This document shows positions 1-19,983 of a stretch of 19,983 nucleotides of DNA, piece by piece. The notes beneath the pieces were generated by a model that saw only the letters and a program-made list of their open reading frames with translations, was not told the DNA's origin and did not search any database. Within the stretch, counting starts at the first letter, position 1, and each line of letters opens with the position of its first letter. The DNA is from a virus (lineage: Duplodnaviria > Heunggongvirae > Uroviricota > Caudoviricetes). The position numbers and the translations under genes were made by a program. The stretch is from IMG/VR virus record IMGVR_UViG_2529292923_000021, positions 1 through 19,983 of that record. The stretch is one strand, 5' to 3'.

Positions 1-157
1 ACCCGGTGAATTAATATGGAGATTAATGTGGGTGATATCGCCCAGTGCATTCAGATCACTGATAAACTGCTTCGCTGTAACACCCCAGAAACCAATCTCG
101 TCATAAATATAAATATCCGCGTCACTCTGGTGACCAGCCTGCATCCTGAACCAGGAA

Positions 158-1666
158 TTATTCTTCGGACTGGTCGTCGGTGTGCTGTGGCTCCTGTCGT
201 TTCGTTGCGGCACTGCTGCCTCCTTTATCACTGGCCGGATCGGCATCAAATACCAGATCCAGCTTGCGGTTTTCATCAATTTCGGCCTTGCGCCGACGTT
301 TGACATCATCCGGATTACGACCACCTGCACGTACCCAGTCTGATTCTGTCGCCGCTCCACCACGAATCTGGATTTTCCAGGCCTCAGCCTCCTTAACAGG
401 GTCAATCCACGGCATCACTGGTCCGGAATACACCGCGGTATACAGTGAAGAACGGTCAAGATCGCGGGGTAGCCTGATAACACCGGATGCCACAGCCTGT
501 TTCAGCCAGGCACGATACATCGGGCGGGTGACGGCACCAATAAACCAGTCCTGCAGGATCAGGTAGCCATCAGTAGACTCAACCAGTTCCTGACGCTGGG
601 CGCTGTAAGTGCCGTTATAGTTGCGTGCCGTACTGGAAAAACTCAGACGACTGCCCGCCGCCACGGCACGCAACTGACCATTACGAAAAGTTTCAAGGTT
701 AGGATTGGGACGATCCGACTTCACCATTCCGATTTCTTCGCCGGGTTTCAGATCGTCGTAAATAATGCCTGGCTGAATGGTAAGCTCGCGTTCATTCTCC
801 TTGCTGCCATTACCATCCGGTTCATAGCTCTGCCCGTCGCCTTTCCGGATGTACATCCCCAGAGCAGCGGCGATCCTTGCTGCAGTCAGCTCAGAATCTT
901 CATACTCTTTCAGGGCACTGAGGCGGATCAGCACACCGGACAACAAAGACGTCCCGCGCATCTGGTGCAGACGGCGAACAAATTTAAGATGCAGCATTCG
1001 CTCTGCATCCACTTCTTTGGTTTCCATCTGCCGCCCGGATACGGGACGGCATTTATACACCAGATATTTTTCGGGACGCCCCCAGTCATCAACAAACACG
1101 CCCTGATTCAGCCTGTTGCTCTCATCACTGGTCATGGGAATAAAGTCCGGCTCGAGCGCCTCCAGCCAGAAATGAACACCGGCAGAAGGCGTCAGGCTGT
1201 TTATGCGCCCGGAAACCATCTGGGCAAACACCTCACCATCGCGCAGCCAGGTACGCAGCATCAGACGTTCCAGCATCGGACGGGTAAACTGCCCGGTGAC
1301 TTCCGGGCTGACAGACCATTCACTCCATCGGGTGCGTATCTCCGCTGCCAGATCACGGGCAATGGCCCCATTGCGTAATACCGGATGTGGCTCGACAATA
1401 ATCCCGTTTTTCCCCACCACCCGTTCTTCCAGCTTGTCAAATACACCAATAACCAGATCGTGGTTGTTATCAAGGTAACGGGCCTGCTCACGTAACGACA
1501 CGGCCCCGTACTGGCTTAACTGGTCGGCAGTTCGGTTCTCCCGTCGGGCTTTGTGTGTCCGCGTCGTTTTTACGGCCTCATAAGCCTGGATCACCGCACG
1601 GGAACGCAGCCTTGCCGCTTTCCATCCTGGTGAAAAAACGCCAATCACATCATCAAGAATTGCCAT
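158..1666 (-). CDS. Portal protein (lambda gpB-like); ORF is open to 1738 but the preferred start is the ATG at 1666-1664
   Basis: Roughly 500-aa ORF directly downstream of gpW and terminase on the same strand, the lambda order Nu1-A-W-B. The ATG at 1666-1664 overlaps the gpW stop (ATGA overlap), which suggests translational coupling. Call is by synteny and size, not by a recalled motif. Confidence 0.7.
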   Translation of the reverse strand: MAILDDVIGVFSPGWKAARLRSRAVIQAYEAVKTTRTHKARRENRTADQLSQYGAVSLREQARYLDNNHDLVIGVFDKLEERVVGKNGIIVEPHPVLRNGAIARDLAAEIRTRWSEWSVSPEVTGQFTRPMLERLMLRTWLRDGEVFAQMVSGRINSLTPSAGVHFWLEALEPDFIPMTSDESNRLNQGVFVDDWGRPEKYLVYKCRPVSGRQMETKEVDAERMLHLKFVRRLHQMRGTSLLSGVLIRLSALKEYEDSELTAARIAAALGMYIRKGDGQSYEPDGNGSKENERELTIQPGIIYDDLKPGEEIGMVKSDRPNPNLETFRNGQLRAVAAGSRLSFSSTARNYNGTYSAQRQELVESTDGYLILQDWFIGAVTRPMYRAWLKQAVASGVIRLPRDLDRSSLYTAVYSGPVMPWIDPVKEAEAWKIQIRGGAATESDWVRAGGRNPDDVKRRRKAEIDENRKLDLVFDADPASDKGGSSAATKRQEPQHTDDQSEE

Positions 1667-1884
1667 CAGAACCTCGCCAGCCGATACCCGGGATGCCCCC
1701 GTCGTCGTGTAATCAGAGCCGCAAGGCGGCGCTCCCACTCCTGCCGTCCCTGCCGGATCTCAGATAAGTTTTCCATGGTCATCTGCTGACCATTAAAGGT
1801 GACGGATTTTCCGTCCAGCACCGCCATTTCAGCTTCCGTATAACGCTGAATCATGGCTTCGATATCATTCTGGTTCATAACCAT
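1666..1884 (-). CDS. Head-tail joining / head completion protein (lambda gpW-like)
   Basis: 72-aa ORF between terminase large subunit and portal, with a C-terminal RRRGxPG motif resembling lambda W; start overlaps the terminase stop. Confidence 0.6.
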   Translation of the reverse strand: MVMNQNDIEAMIQRYTEAEMAVLDGKSVTFNGQQMTMENLSEIRQGRQEWERRLAALITRRRGHPGYRLARF

Positions 1885-3974
1885 CCTCCGGAAGTCAGCC
1901 AGGGGTTAACATCGTCAGTTACTGTTTTCTTCCGTTTTTGTTTTTTAACAGGCGTGGATACCGGTTCCGGTGAGGATGACGGTTCGGTACTGTCCGGGAC
2001 ACACTCCAGCCAGGTTTCCCGGCTCGCCCACTCCGGTGCATCCGGCCAGCGGATCTTTTCGTATCCATGCAGAATGACCAGAGCCTCGGCATACACCATC
2101 AGGTCAAAAGCTTCGTTGGCACCGCGACCCGGCTTACTCCATTTCCCGTCACGGCTCCGCTCTTCATACGTCAGTTCGTCGTAAAACCAGCTCCCCAGCC
2201 AGTCAGGGAAATGCACATAGCCGGGACCTGGCGAGTCACGCCATAACGCGTTATTTACCCGGTCTTTCAGTGCATCCGTCTGAAGAAGCCAGAGCGGCAC
2301 ATCACCTGCGGCCTGCGCCCGTCGGCCCGTTCGTCCGGTGTTATCAGGGAATGTACGGGTGATCAGTTTTGCGCGCCGGATGCTGTCGCCCTTAAACAGG
2401 TAAATACGTTTACCAAGGCCATCACGACGGCAACGACGCCAGAATTTATAGGCATTATCAGTGACCCCGTCTTCACCGCCGGAGTCCACCGCCATTGCCA
2501 TCAGTCGCATTTGTTGAGAAGGATCGGAGGCCAGCGGCCAGCTTTTATGAAAAACATCTGTCAGCAGGACATCCCAGTCTTCCGGATAGCTGGCCGGATC
2601 AATTCGCTGGCTCTCCCCGTCGCTGTCACCGCGCAATGACTGCGTGATGTTGTAACGATCAATAATCCAGCGTTCGCCACGGCTGCCATAGCCCGTTACC
2701 TGAACCACAAAACGGCGATGACGTCCCGCCTGCACATCCACTGTCGCCACAAGAAAATTAACGCCATCCGGCACACTGCGGGAATGAACTGGCTCTGCCC
2801 GCTGCTCAAGCAGTTCACTTTTTCGTTGCTCCATGCTGGCGCGGGGAAGATAAGGTAATCCCCAGTCGGTGTTGATAACCGCCCTGAGTGTTTCTTCACT
2901 TCCTGTCGCTTCATACTCCTGTTCTGCAGTCAGTAATTTGTAAACCAGTTGCGCCCAGGTCTGATACGCAGCAGCTGGCCCTTCCATCCAGAAACTGGCG
3001 ATACGGGAGCGGCGCGGTTCACCGGAAACGTTGCCGTTACAATCAATGACCTGACCTTCACGCAACCAGACTCCTGCACTATTGAGCTCACGCTTTTTCT
3101 CCGCAGTGATAATGCCGCTGCAGTGCGGGCAAAGTAGATACGCCGCCTCACTGGCTTTAAAGGGATCCGGTTCATTACGGTAGCCGGTCATGGCATCCAT
3201 GGCTGGCTGAAAATATTCACCGCAGTGCGGACATGGCCAGTACCAGCGGCGGCGGTCACCACGATTGTAAAGGGAAAGAATACCAGTCGTCGGTGGCGCT
3301 TCATGAGGCGACTTACGTCGCCATTTGCTGTCGCAGATGTCACGTCCCGGCGAGCTCTCCACCAGAGTCATCCCGGAGGACATAAATGTGGTGGTACGTT
3401 TTGAGGCCAGGGAGAAACCATCACCCTCGCTGTCGATATTCTCCGGAAAACGGTCGTAATCGGTTAAGGCGACAAACCGGTAATCCGACGACGACATAAT
3501 GTTGACCGAGGGCCAACCAATTTTAAGGAACGAGCCATCCCTGAACGTCTTATCATGGACATTATTGTCATTACGACGTGGACTCATTCTTTTCTTTACC
3601 GCCGCACTGCTTCTGAACGTTCTGTCGAGGCGCTTTTTTGAATGCTCGCGGGCCTTATCTTCGGTCATCTGCACAACGAGCATGTCCGAAGGATCGCAAA
3701 CGATGGTATAGACAATCCATCCATCGATCAGACCAATGGTCTTCCCTGTTCGCGCAGGACCAACAAAAATCACCGCATCGTATTCACGCGATGCCAGGCA
3801 GTTCATGGGCTCAATGATGTAGGGTGTCAGTTCAGGATCCCATGGCACCGAGTTACCAGCCCCCTTGGGAACACGCATGAATTTTTTAACAGCCTCCGAA
3901 ATCGGCATGCGACGTGGTGGAGAAAATCCTGCCGATATGTCCCTTCCCAAATTTCGGGCTGATGAAAAACCCAT
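1875..3974 (-). CDS. Terminase large subunit (lambda gpA family)
   Basis: 699-aa ORF with a P-loop-like GPARTGKT motif and a CPHCGE zinc-ribbon-like motif as in lambda gpA; follows the small terminase subunit. Confidence 0.85.
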   Translation of the reverse strand: MGFSSARNLGRDISAGFSPPRRMPISEAVKKFMRVPKGAGNSVPWDPELTPYIIEPMNCLASREYDAVIFVGPARTGKTIGLIDGWIVYTIVCDPSDMLVVQMTEDKAREHSKKRLDRTFRSSAAVKKRMSPRRNDNNVHDKTFRDGSFLKIGWPSVNIMSSSDYRFVALTDYDRFPENIDSEGDGFSLASKRTTTFMSSGMTLVESSPGRDICDSKWRRKSPHEAPPTTGILSLYNRGDRRRWYWPCPHCGEYFQPAMDAMTGYRNEPDPFKASEAAYLLCPHCSGIITAEKKRELNSAGVWLREGQVIDCNGNVSGEPRRSRIASFWMEGPAAAYQTWAQLVYKLLTAEQEYEATGSEETLRAVINTDWGLPYLPRASMEQRKSELLEQRAEPVHSRSVPDGVNFLVATVDVQAGRHRRFVVQVTGYGSRGERWIIDRYNITQSLRGDSDGESQRIDPASYPEDWDVLLTDVFHKSWPLASDPSQQMRLMAMAVDSGGEDGVTDNAYKFWRRCRRDGLGKRIYLFKGDSIRRAKLITRTFPDNTGRTGRRAQAAGDVPLWLLQTDALKDRVNNALWRDSPGPGYVHFPDWLGSWFYDELTYEERSRDGKWSKPGRGANEAFDLMVYAEALVILHGYEKIRWPDAPEWASRETWLECVPDSTEPSSSPEPVSTPVKKQKRKKTVTDDVNPWLTSGGWL

Positions 3975-3982
3975 TATTCCTC

Positions 3983-4510
3983 CTAGAGACTCTCTCCTTC
4001 CTCATCAGGAATTAATTCAGCAGCACAAGCCTCGTAGGATTTTTCCTGAAGAGTGTATCGCAGGTCATCAATGGCCTGCTGTACAACGCCAACGGCCTGA
4101 GGAGTCAGGGCGCAATCGCGTTCAAGAACATCCGGAATTGTCTCCAGAACCTGGACGACAGCCTTTCTCATGGACGAATAGACGATGACTACTTCATCAA
4201 CGGGGATGAGTTTTCGCTGCTCCTTTTCCAGCTTGATCCTTTCATTTTCAGACTGGTACCAGTCCTTTCTCTCTTTCGGCTCCATACGGGATGGATCATG
4301 AACAGAGTCTGCTGCCTCATGCTTCACACTAAACAGGGCTGGCCCGACATGCTGCAGGGCGTAAACGGGGTTCCCCCTGACAGTCGCAGCCACAGGAGTG
4401 TTGGCCGCGAGAAGCCGTTTTTTTACTGTGTCCCGGTGAAGCCCAAAGGCCTCAGCGATTTTAAAAACACTCCAGTAATAAGCATCACCGATCCCGCTCA
4501 CATTTGACAT
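3983..4510 (-). CDS. Terminase small subunit (Nu1-like); ORF open to 4540, preferred start at the third ATG (MSNVSG...)
   Basis: About 175 aa, immediately upstream of the large subunit. A GGAG lies 6 nt upstream of the ATG at 4510-4508; the first ATG at 4540 has no Shine-Dalgarno sequence. Confidence 0.65.
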   Translation of the reverse strand: MSNVSGIGDAYYWSVFKIAEAFGLHRDTVKKRLLAANTPVAATVRGNPVYALQHVGPALFSVKHEAADSVHDPSRMEPKERKDWYQSENERIKLEKEQRKLIPVDEVVIVYSSMRKAVVQVLETIPDVLERDCALTPQAVGVVQQAIDDLRYTLQEKSYEACAAELIPDEEGESL

Positions 4511-4540
4511 AAGCAACTCCATCTGGCAGGTGAAAATCAT

Positions 4541-4760
4541 GTTTATTTATATATTTCAATTAATTGTAAACTGGTCTAATGACAGGGAGAAAAAAATATT
4601 GTACAGGTAAAAAGAGAAATAACTTTTAATTATCAATAAATTACCAAACATGCTGCCGCCGCCATGGAAATGCAAAAACTAGCCTTTTTCCGCGACGCTC
4701 CCGCCCCGTGGCAGGCCACCCCACCGGAAGGACCCGCCAAAATGAGAGTGATTATCACCA
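4541..4760. other. Candidate cos / packaging-site region
   Basis: Non-coding stretch between the lysis cassette and the small terminase gene, where lambdoid cos sits. It is AT-rich with A-tracts (IHF-like context) and has a GC-rich core CATGCTGCCGCCGCCATGG that loosely resembles the lambda cohesive end GGGCGGCGACCT. Confidence 0.25.
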
Positions 4761-4973
4761 TTGCTGATGAATAAATTGATGAAAATCATTGAAACGCCTT
4801 TCAGCAAGATAACGGCGACGGTCGTTGTTGAACTCCGTAGCTCTGCTACTAAGGTTAAAAGCATGGCCATCTTTTGCCACCGGCAAATCTTCAATGGATT
4901 TCCCCTGCCGGTTTTTTATTCCTCACATTATCGCAGCCCCTCAGTGAAGGGCTGCTGTAATGCCTGCTCTTAC

Positions 4974-5336
4974 TCAGTAACGACCGCGCCTTCCGGTAAT
5001 TTCATACCGGCAAATACCGGACAGCCCGGGGATCGTTATCTGCAGCTGGTTAGCCAGGGAGTTAATCTCAGCGACCAACACTGGCTTCGTATAGCGCCAT
5101 GCCGCCAGCCCTTGTCCACAGAAGCTCGCCATATCTTTTTTCTGATCAAACTCATGACACTTCATATTGAGCTGCGCACTTAAGCTGTTGCGATGCTGAA
5201 GTTCTCCGGTGAAGTAGTCATCCAGGACTTTATAGGCTGCATATTTAAATCCGGGGTTTAGCCATGCTGCATAATCATAAGCAACAAACTTCCCGCCATA
5301 TGTTCCACCGTGTACACCGCGCTCAGTAAAAACCAC
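4974..5336 (-). CDS. Hypothetical protein with a KilA-N-like C-terminal motif, apparently lacking the N-terminal half of that domain
   Basis: 120-aa ORF starting 21 nt after the Rz stop. Residues GGTYGGKFVAYDYAAWLNPGFKYAAY resemble the conserved GGTWVHPxLAxxFAxWLSPxF block of KilA-N domains (recalled from memory). Confidence 0.4.
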   Translation of the reverse strand: MVFTERGVHGGTYGGKFVAYDYAAWLNPGFKYAAYKVLDDYFTGELQHRNSLSAQLNMKCHEFDQKKDMASFCGQGLAAWRYTKPVLVAEINSLANQLQITIPGLSGICRYEITGRRGRY

Positions 5337-5357
5337 AGATTCGTGTTTTTTCTCCAG

Positions 5358-5825
5358 CTACTTAATGCGCTGGGTGCGGATATATTCCTGCGCCCCTTCC
5401 AGTTGCTTCTGCATCGTCATCAACCGTTCTCTGAGGGTGAAATAATCCCGTTCAGCGGTGTCTGCCAGTCGGGGGCTGGTTGCATTATCCATGCTGGTGG
5501 GTCCGGTGGCTTCACGCACGGCTGCGGAGCAACTGGCATTGACCCGCAGGCGCTTACGACCAGCGGCAACATCAGCGCGCAGAGTTTCATTTTCAGTTTT
5601 CGCATCGGCTAACTCCTTCGTGTATTTTGCATCGATCGCAGCAACATCACGCTGACGCTGCTGCATGTCAGCGATGGTGGCGGTCGCCTGCTTCAGCTCA
5701 CTGACTTTTTTATCACGCTGTTCTTTGTAGGCGATGGCGTTATCACGGTAATGATTAACAGCCCATGACAGGCAGGCGATAATGCAGATAACCAGAGCGG
5801 AGATAATAACGGTTACCCTGCTCAT
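5358..5825 (-). CDS. Rz: Rz i-spanin (inner-membrane spanin)
   Basis: Translation [34 protein letters not shown]... is near-identical in pattern to lambda Rz. Start ATG overlaps the endolysin stop (ATGA). ORF track extends 4 codons further upstream to 5837. Confidence 0.9.
5420..5605 (-). CDS. Rz1: Rz1 o-spanin lipoprotein, embedded in Rz in another frame
   Basis: 61-aa proline-rich ORF ([30 protein letters not shown]) with a lipobox-like LVVSAC, matching lambda Rz1; fully nested within Rz in a different reading frame. Confidence 0.85.
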
Positions 5826-6319
5826 TGTTGCCCCCACAAACAGACTTCACGCTCAATCTCGCGGCGAGTCATCAGCCCTTTCCATTGCTTACCGCCAGCG
5901 TATGTCCAGCGCCGTAGCTGATCACATGCGCCTTTGATATCGCCCTGGTTTATTTTGCGAAGAAGCGTCGATGTTCTGAAATTGCCAGCGCCCACGTTGT
6001 AAACGAACGAGTAAAGAGCGCCGCGCGTTGTTTCCGGTATATCGACGTTGATGTACGGGTTAATTTGTCTGGCGACCGTGGCAAGGTCTTTATTCAGGAG
6101 GGCTTTGCATTCTGCTTCGGTATACGTTTTACCGAGCATAATGTCTTTTCCGGTGTGCCCGTAACATACAGTCCATACACCAACGATATCTTTATATGGT
6201 ATGTAGCTGACGCCTTCCAGACCATCGTTACCACTTGGGCCAGTGATTAACACAGATGCTATAGCAATAGCCCCGCCACCAATAGCCGCAGCAACGGCTT
6301 TTCGTAATGATGGAGGCAT
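5822..6319 (-). CDS. R: SAR endolysin (phage 21 R21-like lysozyme)
   Basis: 165 aa with a Gly/Ala-rich N-terminal signal-anchor-release segment ([18 protein letters not shown]) followed by a lysozyme domain; directly after the pinholin with an overlapping start and stop. Confidence 0.9.
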
Positions 6320-6534
6320 TATTCACCTCTCGCAGCCTTACGCTTGTCTTCTCTGATTTTGAAGTACAGATTTGTCAGGTAAGTCAGAAAGCCCAGAACC
6401 AGACTTCCCAGCACACCAATCGCAGCCCACTGTGACGGACTGACCTGATCAAGCCACTGTAAAAACCAGTAGCCAGCACTACCAGCGGATGTTCCGTAGG
6501 CAATGCCAGTAGAGATTTTGTCCATTGATTTCAT
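6319..6534 (-). CDS. S: Pinholin / antiholin (phage 21 S21-like), dual-start motif Met1-Lys-Ser-Met4
   Basis: 71-aa [34 protein letters not shown]... with two transmembrane segments and a charged C-terminus; matches the S21 71/68 dual-start arrangement, first gene of the lysis cassette. Confidence 0.9.
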
Positions 6535-6858
6535 AGCAACGCCTCCGCCAGTAACGGATTGCGTAGTTCTTATATTGGGAAGGGGAAAAAAGAAGGCCGC
6601 AGCGTAACTATCACTAATAAATTCAGGACAGCCAGTGGCTACGGCTCAGTTTGGGTTGTGGCGGCCGGAATCGAACCGGCTTCCATCGGTGCGCTGCCGA
6701 TTGCAGTACGCGCGGCGGTCAGCTATATGACTAGTATTTTCACTATCGCCTATCTGCTAGCTCGCCATTGAGCTTCACCACAACGATAAGAGCACTGCGC
6801 GGCACCTTTCACCAATTCCGCGAGGTCTGCGGGTTCAATGCTCTTACCTGTTGTGCAG

Positions 6859-6895
6859 AAAAAAAACCACACGGCAGCGAGTTTAAGCTGTGTGG
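6859..6895 (-). terminator. Intrinsic terminator on the minus strand (hairpin followed by T8)
   Basis: On the minus strand, GCCACACAGC...GCTGCCGTGTGG forms a stem with a perfect 6-bp CCACAC/GTGTGG core, followed immediately by eight T residues (plus-strand A-run 6859-6866). Confidence 0.45.
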
Positions 6896-6998
6896 CGAAG
6901 TTACCTCTCTTCACCAAGTATTCGGTAATAAAATAACTTGTGGTGTTCTCGTTTTTATGCCGATAAAATAAACGGTCCACTTTCAAATGGAGCGATTC

Positions 6999-7919
6999 AT
7001 GATTTTTCTCAGAACTGAAAACGGCATCGAGAAACTTGAAAACTGGGAGGAAATTATATCCAGACCAAACTTTGTCACCACTATAGACAAAGGAGTTCAA
7101 CAACTTGAGGAGATAATTGGTTACTACAAATTTAAAGAAGAAATCCACTGTGGTCTAACTGGTTGCAACCAACCACATCAAATGGGTTATATTGTAAAAA
7201 CATCTAGTGGCATTGAAACCAACATCGGAAATAAATGTGGTAAAAACGAATTTGGTGTGGAATTTGGTGAAAACGTTCTTAGTTTCAATAAATTTATGCA
7301 ACTCGAAACCAATCGGGAAATTATTAGCACCGCAAAAAGTAAATGTGAAGCGTGGCAAAAAAATATTGAAACGATACGAAATATCAAACCCACAATAGAT
7401 TATCTATCTTCTACCATCGAAAATAGTAAAAATTCCAATTACTCCGGAAGACTTGGTGCTACAGAAATTCGTTTTTTGACCAAGAACCAGACAGGCCTTG
7501 TAACCCTTTCTGAAGTGGAAACTGATAAGAATACCAAAACAATTCTGTTCGCAATGAATGAACACATGCGCGAGTCTGGAGAGGCAATAAGTGAATTCTA
7601 CATAGGAAAAGTATCATTTAGTCATGTTCTTTTACCAGAAAACAATCTTCGTGATTTTTTTGTTGCGCTCAAAGAAGATCTAAAAAAAATTCAGTGTATT
7701 GATCTACAAACAGCCCCAAGCCCAGAAATTTCTAATGTTGCCAAAATTGCCAGTTCAATCGAAGAACGAATCAAGCGATTAAAAAAACTGAAACATGAAG
7801 CCAGTAAATTCCTAACTAAAAAAAATCTGCGTCCCATCGCAAACAAAATAAAATACTCATCGACAGCGGATGAACTTGAATTCCATAATTTCGAACGCTT
7901 TTTAAAAGGGCTGAAATGA
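6999..7919 (+). CDS. Hypothetical protein, AT-rich accessory gene antisense to the late operon; function unknown
   Basis: 306-aa ORF (310 aa from the upstream ATG at 6987) with GGAG 6 nt upstream of the ATG at 6999. Base composition is visibly AT-rich compared with flanking late genes. Sits between Q and the holin on the opposite strand and ends at a hairpin terminator. Contains a small Cys/His cluster (HCGLTGCNQPH...CGK); no recognisable catalytic motif. Confidence 0.7.
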   Translation: MIFLRTENGIEKLENWEEIISRPNFVTTIDKGVQQLEEIIGYYKFKEEIHCGLTGCNQPHQMGYIVKTSSGIETNIGNKCGKNEFGVEFGENVLSFNKFMQLETNREIISTAKSKCEAWQKNIETIRNIKPTIDYLSSTIENSKNSNYSGRLGATEIRFLTKNQTGLVTLSEVETDKNTKTILFAMNEHMRESGEAISEFYIGKVSFSHVLLPENNLRDFFVALKEDLKKIQCIDLQTAPSPEISNVAKIASSIEERIKRLKKLKHEASKFLTKKNLRPIANKIKYSSTADELEFHNFERFLKGLK

Positions 7920-7939
7920 TAAAAGCCCCGAAAGGGGCT
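7917..7939 (-). terminator. tR'-like intrinsic terminator downstream of the late promoter; also closes the plus-strand gene
   Basis: AGCCCC-GAAA-GGGGCT hairpin at 7924-7939. On the minus strand it is followed by TTTTATCA, a good U-tract; on the plus strand the trailing T-tract is weaker. Confidence 0.55.
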
Positions 7940-7978
7940 TCTATCAAAATCATTTACGCATTATTCCGCATGCTTAAA

Positions 7979-8008
7979 AGAATACATGACAGATTCGGAC
8001 AAAATCAA
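7979..8008 (-). promoter_or_regulatory. Candidate late promoter pR' (minus strand) just downstream of Q
   Basis: On the minus strand, TTGATT (-35, 8008-8003) and TGtATTCT (extended -10, ending 7979) are separated by 18 nt. Position relative to Q and the downstream hairpin fits the lambdoid pR'-tR' layout. Hexamers picked by eye. Confidence 0.3.
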
Positions 8009-8033
8009 GTGCAATGTCGCAAAAACCCTAAGC

Positions 8034-8864
8034 TTAGTTCACATCATCACCAAAACTTGTCACATTCTGAAAAGCAATATCGGCCTTACGCTCTTCCTGG
8101 TGGCAAATGTCAACCAGAGAATCAAGAAACGGCTTCCAATTACGCGTCCATGTCCTGACATGTAGCTCGGGTATCCGCTTCAGTACAACTTTATATACTG
8201 TGGTAGACGGTACCGTGGAAAATCCATTTCCGCTGCAACGTTCGCAGATTTTAAACACTGGCACACCACGCTCGCTTGTGGCTTTGCGGTCCAGTACCTC
8301 TCCCTTTCCACCACAACGACACCTGGCACTTATCACTCCCTTCCCTTTACATACATCGCAAACGACTGGTACAACTTCCGTTACCTCTGTCCATTTCTCC
8401 CAGTCTGACGGTCGAACAGCACGGGAGCGACTGGCCCAATATGGTGCTTTACCCCATGGGTATGAAACCTTACGAATGACCTGCTTACGGGGTGTTAGTC
8501 CGGTACCACTGCAACTATGGCATGTTACGCTGGTGTCCGCCGATCGGGAATACTCAGCAAAAGCAAACTGCGCCAGTACCAGCATACACCAGCCAAATTC
8601 ACCACCAGCTGCTTTACGCACATTCTTCGGTGCAATTTCCATCGCGTGACGCGCCAGCGCTTGGACTGCCATCTGCTCATCAGTCTTGCTGATACCGGCC
8701 TTCCCGAAGAAGGCCGCCAAGCCAAACCGTTCACGATTGCTGGTGGTACCAATAGCCGCCATAACATCGGTGCCTGTAAGACGTTCCGGAGAGGTTCCTT
8801 TCACATCGTCGCCGATATACATTCCCTGAGGACTGAAGTATTTTAGCGATGCCTCAAGCTTCAT
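8034..8864 (-). CDS. Q: Late-gene antiterminator Q (long Q82/Qin-type)
   Basis: 276 aa with several CxxC zinc-finger-like clusters (CHSCSGTG, CDVCKGKG, CRCGGKG, CERCSGNG); located immediately upstream of the late promoter/terminator and lysis genes. Confidence 0.65.
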   Translation of the reverse strand: MKLEASLKYFSPQGMYIGDDVKGTSPERLTGTDVMAAIGTTSNRERFGLAAFFGKAGISKTDEQMAVQALARHAMEIAPKNVRKAAGGEFGWCMLVLAQFAFAEYSRSADTSVTCHSCSGTGLTPRKQVIRKVSYPWGKAPYWASRSRAVRPSDWEKWTEVTEVVPVVCDVCKGKGVISARCRCGGKGEVLDRKATSERGVPVFKICERCSGNGFSTVPSTTVYKVVLKRIPELHVRTWTRNWKPFLDSLVDICHQEERKADIAFQNVTSFGDDVN

Positions 8865-9718
8865 TATTCACACTCCCCAACCAGATTAAGAATAACCGCC
8901 GCGCCATTGTCTTTCATATATTCGCCCTTTCCGCTTGCCAAAAACCAACGACACACCTCCACTGCTTCAGCCCGTGTCACCGGTTTGATGGTCATCAGCA
9001 ATTTTTCAAGGTAGCGCTCGCGGTCATATACCGATTCGTGATGCTCAGAGTAACCATACTCATCGCCCTGTTCTTTAGACGCAGTGTGGCGAACACTGTA
9101 GAGCCAGTCCCAGTAAACAAACTCACGAACTACGTCTGACAATGTATGAGGCTCTGGCAGTACATCACGATAGCCATCAACATATGCACGACGCTGATCA
9201 TCAATTTCATTCATACGGATGCCATCAATTCTGCCCGCTGTCTTCTCGGCTGCAGTCCAGCCCCAGAGATGATCGTCGATAAATTTCTGGGAAGACTTGA
9301 TCACTCGCTCGGCTTCCACATCTTCGAGTGCTGCTTCATAGCTACCAAACGTAGCCCTGACTGATGTTGCTTTTTTGATATTCTCCCGGGCGATCCTGAT
9401 TGCCTGTGCCGGGTTATCCATGCCGATGGTACCGAAAGCAATCTGGAAAGGATCACCACCATTCGCCAGCAGATAACGCGAATAGCGTTCCTGGGCCTCT
9501 TTTGGGGAAATTTTAATTTTCACCAGCGCAGCCTCAGCATCCAGATGTGCGGGTTCGTTCAGACGGATAACCTCCAGCACCCAAAGATAAGCATCAGTCT
9601 GCTTATGCCCGGTGATTCTCCGTTGCTCTGGCAGGGGCTTGATGTTTGCGAGGGCGGAGCTGTACGCTGCCGTCGGGATGGTGAATAGTGCTTTATGTTC
9701 GTTGTTATCAGTACGCAT
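8864..9718 (-). CDS. Hypothetical protein (284 aa), function unknown
   Basis: Long ORF with a start overlapping the Q start region, in the position of nin/replication genes; no motif recognised. Confidence 0.65.
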   Translation of the reverse strand: MRTDNNEHKALFTIPTAAYSSALANIKPLPEQRRITGHKQTDAYLWVLEVIRLNEPAHLDAEAALVKIKISPKEAQERYSRYLLANGGDPFQIAFGTIGMDNPAQAIRIARENIKKATSVRATFGSYEAALEDVEAERVIKSSQKFIDDHLWGWTAAEKTAGRIDGIRMNEIDDQRRAYVDGYRDVLPEPHTLSDVVREFVYWDWLYSVRHTASKEQGDEYGYSEHHESVYDRERYLEKLLMTIKPVTRAEAVEVCRWFLASGKGEYMKDNGAAVILNLVGECE

Positions 9719-9843
9719 TACGCAACCGCCTTTTTCTTATGGAAAACCAGCTCTCGAACCTGATCACCGTTCATGAGCATATTGTTGAAATCATCGTGAT
9801 CCGGCCAGTACACGCTCACGCGCTGCAGGTCATTCTTTGCCAT
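9718..9843 (-). CDS. Possible small ORF (41 aa) overlapping the helicase stop; alternatively the tail of a frameshifted longer protein
   Basis: ATG at 9843-9841 overlaps the helicase stop; the tail MAKNDLQRVSVYWPDHDDFNNMLMNGDQVRELVFHKKKAVA looks protein-like. The same frame is open back to 10038. Confidence 0.3.
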   Translation of the reverse strand: MAKNDLQRVSVYWPDHDDFNNMLMNGDQVRELVFHKKKAVA

Positions 9844-11224
9844 CAGATTGGCATGAGCACATTCGCAAGCCGCAGCCAGCCCGGTGGCGCTGATAAAATT
9901 TGATCTGACTCCACCAGGACTGTTTCTCTGCCTTCGTCGACTGATGCTGATTTTTACCCAGCTTATTAAGTTTGCGGCTAGTGTCAGTATCAACGTCTTC
10001 ACCTCGCAGCGGCTTGTGTCCACATTTCGGGCAAACATAGACGCCAGCTGGCTTCATGTAGTGGCATTGAGGGCATTCATGTGGCAGTTTTTCGGCCCGT
10101 TCCTCAACTGCGCGGCGCGCGCTTTCCTCCATGCCATCAGACTTACCGGGAAGATCGTCGTACTCGATTGAATCCGGATAACCCAAACGGTGCACGGTGC
10201 CGCTGTGATCGAAGATAAGGCAGGACGCTTTACCCGGTGCGGTGCGCAGCCCACGCCCGAGTGCCTGCAACCAGCGAATTTCGCTTTTTGTTGGCCTGGC
10301 GTAGATGATGCAACGAACGTCACTATCGAATCCGGCTACCAGAACGCCCACACTAACGATGATTTTCGTTGCACCGGTTTCAAAGCGGTGAATGATGGTC
10401 TGGCGCTCATCTACCGGAGTGTCGGCGGTCATTACCTCAGCGTTAACACCCGCCAAGTTAAACTGGATTGTCAGATAATTGGCGTGAGCTACGTTGACGC
10501 AGAAAGCGATGGTAGGTAGATCCCGACCATTCTCCAGCCAGTTCTGTACGATGTCGCCCACCAGCGTAGAGCCGCACATGATTTCAGCCAGCTGTGTTTC
10601 GTTGTAATCGCGGCCGTACTCAAGCGAAGATGTGGTTTTAACACCTTTCAGATCCGGCTTAGTTGGCGCGTAAAATTCGTATTTACTCAGATCGCCACGC
10701 TGGATTAACTCGCCGATGGTGGTCGGCTTAATCAGTCGGTCATAGTATTTGCCCAGGAACGGAGAAAACGGAGTACCCGACAGGCCAATCACCTTTACGC
10801 CTTTGCCGCGCAGACGTTCGATATCCTTCAGGATGCGTTTTTTACGCAGGTGCGCTTCGTCGATAATCAGCAGATCGATATTTTCAGGAAAAACACGACG
10901 AATAAGCGTGTCAGCGCTGGCAATCTGAATTTTCCGGTCCGGATCGTAGTTCGGGTGATCCGCCCAGATATAACCGATTTCATCTCCAGGTAAACCATAC
11001 TGCACGAACCGATTAGCCGTCTGACCAATCAGGATGGTGTACGGAACACAGAACAGAACACGCATACCACGGCTGACAAAACCAGCAACTATGAAGGCTG
11101 CCAGACCCGTTTTACCGCTACCTGTTGGCGAGTAAACCATGAAGGTGTCGTTTGCCTTCCAGTCACGGCGCAACATGTTTAGCGCTCGCTCCTGTGCAAA
11201 ATTCGGCGTGATTGTCAGCTGCAT
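9830..11224 (-). CDS. Superfamily-2 DEAD/DEAH-box helicase with C-terminal zinc ribbon
   Basis: Walker A SPTGSGKT, motif II IIDEAH, motif III SGTP, motif VI QALGRGLR, and a C-terminal CPQCHY...CPKCGH zinc ribbon. Confidence 0.85.
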   Translation of the reverse strand: MQLTITPNFAQERALNMLRRDWKANDTFMVYSPTGSGKTGLAAFIVAGFVSRGMRVLFCVPYTILIGQTANRFVQYGLPGDEIGYIWADHPNYDPDRKIQIASADTLIRRVFPENIDLLIIDEAHLRKKRILKDIERLRGKGVKVIGLSGTPFSPFLGKYYDRLIKPTTIGELIQRGDLSKYEFYAPTKPDLKGVKTTSSLEYGRDYNETQLAEIMCGSTLVGDIVQNWLENGRDLPTIAFCVNVAHANYLTIQFNLAGVNAEVMTADTPVDERQTIIHRFETGATKIIVSVGVLVAGFDSDVRCIIYARPTKSEIRWLQALGRGLRTAPGKASCLIFDHSGTVHRLGYPDSIEYDDLPGKSDGMEESARRAVEERAEKLPHECPQCHYMKPAGVYVCPKCGHKPLRGEDVDTDTSRKLNKLGKNQHQSTKAEKQSWWSQIKFYQRHRAGCGLRMCSCQSDGKE

Positions 11225-11274
11225 TGTGCTGTCCCCGCAGTGATGAGATAATAATTTTGTGATGTGGTTTTCAT
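11215..11274 (-). CDS. Putative 19-aa upstream ORF / leader peptide overlapping the helicase start
   Basis: GAGGAGG sits 5 nt upstream of the ATG; MKTTSQNYYLITAGTAQCS ends 10 nt inside the helicase ORF. Confidence 0.25.
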   Translation of the reverse strand: MKTTSQNYYLITAGTAQCS

Positions 11275-11335
11275 GGATTCCTCCTCACATGGCTGGTGGT
11301 CTCCCCAAAGGCTGCCAGCCCCTTTCCGAATCAAC

Positions 11336-11704
11336 TCACTTAAATTTCGTCGCACGAATAACGTCAATTCCGTTCTCGCTATATCGAAGAGGGTGCTTAC
11401 CATCCCTGAGCAGGACAAAGCCTGACATCCCCTCAGGTAGCTGAGCCAGCTTCATCAACGAACGGTTGCGGGGAGACTTCTTATCGACCTCAATGGCACA
11501 CTGCTGGCCGTCTGATGATGTAACCAGGCAATCAATAAACCCTTTACGACCACCGCTAATGCTGATGCTGAAATTGCGTTGCAGATGGTATCCCTGAGAC
11601 TTGATTTTTTTCTGCATCACATAATCGAAAACGACTTTGTCATCGGAGCGAATGAATTGCTCTTCCAGGAGAGTGATTAAATTTTGCTTCAGGTCTTCAC
11701 TCAT
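11336..11704 (-). CDS. Hypothetical protein (122 aa) with a possible PD-(D/E)xK nuclease-like motif
   Basis: GFIDCLV followed 13 residues later by CAIEVDKK resembles the D...(D/E)xK arrangement of the restriction-endonuclease fold; this is a weak pattern match only. Confidence 0.55.
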   Translation of the reverse strand: MSEDLKQNLITLLEEQFIRSDDKVVFDYVMQKKIKSQGYHLQRNFSISISGGRKGFIDCLVTSSDGQQCAIEVDKKSPRNRSLMKLAQLPEGMSGFVLLRDGKHPLRYSENGIDVIRATKFK

Positions 11705-11953
11705 ACTTTTTTATCCATCTTGTACTAGCTTTCTGGTACAGCCGTTTTTTCAGGGGTATCCCCCTTTAGATCGAGATCTACCTAACCTATGTACCCGTCT
11801 GTTGGAAAAGCCTGTTCCAGTGCTTCGCACTAACACACGGGCACTCCTCCCCCTCCCCTCCTCTCATTGAATTTTGTGCGTACTCTTTAACTAGTACAAA
11901 AATGCAATGAGATTTGGGATTCAGCCACCGGACACCTTTAAGCCCGGTACCAA

Positions 11954-12247
11954 TCAGGAGCGCGATTGCGTTCCTGCCAGGGGCGGCTGAGTTGTATACC
12001 CCTGTAAAGCTCTGCCCTGATTTCTCACAAACAAGCGGAGCCTTGTGTTTGCTTCGTGCCTTGCTCTGTTCTCCTTGCGGAATGAAACAGGCTCAGCGTC
12101 AAAAGTGATTTCGTATACCTCCGCATATTTCAGGGCGACCTTCCGTCTCAGTGACGGAGGCAGCCCCTGTAACTGCTGCTGAATCCACTCTTCGTCTGCC
12201 TGGCAGTGCCTAGATGGCATCTCTGTCTGAACGTAATTCTGGGACAT
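11954..12247 (-). CDS. Hypothetical protein (97 aa), in the cII position
   Basis: ORF begins 13 nt after the cro-like stop on the same strand; no similarity to lambda CII recognised. Confidence 0.5.
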   Translation of the reverse strand: MSQNYVQTEMPSRHCQADEEWIQQQLQGLPPSLRRKVALKYAEVYEITFDAEPVSFRKENRARHEANTRLRLFVRNQGRALQGYTTQPPLAGTQSRS

Positions 12248-12259
12248 ACAAGCCCTTCA

Positions 12260-12532
12260 TCATTCGTTTTTCATAACTGCCGCATTTGTGGCTGTGTGAC
12301 TTCTACGTAACAAATCAGGGATTGCATCTTCAGGATGGGGATAAAGATCTGGTCTTAACCCATGAGGAGTAACTTTCCATTCCACAACTTCACATACACG
12401 CAAGACGAAACGAGCAGGAATTGTTCTTTTTGAAAACCATTGGTTCACAGCTTGCGGCGTAACGCCTAGATTTCGCGCTATGGCATTTTGTGCAATTAGC
12501 TCACGAAGTGCGTCGTAATCATTTCCTTTCAT
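12260..12532 (-). CDS. cro: Cro-like HTH regulator (YdaS/Cro family)
   Basis: 90 aa with an HTH (NLGVTPQAVNQWFSKRTIP) and a C-terminal LRPD motif typical of YdaS/Cro-family proteins; divergent from the cI-like gene; GGTGGG upstream of the ATG. Confidence 0.7.
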   Translation of the reverse strand: MKGNDYDALRELIAQNAIARNLGVTPQAVNQWFSKRTIPARFVLRVCEVVEWKVTPHGLRPDLYPHPEDAIPDLLRRSHTATNAAVMKNE

Positions 12533-12666
12533 CGCAACCCACCAATCTAAACTTTATAAATTCAAGATTACATCAAGTTTAAATTAACATGCAAGTCCAC
12601 AAAAGATCGAATACACTAAAATCAAGTAAAAATTTATCGAAACCAAGTAACCAGCAAGGATTAACA
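12533..12666. promoter_or_regulatory. cI/cro divergent promoter-operator region (OR-like)
   Basis: 134-bp AT-rich intergenic region between divergent repressor genes; the motif ATCAAGT recurs at 12572-12578 and 12621-12627. Confidence 0.5.
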
Positions 12667-13356
12667 ATGAAAAACTTAAAGAGCACTGAAAATCGAATTA
12701 CAAAGCTGCTACAGGAGAAAGGCTGGAGCCAAGCAGAGCTGGCCCGAAAATTAGGTGTCAGCGCACAGTCCGTACAGTACTGGACAACAGGAAAAACATT
12801 TCCAAGGGGAAACCGGCTTGCCCAGTTATCCGAAATAAGTGGTTATCCGCAATCGTGGTTTTTAGGAGAAATCACGTCACGGCAGTTCTCTTCAAAGGAA
12901 AAACATCAAGCAAGAACTGACAGTGTGGTCTTTAACGTGCTCGATGTTGAGTTTAGTTGCGGCGATGGAACACATGTCCGTGGGGACTTTATCGATGTAG
13001 TTCGCTCAATCGAGCTTGATCCTGAATATGCCCGTCGCCTTGTTGGCAATAGAGCATTTCAAAACATAGAGATTGGTAACGCAAGAGGAGATAGTATGGC
13101 TCCAACAATAGCCCCAGGAGATCTTCTTTTTCTCGATAAAACAGTGAATTACTTTGATGGTGATGGCATTTATGCTTTTTGCTTTGATGGTGAATGCTAC
13201 GTCAAAAGATTACAAAAGATAGGAAGTAAAATCATGGTGTTATCTGATAACCCAAATTACCAATCCTGGAGCATTGAAAAAGATGCTCTTGAGCTGCTTT
13301 ATATCCAATCGAAGGTAATCTCATCTGTTCCATTCAATATAAATAGATTTGGTTAA
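12667..13356 (+). CDS. cI: cI-like repressor (HTH-XRE plus S24 LexA-like peptidase domain); alternative upstream start at 12589
   Basis: N-terminal HTH (GWSQAELARKLGVSAQSVQYW), C-terminal S24 autoprotease motifs (GDSMAPT with the catalytic Ser; VKRL with the Lys). AAGGA lies 8 nt upstream of the ATG at 12667. Confidence 0.9.
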   Translation: MKNLKSTENRITKLLQEKGWSQAELARKLGVSAQSVQYWTTGKTFPRGNRLAQLSEISGYPQSWFLGEITSRQFSSKEKHQARTDSVVFNVLDVEFSCGDGTHVRGDFIDVVRSIELDPEYARRLVGNRAFQNIEIGNARGDSMAPTIAPGDLLFLDKTVNYFDGDGIYAFCFDGECYVKRLQKIGSKIMVLSDNPNYQSWSIEKDALELLYIQSKVISSVPFNINRFG

Positions 13357-13418
13357 TTATTGATTATTAAAGAAAAATTTACAAATCAAGTAAAAGAGAC
13401 GCAGAAATCAATTTTTTC

Positions 13419-13448
13419 TTGACAACTCCATCAATCAAGATCTAACAT
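13419..13448 (+). promoter_or_regulatory. pL-like early promoter
   Basis: TTGACA (13419-13424), 18-nt spacer, TAACAT (13443-13448); flanked by ATCAAGT-type motifs at 13385-13391 and, inverted, 13465-13471. Confidence 0.45.
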
Positions 13449-13450
13449 CA

Positions 13451-13497
13451 CACCATCAATTTTGACTTGATTTATTGTTAATTTTAAATTGATGGTG
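13451..13497 (+). repeat. Perfect 12-bp inverted repeat in the 5' leader of the first early gene
   Basis: CACCATCAATTT (13451-13462) and AAATTGATGGTG (13486-13497) are exact reverse complements; the 3' arm contains the GGTGA Shine-Dalgarno of the ORF starting at 13503. Confidence 0.8.
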
Positions 13498-13502
13498 ATT
13501 CA

Positions 13503-13931
13503 ATGAAAGATCTGACAACCGCTGAGATATCGAACTTAAACCACTTCGAAAAAGAATCCTTTGCATTAAATATTGCAAATCTGGTAGGTGCTGCTCGTAC
13601 TTTCCATTTAATTGATGGTGATCGCTCTAAAGAATTGGGGTTTGAAGTCATGGAGTTTGTTCATGAATACGCCCTGTCTGCTACTTATCCATTACATAAT
13701 CACATAATCAACAAACAACCAAATAAAATCCGCACCCAACGCGAAGCCTGCGGCTTAACAACCGCCGAACTCGCCAGGCTGCTCGATCTCGATGAAGAAA
13801 TTATCATCCAGTGGGAAAGCGGAGAGTACGAACCAACCATCAGCATGCTTATCCCTCTGGCTAATGTTCTTGGCTGTGATCCAATGTTGTTATTGACTGA
13901 TGCTTATAAACAAAATCAGGAGGAAGCATAA
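13503..13931 (+). CDS. HTH-XRE domain protein (142 aa) with an N-terminal extension of unknown function
   Basis: C-terminal HTH (CGLTTAELARLLDLDEEIIIQWESGEYEPTISMLIPLANVLGCDPMLL); first gene after the pL-like promoter. Confidence 0.75.
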   Translation: MKDLTTAEISNLNHFEKESFALNIANLVGAARTFHLIDGDRSKELGFEVMEFVHEYALSATYPLHNHIINKQPNKIRTQREACGLTTAELARLLDLDEEIIIQWESGEYEPTISMLIPLANVLGCDPMLLLTDAYKQNQEEA

Positions 13932-13932
13932 G

Positions 13933-14124
13933 ATGAAAATGTTCAAAGGCCTTACCAACGAACCGGAGACAGCTTTTCATCACATTGCCGTACTGCTTGA
14001 AGCGGGGTTAATCATTTCGGCTTCCGGTGATGAAGAATGTGATGAACTTTCGGATGATATCTTTTTACTGGCACAACAATACGCCAAAAGCGCATGCGAT
14101 GCATTTAAGGAGCAAAGAACATGA
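13933..14124 (+). CDS. Small acidic protein (63 aa)
   Basis: AGGAAG 7 nt upstream of the ATG at 13933 (ORF track gives a non-ATG start at 13900); acidic composition. Confidence 0.55.
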   Translation: MKMFKGLTNEPETAFHHIAVLLEAGLIISASGDEECDELSDDIFLLAQQYAKSACDAFKEQRT

Positions 14125-14312
14125 TAACTCCATTAAATATTCTTGAGGAAGTGGCGGCACAAATAAAAGAGAATACATCAATGCTTGAATTTATATTTAA
14201 GAATTCGCCCGACCAAGGAGAGACAGACGATTATTTATGCTGTCTCATTCGCTCCATGAATAAGACCTGTGAAATGGCTTACGAGTATATAGAAACACTA
14301 CGCAACGAATAA
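14121..14312 (+). CDS. Small acidic protein (63 aa)
   Basis: ATGA start/stop overlap with the preceding ORF; acidic composition. Confidence 0.55.
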   Translation: MITPLNILEEVAAQIKENTSMLEFIFKNSPDQGETDDYLCCLIRSMNKTCEMAYEYIETLRNE

Positions 14313-14394
14313 AGAACACTCAGTAAAAAATCACACATAAAAACATGACGGCCTCTGGTCGTGGATTTCCACAACCAGAAAATAATGGTGATGC

Positions 14395-14493
14395 ATGAAA
14401 AATAGAAACGCTTATAAAACCGCATTATTAATGGCTAATGCAGGATACTGGTCAGTTGCAATACTGTTTCTCAGAAAAGCATACGGGAAATAA
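14395..14493 (+). CDS. Putative small hydrophobic peptide (32 aa)
   Basis: GGTGA 4 nt upstream of the ATG; MKNRNAYKTALLMANAGYWSVAILFLRKAYGK has one hydrophobic segment. Below the ORF-track length cut-off. Confidence 0.3.
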   Translation: MKNRNAYKTALLMANAGYWSVAILFLRKAYGK

Positions 14494-14496
14494 CAA

Positions 14497-14856
14497 ATGG
14501 CATGTACAACCATTTATAAAGATCGTCGCCGCATGGTAACAGCGGCACTCCGGCGGATGCAACGTAAAACAGGTAGTAATCTGCTCGTCGTTGACCTCCC
14601 GGACGGAGAAATAACAACGATAGAAATAACTGAACAGTTCATGAACCAGTTGTTATTACGATTTGAGGGTCTTACCCGTGTTGAATATGGACGGACGGAA
14701 GGAGAAGCAACAATCCGTACCGCATACCAGAATGCCATCGGTATTAATCAACACACGGAATATCTCACTGAATCAGGGAAACTGATAGTGGACGGCCTTT
14801 TAAAAGAGGTTGTTGACTACGTAAAAGAGAAATATATCAGTGGAGGAATTAACTGA
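14497..14856 (+). CDS. Hypothetical protein (119 aa)
   Basis: ORF in the early operon, tightly packed with its neighbours; no motif recognised. Confidence 0.55.
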   Translation: MACTTIYKDRRRMVTAALRRMQRKTGSNLLVVDLPDGEITTIEITEQFMNQLLLRFEGLTRVEYGRTEGEATIRTAYQNAIGINQHTEYLTESGKLIVDGLLKEVVDYVKEKYISGGIN

Positions 14857-15065
14857 TGTCTGATTTATCCCCTCTTATACACGAAAAAGTACAGATCATT
14901 ATGACGATTGAAAATGGTCAGGTAATAAATACCCGTAAAGTTCACAATAACGAGATGATTGCCAGCATGGATACCTTCTTATGGATAGCAAAGAAAGCGG
15001 GATATCAGGTAATCGCTCCTGATCTGGAGGAAATCGGTGACATTAACAGCAATACGAATTCCTGA
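14856..15065 (+). CDS. Hypothetical protein (69 aa)
   Basis: Start overlaps the previous stop (ATGA-type coupling). Confidence 0.5.
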   Translation: MSDLSPLIHEKVQIIMTIENGQVINTRKVHNNEMIASMDTFLWIAKKAGYQVIAPDLEEIGDINSNTNS

Positions 15066-15258
15066 GTGGGTGCACCTGCAGGCGGTCCGTGTTCTCCGCC
15101 AGTTCAGAGCCAGACGAATTCATCCCTGTCGTATGCACGGCTCCGGAAACCTGAGTCTGAGGGTTAATCGCCGCTGGCGGCTGCTGTCCCGAGACGGCGG
15201 CCAGAACTGGGAAGTAATGAGCCATGAACGATACAGCAAAGTTAAGGACCGGAAATGA
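15037..15258 (+). CDS. HigB/RelE-superfamily toxin-like protein (73 aa, GTG start); possibly truncated at the N-terminus
   Basis: IHPCRMHGSGNLSLRVNRRWRLLSRDGGQNWEVMSHERY resembles the HigB core LHPLKGDREGYWSITVRANWRITFQF...DYH (recalled from memory). GGAGG lies 6 nt upstream of the GTG at 15037. Locally GC-rich compared with its AT-rich neighbours. Confidence 0.4.
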   Translation: MTLTAIRIPEWVHLQAVRVLRQFRARRIHPCRMHGSGNLSLRVNRRWRLLSRDGGQNWEVMSHERYSKVKDRK

Positions 15259-15288
15259 ACAATAAACCTTCAAACCAAAAGGAGAGTA

Positions 15289-15870
15289 TTGATGATTAAT
15301 TCAACCATTACCCCTGAACCTACATTAACAGGCATCCGTTTTGGTAATCGAATTATTGGTTATTCAACTGCGGTTCGCCAGATCGACAACGGTAACTATG
15401 ACAAACGAATTCCGGACGGGCTCGATCTGATAGCTTGCATTATGGAAGGGATTGAAAGCGGCTGGTTTATGCCGTGTATTGAAAAACAAATCATCCTATG
15501 GCGCTGGCTTGTTGTCGCCGTGTTCATTGCTGAGGAGCAGGAGAAGAACGGGACTGTCGATGTTCAGAATGACAAGGGCGGCGTAGATACAGCCGTTGTA
15601 TACACAGGAAAACCCGGTTCAATCAGCATTTATCCATGGTCTGAGCGCTTCGCGCTCGCTAACCATATCGAGGCGGGCGCAATTGAAAAATACGGGCCTG
15701 ACGTTGGCCAGCAGATGGCGCTGCGTATGTATCAGGACATGGTTGTAACTGACGAGAAATGCGGATTCAGGCTGTCAGCGATGGGCCGGGAGGGACTCAA
15801 CATACTACATGACAGCTTCATTGAACTGATTCAGAAAGACGGTATGCCAGACATGCCGGTTATGCACTGA
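15289..15870 (+). CDS. Hypothetical protein (193 aa)
   Basis: AAGGAGAG Shine-Dalgarno upstream of the ATG; no motif recognised. Confidence 0.65.
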   Translation: MMINSTITPEPTLTGIRFGNRIIGYSTAVRQIDNGNYDKRIPDGLDLIACIMEGIESGWFMPCIEKQIILWRWLVVAVFIAEEQEKNGTVDVQNDKGGVDTAVVYTGKPGSISIYPWSERFALANHIEAGAIEKYGPDVGQQMALRMYQDMVVTDEKCGFRLSAMGREGLNILHDSFIELIQKDGMPDMPVMH

Positions 15871-15881
15871 GGTGGACGAAA

Positions 15882-16628
15882 ATGAACATAGTAACGATCA
15901 ATAACAAACAGCTTCCGGCAGTCGAATATCGCGGTCAGCGTGTTGTGACGCTGGCGATGATTGATGAAGTCCACCAGCGACCGGAAGGAACAGCGCGTGC
16001 AGCATTCAACCGAAACCGTGAGCATTTCATCAGCGGTGTGGATTATGCCGAATTAGGTGCGGACGTAATACGTACGGACCTCCCGGAAGGAACATTCTCT
16101 AAATTTGCACCATCAGGGATTGTACTTTTTGAATCAGGTTACCTGATGTTGACGAAGCCATTCAATGACGCCCTTGCCTGGCAGGTTCAGCGCGAACTGG
16201 TTAACAGCTACTTCCGCACTCGCACACCGCTAACGGAAATCGAGATGATCGCTGCGATAGCCGCCGACGCTGTTCGTCAACAGAAGCGCCTGAATCATGT
16301 GGAAGAACAGCTCGAAACAGTCACAGAAGCGGTGGAAACCATCAAACGCGGAAATATGCGCGCCGGATATGTCGGTTATCGCCAGGTGGTCGCCAAAAGC
16401 GGAATGACTGATGCTAAGTGCCGCAATCTGGTCAATGCCTACAGCATCCCAACCGATACGCACGAATTTATGACACCAGATGGTCTTCTTTCGCGCCGGG
16501 CTATCGTGGAGCTGGAGCCATTCATGAAAGCATTTCATCAGATGATGTCAGAGGCAGAGCCACGTGGTACCCGCTGGTATCACCCGAAGATGGGGCTGTT
16601 TCAGGTGATTGGTTGGGAGGGTAAATAA
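15882..16628 (+). CDS. ORF6N-domain protein (KilA-N superfamily; Rha/antirepressor-like)
   Basis: N-terminal GQRVVTLAMIDEVHQRPEGTARAAFNRNREHFISGVDYAELG matches the ORF6N pattern QRVxT...NFNRNKERFxEGKHY (recalled from memory). Confidence 0.6.
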   Translation: MNIVTINNKQLPAVEYRGQRVVTLAMIDEVHQRPEGTARAAFNRNREHFISGVDYAELGADVIRTDLPEGTFSKFAPSGIVLFESGYLMLTKPFNDALAWQVQRELVNSYFRTRTPLTEIEMIAAIAADAVRQQKRLNHVEEQLETVTEAVETIKRGNMRAGYVGYRQVVAKSGMTDAKCRNLVNAYSIPTDTHEFMTPDGLLSRRAIVELEPFMKAFHQMMSEAEPRGTRWYHPKMGLFQVIGWEGK

Positions 16629-16966
16629 TGTCACTCATTACACAAAATTTCCGCCTCAATGCGCTGGCAAATCAGTATGCGGCGGCACTGCACAACCACA
16701 TATCCGCCACCAGCGGTGGTCATTTCCTGATTAATGTCAATGGGCAATCCATACGAGTAAACATCATCGGTGGGGTTAAAGGCATCAGGGACTTAATCGA
16801 TGGTTATGCTCTGAAGGCTATCAAAGAAAATTACCCCCAATGGGAAGCCGTTGGTATTCAACTGTTAAGCAAATGCGTTCGTGGAAACGAGCTGACGCAA
16901 AGCGGCAAAGAAATCTGGCAGAGCATGGTCAACGACATGAGCGATACCGTTATGGGGAACATGTAA
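16628..16966 (+). CDS. Hypothetical protein (112 aa)
   Basis: Start overlaps the previous stop; no motif recognised. Confidence 0.55.
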   Translation: MSLITQNFRLNALANQYAAALHNHISATSGGHFLINVNGQSIRVNIIGGVKGIRDLIDGYALKAIKENYPQWEAVGIQLLSKCVRGNELTQSGKEIWQSMVNDMSDTVMGNM

Positions 16967-17188
16967 ATGAAAATCCAATACCAGGACTATGGCGCCGTAG
17001 CGAACATCGTGATCACCAGTTCCTGCCTGACATTGCAAAAGCATAACCGCGTTGTTGATGCGGTGCTGTTTAATGTACAGGGGATCTCTGAAAACCGCAG
17101 CGGCTTTTTCTGGGTTAAGTCATCGTTGTCAGGAAAAACACGCGACATCCTGCGCGCCTACAAAATCGTACAGCGGGAGGCAAAGTGA
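16967..17188 (+). CDS. Hypothetical protein (73 aa)
   Basis: Begins one nucleotide after the previous stop. Confidence 0.5.
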   Translation: MKIQYQDYGAVANIVITSSCLTLQKHNRVVDAVLFNVQGISENRSGFFWVKSSLSGKTRDILRAYKIVQREAK

Positions 17189-17283
17189 TGAAGTCATTCC
17201 TCCTGTCCATACTGTTTAGTCTGCTGCTGGCGTCCGTCGTTTTCGGTACGCTGATTGAATATAAATTTTTAATGAATTACTGA
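17188..17283 (+). CDS. Putative small membrane peptide (31 aa)
   Basis: ATG overlaps the upstream stop (GTGATGA); MKSFLLSILFSLLLASVVFGTLIEYKFLMNY contains a single predicted transmembrane helix. Confidence 0.35.
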   Translation: MKSFLLSILFSLLLASVVFGTLIEYKFLMNY

Positions 17284-17465
17284 GGTGCGGGGTGGGCAAG
17301 ATCAAAAACCCAGTTGTACTTATCCATAAGCGAGAAAATAGTGACTCCTACGCCGTTACAATCACCTGCGGTAGCCAGAACTATCACGACGCCGTTCTGA
17401 TGGCGTCGATGGAACTGGATATGAGTGACGATGATGTCGATACCTAGAGTAAAACAGGCTATTAC

Positions 17466-17921
17466 ATGGCTGAAGAAATCGAGCGACTGAAACAAGCACT
17501 TTCCGCTGCGGAAAATAATCTGATTGATTCCGAATGCCTCGTAGCTGAATTAAGCAAAGCAAAGGATCACGCATATGGGCTGGTCGACACATACGACTGG
17601 CAACGTCAGCGTCTCCACGCAGCCGCTGAGAAAGTCCTCAAATGGTGCAGACAAGAAGCTGAACACCGTACCGGCGATCCAGAGAAAGCAGAAAACTATG
17701 CGTGCGTTAAAGAACTACGCGACGCATTAACTTTTTGCAAAAGTTCTGAAAGCAGCAAGAAGAAAGGCCTGACTATCACCCTGCCCGATATCACATCAAA
17801 GGCATTCTGGAGCGGTACCGGAAAAAACGCAAAATTCCATCCGGCAACCTATAAACGCTGGGTGAAAGAAGCTATTAAACGGGATTGTGTTATTGCCGGG
17901 ATCGGCGTGGAGGTGAAATGA
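17466..17921 (+). CDS. Hypothetical protein (151 aa) with a coiled-coil-like N-terminus
   Basis: ORF in the early operon; no motif recognised. Confidence 0.6.
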   Translation: MAEEIERLKQALSAAENNLIDSECLVAELSKAKDHAYGLVDTYDWQRQRLHAAAEKVLKWCRQEAEHRTGDPEKAENYACVKELRDALTFCKSSESSKKKGLTITLPDITSKAFWSGTGKNAKFHPATYKRWVKEAIKRDCVIAGIGVEVK

Positions 17922-18004
17922 TGAATTGGCCTGAAGCATTCACCGCAGTAGGAGTTGCAATAGCGGTGGCATTTATTCTGTATTCGCTTTTCCGCTGGGG
18001 ATAA
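17918..18004 (+). CDS. Putative small membrane peptide (28 aa)
   Basis: ATG overlaps the upstream stop (ATGATGA); MMNWPEAFTAVGVAIAVAFILYSLFRWG contains a single hydrophobic helix. Confidence 0.35.
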   Translation: MMNWPEAFTAVGVAIAVAFILYSLFRWG

Positions 18005-18008
18005 AGGA

Positions 18009-18251
18009 ATGTTCGCTCTGATTCAACGTGGTCAGATATACACCGATAGTGCTGGCTACCCGATAAAAATTATTCGCTGCATAAACAACACTGTGTTGTA
18101 CAGAAGAATGGATGGGCGAACACAGTCGGTAAAAATAAACGATTTTAATGAACTGTTTGAACGGATCGATCACCAGGAATACCGACAAATTCTGGCAGAA
18201 ACAGAGCAGGAAGCTCATCTGAAAAAATTACGAGCCATGAAAAGGAAGTAA
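18009..18251 (+). CDS. Hypothetical protein (80 aa)
   Basis: AAAGGA Shine-Dalgarno upstream; basic C-terminus. Confidence 0.55.
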   Translation: MFALIQRGQIYTDSAGYPIKIIRCINNTVLYRRMDGRTQSVKINDFNELFERIDHQEYRQILAETEQEAHLKKLRAMKRK

Positions 18252-18254
18252 AGA

Positions 18255-18401
18255 ATGAATAAAGCATTTGAACGATGGGTCCACCAGCGTTACGGCAATC
18301 GCTATGACCTGACACGAGATGTTGACGGTTTCTACTGTCGTGAAATTGTGAAACGAATGTTTGAAGTGTGGTGCCACTGCCGTGGGCTGAGTGTTGTGTG
18401 A
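18255..18401 (+). CDS. Hypothetical small protein (48 aa)
   Basis: AAGGAAG 7 nt upstream of the ATG at 18255; below the ORF-track length cut-off. Confidence 0.4.
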   Translation: MNKAFERWVHQRYGNRYDLTRDVDGFYCREIVKRMFEVWCHCRGLSVV

Positions 18402-18408
18402 GGTTGGC

Positions 18409-18663
18409 ATGCAGACAATCATCTATCAGATAACCCCCAGCAAATGGTGTACGGAGAGAGTCCTCATTGCATCAACAGGGCTAAAGCCTGGCACCATTGA
18501 GCGGGCAAGAAGAAAGTCATGGATGCAGGGAAAAGAATACCGCCATTACGCTGTAGAAGGTGATCCGGGGCACTACAGTGAATGCCTGTACAACATCGAA
18601 GAAATTATGCGATGGATCGAAAACCAGAAACAACCAGGTGCCAAAAATGCAAGTTCCGGTTAA
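18409..18663 (+). CDS. xis: Excisionase-like protein (putative Xis); ORF track start at 18391
   Basis: Small basic protein immediately upstream of the integrase on the same strand; called by position and size. Confidence 0.5.
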   Translation: MQTIIYQITPSKWCTERVLIASTGLKPGTIERARRKSWMQGKEYRHYAVEGDPGHYSECLYNIEEIMRWIENQKQPGAKNASSG

Positions 18664-18696
18664 CCTGTTAATGCTCCTGGACGTCTGGGAGGTTTA

Positions 18697-19983
18697 ATGA
18701 GTAACGCATCATACCCGACAGGCGTTGAAAACCATGGAGGATCACTCCGTATATGGTTTCACTATAATGGCAAACGTGTCAGAGAAAACCTCGGTGTTCC
18801 TGACACAGCCAAAAACCGGAAGATCGCTGGTGAACTTCGCACTTCCGTTTGTTTTGCAATCAGAATGGGGAGTTTCGACTACGCCGCGCAGTTCCCTAAT
18901 TCCCCTAACCTGAAACACTTTGGTCTGGGAAAAAGAGAGATAACCGTTAAGGCACTTTCGGAAAAATGGTTGGACCTTAAGAAAATTGAGATTTGTGCGA
19001 ATGCACTTAACCGTTACCAGTCAGTAATTAAAAACATGTTACCAATGTTAGGTGAAAAAAAACTGGTTTCATCCATAACAAAAGAGGATTTACTTTTCGT
19101 AAGGAGAGATTTGTTGACCGGTTACCAAAAGCTTTCTAATGGAAAGACTTCTTCCATAAAAGGGCGCTCAGTGGTCACGGTAAACTACTATATGACAACC
19201 ATAGCTGGAATGTTTCAATTTGCAACAGATAATGGTTATACCTCAGGAAACCCATTTAACGGTCTGGCTCCCTTAAAAAAGTCCAAGGTAAAACCAGATC
19301 CTCTCACCCGTGACGAATTTATTCGTTTTATTGAGGCTTGCCGTCATCAACAAACAAAAAACCTGTGGATTCTCGCTGTATACACGGGTATTCGTCACGG
19401 GGAGTTGGTATCGCTGGCATGGGAAGATATAGACCTTAAAGCAAGGACTATAACCATCCGTAGAAATTATACAAAACTTGGCGAATTCACTCCACCAAAA
19501 ACCGATGCAGGCACCGGAAGGACAATTCATCTGGTTCAACCAGCTATTGATGCTCTTAAAAGCCAGGCGGAAATGACCATGCTTGGAAAGCAACATTCTG
19601 TAGAGGTGAAGCAGAGGGAATATGGGAGAACTGCTGTGCATAAATGCACTTTTGTTTTTAGTCCTCAGGTAACAAAACAGCAGCAGTTGTCCGGACCTCA
19701 CTACAAGGTTGACTCCATCAGGGAGTCATGGACAAGTATCTTAAAACGCGCAGGTCTGAGACACAGAAAATCGTACCAATCCAGGCATACTTATGCATGC
19801 TGGTCACTTGCCGCAGGAGCTAATCCTAGTTTTATCGCAAGCCAGATGGGCCACACAAACGCACAAATGGTATTCAATGTTTACGGAGCATGGATGAAAG
19901 ACAACAATCACGAACAGATAGAACTCCTTAACAAAAGACTATCTGAAAGTGTCCCATGTATGCCCCATAAGAAAGTTGGGTAA
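18697..19983 (+). CDS. int: Tyrosine site-specific integrase (phage integrase family)
   Basis: 428 aa; catalytic-domain motifs include IRHGEL, HxxR-type SRHTYACW and the C-terminal Tyr region NVYGAWM. Last gene of the early operon; its stop codon is the last three bases of the window. Confidence 0.9.
   Translation: MSNASYPTGVENHGGSLRIWFHYNGKRVRENLGVPDTAKNRKIAGELRTSVCFAIRMGSFDYAAQFPNSPNLKHFGLGKREITVKALSEKWLDLKKIEICANALNRYQSVIKNMLPMLGEKKLVSSITKEDLLFVRRDLLTGYQKLSNGKTSSIKGRSVVTVNYYMTTIAGMFQFATDNGYTSGNPFNGLAPLKKSKVKPDPLTRDEFIRFIEACRHQQTKNLWILAVYTGIRHGELVSLAWEDIDLKARTITIRRNYTKLGEFTPPKTDAGTGRTIHLVQPAIDALKSQAEMTMLGKQHSVEVKQREYGRTAVHKCTFVFSPQVTKQQQLSGPHYKVDSIRESWTSILKRAGLRHRKSYQSRHTYACWSLAAGANPSFIASQMGHTNAQMVFNVYGAWMKDNNHEQIELLNKRLSESVPCMPHKKVG

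What the first reader, a model, noticed from the sequence alone, without database searches (positions are those of the whole stretch)
6659..8033. AT-rich antisense accessory gene in the Q-to-holin slot (the stx-equivalent moron position)
A 306-aa ORF (6999-7919) of markedly lower GC than its neighbours lies on the strand opposite the late operon, exactly between Q with its pR'/tR'-like elements and the lysis-gene leader. This is the classic lambdoid slot for horizontally acquired cargo such as stx or bor. It has its own Shine-Dalgarno sequence and a hairpin terminator at its 3' end, and I recognise no domain beyond a small Cys/His cluster. Q-antiterminated late transcription would run antisense across it, so it would be expressed in the lysogen and silenced in lytic growth, which is the expression logic of prophage-encoded defence or exclusion genes. 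This is my best candidate for an undescribed system.
Basis: partly seen in the sequence, partly recalled or inferred. Interest (0 to 1): 0.8.

Follow-up and report, generated by a model that had tools for sequence, protein, structure and literature searches.

The report
Uncharacterised antisense prophage gene beside Q
A real, well-conserved prophage gene of unknown function sits backwards just after the phage's late-gene switch, a layout repeated in many phages that should keep it on in the dormant prophage and off during lytic growth, which makes it a candidate phage-exclusion gene with no function yet shown.

Summary
A 306-aa ORF (6999-7919, + strand; GC 0.35 against about 0.50 in its neighbours) lies between Q (8034-8864, -) and the holin (6319-6534, -). 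It is a genuine gene: dN/dS is about 0.1, the AlphaFold model has pLDDT 92.7, and it matches PHROG 7003 ("unknown function") over its full length. An exhaustive profile search finds at least 1000 clusters at 50% identity. The family has no Pfam, NCBIfam, PADLOC or PDB relative, no fold match, and no paper that I could find. Its conserved core is an N-terminal beta domain with an invariant C51/C56/H60/C80 zinc site; the helical remainder diverges fast. In 59 of 76 viral loci, and in all 12 close contexts examined, it lies convergent with and immediately downstream of an antiterminator Q of either of two unrelated families. The "3' hairpin" is a bidirectional terminator whose stronger side serves a conserved pR'-like promoter, so Q-modified transcription must cross the gene antisense. 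Distant members instead follow cI, or face pL across a conserved small partner gene. All three layouts predict expression in the lysogen and shut-off in lytic growth. A defence or exclusion role is plausible but untested. The gene is not a stand-in for stx: in Stx2f phages it sits between Q and stxAB.

The parts
6999..7919 (+). Protein-coding gene of 306 aa. It has an N-terminal beta domain (about residues 1-86) carrying a CCHC zinc site (C51, C56, H60, C80), followed by a helical region (87-306) whose C-terminal third is basic.
   Evidence: ORF list and sequence; phrog_7003 full-length match at E 1.7e-110; dN/dS 0.10; AF2 pLDDT 92.7; invariant residues; no TM segment and net +8 charge in residues 216-306.
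6990..6993 (+). Shine-Dalgarno sequence GGAG, 5 nt before ATG 6999.
   Evidence: Sequence; conserved as GGAG/AGGA/AAGG in homologous loci.
6958..6969 (+). Conserved box TGCCGATAAAAT, with the putative -10 hexamer TAAAAT at 6964-6969, 29 nt before the ATG. This is the inferred own promoter. No good -35 is present.
   Evidence: The box is invariant as TG(G/C)CG(A/T)TAAAAT in E. coli, Salmonella, Phytobacter and Pectobacterium, although the rest of the upstream region does not align. The consensus promoter scan found nothing here at its threshold.
7917..7946 (.). Bidirectional intrinsic terminator hairpin (core GCCCC-GAAA-GGGGC at 7925-7938). On the - strand it is followed by UUUUAUCAUUU and acts as tR' of the late promoter. 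On the + strand it ends the 306-aa gene's transcript.
   Evidence: Fold energies and z-scores on both strands; compensatory stem changes between allele groups; a hairpin is present in all 46 distinct Q-slot intergenic sequences; the T-run is stronger on the - strand in 39 of 42.
7979..8008 (-). Inferred late promoter pR': -35 TTGATT (8008-8003), 18-nt spacer, -10 TATTCT (7984-7979). The start site would be near 7972, giving a terminated leader RNA of about 50-60 nt that contains ATGCGGAATAATGC.
   Evidence: Conserved in six loci, including the divergent allele group and a locus that has lost the ORF (alignment A4). The segment is retained in strain 2012EL-2448, where the ORF is deleted. The call rests on sequence conservation only.
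8034..8864 (-). Antiterminator Q (276 aa, PF03589 type), convergent with the 306-aa gene. A mosaic breakpoint lies inside Q at about 8221, so the Q C-terminal third, pR'/tR' and the 306-aa gene are inherited as one block.
   Evidence: Pfam and PHROG matches. Megablast classes that cover only 8221-8864 carry the 25%-identical allele downstream.
6859..6895 (-). Second terminator-like element on the late-operon strand (CCACAC...GUGUGG followed by U8). It lies at the junction between the cargo module and the lambda-type late leader.
   Evidence: Sequence. Homology with phi467 starts at 6860, and homology with the lambda/HK75 leader, where tR' is annotated, ends at 6870. Relatives have different stems, each followed by a T-run. 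The predicted fold of the window copy is ambiguous.
6591..6870 (-). Conserved lambdoid late-operon leader between tR' and the holin. It is not part of the cargo and includes a tRNA-like remnant at 6653-6711.
   Evidence: 92-97% identical to many lambdoid phages and to 672 E. coli genomes. Rfam gives a partial tmRNA/tRNA-like hit at E 1.1e-5, below the gathering score. ARAGORN finds no tRNA.
6319..6534 (-). S21-type holin, the first lysis gene reached by late transcription after it has crossed the 306-aa gene antisense.
   Evidence: PF04971 at E 1.4e-35.

Best explanation
The 306-aa ORF is a functional, horizontally mobile single-gene cargo module of temperate phages. It encodes a soluble cytoplasmic protein of a large uncharacterised family. 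The conserved N-terminal CCHC-zinc beta domain is followed by a rapidly diverging helical region.

Shown:
- It is a real gene under purifying selection.
- It sits tail-to-tail with Q.
- It shares a bidirectional terminator with a conserved pR'-like promoter.
- The same family recurs in this position next to two unrelated Q families, and in the cI/pL region of other phages.

Inferred:
- In the lysogen it is transcribed from its own promoter (-10 at 6964-6969) and terminates at the shared hairpin, while pR' makes only a short terminated RNA.
- After induction, Q-modified RNA polymerase reads through the hairpin and crosses the gene antisense. That silences it by polymerase collision or antisense RNA before transcription reaches the lysis genes.

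Most likely role (speculative): a lysogen-expressed phage-exclusion or abortive-infection protein. The variable helical part would recognise an invader component, and the conserved zinc domain would engage a conserved target such as nucleic acid or the transcription machinery. The antisense shut-off would protect the prophage's own lytic cycle from it.
For: Real gene: dN/dS is 0.095-0.10, with the N-domain at 0.05. AF2 gives pLDDT 92.7 and pTM 0.79. The PHROG 7003 match is full length. An exhaustive search finds at least 1000 representatives, 171 of them at E<=1e-30 and nearly all 280-320 aa.

Cargo: GC is 0.354 against about 0.50. The gene is rare, with this allele in 16 and a 25%-identical allele in 22 of 5426 E. 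coli genomes. There is a presence/absence polymorphism in which Q and the intergenic region are retained. A conserved -10 box travels with the gene.

Architecture: pR' and the hairpin are conserved, with compensatory stem changes. All 46 distinct intergenic sequences have the hairpin, and the T-run is stronger on the late strand in 39 of 42. Of 76 viral loci, 59 have Q convergent downstream, including alleles at 24-29% identity, with PF03589-type or DUF1133-type Q. All 12 close contexts show the same arrangement.

Three layouts, one expression logic: the gene is co-oriented directly after a CI repressor in L019. It is nested antisense just downstream of OL/pL in a Klebsiella phage, L086 and L072.

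Defence-like signatures: alleles only 25% identical occupy the same slot in the same backbone. The N-domain is conserved (36-53%) while the rest varies (12-32%).

Precedent for antisense switching of a prophage defence gene: Tha/Ith (PMC11087260).

Against: The gene's own promoter lacks a recognisable -35 and fell below the scan threshold. The pR' assignment rests on conservation alone.

Linkage to the Q C-terminus could be physical only. The slot statistics come from loci found with Enterobacterales-biased peptide patterns and include near-duplicates. The contexts of most of the 1000 or more distant clusters were not sampled.

The copy in phi467 and three viral contigs is frameshifted, so the gene is dispensable for those phages.
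Confidence: 0.4

Rival explanations
1. The module regulates the prophage's own late transcription. Either the protein (for example an anti-Q or RNA-polymerase-binding factor) or simply convergent transcription from its promoter dampens leaky read-through from pR' (or pL) and so stabilises lysogeny or times lysis. In Stx phages this would also gate toxin expression.
Against: The family pairs with two unrelated Q families, and also follows cI with no Q nearby. That is hard to reconcile with a Q-specific partner. A prophage keeps Q, pR' and tR' after losing the gene, and frameshifted copies exist in Stx2f phages. The structural similarity is far below significance. Co-variation with the Q C-terminus is expected from linkage alone.
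Confidence: 0.22
2. It is a lysogenic-conversion factor that acts on host physiology or virulence, like other cargo in the Q-to-holin interval, and has nothing to do with phage-phage conflict.
For: The slot classically carries host-directed cargo such as stx and nanS-p-type esterases. The gene is AT-rich foreign DNA with its own expression signals.
Against: The protein is soluble, with no signal peptide or TM segment, and has no toxin, enzyme or secretion-related domain. The family spans hosts of very different lifestyles: Enterobacterales, Pseudomonas and Burkholderia phages, and environmental metagenomes. Host-directed cargo in this slot is normally co-oriented with the late operon, but this gene is consistently antisense.
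Confidence: 0.12
3. It is a lytic-cycle gene, for example an anti-defence or replication accessory factor, that merely happens to be transcribed from its own promoter on the other strand.
For: No evidence found here favours this reading. The only point in its favour is that expression timing has not been measured, so lytic-cycle expression cannot be excluded.
Against: The gene shares a strand with cI and int and opposes every lytic operon in the window. In L019 it directly follows cI with no promoter of its own. Its position facing pR' or pL makes expression during lytic growth the least favourable case.
Confidence: 0.05
4. It is a spurious or decaying ORF in AT-rich junk DNA.
For: The window prophage carries a deletion in its replication genes, and some copies of the gene are frameshifted.
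Against: dN/dS is about 0.1. The structure prediction is confident. More than 1000 clusters give full-length matches of uniform length. Zinc ligands are invariant.
Confidence: 0.01

Closest known systems
BstA (prophage BTP1 abortive-infection protein; PMC8585504)
   Same: It is a single soluble protein of about 307 aa encoded by temperate phages of Gram-negative bacteria. It has two parts, an N-terminal putative nucleic-acid-binding domain and a second domain. It is carried as a lysogen-expressed accessory gene with its own terminator, next to the immunity region. A distant homologue of the window protein occupies exactly that cI-downstream position.
   Different: There is no sequence relationship: hhalign probability 0.3%, BLASTP E 0.73. 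There is no KilA-N-like domain, and the N-domain here is a CCHC-zinc beta domain. The window copy sits at Q/pR', not after cI. No aba-type DNA immunity element was identified. The phenotype is unknown.
Tha/Ith 'noncontiguous operon' of S. aureus prophages (PMC11087260)
   Same: A prophage accessory gene and a lytic transcription unit overlap on opposite strands, so lysogenic and lytic expression states exclude each other. A small overlapping antisense gene accompanies the large one. The distant branch of this family has a conserved small tail-to-tail partner.
   Different: The proteins are unrelated, with no HEPN domain. The host and phage group differ. In the window there is no partner gene, and the antisense input would come from Q-antiterminated pR' transcription. 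Nothing has been tested experimentally.
Lambda rexAB and the cI-pL 'rex slot'
   Same: Members of the family sit in the interval between cI and the early-left operon, where lambda carries rexAB. That rexAB is a lysogen-expressed exclusion system is from my own knowledge.
   Different: There is no hit to RexA/RexB or to any PADLOC model. It is a single soluble protein, not a sensor plus membrane-channel pair. In most such loci the gene is convergent with cI and is not in the cI operon.
stx and other cargo of the Q-to-holin interval in lambdoid phages
   Same: It occupies the same interval, downstream of pR'-tR' and upstream of the holin. It is atypical in composition and mobile.
   Different: stx, the tRNAs and the esterase genes are co-oriented with the late operon and are switched on by Q. 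This gene is antisense and would be switched off by Q. It coexists with stxAB and lies Q-proximal to it.
HK022 Nun (recalled from my own knowledge, not tested here)
   Same: Nun is a prophage-expressed protein encoded next to an antitermination-controlled promoter. It excludes superinfecting lambda by acting on the antitermination-competent transcription complex. That is a functional model compatible with this family's fixed position beside pR'/Q or pL.
   Different: Nun is a small arginine-rich RNA-binding protein. The resemblance is positional only.
PHROG 7003
   Same: The window protein is a full-length member (E 1.7e-110, profile positions 1-309 of 309).
   Different: The PHROG has no functional annotation, so membership gives a name but no mechanism.

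Membership tests
PHROG 7003 (unknown function) | Full-length match to the family HMM. | tested here: met
   E 1.7e-110, 370 bits, protein residues 5-310 aligned to profile positions 1-309 of 309.
BstA abortive-infection family | Sequence or profile homology to BstA(BTP1). | tested here: not met
   hhalign of the 50-member profile against BstA gives probability 0.3%; BLASTP gives E 0.73. No PADLOC hit.
BstA abortive-infection family | KilA-N-like N-terminal domain. | tested here: not met
   No Pfam family matched at E<=0.01 in the window protein, and only one stray DUF6959 hit (E 0.0028) appeared in one of 50 members. The N-domain model is a zinc-bearing beta barrel-like fold.
BstA abortive-infection family | Encoded directly downstream of the prophage repressor and expressed in the lysogen. 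| tested here: not met
   The window copy lies next to Q, about 4.7 kb from cI. One distant homologue (L019) does follow cI. Expression cannot be tested with these tools.
BstA abortive-infection family | Abortive-infection phenotype and a cognate aba DNA immunity element. | not testable with these tools
   This needs plaque and survival assays.
Any catalogued anti-phage defence system (PADLOC-DB 2.0.0) | Match to a defence-protein HMM. | tested here: not met
   No families for the window protein at E<=10. Among 50 members there were only three single stray hits at E 0.0015-0.004.
Lambdoid 'moron' (self-contained cargo unit) | Composition that differs from flanking phage genes. | tested here: met
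   GC 0.354 and GC3 0.303, against 0.48-0.54 and 0.47-0.58 in neighbours.
Lambdoid 'moron' (self-contained cargo unit) | Present or absent between conserved flanking genes in related phages. | tested here: met
   Strain 2012EL-2448 keeps Q, the intergenic region and about 70 nt of the gene's 3' end, but lacks the gene. The flanks differ among carriers: stxAB, tRNAs or holin.
Lambdoid 'moron' (self-contained cargo unit) | Own terminator. | tested here: met
   There is a hairpin at 7917-7946, but it is shared with pR' and is stronger on the opposite strand.
Lambdoid 'moron' (self-contained cargo unit) | Own promoter. | tested here: inconclusive
   A conserved TAAAAT box lies 29 nt before the ATG across genera. 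There is no -35, and nothing was reported at the scan threshold.
Noncontiguous operon (antisense gene nested in a transcription unit) | A gene on the opposite strand lying between the promoter and the downstream genes of an operon. | tested here: met
   The inferred pR' (8008-7979) lies upstream, and the holin, lysozyme and Rz genes lie downstream on the - strand, with the gene between them on the + strand. The promoter call is by conservation only.
Noncontiguous operon (antisense gene nested in a transcription unit) | Reciprocal expression of the two strands. | not testable with these tools
   This needs strand-specific RNA-seq with and without induction.
Zinc-binding (treble-clef or zinc-knuckle-like) domain | Four invariant Cys/His ligands in a compact domain. 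| tested here: met
   C51, C56, H60 and C80 are invariant in 50 sequences down to 22% identity. They lie at a hairpin turn, at a strand start and next to a helix start in the model. The metal-site geometry could not be measured because no coordinates were available.

The most novel reading that the evidence does not exclude
The family is a new class of lysogen-expressed exclusion proteins that act on antitermination-dependent phage transcription. The conserved zinc domain would dock on RNA polymerase or nascent nucleic acid. The hypervariable helical part would recognise an invader's Q- or N-type antitermination apparatus, or another early product. The gene's invariable position facing the prophage's own pR' or pL would be the built-in off-switch. 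In the cI/pL branch the small tail-to-tail partner, the first pL gene, would serve as a protein antidote.
Probability: 0.12. Interest if true: 0.85.

Novelty: new variant of a known kind. Interest (0 to 1): 0.6.

Why it matters
If the inferred logic is right, this is a widespread and so far unstudied prophage accessory family. It has at least 1000 clusters at 50% identity and is found in phages of E. coli (including O157 and Stx2f STEC), Salmonella, Enterobacter, Klebsiella, Yersinia, Serratia and Pseudomonas. Its regulation would be wired directly into the lysis-lysogeny transcription switch by gene orientation.

It would add a new protein fold to the set of single-gene prophage defences. It would also extend the 'antisense nested gene' principle of self-immunity from staphylococcal phages to lambdoid phages.

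In Stx phages, toxin transcription from pR' has to cross this gene. The gene or its convergent transcription could therefore modulate Shiga-toxin output, which can be tested directly.

Tried and rejected
- Pfam, NCBIfam and PADLOC scans of the protein found nothing, and Pfam and PADLOC scans of 50 family members also found nothing.
- PDB sequence searches with the protein, the full-length profiles A1 and A3, and the N-domain profile gave nothing below E 0.05.
- The AFDB Foldseek library was unavailable.
- BstA was tested directly and rejected.
- A conserved partner gene in Q-slot loci was sought and rejected: the small neighbours in Providencia and Yersinia are unrelated to each other, and the small-partner profile has no hit in the window.
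- The small partner is not related to Q, CI or holins.
- Operator and promoter mapping in the Pseudomonas Hollowayvirus locus was inconclusive.
- Literature searches by accession (WP_000576789, WP_000576620), by phi467 and by keywords found no description of the gene. The DefensePredictor supplements hold none of the three accessions of the window allele that were searched; WP_000576620 was not looked for there.
- Rfam found no known RNA in the Q-gene interval, and ARAGORN found no tRNA.
- A genome-contig scan added only three close loci, and the diverse profile A3 was too divergent for pattern scanning.
Full report
**1. The observation.** The window is the immunity-to-packaging half of a lambdoid prophage. 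On the - strand lie the portal, large terminase, a DUF1441 small terminase, Rz/Rz1, lysozyme, an S21-type holin (6319-6534), Q (8034-8864), a phrog_6204 gene, a helicase and a cro-like gene. On the + strand lie cI (12589-13356), an excisionase and an integrase. Between holin and Q, on the + strand, is an ORF with ATG at 6999 and stop at 7917-7919, giving 306 aa. GGAG at 6990-6993, the RefSeq annotation of an identical locus and the N-termini of all homologues favour 6999 over the in-frame ATG at 6987. The ORF has GC 0.354 and GC3 0.303, while flanking genes have GC 0.48-0.54. The hairpin at its 3' end is real. The exception is the left edge: 6591-6870 is ordinary lambda-type late leader shared with hundreds of phages and E. 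coli genomes, and the cargo begins near 6860, where homology with phage phi467 starts.

**2. It is a real gene of a large, unnamed family.**
- Against homologues of 85% and 78% identity, dN/dS is 0.095-0.10. It is 0.05-0.07 in the N-terminal 90 codons and 0.17 in the last 90.
- The protein is a full-length member of PHROG 7003, annotated 'unknown function' (E 1.7e-110).
- The word-indexed search found 103 clusters, all in Enterobacterales, all 305-307 aa and all called 'hypothetical'. The exact sequence is on record in 197 E. coli contigs.
- An exhaustive profile search of 1.84 billion representatives found at least 1000 proteins at E<=1e-3, 575 at <=1e-10 and 171 at <=1e-30. Nearly all are 280-320 aa and match end to end.
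- tblastn finds members in Klebsiella, Pseudomonas (Hollowayvirus) and Burkholderia phages.
- No Pfam, NCBIfam or PADLOC model matches the window protein. No Pfam or PADLOC model consistently matches the 50 diverse members either, apart from isolated stray hits.

**3. The protein.**
- AlphaFold2 with a 25-sequence alignment gives pLDDT 92.7 and pTM 0.79. The model has a beta-rich N-domain (residues 1-77), a 40-residue helix (87-128), further helices with two strands (167-173, 197-204), and a C-terminal helical bundle (217-303).
- Across 50 members down to 22% identity, the invariant positions are Y43, C51, C56, H60, G63, G77, C80 and G81. That is a CCHC zinc site. The two cysteines lie in the turn after a long strand, the histidine at the start of the next strand, and the last cysteine next to the start of a short helix.
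- Information content peaks at residues 46-90. The protein has no hydrophobic segment (maximum Kyte-Doolittle 19-residue mean 0.73), and its last third is basic (net +8).
- Between alleles, the N-domain keeps 36-53% identity and the rest only 12-32%.
- No solved structure is related by sequence.
- The AlphaFold-database library was unavailable.

**4. The signals around it.**
- The - strand downstream of Q was aligned from six loci. These include the divergent allele group and a strain that has lost the ORF. The alignment shows a conserved sigma-70 promoter (TTGAyT, 18 nt, TG-TATCAT), which in the window is TTGATT at 8008-8003 and TATTCT at 7984-7979.
- A conserved initial transcribed sequence (ATGCGGAATAATGC) follows the promoter, and then the hairpin with a T-run. 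The hairpin stem differs between allele groups by compensatory changes, GCCCC/GGGGC against CCCGC/GCGGG.
- All 46 distinct Q-to-gene intergenic sequences collected carry such a hairpin. The T-run after the last G:C pair is longer on the late-operon strand in 39 of 42, with means of 6.9 and 5.0 T in 9 nt.
- The hairpin is therefore a bidirectional terminator whose stronger face is tR' of an inferred pR'. In the lysogen pR' would make an RNA of about 50-60 nt.
- With Q, polymerase must read through and cross the whole 306-aa gene antisense. It must then pass a second terminator-like element (6895-6859, at the junction with the lambda-type leader) before reaching the holin.
- On the gene's own strand, the box TG(G/C)CG(A/T)TAAAAT is invariant 29 nt before the ATG in E. 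coli, Salmonella, Phytobacter and Pectobacterium, where nothing else upstream aligns. More distant loci have TAAAAT, TATAAT or TAGAAT at -35 to -48.
- There is no convincing -35, and the consensus scan reported no promoter there. The gene's own promoter is therefore probable, not established.

**5. Position is conserved far beyond what linkage explains.**
- In all close contexts examined, the gene is convergent with, and 77-145 bp from, an antiterminator gene, and lies upstream of a holin. These contexts are:
  - four E. coli backbones;
  - Salmonella, Phytobacter and Pectobacterium;
  - Serratia, Yersinia, Providencia and Morganella;
  - the 25%-identical allele of phage 611R1 and O157-type strains.
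- The Q belongs either to PF03589 or to the unrelated DUF1133/lambda-Q-like group, and the holins belong to at least four families.
- Among 80 viral contigs with relatives of 24-100% identity, 76 have enough downstream sequence to judge. Of these, 59 have Q convergent directly downstream: 44 PF03589-type, 12 DUF1133-type and 3 with a frameshifted family gene. They include alleles at 24-29% identity.
- Two caveats apply. The loci were retrieved with Enterobacterales-derived peptide patterns, and many are near-duplicates.
- Where other cargo is present (stxAB in phi467 and four other contigs, stxA next to a 25% allele, tRNAs, esterase genes), the family gene is always the Q-proximal element. It is therefore a companion of stx, not its equivalent.
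- Megablast classes show a mosaic breakpoint inside Q near 8221. The Q C-terminal third, pR'/tR' and the gene travel together, and phages that share the Q N-terminal two-thirds and the replication module carry the 25%-identical allele instead.
- Strain 2012EL-2448 retains Q, the promoter-terminator segment and about 70 nt of the gene's 3' end but lacks the gene. The gene is therefore dispensable for the Q-pR' unit.
- This allele occurs in 16 of 5426 complete E. coli genomes and the alternative allele in 22.

**6. Other layouts point the same way.**
- In L019, a homologue about 27% identical follows a CI-type repressor (HTH plus Peptidase_S24) on the same strand after a 20-nt gap, with no -10 box of its own. 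This is the position lambda gives to rexAB and BTP1 gives to bstA.
- In Klebsiella phage ST13-OXA48phi12.2, operator-like repeats occur twice between cI and the gene and once in the cI-cro gap. A leftward promoter (5456 to 5428) lies among the first two. pL transcription must therefore run antisense through the homologue before reaching the early-left genes.
- L086 repeats this with two operator clusters, and L072 has an 11/12-match leftward promoter in the same place. The Pseudomonas loci were uninformative.
- Three independent arrangements therefore predict expression in the lysogen and shut-off on induction: facing pR', facing pL, and in the cI operon.
- An experimentally dissected precedent for this design is the Tha/Ith noncontiguous operon of staphylococcal prophages (PMC11087260).

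**7. A partner gene in the distant branch.**
- In 14 non-Q loci, a 74-93-aa ORF lies convergent with the family gene. In 13 of them it overlaps the gene's 3' end by about 20-45 nt; in the Klebsiella phage (L020) the two are 9 nt apart.
- These small proteins are homologous to one another (28-68% identity, motif N-P/S-C-D/E-G-Y...W..LP). They have no Pfam match and are unrelated to Q, CI or holins.
- They are absent from the window and from every Q-slot locus.
- In the Klebsiella phage this ORF is unannotated and is the first ORF downstream of the pL-like promoter.
- A role as early-expressed antidote, analogous to Ith, is an attractive hypothesis but is untested.

**8. Comparison with known systems.**
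- BstA is the closest described analogue in size, two-part build, host range and prophage position. It is not a relative: hhalign probability 0.3% and no KilA-N-like domain.
- No PADLOC model matches, including RexAB.
- Searches of the literature by accession, by phage name and by keywords found no description of the gene. The supplements of a recent machine-learning defence screen do not list the three accessions of the window allele that I searched for.
- The Stx-phage comparative paper that includes phi467 notes only that its stx region is arranged differently.

**9. Interpretation.** The following are established:
- a functional, mobile, single-gene cargo of a large uncharacterised family;
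- a CCHC-zinc N-domain with a fast-evolving remainder;
- a strikingly fixed position facing an antitermination-controlled lytic promoter;
- a shared bidirectional terminator.

The following are inferred: expression in the lysogen from its own promoter, and silencing by Q-dependent antisense transcription.

The role is speculative. I judge it most likely to be a phage-exclusion or abortive-infection protein, for four reasons: allele turnover in a fixed slot, a conserved module joined to a variable one, a cytoplasmic protein, and occupancy of classic defence slots. The main rival is a regulator of the prophage's own late transcription, which the position and the co-variation with the Q C-terminus also fit. 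The family's pairing with unrelated Q families, its presence after cI and its dispensability argue against a Q-specific partner. I put 0.4 on the defence reading, 0.22 on the regulatory one, and the remainder on host-directed conversion, a lytic function or something unforeseen.

**10. Verdict.** The finding is a new variant of a known kind, namely lysogen-expressed prophage cargo with antisense self-control. Its protein family has no known fold relatives or function. Interest is moderate to high (0.6). The case is well defined and testable, and it bears on Stx phages, but so far it rests entirely on comparative sequence evidence.

Noticed in passing
L009 2069-2293(-), L020 4924-5124(-), L072 4379-4639(-), L085 4911-5150(-), L086 4911-5135(-), L099-L101 4890-5171(-), L107 4862-5086(-); also L010, L018, L073, L074, L084: A conserved small ORF (74-93 aa, motif N-P/S-C-D/E-G-Y...W..LP) lies tail-to-tail with distant family members. 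It overlaps the family gene's 3' end by about 20-45 nt in 13 loci and lies 9 nt from it in L020. It has no Pfam match, is unrelated to Q, CI or holin, and is absent from the window and from Q-slot loci. It could be an antidote-type partner.
   Followed up: partly
L020 (Klebsiella phage ST13-OXA48phi12.2, MK422452) 4924-5388: GenBank annotates a 144-aa + strand ORF (4954-5388) here. The conserved small partner is encoded on the - strand at 5124 to 4924 and is unannotated, so the deposited call is probably wrong.
   Followed up: partly
window 9869-9892: Relative to the near-identical prophage of E. coli N61, the window lacks about 1.1 kb (L003 7308-8406). The deletion removes the toprim primase gene and the helicase C-terminus, leaving a 464-aa helicase ORF (9830-11224). 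The prophage is probably replication-defective.
   Followed up: partly
window 6653-6711 (-): A tRNA-like 3' fragment (T-arm plus acceptor) sits in the late leader. Rfam gives a partial tmRNA-clan hit at E 1.1e-5, below the gathering score. ARAGORN finds no tRNA. The homologous stretch is annotated tRNA-Ser in one Salmonella phage record. It is probably a remnant of the tRNA genes common in this interval.
   Followed up: partly
L001 (phi467) 4140-5014; L058-L060: The copy in Stx2f phage phi467 and three viral contigs is split by a frameshift and annotated as two CDS. Other Stx-linked contigs (L031, L032) carry it intact. The gene is therefore being lost in some Stx2f phages, unless these are sequencing errors.
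   Followed up: partly
window about 8221, inside Q (8034-8864): There is a mosaic breakpoint within the Q gene. The 5' two-thirds of Q and the replication module are shared at 98% identity with phages whose Q C-terminal third, pR' region and downstream family allele are all different.
   Followed up: partly
window 12260-14860: The immunity region is AT-rich. It has a YdaS/Cro-like gene (12260-12532, -), cI with HTH plus Peptidase_S24 (12589-13356, +), a second HTH protein (13503-13931, +) and an unassigned 119-aa ORF (14497-14856, +). GC falls to 0.31 at 13200-13600, between cI and the second HTH gene. That second regulator was not examined.
   Followed up: no
L008 (Pectobacterium) 3933-4784(-): In this locus a DNA/RNA non-specific endonuclease gene (PF01223) sits between the family gene and the holin, co-oriented with the late operon. 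It is another piece of cargo in the same interval.
   Followed up: no
L069 5138-5746(-): A 202-aa convergent neighbour occupies the Q position, with a holin upstream, but matches neither Q family nor any Pfam model. It may be a further antiterminator family.
   Followed up: no

Follow-up and report, generated by a model that had tools for sequence, protein, structure and literature searches.

Identity and extent of the block between cro and Q

The question raised by this locus is which genes occupy the position of O and P in a lambdoid prophage in which neither was recognised. It lies in a 19,983-nt stretch of tailed phage DNA (IMGVR_UViG_2529292923_000021), referred to below as the window. 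An earlier note, made from the sequence, had described a three-gene block (proteins of 122, 464 and 284 aa) and proposed either a non-canonical replication module or an embedded defence or anti-defence cassette. The comparisons below make it very probable that the block is a replication module from the early-right operon of a lambdoid prophage of the Fels-1/phi467 type, akin to the Eru1 unit of phage TL-2011c, and that it has been damaged by a deletion. It is a known kind of module, present here as a decayed copy, and reveals no new system.

Three intact relatives were compared: Stx2f phage phi467, a prophage of E. coli F719, and Salmonella Fels-1. From cro to Q they carry a 97-aa protein, a non-coding region of ~250 nt, p122, a 552-aa SF2 helicase, a 322-aa zinc-ribbon/Toprim primase and a 285-aa protein, and in the window, as in the relatives, the module is placed between cro and Q, where O/P would sit. 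All three ORFs of the earlier note exist, but the block had been misread: the 464-aa ORF does not correspond to any native gene, a primase remnant was missed, and the unit extends further upstream to include the p97 gene and a conserved non-coding region (Table 1). Together, p97, the non-coding region, p122, the helicase and a complete primase are found in 57 of 58 viral loci. The earlier note had proposed comparing gene neighbourhoods inside and outside prophages; in 58/58 viral loci the module genes are housed in the early-right operon of a prophage. Neither the cI-Q interval nor the rest of the window yielded other replication genes, and Pfam gave no match to a Phage_rep_O origin-binding domain or P-type loader in any ORF of the block, in agreement with the earlier failure to recognise an O-like initiator. 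An Rfam search of the whole window returned zero matches and a tRNA scan found none.

Table 1. Features of the replication module and its borders in the window
Feature	Position (nt)	Strand	Basis or remark
p97, 97 aa, phrog_852, first gene of conserved module	11954..12247	-	PHROG match 2.5e-41
Conserved non-coding region, candidate origin/cis-acting element	11705..11953	-	conservation, folding
Hairpin, invariant loop CTTAAAGGT	11927-11948	-	in non-coding region
Long hairpin	11862-11912	-	in non-coding region
Double G tract	11844-11863	-	in non-coding region
GTGCGAAGCAC mini-hairpin	11820-11830	-	in non-coding region
Box CATAGGTTAGGTAGATCTCGATCT, two GATC	11768-11791	-	in non-coding region
A tract	11744-11751	-	in non-coding region
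GTAC-N10-GTAC near-palindrome	11722-11739	-	in non-coding region
p122, 122 aa, PD-(D/E)xK restriction-endonuclease fold, conserved D58, E72, D74	11336..11704	-	
SF2 DEAH helicase, native part, residues 1-446	9887..11224	-	Pfam, phrog_16, F719 identity
Zinc ribbon of helicase	10022-10075	-	within native part
Deletion junction, single remaining copy of 8-bp direct repeat CAGCGCCA	9885..9892	-	1,122 bp missing relative to intact relatives
18-codon out-of-frame tail HRAGCGLRMCSCQSDGKE and stop	9830..9886	-	3' end of primase gene read in wrong frame
Primase remnant (zinc-ribbon/DUF7146/Toprim), last 57 of 322 codons and stop	9718..9891	-	inside overlapping ORF 9718-10038
p285 family, 284 aa, all-helical, phrog_6204, optional nin-region-slot gene	8864..9718	-	
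Q antiterminator, downstream block boundary	8034..8864	-	Pfam Antiterm 2.6e-52

At the upstream end, each of the 58 viral loci has p97 directly before the non-coding region, while cI and cro are exchanged. Searches of p97 against Pfam and PDB gave no relatives, and no similarity was seen to the N-termini of the fused initiators described below. At the downstream end, no family was found for p285 in searches that included Pfam; its structure model is poor at residues 16-107 and matches generic helical folds only, which bears out the earlier remark that the 284-aa protein has no recognisable motif.

A deletion joins the helicase and primase genes

When mapped against E. coli F719 and phi467, the window aligns in two pieces that meet at an 8-bp microhomology, with 1,122 bp gone. 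The missing DNA (~1.1 kb) lies between two copies of CAGCGCCA in the intact relatives, and would have been lost by slippage or illegitimate recombination across these repeats. The helicase has thereby lost its last 106 residues and the primase 265 of 322, including the zinc ribbon, most of Toprim and the DRD motif (residues 261-263). What had been read as a 464-aa gene is made up of 446 native residues of a 552-aa helicase, identical to the first 446 of the F719 protein, plus 18 that are frameshifted. A complete Toprim primase directly downstream of the helicase, as found in phi467, F719, Fels-1 and 57/58 viral loci, is absent from the window; the remnant shares a 57-residue suffix with the intact primase, and the ORF that overlaps it matches phrog_510 DNA primase. 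The first reading did not recognise a primase because of this deletion, and not because the phage is of a type without one. As the primase gene is reduced to 57 of 322 codons, the window holds a degraded member of the Eru1-like/Fels-1-type modules.

The junction is present in two NCBI draft assemblies, three SRA assemblies and one IMG/VR contig, but in none of 5,426 complete E. coli genomes, and among the 58 viral loci only the window's own allele (L010) carries it. The strain of assembly GCA_000249175.2 is one carrier of the deletion allele. Since several assemblies made independently encode precisely this truncated 464-aa product, in a prophage adjoining mlrA, an assembly error can be dismissed. 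The allele has been kept at an identity of at least 99.9% in several isolates, with the remaining prophage intact, and is therefore tolerated.

The immunity, Q, lysis and packaging genes appear intact, and the losses from helicase and primase most likely leave the prophage unable to replicate its own DNA once induced, although the lost function could be supplied by host DnaG or by another phage in the same cell. It is also conceivable, but improbable, that the module has kept its function despite the truncation, with the helicase core, p122 and host DnaG together replicating the phage, so that the deletion amounts to viable streamlining. Such a view would fit the survival of every SF2 motif and the zinc ribbon in the truncated helicase, as well as the near-identity of the allele among isolates. 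The lost helicase residues, 447 to about 505, are however conserved even in TL-2011c (the alignment reaches residue 498 of 506), the primase is kept by 57/58 related loci, and none of the 80 complete E. coli genomes that carry the module has the junction.

Helicase and primase of the intact module

The earlier assignment of an SF2 DEAH helicase is confirmed by the Pfam domains ResIII, DEAD and Helicase_C, and the protein, which also has the zinc ribbon noted earlier, matches phrog_16 DNA helicase (4e-103). The intact primase contains Zn_Ribbon_Prim, DUF7146 and Toprim_3 domains. In one relative the helicase carries an intein-like insertion; such insertions are typical of essential replication proteins. 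The nearest characterised relative of the helicase is nevertheless the repair protein RadD (YejH) and no replicative helicase, which raises the alternative of a recombination or repair unit, a RadD-like helicase with an Hjc/NucS-like nuclease comparable to the nin-region recombination genes, replication being supplied from elsewhere or by the host. This is distinctly unlikely: the helicase scores 94.8 bits against the RadD family model (NCBIfam NF053632), far under the cut-off of 720, and a dedicated zinc-ribbon/Toprim primase lies in the same operon in 57/57 intact loci, whereas RadD and the helicase-nuclease pair XPB-Bax1 act in repair and have no primase associated with them. The window, its cI-Q stretch included, offers no other replication genes, and the p122 domain recurs in O-type initiators, as follows.

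p122 is related to O-type initiators

The 122-aa protein, in which a possible PD-(D/E)xK motif had been noted, has the alpha-beta-beta-beta-alpha-beta core of that superfamily. Of its conserved residues, D58 is on strand 2 and E72 and D74 are on strand 3 (E72-x-D74), the third residue being Asp where Lys would be expected. The arrangement resembles that of the BamHI catalytic residues D94, E111 and E113. Matches of the p122 profile to polyubiquitin were discarded as spurious. The p122 domain also occurs inside proteins with Phage_rep_O N-termini (P0168, 6e-37; P0169, 1e-32, the latter annotated 'replication protein'), and at residues 173-283 of the 'DNA replication protein O' of Providencia phage PSTCR7lys (E = 2e-25). 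Judged by these matches, p122 is a free-standing copy of a nuclease-fold domain that O-type initiators have in their central part. p122 is missing from a Klebsiella lineage that has p97, the non-coding region and the genes for helicase and primase, and is therefore not indispensable for this type of module.

The structural neighbours of p122 include Bax1 (the XPB partner), HamA of Hachiman, Card1/Can2 and NucC, and together with its nuclease fold they recall the second proposal of the earlier note, in which a small PD-(D/E)xK protein and an SF2 helicase would form an embedded cassette attacking foreign DNA as a defence or anti-defence system. In PADLOC-DB the helicase does match PbeA, type IV restriction enzymes, DpdF and Cas3, but weakly and partially, through generic RecA-like domains at no more than 52 bits; p122 has no match and p285 a single weak partial one to PbeC (E = 0.0015, 15 bits), so that no system was specifically matched by the helicase and at least one partner. 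The genes always lie between cro and Q, 57/58 loci include a complete primase, the module stands in for O/P in viable phages, and the p122 domain forms part of O-type initiators. The defence reading is thus largely refuted and very improbable. Homologues are consistently annotated as phage helicase and primase and p122 matches a domain of initiators, which goes half-way towards what the earlier note would have taken as a refutation of its reading, but the 284-aa protein matches no known replication factor.

Comparison with Eru1, Fels-1 and lambda

The Eru1 unit (eru1A, eru1B, eru1C) was described in the Stx2a phage TL-2011c and the O104:H4 outbreak phage (Llarena et al. 2021, PMC8044961), and Eru1 phages are viable and inducible (PMC8044961). 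As in the window, the TL-2011c unit occupies the O/P slot, with an SF2 DEAH helicase (Eru1A, 68% identity over 450 residues) and, downstream of it, a Toprim primase of ~322 aa (Eru1B, 57% identity to the intact primase). Upstream of these are a p122 homologue (gp29, ~125 aa, 40% identity), a p97 homologue that is unannotated, and a non-coding region that shares its G tracts and an identical 21-nt box with that of the window. TL-2011c differs in its third gene, Eru1C (NinB/DUF1367), where the window has p285 and no NinB homologue, the accessory genes in the p285 position being NinB/NinG; its Q is of another type, and the primase is deleted in the window. Eru1 sensu stricto is defined by nucleotide identity and coverage that both exceed 80% when compared with eru1A-C of TL-2011c, eru1C included (Llarena et al. 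2021). When the window module was searched by megablast against the phage collection, TL-2011c was not among the matches, which suggests that the similarity falls short of this 80% level. Phage phi467 is absent from the Eru typing tables.

Closer counterparts are Fels-1 (STM0899.1n to STM0902) and phi467, which share with the window the order repressor, cro, p97, gap, p122, helicase, primase, p285 and Q. Nucleotide identity of the window is 84% to Fels-1 and 99.5% to phi467. Both are intact whereas the window lacks 1,122 bp, and phi467, unlike the window, has stx genes. The two Fels-1 genes are annotated 'putative helicase' and 'putative bacteriophage DNA primase'. Homology to these and to the Eru1 unit, in the same position, upholds the earlier suggestion of a non-canonical replication module replacing O/P. 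As in the Eru papers, we infer the replication function from homology, domain content and position.

The module shares with lambda O/P the slot in the early-right operon and presumably the job, and is linked to it by the p122 domain, which in other phages is fused behind Phage_rep_O origin-binding domains. It differs in having no Phage_rep_O or P domain and in bringing its own helicase and primase, so that the recruitment of host DnaB and DnaG by O/P would be unneeded, and its origin would not lie within an O gene.

A conserved non-coding region as candidate origin

The non-coding region upstream of the p122 gene is kept from E. coli to Xenorhabdus. Its central part shows 80-92% identity in four of five enteric comparisons (67% in L065), compared with 62-85% for the flanking genes, and a TAGATC core is invariant across 25 diverse sequences. 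The region folds on both strands (z = -4.5), and its first hairpin has compensatory changes in five of seven pairs, with a covariation score reached by none of 500 shuffles. RNAalifold found no consensus structure among the 25 diverse copies, and the closing stem of the enteric lineages is not conserved in Xenorhabdus or TL-2011c. No sigma-70 promoter was predicted within the region. A put-like or nut-like paired element was considered and rejected, as the G tract, the TAGATC box and the CTTAAAGGT loop are each single-copy in the window and none occurs in the pL operon; a known plasmid origin was likewise rejected, the plasmid matches being limited to prophage-like elements without origin annotation.

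The region may be an origin, and appears to be the likeliest one for the module; a literature search on the origin of Eru1-type phages found no paper. In the sole lineage seen without p122 the TAGATC box is disrupted (TAGGTACCGATC). Recognition of TAGATC by p122 is weakened as a proposal because the O-type initiator of PSTCR7lys bears the p122 domain and has no such box nearby.

A self-sufficient replicon with helicase and primase is known in the IncQ plasmid RSF1010 (RepA helicase, RepB' primase, RepC initiator, and an oriV with ssiA and ssiB), where G/C-rich and A/T-rich tracts in the origin are accompanied by two hairpin priming sites, one on each strand. The likeness is one of architecture only, in that GTAC-N10-GTAC near-palindromes flank the core of the phage region; no sequence homology is known, the helicases differ in superfamily, and neither iterons nor a RepC-like protein could be recognised here. 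For the inverted repeats flanking the core, matches per locus were not above those of shuffles, and solely their conserved position and shape are suggestive.

It is a speculative and rather doubtful idea that p97, the non-coding region and p122 form an undescribed phage origin-and-initiator set. Early-right transcription across the double G tract would open the DNA (e.g. as an R-loop), BamHI-like p122 would act at the invariant TAGATC box, the SF2 helicase would be loaded there, and the Toprim primase would start synthesis on opposite strands, at the GTAC-N10-GTAC hairpins to either side.

Function and significance of the module

In the intact relatives, the pR transcript would run from p97 through the non-coding region and the genes for p122, helicase and primase to Q, in some cases with an accessory gene just before Q. 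The helicase would unwind phage DNA and the primase make primers, and p122 probably acts with the helicase at initiation, either in its loading or by nicking or melting the DNA.

Stx phages of the O104:H4 and O103:H25 outbreak strains carry this type of module. Typing of prophages by their replication genes will encounter decayed alleles like that of the window, so that recognising them has some practical value, and a prophage without DNA amplification would be expected to give fewer particles and less late-gene cargo. The non-coding region, the always-linked p97, and p122 as a free-standing piece of an O-type initiator provide concrete and cheap targets for mapping the origin of these phages.

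Prophage layout

The lambdoid prophage in the window lies in reverse orientation, with the integrase at its right end, and the genes downstream of Q are those for lysis and then packaging. Pfam marks on a near-identical locus show a second HTH (DicA-like) gene adjoining the repressor and, in the left operon, ParE-like and ORF6N-domain genes.

Features of the early region and its surroundings
Feature	Position	Strand	Remarks
310-aa gene	6987-7919	+	between Q and holin, strand opposite to Q
Q gene	8864-8034	-	Pfam Antiterm
p285-family gene	9718-8864	-	284 aa
ORF overlapping the helicase gene	9718-10038		contains the primase remnant
Truncated helicase gene	11224-9830	-	464 aa
Remaining CAGCGCCA copy	9885-9892		single copy
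p122 gene	11704-11336	-	122 aa
Non-coding region	11705-11953		249 nt, between p97 and p122 genes
Terminator-like hairpin, then T6	11720-11741	+	antisense to replication genes, just upstream of p122 start codon
p97 gene	12247-11954	-	97 aa
Cro/YdaS-like gene	12532-12260	-	in the early-right operon
cI-like repressor gene	12589-13356	+	
Second HTH (DicA-like) gene	13503-13931	+	

The 310-aa gene lies in a low-GC island (36-42%), in a slot that holds stx2f in the Stx2f phage phi467 and four tRNAs in E. coli F719. It matches phrog_7003 (unknown function) and had no match in Pfam, NCBIfam or PADLOC; it is a moron to which no function is assigned.

A decayed replication module

The block of three genes between the Cro-like gene and Q had been read in the earlier note as either a replication module or a nuclease-helicase defence cassette. 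It is a decayed copy of an already known type of phage replication module. The helicase motifs already noted were confirmed (ResIII/DEAD and Helicase_C domains, SPTGSGKT, DEAH, and a CxxC-x12-CxxC ribbon), but only residues 1-446 of the 464 are native helicase, the last 18 being out of frame. Of the two readings, replication is accepted and corrected on one point: the unit includes a primase, missing from the original description, which the window has lost by deletion. The last 55 residues of an overlapping ORF that had been missed match a PHROG DNA-primase family, and in megablast searches of phage and E. coli genome collections all close relatives matched as two pieces, spanning about 1.1 kb beyond the query. 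The intact order, seen in E. coli F719 and phi467, is a 122-aa gene, a 552-aa DEAD/DEAH helicase, a 322-aa Toprim protein, a 285-aa hypothetical protein and an antiterminator. Exactly 1,122 bp are absent from the window; intact relatives have this stretch flanked by two copies of an 8-bp repeat, CAGCGCCA, and the window retains one. The deletion has removed 106 C-terminal residues of the helicase and all but the last 57 of the 322 primase codons, including the zinc ribbon, DUF7146 and most of Toprim with its DRD motif (residues 261-263).

The deletion is real, because the identical truncated protein recurs in draft assemblies at NCBI (two), SRA assemblies (three) and an IMG/VR contig; identity to the window is 99.9% or higher in each, and the prophage adjoins mlrA. 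The allele is rare: its junction occurs in one of 58 related viral loci and in none of 5,426 complete E. coli genomes, 80 of which matched the flanking sequence.

In one relative (IMGVR_UViG_648276671_000019, nt 5481-8066) the helicase is encoded by one 861-aa ORF that contains an insertion of about 309 aa between '...TAPGKES' and 'CLIFDHSG', a site also occupied in Xenorhabdus budapestensis. The insertion has intein hallmarks, beginning with Cys and ending in His-Asn with a Cys directly after; Pfam detected no Hint domain. Another frame within it encodes a 253-aa ORF with an HNH-like motif, DRIDNNGDYEPGNLRWV, so that two long overlapping frames are open simultaneously.

Relationship to Fels-1 and Eru1

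The Salmonella prophage Fels-1 shares the gene order of the module, with products annotated as putative helicase and putative DNA primase. In the Stx2a phage TL-2011c, Eru1A is 68% identical to the module helicase, Eru1B 57% identical to the intact primase, and gp29, encoded just upstream of eru1A, 40% identical to p122. These genes were proposed by Llarena et al. (PMC8044961) as the replication unit that non-lambdoid Stx phages carry in place of O and P, an argument based on position and domains; such phages were shown to be viable and inducible. The third gene differs, being p285 in the window and NinB in TL-2011c, and TL-2011c was absent from the megablast matches of the module, from which we judge that the module probably falls below the 80% nucleotide criterion of those authors. 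The module is therefore described as Eru1-like rather than strict Eru1.

Core and accessory genes

Across 58 viral contigs, found via p122, the constant string is p97, the non-coding region, p122, helicase and primase, while cI, cro and the type of Q are freely swapped. As p285 is absent from about one third of these loci, and in others is reduced to its C-terminal part or replaced by NinB/NinG, it belongs to the nin-region slot as an accessory gene. No family was found for p285, and its structure model, poor in the N-terminal third, matches generic helical proteins only. The window copy has lost 3 nt in frame (LDAAEAAL to LDAEAAL), the sole difference from two related loci (L005 and L006) across shared stretches.

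The 97-aa protein p97 always accompanies the helicase-primase module, even where cI and cro have been exchanged. A basic stretch within it, FRKENRARHEANTRLR, is conserved. It is unannotated in TL-2011c and has no detectable relatives of known function.

A Klebsiella lineage without p122 retains p97, the non-coding region, helicase and primase. The 'plasmid p5' of K. pneumoniae (NZ_CP076549) is, like 11 further plasmid records of similar kind (mostly 37-41 kb), a whole prophage-like genome carrying the module minus p122, deposited as a non-mobilizable plasmid; these records may represent extrachromosomal or spontaneously induced phage DNA.

p122 and replication initiation

The structure model of p122 is confident (pLDDT 86.5) and has the helix/strand order of a nuclease core, in which strand 2 bears the conserved D58 and strand 3 the conserved E72-x-D74. 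Its top structural relatives are enzymes known to cut RGATCY sites. Searching 1.84 billion representatives with a profile recovered the domain both as small free-standing proteins and in the middle of 330-494-aa proteins with N-terminal origin-binding domains (Phage_rep_O at 6e-37 and 1e-32, DUF6291, or winged-helix domains), some of which are named 'replication protein'. In Providencia phage PSTCR7lys it forms residues 173-283 of the annotated replication protein O, encoded between cro and a DNA helicase gene. The presence of the domain in O-type initiators points to a role of p122 in initiating replication and speaks against defence; PADLOC had no specific match, and the defence reading of the block is rejected.

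The conserved non-coding region

The centre of the region between p97 and p122 is 80-92% identical in four of five enteric comparisons and 67% in the fifth, with flanking genes at 62-85%. A double G tract and, about 68-70 nt past it, a box ending TAGATC are kept in E. coli, Salmonella, Klebsiella, Yersinia, Buttiauxella, Xenorhabdus and TL-2011c. In the Klebsiella lineage without p122 the box is altered to TAGGTACCGATC, and PSTCR7lys, with the p122 domain inside its initiator, has no TAGATC box nearby. Directly after the p97 stop codon is a hairpin whose loop, CTTAAAGGT, is invariant and whose stem covaries: pairing holds in 91.7% of cells, five of seven pairs show compensatory changes, and the covariation score was reached by none of 500 shuffles. 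On the sense strand the wobble pairs of the stem are of the standard type. GTAC-N10-GTAC near-palindromes flank the core at fixed positions; within individual loci they do not exceed chance. The region had no Rfam match, predicted promoter or annotated plasmid origin, and no second copy occurs in the window. The terminator-like hairpin falls on the conserved GTAC-N10-GTAC element and A tract, and could mark an antisense transcript end. We infer that the region is the likeliest candidate for the origin, or for another cis-acting element, of the module.

While the block as a whole belongs to an already known module type, what it adds is confined to two features, the putative link between p122 and O-type initiators and the conserved non-coding region with its putative role.

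Follow-up and report, generated by a model that had tools for sequence, protein, structure and literature searches.

We found that the first three genes derepressed in an Escherichia coli prophage are genuine but uncharacterised, and their make-up of two-helix hairpins plus a DNA-binding-type domain points to early regulation more than to anti-defence by DNA mimicry. The genes, ORF1 to ORF3, lie in a 19,983-nucleotide stretch of viral DNA, the whole of which is called the window here. The prophage is of the phi467/phiP27 type, and the genes are tightly packed behind a pL-like promoter under predicted repressor control. Literature searches on L10 of phiP27, on phi467 and on small acidic anti-defence proteins of lambdoid phages gave no functional study of ORF1-ORF3. 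We tentatively propose, with confidence somewhat short of even, that they form an early regulatory module of hairpin protein-protein interaction units working like SinR/SinI.

Gene arrangement and control region

An earlier note on this DNA had described a 142-aa protein with a C-terminal helix-turn-helix (HTH) followed by two 63-aa acidic proteins, and this gene set holds with exact coordinates. ORF1 (13503-13931, plus strand) encodes 142 aa with a C-terminal XRE HTH, ORF2 (13933-14124, plus strand) a 63-aa protein of pI 4.45, and ORF3 (14121-14312, plus strand) a 63-aa protein of pI 4.31. For ORF2 we used the ATG at 13933, a longer 74-aa open reading frame from 13900 not being the annotated start. 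The packing of the small acidic proteins for coupled translation was likewise confirmed: one base separates the TAA stop of ORF1 from the ORF2 ATG, ORF2 and ORF3 overlap by ATGA, and both small genes have a purine-rich hexamer 8 nt upstream (AGGAGG for ORF2 and AAGGAG for ORF3).

The three genes do occupy the slot of lambda N, as had been suggested, being the first genes of the leftward early operon, 3′ of a LexA/S24-type CI gene and opposite a Cro-like gene. The CI-type repressor (12667-13356, plus strand; 229 aa, immunity type R3) matches Pfam Peptidase_S24 (E 8e-17) and HTH_3 (E 7e-9) and is labeled an XRE/LexA family regulator by PGAP. Divergent from it, the Cro-like gene (12260-12532, minus strand; 90 aa) marks the left edge of the immunity module; it is annotated as a transcriptional regulator and matches Pfam YdaS_toxin, a Cro-like HTH family (E 5.9e-13), and P22_Cro (E 7e-5).

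Between cI and ORF1 lies a pL/OL-like control region (13357-13502, plus strand) with a promoter, putative operator half-sites and an inverted repeat. The promoter, TTGACA-18-TAACAT at 13419-13448, matches at 10 of 12 positions and is the best in the region; at the level of sequence, the pL-like promoter of the earlier note is borne out. Of the 17 copies of the hexamer ATCAAG/CTTGAT in the window, 5 fall in the intergenic regions on either side of cI, which together cover 1.4% of its length (binomial P 3e-6), one of them inside the promoter spacer and one just 3′ of the promoter; putative operator half-sites of the ATCAAG type are found at 13385, 13434 and 13466 (inverted). We also found an exact 13-mer, AAATCAAGTAAAA, at 13383, a second copy in the cro-cI interval (12619-12631) and an inverted one at 13461, as well as a perfect 12-nt inverted repeat (13451-13462 and 13486-13497). 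Judged by sequence, this is the layout of a lambdoid pL operon, the promoter being overlapped by putative operators that also flank the cI-cro promoter region. The control region differs in version between immunity types, the versions being mutually unrelated, and a search of the upstream regions found no operator common to all types. Along the leftward operon, no internal promoter or strong plus-strand terminator was predicted for ~2.7 kb downstream; lacking such a terminator, the operon start has no obvious need for N-type antitermination.

A basic peptide gene of 32 aa (14395-14493, plus strand) is conserved 3′ of the hairpin genes and possibly belongs to the same cassette. It has no Pfam or PHROG match, and its motif AYKTA...LRKAYG is kept 3′ of hairpin genes in five other loci (L086, L087, L088, L090 and L003). 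An Rfam search identified no family in the window or around a conserved element at ~14350-14385.

Hairpin and helix-turn-helix domains

The C-terminal domain of ORF1 (residues 77-142; 13731-13931, plus strand) is a five-helix XRE domain of the 434/P22 type, residues 76-127 matching Pfam HTH_3 well above the gathering threshold (E 3.5e-11, 43.4 bits versus a cutoff of 23). Foldseek and phmmer rank highest the N-terminal domain of P22 c2 (Foldseek TM 0.82 on the target) and an MBF1-like HTH, and Foldseek with the ORF1 model returned generic XRE domains only. DNA binding by ORF1 is doubtful, however, because of the start of its recognition helix and the charge of the domain: in the phmmer alignment D97-E98-E99 opens the recognition helix where P22 c2 has S31-N32-V33 (Q103-W104-E105 being conserved), and the HTH half has a pI of 4.3 and a predicted net charge of about -7 (13 acidic and 6 basic residues), within a protein of pI 4.7.

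The N-terminal domain (residues 1-76; 13503-13730, plus strand) had been called novel. That description stands insofar as the domain is absent from Pfam, with no match for residues 1-72, but it is not an orphan. Residues 16-61 match PHROG 4587 (E 2.9e-7), which is the family of ORF2 (E 1.9e-33); on profile evidence the N-terminal part of ORF1, a two-helix hairpin, is thus a homologue of ORF2, which is a new finding. The alignment of the family has a conserved F-x-G-L ... NI..L..AG ... YA..A pattern. AlphaFold2 modeled the domain as helices 14-36 and 40-68 (pLDDT about 70), with a low-confidence linker to the XRE domain (pLDDT 80-90). We distinguish several hairpin types, of which the window carries type A. 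By hhalign, ORF2, a free-standing hairpin and paralogue of ORF1-type N-terminal domains, is closest to those of type E (P 2e-8 over 59 columns) and type B (P 2.4e-5), and its match to the window's own A-type hairpin is weak (P 0.011).

ORF3 belongs to a separate family, PHROG 6882 (E 7e-40), and was ruled out as a distant member of the ORF2 family (hhalign probability 0.1%, no profile similarity). AlphaFold2 predicted helices 4-27 and 34-62 (pLDDT 85), an antiparallel two-helix unit like the modeled ORF1 N-terminal domain. Homologues of 43-49% identity lie directly 3′ of ORF2-like genes in other phages, some of them fused to a further helical domain. All three genes are under purifying selection as judged by pN/pS, which is 0.20 for ORF2, 0.14 for ORF3, and for the ORF1 hairpin 0.44 in the window's type and 0.06-0.12 in two other types.

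A DNA-mimic or anti-defence role had been raised for the two small proteins, and we found no positive evidence for it. DNA mimics of the Ocr/ArdA type have a very high negative charge density and a fold that sets out carboxylates as a DNA-like array, acidic residues making up ~25-30% of Ocr or ArdA, above the ~19% of ORF2 and ORF3 (12 Asp+Glu in 63 aa and a net charge of about -7 for each). In PADLOC, ORF2 and ORF3 had no match and those of ORF1 were to generic HTH models (RmrA, CapH), the anti-defence families of Pfam and NCBIfam did not match any of the three, a PDB sequence search gave no match, and PDB profile searches gave designed helical repeats only. Structure prediction followed by Foldseek, the check proposed for a DNA-mimic fold, gave a plain hairpin for ORF3 and no match below E 0.1, the best being unrelated helical hairpins (PDB E 0.29, BFVD E 0.17).

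Distribution of the hairpin family

With 46 clusters in 1.84 billion representatives, the hairpin family is a small one, and its range is limited to a narrow group of phages. Hairpin-then-HTH fusions make up about a quarter of the clusters (12 confirmed), and Pfam HTH_3 lies C-terminal to the hairpin in 9 of 10 long members tested; a possible thirteenth fusion (P0204) is truncated at 120 aa and has no Pfam HTH match. The HTH domains of the fusions are of several sequence types, in some of which the recognition helix is canonical and polar, and such recurrence of the hairpin on several HTH types is as expected of an oligomerisation domain for DNA-binding regulators. One fusion (P0202, locus L092), encoded at the corresponding place behind an R2-like CI, joins a B-like hairpin to a different HTH. 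A search with P0211 gave no match among viral contigs.

In more distant enterobacterial phages, free-standing versions of the same hairpins are the first genes after cI. Distant homologues of ORF2 take this position in SaltyDalty, Fraca, EKP1, L090 and L091, that of EKP1 being a free-standing 67-aa protein (PHROG 4587, E 1.7e-11), and paralogous hairpin modules form variable tandem arrays. EKP1, SaltyDalty, L090 and L091 have hairpin arrays without a hairpin-HTH protein, which implies another hairpin target there. [quoted passage not shown]

A module boundary inside ORF1

When comparing 86 related loci, we found that the hairpin type of ORF1 corresponds one-to-one with the type of the adjacent CI in all 86, the locus pairs in this correlation not being phylogenetically independent. 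The HTH half, ORF2 and ORF3 are common to different immunity types. Synonymous divergence of the ORF1 hairpin equals that of cI, the HTH part has 2-10 times the hairpin's, and Megablast homology to other immunity types begins at 13731. On the basis of synonymous divergence, the recombination boundary is placed exactly at the ORF1 domain junction. The ORF1 locus is thus a clean case of domain-level mosaicism, in which the boundary of the immunity module falls inside a gene, at the junction between its domains.

Downstream of this boundary, nearly the same ORF2 follows each of the hairpin types A, B, C, D and E, some of which have no detectable similarity to it, and about half of the ORF1-type loci lack both ORF2 and ORF3. 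Fourteen matches in C-type loci that appeared to be ORF2 only were rejected, these being a different hairpin protein similar to PHROG 5451. Among subtypes A, A2 and A3 the hairpin has fallen to 51-59% identity while the flanking CI is 86-93% identical, and in Klebsiella phage phi5.3 a CI of 78% identity to that of the window occurs without an A-type hairpin gene.

Proposed module and alternative explanations

Under the reading that we tentatively prefer, ORF1-ORF3 would be the promoter-proximal part of a CI-repressed leftward early operon. ORF1 would act as an XRE-family regulator with its N-terminal hairpin as an oligomerisation or partner-binding domain, inherited within the immunity module (cro, cI, operators and hairpin); ORF2 would be a free-standing copy of the ORF1 kind of hairpin and ORF3 a second, unrelated predicted hairpin. 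The hairpins may associate into helix bundles, the free ones thereby altering how regulators that bear a hairpin oligomerise, or what they bind, as the small SinI protein does with the XRE repressor SinR. The data show the genes to be real and in an early position under repressor-type control, and they also show the predicted hairpin folds, the homology of ORF2 with the ORF1 N-terminal domain, the module boundaries and the recurrent hairpin-XRE fusions; any contact between the proteins, binding of DNA by ORF1 and the target of regulation are inferred. Several observations count against this reading: the constancy of ORF2, which shows no co-variation with the neighboring hairpin of the kind expected of a dedicated SinI-like partner; its weak match to type A; the HTH-less arrays; the acidic recognition helix; the lack of an operator common to the types; and the absence of ORF2 and ORF3 from about half of the loci.

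The same observations bear on several alternatives. It is possible, and in our estimate rather unlikely, that the hairpins are anti-defence or host-takeover effectors, small early inhibitors of host restriction, abortive infection, other immunity or housekeeping proteins, with ORF1 joining an effector to an Aca-like HTH that keeps expression in check, in the manner of AcrIIA1. Small, acidic proteins made first after derepression would suit such a role, as would the presence/absence polymorphism of ORF2 and ORF3 among close relatives, the variable tandem arrays, the hairpins that lack an HTH partner in several phages and the divergence of the A, A2 and A3 hairpins next to better conserved CIs; Acr-Aca operons and HTH-bearing Acr proteins (AcrIIA1) are established precedents. 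However, selection on the hairpin within types is purifying and not diversifying (pN/pS 0.06-0.44), charge density is moderate, and no match to an anti-defence family, a DNA mimic or a known inhibitor was found in PADLOC, Pfam, NCBIfam or the PDB. A conserved HTH without a conserved operator in the type-specific promoters argues against Aca-like autoregulation, and strict association with the immunity module is unexpected for a host-directed effector. In a second alternative the first hairpin binds its cognate CI or Cro as an immunity-specific switch partner, an early anti-repressor or co-regulator locking the lytic decision with a logic comparable to P1 Coi, TP901-1 MOR and 186 Tum. The one-to-one pairing of hairpin and CI types in the 86 loci fits this, and it survives deep divergence and swaps of parts, as with the R2-like CI and B-like hairpin of L092 and the R5-like CI N-terminal domains with E-like hairpins in SaltyDalty and L090, and the hairpin has diverged at synonymous sites as cI has. 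We nevertheless regard this explanation as distinctly unlikely, given that physical linkage suffices to produce the correlation: the hairpin code adjoins the type-specific operators, the nearest conserved sequence for recombination is the HTH-coding part, and the locus pairs are related by descent. The CI of phi5.3 without an A-type hairpin gene also speaks against it.

A further thought concerns phage-phage competition, in which the hairpins would be a new class of immunity-linked specificity modules, the first matched to its own repressor type, and free ORF2-like hairpins would poison the helix bundles of hairpin-HTH regulators or repressors of rival heteroimmune prophages. ORF2 being closest to E- and B-type hairpins and not to its own A type, rival switches would be sabotaged and its own spared; we consider this improbable. 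Least probable, and largely refuted by features that ORF1 lacks, is a toxin-antitoxin-like unit with ORF1 as a HigA/MqsA-type antitoxin or regulator and ORF2 and ORF3 as cargo or toxin. The HigA/MqsA-like architecture claimed in the earlier note has some basis in a C-terminal XRE HTH joined to an extra N-terminal domain and in sub-threshold matches to Pfam MqsA_antitoxin (E 0.047) and NCBIfam TIGR03830 (E 1.4e-5), but these cover only the generic HTH and score 14.2 bits versus a cutoff of 30 and 25 versus 62 bits, and the N-terminal domain is free of cysteines and hence lacks the MqsA zinc site. No toxin family matches ORF2 or ORF3. A gene with a ParE-like toxin domain does lie ~750 bp 3′ of ORF1-ORF3 (15070-15258), but it is separated from them and preceded by a partner ORF of its own (14856-15065), and ORF1-ORF3 are promoter-proximal in a long CI-controlled operon and not an autonomous two-gene cassette.

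Implications

Many enterobacterial lambdoid prophages lack lambda N, including Shiga-toxin phages of the phiP27/phi467 type, and in such N-less phages the hairpin proteins are the first products after repressor loss. If the hairpins modulate the lysis-lysogeny switch, they would bear on prophage induction and, in Stx-carrying relatives, on toxin release (we saw no stx gene in the window itself); if they are counter-defence factors, they would constitute a new family. Current understanding is not overturned by these results, whose value lies in defined, testable candidates.

Comparison with known systems

Ocr and ArdA resemble ORF2 and ORF3 in being early and acidic; the charge of the latter two is only -7 over 63 aa, and the predicted fold of ORF3 is a simple hairpin. 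Acr operons with Aca regulators also encode small, often acidic early proteins together with an HTH regulator, and AcrIIA1 unites HTH and inhibitor in a single chain. In the window, by contrast, the HTH gene comes first, its HTH is C-terminal and the promoter is a CI-controlled pL without a conserved Aca-type operator; no homology to Acr or Aca families was found in the libraries searched. In MqsA and HigA, as in ORF1, the XRE HTH occupies the C-terminal half and is preceded by an extra domain, but ORF1 has neither the zinc-binding CxxC motif nor a partner toxin, and scores under the curated cutoffs. Lambda CII is likewise a small HTH-containing phage regulator near the immunity region. We rejected a CII identity for ORF1, which has no Pfam Phage_CII match and lies on the cI/pL side, not after cro. 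The labels of PHROG 4836 (‘CII-like regulator’) and ASU11 gp50 (‘putative CII repressor’) are annotation only.

The genes of the lambda pL operon (N, Ral, CIII and Kil) offer the closest parallel in position, since they too follow the repressor gene and pL directly, are under the control of CI operators and encode the first small proteins made after derepression. Similarity of sequence or fold is absent: lambda N is an RNA-binding antiterminator, basic and disordered, and CIII a single amphipathic helix inhibiting FtsH, whereas ORF2 and ORF3 are acidic and are predicted to be two-helix hairpins.

In architecture, SinR/SinI and SlrR/SlrA of Bacillus subtilis come nearest. SinR is an XRE repressor with a two-helix hook, and a small paralogous protein forms a four-helix bundle with it (PMC3163267). 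ORF1 differs in having the reverse domain order, with the hairpin N-terminal, and in the length of that hairpin (~55 aa versus ~37 aa); ORF2 does not co-vary with the ORF1 hairpin type, the setting is a phage immunity region, and Pfam scans of ORF1, ORF2 and ORF3 gave no SinI family match at E<=1. Common to both are a 434/P22-like XRE HTH, a flexible linker, a two-helix module that in ORF1 would serve oligomerisation, and a paralogue of that module made as a small separate protein (~57-63 aa), ORF2 being homologous to the hairpin domain through PHROG 4587, if only weakly to its own A type.

Gene layout and operon structure

Across its early region the window shares 99.8% identity with Escherichia phage phi467 and with prophages of a few E. 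coli chromosomes, and the gene order there is lambdoid: a Cro-like gene (12260-12532, minus strand; Pfam YdaS/P22_Cro), a CI repressor gene with HTH_3 and Peptidase_S24 domains (12667-13356, plus strand), a 146-bp intergenic region, and then ORF1 (13503-13931, 142 aa), ORF2 (13933-14124, 63 aa) and ORF3 (14121-14312, 63 aa). ORF2 and ORF3 are annotated as "hypothetical proteins" in phi467 and the matching prophage records. The earlier note gave coordinates and sizes exactly, and its description of a C-terminal HTH in ORF1 (Pfam HTH_3, residues 76-127, E 3.5e-11), followed by two acidic proteins (pI 4.45 and 4.31) in tightly packed genes, is borne out: ORF1 and ORF2 meet as TAA-G-ATG, ORF2 and ORF3 overlap as ATGA, and a strong Shine-Dalgarno sequence precedes both ORF2 and ORF3. 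All three are real genes, because pN/pS across related loci (ORF1 N-domain 0.06-0.44, ORF2 0.20, ORF3 0.14) is comparable to that of cI (0.10-0.24).

The top promoter-like site of the region, TTGACA-18-TAACAT, lies at 13419-13448. One exact copy of the 13-mer AAATCAAGTAAAA is found 5' of it (13383) and one between cro and cI (12619), with an inverted copy shortly 3' of the promoter at 13461. Of the 17 window copies of the core hexamer ATCAAG/CTTGAT, 5 fall within the two intergenic stretches bordering cI (1.4% of the window; P 3e-6), one of them inside the promoter spacer. From these shared putative operators we infer that the operon is repressed. No plus-strand promoter or strong terminator was predicted over ~2.7 kb downstream of ORF1-3, which argues that these are the promoter-proximal genes of a long leftward operon running toward the integrase, in agreement with the lambda "N slot" position previously proposed for them. 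We also observed a 12-nt perfect inverted repeat, CACCATCAATTT ... AAATTGATGGTG (13451-13462 / 13486-13497, 23 nt between arms), spanning the likely 5' UTR, overlapping the weak ribosome-binding site of ORF1 and ending 5 nt short of its start codon. Partly kept in hairpin subtypes A2 and A3, it could be an additional operator pair or a translation-masking hairpin.

Further along the plus strand, a 32-aa basic peptide, MKNRNAYKTALLMANAGYWSVAILFLRKAYGK (14395-14493), carries the motif AYKTA...LRKAYG, which recurs immediately behind the hairpin genes of SaltyDalty, Klebsiella phi5.3, EKP1 and a further related locus (L090). It is preceded by a ~35-nt partly conserved element (about 14350-14385) with the palindrome CTGGTCGTGGA/TCCACAACCAG, and neither had a match in Pfam, PHROG or Rfam. 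A 69-aa acidic ORF (14856-15065, plus strand; PHROG 340, weak match to anti-repressor C-termini) is followed after 5 bp by a gene with a ParE-like toxin domain (15070-15258, plus strand; PF24732, E 4.7e-19), and the two may form a toxin-antitoxin pair within the early-left operon. Beyond the early region, at positions 6300-11300, the window and phi467 (L001) are not collinear: the helicase ORF is shorter (464 aa) than that of phi467 (552 aa), and no stx genes occur at the site where phi467 carries them. The Q antiterminator lies at 8034-8864 (minus strand), and two plus-strand ORFs lacking Pfam matches (6987-7919, 310 aa; 7916-8158, 80 aa) lie between Q and the lysis genes.

A predicted helical hairpin shared by ORF1 and ORF2

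The N-terminal domain of ORF1, which the earlier note called novel, indeed has no Pfam match, but it is a paralogue of ORF2: PHROG 4587 matches both ORF1 residues 16-61 (E 2.9e-7) and ORF2 (E 1.9e-33). In profile comparisons, ORF2 was linked to two other types of this domain, E (P 2e-8, 59 columns) and B (2.4e-5), and only weakly to the window's own A type (0.011); the joint alignment has the common pattern F-x-G-L ... NI..L..AG ... YA..A. For the ORF1 N-domain, AlphaFold2 predicts two antiparallel helices (14-36 and 40-68, pLDDT about 70) that form a hairpin, joined by a disordered linker to a five-helix XRE domain (pLDDT 80-90). ORF3 belongs to a separate family (PHROG 6882) and showed no profile similarity to ORF2, yet its predicted fold is likewise a hairpin of two helices (4-27 and 34-62, pLDDT 85). 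Structure search with the ORF1 model returned generic XRE matches only, and searching the PDB by sequence and by profile gave no relevant match.

ORF1 relatives are mosaic: their XRE domain is near-invariant, and the N-terminal part in front of it comes in seven or more widely divergent types; the XRE domain is doubled in ~230-aa relatives. DNA binding by the HTH of ORF1 itself is doubtful, because its recognition helix opens with D97-E98-E99, where P22 c2 has S31-N32-V33, and the net charge of the domain is about -7. The top PDB sequence match of the HTH (13713-13928), ahead of P22 c2, is the MBF1-like multiprotein bridging factor HTH 2mez (E 4e-6), and its fold matches include ribosome-bound EDF1. 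The match is probably generic XRE similarity; MBF1-type HTHs, however, have ribosomes and proteins as partners and are not known to act on operators. At the end of the domain, in the motif DPMWLLTG, ORF1 has L129 and D133 (13887-13901), whereas W and G occupy these positions in at least 90% of the aligned relatives. "CII-like regulator" (PHROG 4836) and "putative CII repressor" (ASU11) are provisional labels; ORF1 has no Phage_CII domain and, for a CII gene, is placed on the wrong flank of the switch.

An immunity-module boundary within ORF1

In a comparison of 86 loci, made up of the window, five annotated records and 80 viral contigs (many of them near-identical), we found a one-to-one correspondence between N-domain type and adjacent CI type: A/A2/A3 with R3, B with R2, C with R1, D with R4 and E with R5. 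Each type has its own promoter-operator region, unrelated to the others. By contrast, ORF2, ORF3 and the HTH half of ORF1 are common to different immunity types, with identical ORF2 sequences behind A, B, C and D hairpins; both ORF2 and ORF3 are present in 29 of the 86 loci. By megablast, homology of the window to other immunity types starts at 13731 (codon 77, the first HTH-domain residue). Within each type, hairpin and cI are equally diverged at synonymous sites (0.011/0.011, 0.100/0.122 and 0.050/0.050), and the synonymous divergence of the HTH segment is 2-10 times the hairpin value. These comparisons place a recombination boundary within the ORF1 gene at the domain junction, and make the hairpin genealogically part of the immunity module. 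In deeper comparisons, among pairs that are not independent, hairpin similarity follows the CI N-terminal domain; phi5.3 is a counter-example, its CI being 78% identical to the window's, yet with no A-type hairpin.

Distribution of the hairpins

An exhaustive profile search recovered 46 clusters in 1.84 billion representative proteins, most of them stand-alone proteins of ~60-90 aa. Hairpin-then-XRE fusions were confirmed in 12 of the 46; a possible thirteenth (P0204) ends at 120 aa with no HTH match. Pfam HTH_3 was found in 9 of 10 long members tested, with several different HTH sequence types. One of the fusions, P0202, lies behind an R2-like CI with putative B-type-like operators; its hairpin is B-like, its HTH is a different one of canonical kind, and small acidic genes follow it.

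In more distant phages, free-standing homologues lead the genes behind cI and no HTH protein accompanies them; carriers are Escherichia phages SaltyDalty and Fraca, "Elizabethkingia" phage EKP1, Klebsiella phage ST16-OXA48phi5.3 and two IMG/VR contigs. The overlapping EKP1 array comprises a 67-aa B-like hairpin (PHROG 4587, E 1.7e-11), a 63-aa ORF2 homologue and a 76-aa ORF3 homologue. An extra helical domain, fused to the ORF3-like hairpin in SaltyDalty, phi5.3 and another related locus (L091), is a gene of its own in EKP1. The ORF2 and ORF3 homologues of EKP1 (OM284015.1) are 43-49% identical to the window's, and its CI is 58% identical to that of an E. coli prophage. The immunity and early region, which includes ORF6N and DUF4222 genes, has a typical enterobacterial-lambdoid make-up, so that the stated Flavobacteriia host looks doubtful.

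Possible functions of the cassette

The anti-defence or host-takeover role that the earlier note proposed agrees with proteins that are early, small, acidic, variable and tandemly paralogous, and the hairpin is far more diverged between subtypes (51-59% identity) than CI (86-93%). However, it gained no homology or fold support from sequence and structure databases (the suggested Foldseek search for DNA-mimic folds gave only non-significant helical hairpins for ORF3), within-type selection is purifying, and the tie of the hairpin to the immunity module is left unexplained; we regard it as rather unlikely. That tie would be accounted for if the hairpin were an immunity-specific partner of CI or Cro, but physical linkage to type-specific operators explains it equally well, and this reading seems less probable still. 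The HigA/MqsA antitoxin-like alternative is highly improbable, as ORF1 lacks the zinc motif and an adjacent toxin and its scores are sub-threshold.

We tentatively prefer an early regulatory module acting through hairpin-hairpin (helix-bundle) association. The hairpin would serve DNA-binding regulators as a domain for oligomerisation or partner binding, as expected from its recurrent XRE fusions, always N-terminal and linker-joined, and the separately encoded ORF2-type paralogue would act by helix-bundle association in the manner of SinI. Against this, ORF2 stays the same whichever hairpin type its neighbour has, arrays of hairpins occur in the absence of a hairpin-HTH protein, ORF2 and ORF3 are missing from half of the ORF1-type loci, and DNA binding by the HTH of ORF1 is doubtful, as described above.

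ORF1-3 represent a narrowly distributed, uncharacterised family of the kind in which an XRE regulator has small paralogous partners. In the SinR/SinI system, the XRE repressor SinR and the small SinI each contribute a two-helix hook, and DNA binding is lost once these hooks assemble into a four-helix bundle (PMC3163267). The phage cassette likewise has a hairpin domain on an XRE protein and a separately encoded paralogue. However, ORF1-3 have no Pfam SinI match, and ORF1 has the reverse domain order and a longer hairpin, so that we favour a module that would work like SinR/SinI and not a member of that family.

What the first reader, a model, noticed from the sequence alone, without database searches (positions are those of the whole stretch)
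15037..15258. HigB/RelE-like toxin-like ORF with a GTG start and no obvious partner antitoxin
The 73-aa translation carries the RelE/ParE-superfamily core (HP...G..S.RVN..WRLL...G...E....H..Y) but lacks about 20 N-terminal residues of canonical HigB. It starts with GTG after a strong GGAGG, overlaps the preceding gene by 29 nt, and is locally GC-rich. Neither neighbour has an HTH antitoxin signature, so this is an orphan or degraded toxin, a toxin with a novel antitoxin (the 69-aa or 193-aa neighbour), or a phage-co-opted mRNA interferase.
Basis: partly seen in the sequence, partly recalled or inferred. Interest (0 to 1): 0.6.

Follow-up and report, generated by a model that had tools for sequence, protein, structure and literature searches.

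The report
Small antitoxin-less RelE/ParE-fold prophage gene
The 73-codon ORF is a real, intact, strongly conserved phage gene of the catalogued but untested "ParE-like" family (a miniature RelE/ParE toxin fold) that sits in the repressor-controlled early operon of a lambda-like prophage and has no dedicated antitoxin, so it is probably a stand-alone early phage effector and not a classical addiction module.

Summary
ORF 15037-15258 (+) starts at GTG, has GGAGG 7 nt upstream, overlaps the upstream ORF by 29 nt and is GC-rich.

It is a real gene: pN/pS is 0.09 in its frame, it is open in 63/63 distinct copies, and at least 546 IMG/VR loci encode a relative. It matches Pfam PF24732 "ParE_like" over the whole model (E 1e-19). 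RefSeq already calls it "ParE family toxin-like protein". Its shortness is a family trait, so it is not degraded.

No partner gene is conserved. Nearly identical copies sit between different neighbours, the 69-aa neighbour occurs without it, and distant copies lie in a phage with no annotated integrase and next to island-type genes.

In the window it lies between the CI-like repressor and xis-int. My best reading (inferred) is a repressor-silenced, stand-alone, probably RNA-cleaving early effector, analogous to T4 RegB. It is a modest, uncharacterised member of a known kind.

The parts
15037..15258 (+). ParE_like (PF24732) gene, 73 aa, GTG start. Minimal RelE/ParE-superfamily fold, pI 11.9, 14 Arg. 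Family-conserved Arg48, His63, Tyr66.
15025..15029 (+). Shine-Dalgarno GGAGG, 7 nt upstream of the GTG and inside the upstream ORF.
15063..15065 (+). TGA stop of the upstream ORF, formed by the conserved Pro9-Glu10 codons (CCT GAG) of the ParE-like gene. This explains the recurrent 29-nt overlap whatever gene lies upstream.
14856..15065 (+). Upstream 69-aa acidic ORF (PHROG 340, unknown function). Predicted beta-hairpin plus helix with a disordered C-terminal tail. Candidate partner, but not conserved with the ParE-like gene.
14497..14856 (+). 119-aa ORF (PHROG 1737, unknown function). Most frequent neighbour (111/131 loci). Its stop overlaps the next start by 1 nt.
15289..15870 (+). Downstream 193-aa acidic ORF (PHROG 1515, unknown function), after a 30-nt gap. 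The ATG at 15292 is a likelier start than the TTG at 15289.
13419..13448 (+). Sigma-70 promoter-like site (TTGACA-18-TAACAT, 10/12) between the CI-like gene and the early-left operon. Presumed pL-like promoter (consensus match only).
12667..13356 (+). CI-like repressor (HTH_3 + Peptidase_S24). Presumed to keep the operon silent in the lysogen.
18391..19983 (+). Excisionase (DUF1233) and tyrosine integrase at the distal end of the same-strand gene string. These define the region as an early-left, lambda pL-type operon.

Best explanation
The ORF encodes an intact member of Pfam family PF24732 (ParE_like). This is a very basic ~70-aa protein with a stripped-down RelE/ParE-superfamily fold: strand, one helix, three-stranded antiparallel sheet, C-terminal helix.

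In this phi467-like lambdoid prophage it is one link in a chain of tightly packed, partly overlapping small genes. The chain lies between the CI-like repressor and xis-int, so it is the equivalent of the lambda pL early-left operon.

Inferred mechanism:
- The gene is silent in the lysogen because the operon is repressed. It is made early after induction or infection.
- It then acts alone, without a cognate protein antitoxin.
- It is most likely a ribosome- or RNA-directed endoribonuclease that uses the family-conserved Arg48, His63 and Tyr66 (with Glu64). These are the kinds of residues used by YoeB (Glu46, Arg65, His83, Tyr84), HigB and RelE.
- It would inactivate host or early phage mRNAs, as the antitoxin-less RelE/YoeB-fold RNase RegB does in phage T4.

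Shown: the gene is real, its family, its fold class, its operon position, and the lack of a conserved partner. Inferred: repression by CI, RNase activity, and the target.
For: Real gene:
- pN/pS 0.09, open in 63/63 distinct copies, 65 variable third positions against 15 second positions.
- At least 546 IMG/VR loci and 47 species genomes across Enterobacterales.

Family: PF24732 E 9.9e-20 over the whole model. All 48 diverse members hit it.

Fold:
- AF2 pLDDT 89.4.
- The Foldseek top list is dominated by YoeB, YafQ, RelK, GraT and Cami1.

Candidate catalytic residues:
- Arg48 is invariant. His63 and Tyr66 are conserved in at least 90% of a 25-95%-identity alignment.
- hhalign places Arg48 on HigB Arg73 and on YoeB Arg65.
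- pI 11.9.

No dedicated partner:
- Among 131 loci, PHROG 1737 + 340 are present in 53, 1737 + 1886 in 36, all three in 20 and none of them in 16.
- A 96%-identical copy in AsXd-1 lacks the 69-aa gene. L045 (93%) lacks both 340 and 1886.
- A widespread Salmonella prophage keeps 1737-340-1886 with no ParE-like gene.
- Phage Sortsne, with no integrase among 62 CDS, and Murrayvirus KMB41 carry it next to unrelated genes.
- Xenorhabdus, Pectobacterium and Brenneria carry it between DUF2857 and a ~440-aa gene.

Operon position:
- CI-like repressor, promoter-like site, no + strand terminator-like site until 17046, then xis and int downstream.

Precedent: T4 RegB shares the RelE/YoeB fold and has no known antitoxin (PMC3014915).
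Against: - No experiment exists for any family member.
- Sequence links to catalytic RelE-type families are weak: hhalign probability 4-17%.
- The HigB His54 equivalent (position 29) is not conserved.
- Pfam's curators named the family after ParE, a gyrase poison and not an RNase.
- Within the lambdoid group nearly every locus has PHROG 1737, 340 or 1886 close by (115/131). A lineage-specific partner therefore cannot be excluded.
- The tight overlap with the acidic 69-aa gene looks like a TA arrangement.
- Repression by CI is inferred from gene order and a consensus promoter match only.
Confidence: 0.45

Rival explanations
1. It is the toxin of a classical type II toxin-antitoxin pair. The antitoxin would be a novel small acidic protein encoded next to it: here the overlapping 69-aa PHROG 340 gene, and in other lineages PHROG 1886 or 1737. 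The pair would stabilise the prophage or abort superinfection.
For: - Antitoxin-first order, with a 29-nt overlap and the Shine-Dalgarno inside the upstream gene, suggests translational coupling.
- The 69-aa protein is acidic (pI 4.8) with a predicted disordered C-terminal tail, as many antitoxins have.
- Among the 83 closest loci, 82 had either 340 upstream or 1886 downstream.
- 115/131 loci have at least one of 1737, 340 or 1886.
Against: - The 29-nt overlap is forced by a TGA inside the conserved Pro-Glu codons. It recurs with unrelated upstream genes.
- Copies 93-96% identical occur without 340, without 1886, or without both.
- Twenty loci have all three genes, so the apparent mutual exclusion follows lineage.
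- 340 (with 1737 and a 1886-like sequence) is common in Salmonella prophages that lack the toxin-like gene.
- 340 and 1886 are not detectably homologous.
- Sixteen distant loci, Sortsne and KMB41 have entirely different neighbours.
- The gene lies in a presumably repressed lytic operon, where an addiction module would be of little use.
Confidence: 0.2
2. It works like ParE and not like RelE. It would be a non-catalytic RelE/ParE-fold protein that binds and poisons a host protein (DNA gyrase or another target) during early lytic growth, in the manner of other lambda early-left host inhibitors.
For: - The Pfam family name is 'ParE-like toxin domain'.
- Sequence similarity to the RNase families is not significant.
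- Early-left operons are rich in protein inhibitors of host functions (established knowledge of lambda Kil and Gam).
Against: - The Pfam ParE_toxin model is hit by only 1/48 members, at E 0.042.
- The most conserved residues are Arg, His and Tyr, the kinds of side chains that form RelE/YoeB/HigB active sites. Their placement on the sheet face and C-terminal turn is read from the sequence and secondary structure, not from model coordinates.
- pI 11.9 fits RNA or ribosome binding.
Confidence: 0.15
3. It is a non-toxic derivative of the RelE fold that has been given another job on mobile elements. Examples would be an RNA-binding or ribosome-binding regulator of the element's own early genes, or a counter-defence factor.
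For: - It occurs in three kinds of elements (temperate phages, a phage with no annotated integrase, and next to island-type genes), always inside early or regulatory gene strings and never with an antitoxin.
- The fold is reduced by one helix.
- Fusions exist to unknown N-terminal domains.
Against: There is no positive evidence for any such activity. Conserved Arg, His and Tyr are more easily explained by catalysis. No PADLOC or anti-defence family matches.
Confidence: 0.15
4. It is a chance ORF or a decayed remnant of a HigB gene. Alternatively, the conserved GC-rich 222 bp would be a non-coding element or would encode the 76-aa antisense ORF.
For: The phi467 GenBank record leaves it unannotated. 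It starts with GTG and is shorter than HigB. An antisense ORF, 15043-15273, exists.
Against: - pN/pS 0.09, open in 63/63 copies.
- The antisense ORF is open in only 31/63, with pN/pS 1.6.
- Full-length match to its own Pfam and PHROG families.
- No Rfam match.
Confidence: 0.01

Closest known systems
Pfam PF24732 ParE_like (RefSeq name 'ParE family toxin-like protein'; PHROG 1525)
   Same: Direct member. E 9.9e-20 over model positions 2-67 of 67. RefSeq names 100%-identical E. coli copies this way, and a 99%-identical protein cluster carries the same NCBI name.
   Different: None in sequence terms. The family itself has no tested function, and the 'ParE' in its name is not backed by an experiment that I could find.
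HigB / RelE / YoeB / YafQ ribosome-dependent mRNA interferases (type II TA toxins)
   Different: About 20 residues shorter, with one N-terminal helix instead of two. No significant profile match. The HigB His54 equivalent is not conserved. No HigA, RelB, YefM or DinJ-type antitoxin next to it.
ParE gyrase-poisoning toxins (ParDE, PaaA2-ParE2, PrpT)
   Different: No ParD or PaaA2-type partner. ParE_toxin PF05016 is hit by 1/48 members at E 0.042 only. Conserved His and Tyr near the C-terminus resemble the RNase branch more.
Phage T4 RegB endoribonuclease
   Same: A phage-encoded early protein with the RelE/YoeB fold and no known antitoxin, which inactivates mRNAs (PMC3014915). It is the best functional analogy for a stand-alone phage RelE-fold protein.
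Repressor-controlled prophage toxins (Rac RacR/YdaS-YdaT, lambda Kil)
   Same: A harmful or potentially harmful early prophage gene kept silent by the prophage repressor and not by a protein antitoxin (PMC5700373 abstract for RacR-YdaS; lambda Kil from established knowledge).
   Different: Unrelated folds. Repression of this operon by the CI-like protein is inferred, not shown.

Membership tests
Pfam PF24732 ParE_like | Score above the curated gathering threshold (24.4 bits) with full-length coverage of the 67-position model | tested here: met
   70.8 bits, E 9.9e-20, model positions 2-67 of 67. All 48 diverse relatives also match.
RelE/ParE superfamily (fold level) | Antiparallel beta-sheet packed against N-terminal helices. 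Best structural neighbours are RelE/ParE-type toxins. | tested here: met
HigB family (Pfam PF05015) | Significant match to the HigB profile | tested here: not met
   No PF05015 hit for this protein at E up to 10. 1/48 relatives at E 0.031. hhalign against a 25-sequence HigB alignment: probability 17%, E 0.0015, 24 columns.
HigB family (Pfam PF05015) | Catalytic residues His54, Asp90, Tyr91, His92 of P. vulgaris HigB (residue roles from my own knowledge; all four are invariant in alignment A7) | tested here: inconclusive
   hhalign puts position 29 on His54, but that position varies across the family. The C-terminus was not aligned by hhalign. An ungapped hand alignment puts the conserved Tyr66 on Tyr91, with Arg65 on Asp90 and Ser67 on His92 (inference).
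ParE family (Pfam PF05016) | Significant match to the ParE_toxin profile | tested here: not met
   No hit for this protein. 1/48 relatives at E 0.042.
Type II toxin-antitoxin module | A cognate antitoxin gene adjacent to the toxin and conserved with it | tested here: not met
   Neighbour families vary. Cross-tabulation of 131 loci: 16 have none of the three common neighbours, and near-identical copies have different flanks. The 69-aa gene occurs without the toxin-like gene.
Type II toxin-antitoxin module | Antitoxin with a recognisable DNA-binding or toxin-binding domain (HTH, RHH, Phd/YefM, AbrB) | tested here: not met
Type II toxin-antitoxin module | Toxicity of the toxin and its neutralisation by the antitoxin | not testable with these tools
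   Needs expression experiments.
Stand-alone phage RelE-fold RNases (T4 RegB type) | Endoribonuclease activity on mRNA, early expression, no antitoxin | not testable with these tools
   Only the absence of a conserved partner and the early-operon position could be examined. This is an analogy, not membership (PMC3014915).

The most novel reading that the evidence does not exclude
PF24732 proteins would be a distinct class of antitoxin-free, minimal (about 70 aa, one-helix) RelE-fold endoribonucleases. Temperate phages, phages without an integrase and island-type elements of Enterobacterales would express them early to reprogramme translation, by shutting off the host or turning over their own early mRNAs. 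The element's repressor would control them, not a protein antidote. That would make them a temperate-phage counterpart of T4 RegB.
Probability: 0.3. Interest if true: 0.6.

Novelty: new member of a known kind. Interest (0 to 1): 0.33.

Why it matters
RelE/ParE-fold proteins are usually read as halves of toxin-antitoxin pairs, and annotation pipelines label this gene accordingly. The comparative data here show a widespread, strongly constrained subfamily on mobile elements that has no fixed partner and sits in lytic or early operons. If it is an active nuclease, it would show that temperate phages use a miniature RelE-type enzyme as an early effector. It would also warn against counting such genes as 'orphan TA toxins' or defence modules in prophage surveys. 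If it is inactive or non-toxic, it is simply one more conserved small phage gene of unknown function. In either case the finding is not a new kind of system, and the gene is already catalogued.

Tried and rejected
- **PDB by sequence and by family profile.** Only chance Asp-box-like hits.
- **NCBIfam and PADLOC.** Nothing for the gene or its neighbours.
- **Rfam on 12000-19983.** Nothing.
- **Homology between the 69-aa PHROG 340 gene and the 137-aa PHROG 1886 gene.** This would have explained their apparent mutual exclusion. hhalign gave E 0.17 and probability 0.4%, so I rejected it. The exclusion itself disappears in the wider set, where 20 loci have both.
- **HigB membership.** Single-sequence and profile-profile hhalign gave only a 24-46 column local match at 14-17% probability. 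YoeB gave 4%.
- **Genome scan with the broad alignments A2 and A3.** The scan was run with A1 instead.
- **Literature.** No paper holds 'PF24732'. The only mention found is an in-passing 'HigB-like protein' annotation in two Serratia phages (PMC7556043).
- **Complex prediction.** I considered a fused-chain prediction of the 69-aa and 73-aa proteins but did not run it. The tool returns no interface information and restricts its inputs.
- **Own promoter or terminator (moron cassette).** None was found flanking the gene.

Full report
**1. The observation**

- GGAGG lies at 15025-15029, 7 nt before the GTG.
- The upstream 69-aa ORF (14856-15065) overlaps it by 29 nt.
- The ORF has 55% G+C (up to 61% in 150-nt windows). 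The upstream gene has 39%, the downstream gene 49% and the window 48%.
- Part of the excess comes from composition: 14 of 73 residues are Arg, and the pI is 11.9.
- In 125 related loci the gene is also richer in G+C than its flanks (median 0.554 against 0.475; richer in 114 of 125).

**2. It is a real gene**

- Among 63 distinct 222-nt copies, this reading frame is open in all of them and has pN/pS = 0.09. There are 65 variable third positions against 15 second positions.
- Four of the other five frames give pN/pS 1.6-4.7. One antisense frame gives 0.30 but is never open. The 76-aa antisense ORF is open in only 31/63 copies.
- Homologues start at the same codon, mostly with ATG, so the GTG start is right.
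- The window is 99.9% identical to Escherichia phage phi467 (LN997803). That record leaves the ORF unannotated.
- Related phages annotate it as a hypothetical protein. RefSeq names it 'ParE family toxin-like protein'.
- It occurs in at least 546 IMG/VR contigs, in 47 species-representative genomes that are nearly all Enterobacterales, and in 20 of 5426 complete E. coli genomes.

**3. What family it belongs to**

- Pfam gives one significant hit: PF24732 'ParE-like toxin domain', 70.8 bits, E 9.9e-20, covering model positions 2-67 of 67. PHROG 1525 (unknown function) matches at 3e-27.
- An exhaustive profile search of 1.84 billion representative proteins finds only 112 clusters, almost all 65-85 aa.
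- The protein is therefore a full-length member of a small family of short proteins. It is not a truncated HigB.
- Across a 25-95%-identity alignment Arg48 is invariant. Ala16, Leu49, His63 and Tyr66 are conserved in at least 90% of sequences. The motif is WRLLS..G..W.LMSHE.YN.

**4. The fold**

- With a 36-sequence alignment AlphaFold2 gives pLDDT 89.4. The elements are strand 2-5, helix 10-24, strands 39-42, 47-51 and 57-62, and helix 63-71.
- Foldseek ranks the same families first (YoeB, YafQ, RelK, GraT, Cami1), but only at E 0.1 or worse and TM about 0.5.
- Superfamily-level fold membership is therefore supported, with moderate statistics.
- Compared with canonical members, one of the two N-terminal helices is missing. 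hhalign against P. vulgaris HigB places an 11-residue deletion there. I verified my copy of that HigB sequence against 4mct_B.

**5. Which branch of the superfamily**

Sequence evidence does not decide this.
- Pfam HigB-like_toxin and ParE_toxin are each hit by 1 of 48 family members, at E 0.03-0.04.
- Profile-profile comparison with a 25-sequence HigB alignment gives 17% probability over 24 columns.
- Comparison with YoeB, whose sequence I verified against 2a6q_E, gives 4%.
- Both alignments do put Arg48 on the conserved Arg of HigB (Arg73) and of YoeB (Arg65).
- The HigB His54 equivalent (position 29) is variable.
- From sequence order, the conserved His63 and Tyr66 sit at the end of the last strand and the start of the C-terminal helix. 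That is the region where YoeB, HigB and RelE carry catalytic His, Tyr or Arg. This step is inference from the alignments and from published active sites. I could not inspect model coordinates.
- I therefore file the gene under PF24732 and the RelE/ParE superfamily, not under HigB or ParE.

**6. The partner question**

I compared 131 loci: the window, 83 phage or IMG/VR loci and 47 genome loci.

- **The 29-nt overlap is a by-product.** The upstream frame always ends at a TGA formed by the conserved Pro9-Glu10 codons (CCT GAG). Unrelated upstream genes therefore show the same overlap.
- **There are three common neighbour families, all of unknown function.**
  - PHROG 1737 (119 aa in the window), found in 111 loci.
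  - PHROG 340 (the 69-aa gene), found in 74 loci.
  - PHROG 1886 (about 137 aa, absent from the window), found in 60 loci.
- **The combinations vary**.

| Neighbour families present | Loci |
|---|---|
| 1737 + 340 | 53 |
| 1737 + 1886 | 36 |
| all three | 20 |
| none | 16 |
| 1886 only | 3 |
| 1737 only | 2 |
| 1886 + 340 | 1 |

- **Nearly identical copies have different flanks.**
  - AsXd-1 (96% aa identity) has no 340 gene.
  - The window has no 1886 gene.
  - L045 (93%) has neither.
- **The neighbours occur without the gene.** A widespread Salmonella prophage keeps 1737-340-1886-like sequence with no trace of the ParE-like gene. About a quarter of the sampled 340 homologues lack the C-terminal tail that the overlap would impose.
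- **Distant members have other neighbours.**
  - A ParB-like gene and what looks, from its sequence, like a PAPS-reductase gene in Serratia (the ParB-like label is also in the phage OS31 record).
  - DUF2857 and a ~440-aa gene that resembles, from my own knowledge, an STY4528-type island replication protein, in Xenorhabdus, Pectobacterium and Brenneria.
  - Two unrelated small genes upstream of the lysis cassette in phage Sortsne, which has no integrase among 62 CDS, and in Murrayvirus KMB41.
- **No neighbour looks like an antitoxin.** None has an antitoxin-type domain. The AF2 model of the 69-aa protein (beta-hairpin, helix, disordered acidic tail, pLDDT 79.5) matches nothing in the PDB. The 340 and 1886 families are not detectably homologous.
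- **Conclusion.** A dedicated, conserved antitoxin is therefore not supported. A lineage-specific partner within the lambdoid group cannot be excluded.

**7. Genomic setting**

- The - strand carries a Cro/YdaS-like gene (12260-12532), a helicase, further genes of undetermined function, a gpA-type large terminase and a lambda-type portal.
- The + strand carries, in order:
  - a CI-like repressor (HTH_3 + Peptidase_S24, 12667-13356);
  - a good sigma-70-like site at 13419-13448;
  - a dense string of small genes, many of them overlapping, from 13503 to about 17200, which includes the ParE-like gene and an ORF6N anti-repressor;
  - excisionase (18391-18663) and integrase (from 18697).
- No + strand terminator-like site occurs before 17046.
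- This is the layout of the lambda pL early-left operon. Genes there are silent in the lysogen and expressed early after induction. That this operon is CI-repressed is inferred from the layout.

**8. Most likely mechanism and its rivals**

- **Best reading (about 0.45).** A stand-alone early effector with a minimal RelE-type fold. It would be held in check by transcriptional repression and not by an antitoxin. It most probably cleaves RNA, on or off the ribosome, through Arg48, His63 and Tyr66. T4 RegB sets the precedent: an early phage RNase with the RelE/YoeB fold and no known antitoxin (PMC3014915).
- **Rivals.**
  - A true type II pair with a novel, lineage-specific antitoxin (about 0.2).
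  - A ParE-like protein-binding poison (about 0.15).
  - A non-toxic re-use of the fold (about 0.15).
  - An artefact or pseudogene (refuted).

**9. Novelty and verdict**

- The family is already in Pfam and PHROGs, and RefSeq names it.
- Other annotators have called homologues 'HigB-like protein' (Serratia phages; PMC7556043), 'mRNA interferase' or 'putative toxin antitoxin system protein'.
- I found no functional study.
- The finding is therefore a correct spotting of a catalogued but uncharacterised gene: a new member of a known kind.
- Its modest interest lies in three things: the consistent lack of an antitoxin, the reduced fold, and the early-operon or mobile-element setting. Together these make a RegB-like stand-alone role testable with simple experiments.

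Noticed in passing
window 12260-12532 (-): The Cro-position gene, divergent from the CI-like repressor, matches Pfam PF15943 'YdaS_toxin' (E 5.8e-13) better than P22_Cro. This is the family of the Rac prophage YdaS protein, reported as a repressor-controlled toxin.
   Followed up: no
window 15187-15210 (residues 51-58 of the 73-aa protein): The hairpin between the last two strands carries an Asp-box-like motif, S-x-D-x-G-x-x-W (SRDGGQNW). It gives weak BNR/Asp-box Pfam hits in 12 of 48 family members and spurious PDB hits to Ycf48.
   Followed up: partly
L003 (Aeromonas phage AsXd-1), H8 (Elizabethkingia phage EKP1), L105 (Chryseobacterium sp. 18061 contig): Records labelled with non-enterobacterial hosts carry 73-96% identical copies of this gene inside typical enterobacterial prophage modules. 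The match to AsXd-1 is 93% at the DNA level. The host labels, or the purity of those cultures, look doubtful.
   Followed up: no
L001 4638-4859 and 4890-5470 (phi467 record LN997803): The published phi467 annotation leaves the 73-aa ORF unannotated. It also splits the downstream PHROG 1515 gene into two CDS, whereas the window has one intact 193-aa ORF. This suggests a frameshift or sequencing difference in that record.
   Followed up: no
L011, L065, L085, L104 (about 2550-3030): Some relatives carry two tandem, divergent paralogues of the 69-aa PHROG 340 gene directly upstream of the ParE-like gene.
   Followed up: no
L120-L130 (Xenorhabdus, Brenneria, Pectobacterium): Distant family members (84-105 aa as the longest ORFs listed) lie between a DUF2857 gene and a ~440-aa gene that resembles, from my own knowledge, an STY4528-type island replication protein. 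That would place them in the backbone of an integrative-element family and not in a phage.
   Followed up: partly
P0133, P0152, P0163 (representative library): Proteins of 198-226 aa carry a C-terminal ParE_like domain fused to an N-terminal region of about 135-160 aa with no Pfam match. Their genomic context could not be retrieved.
   Followed up: partly
L134/L135 2501-3113 (Salmonella prophage): The PHROG 340 gene is followed directly (ATGA overlap) by a PHROG 1886-like sequence on which no gene was called, possibly because of a frameshift. There is no ParE-like gene between them. The ParE-like gene seems to have been cleanly lost, or was never inserted, at this junction.
   Followed up: partly
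window 15289-15294: The mechanical start of the 193-aa ORF is TTG at 15289. An ATG follows immediately at 15292, behind an AAGGAGAG Shine-Dalgarno, and is the likelier start.
   Followed up: no
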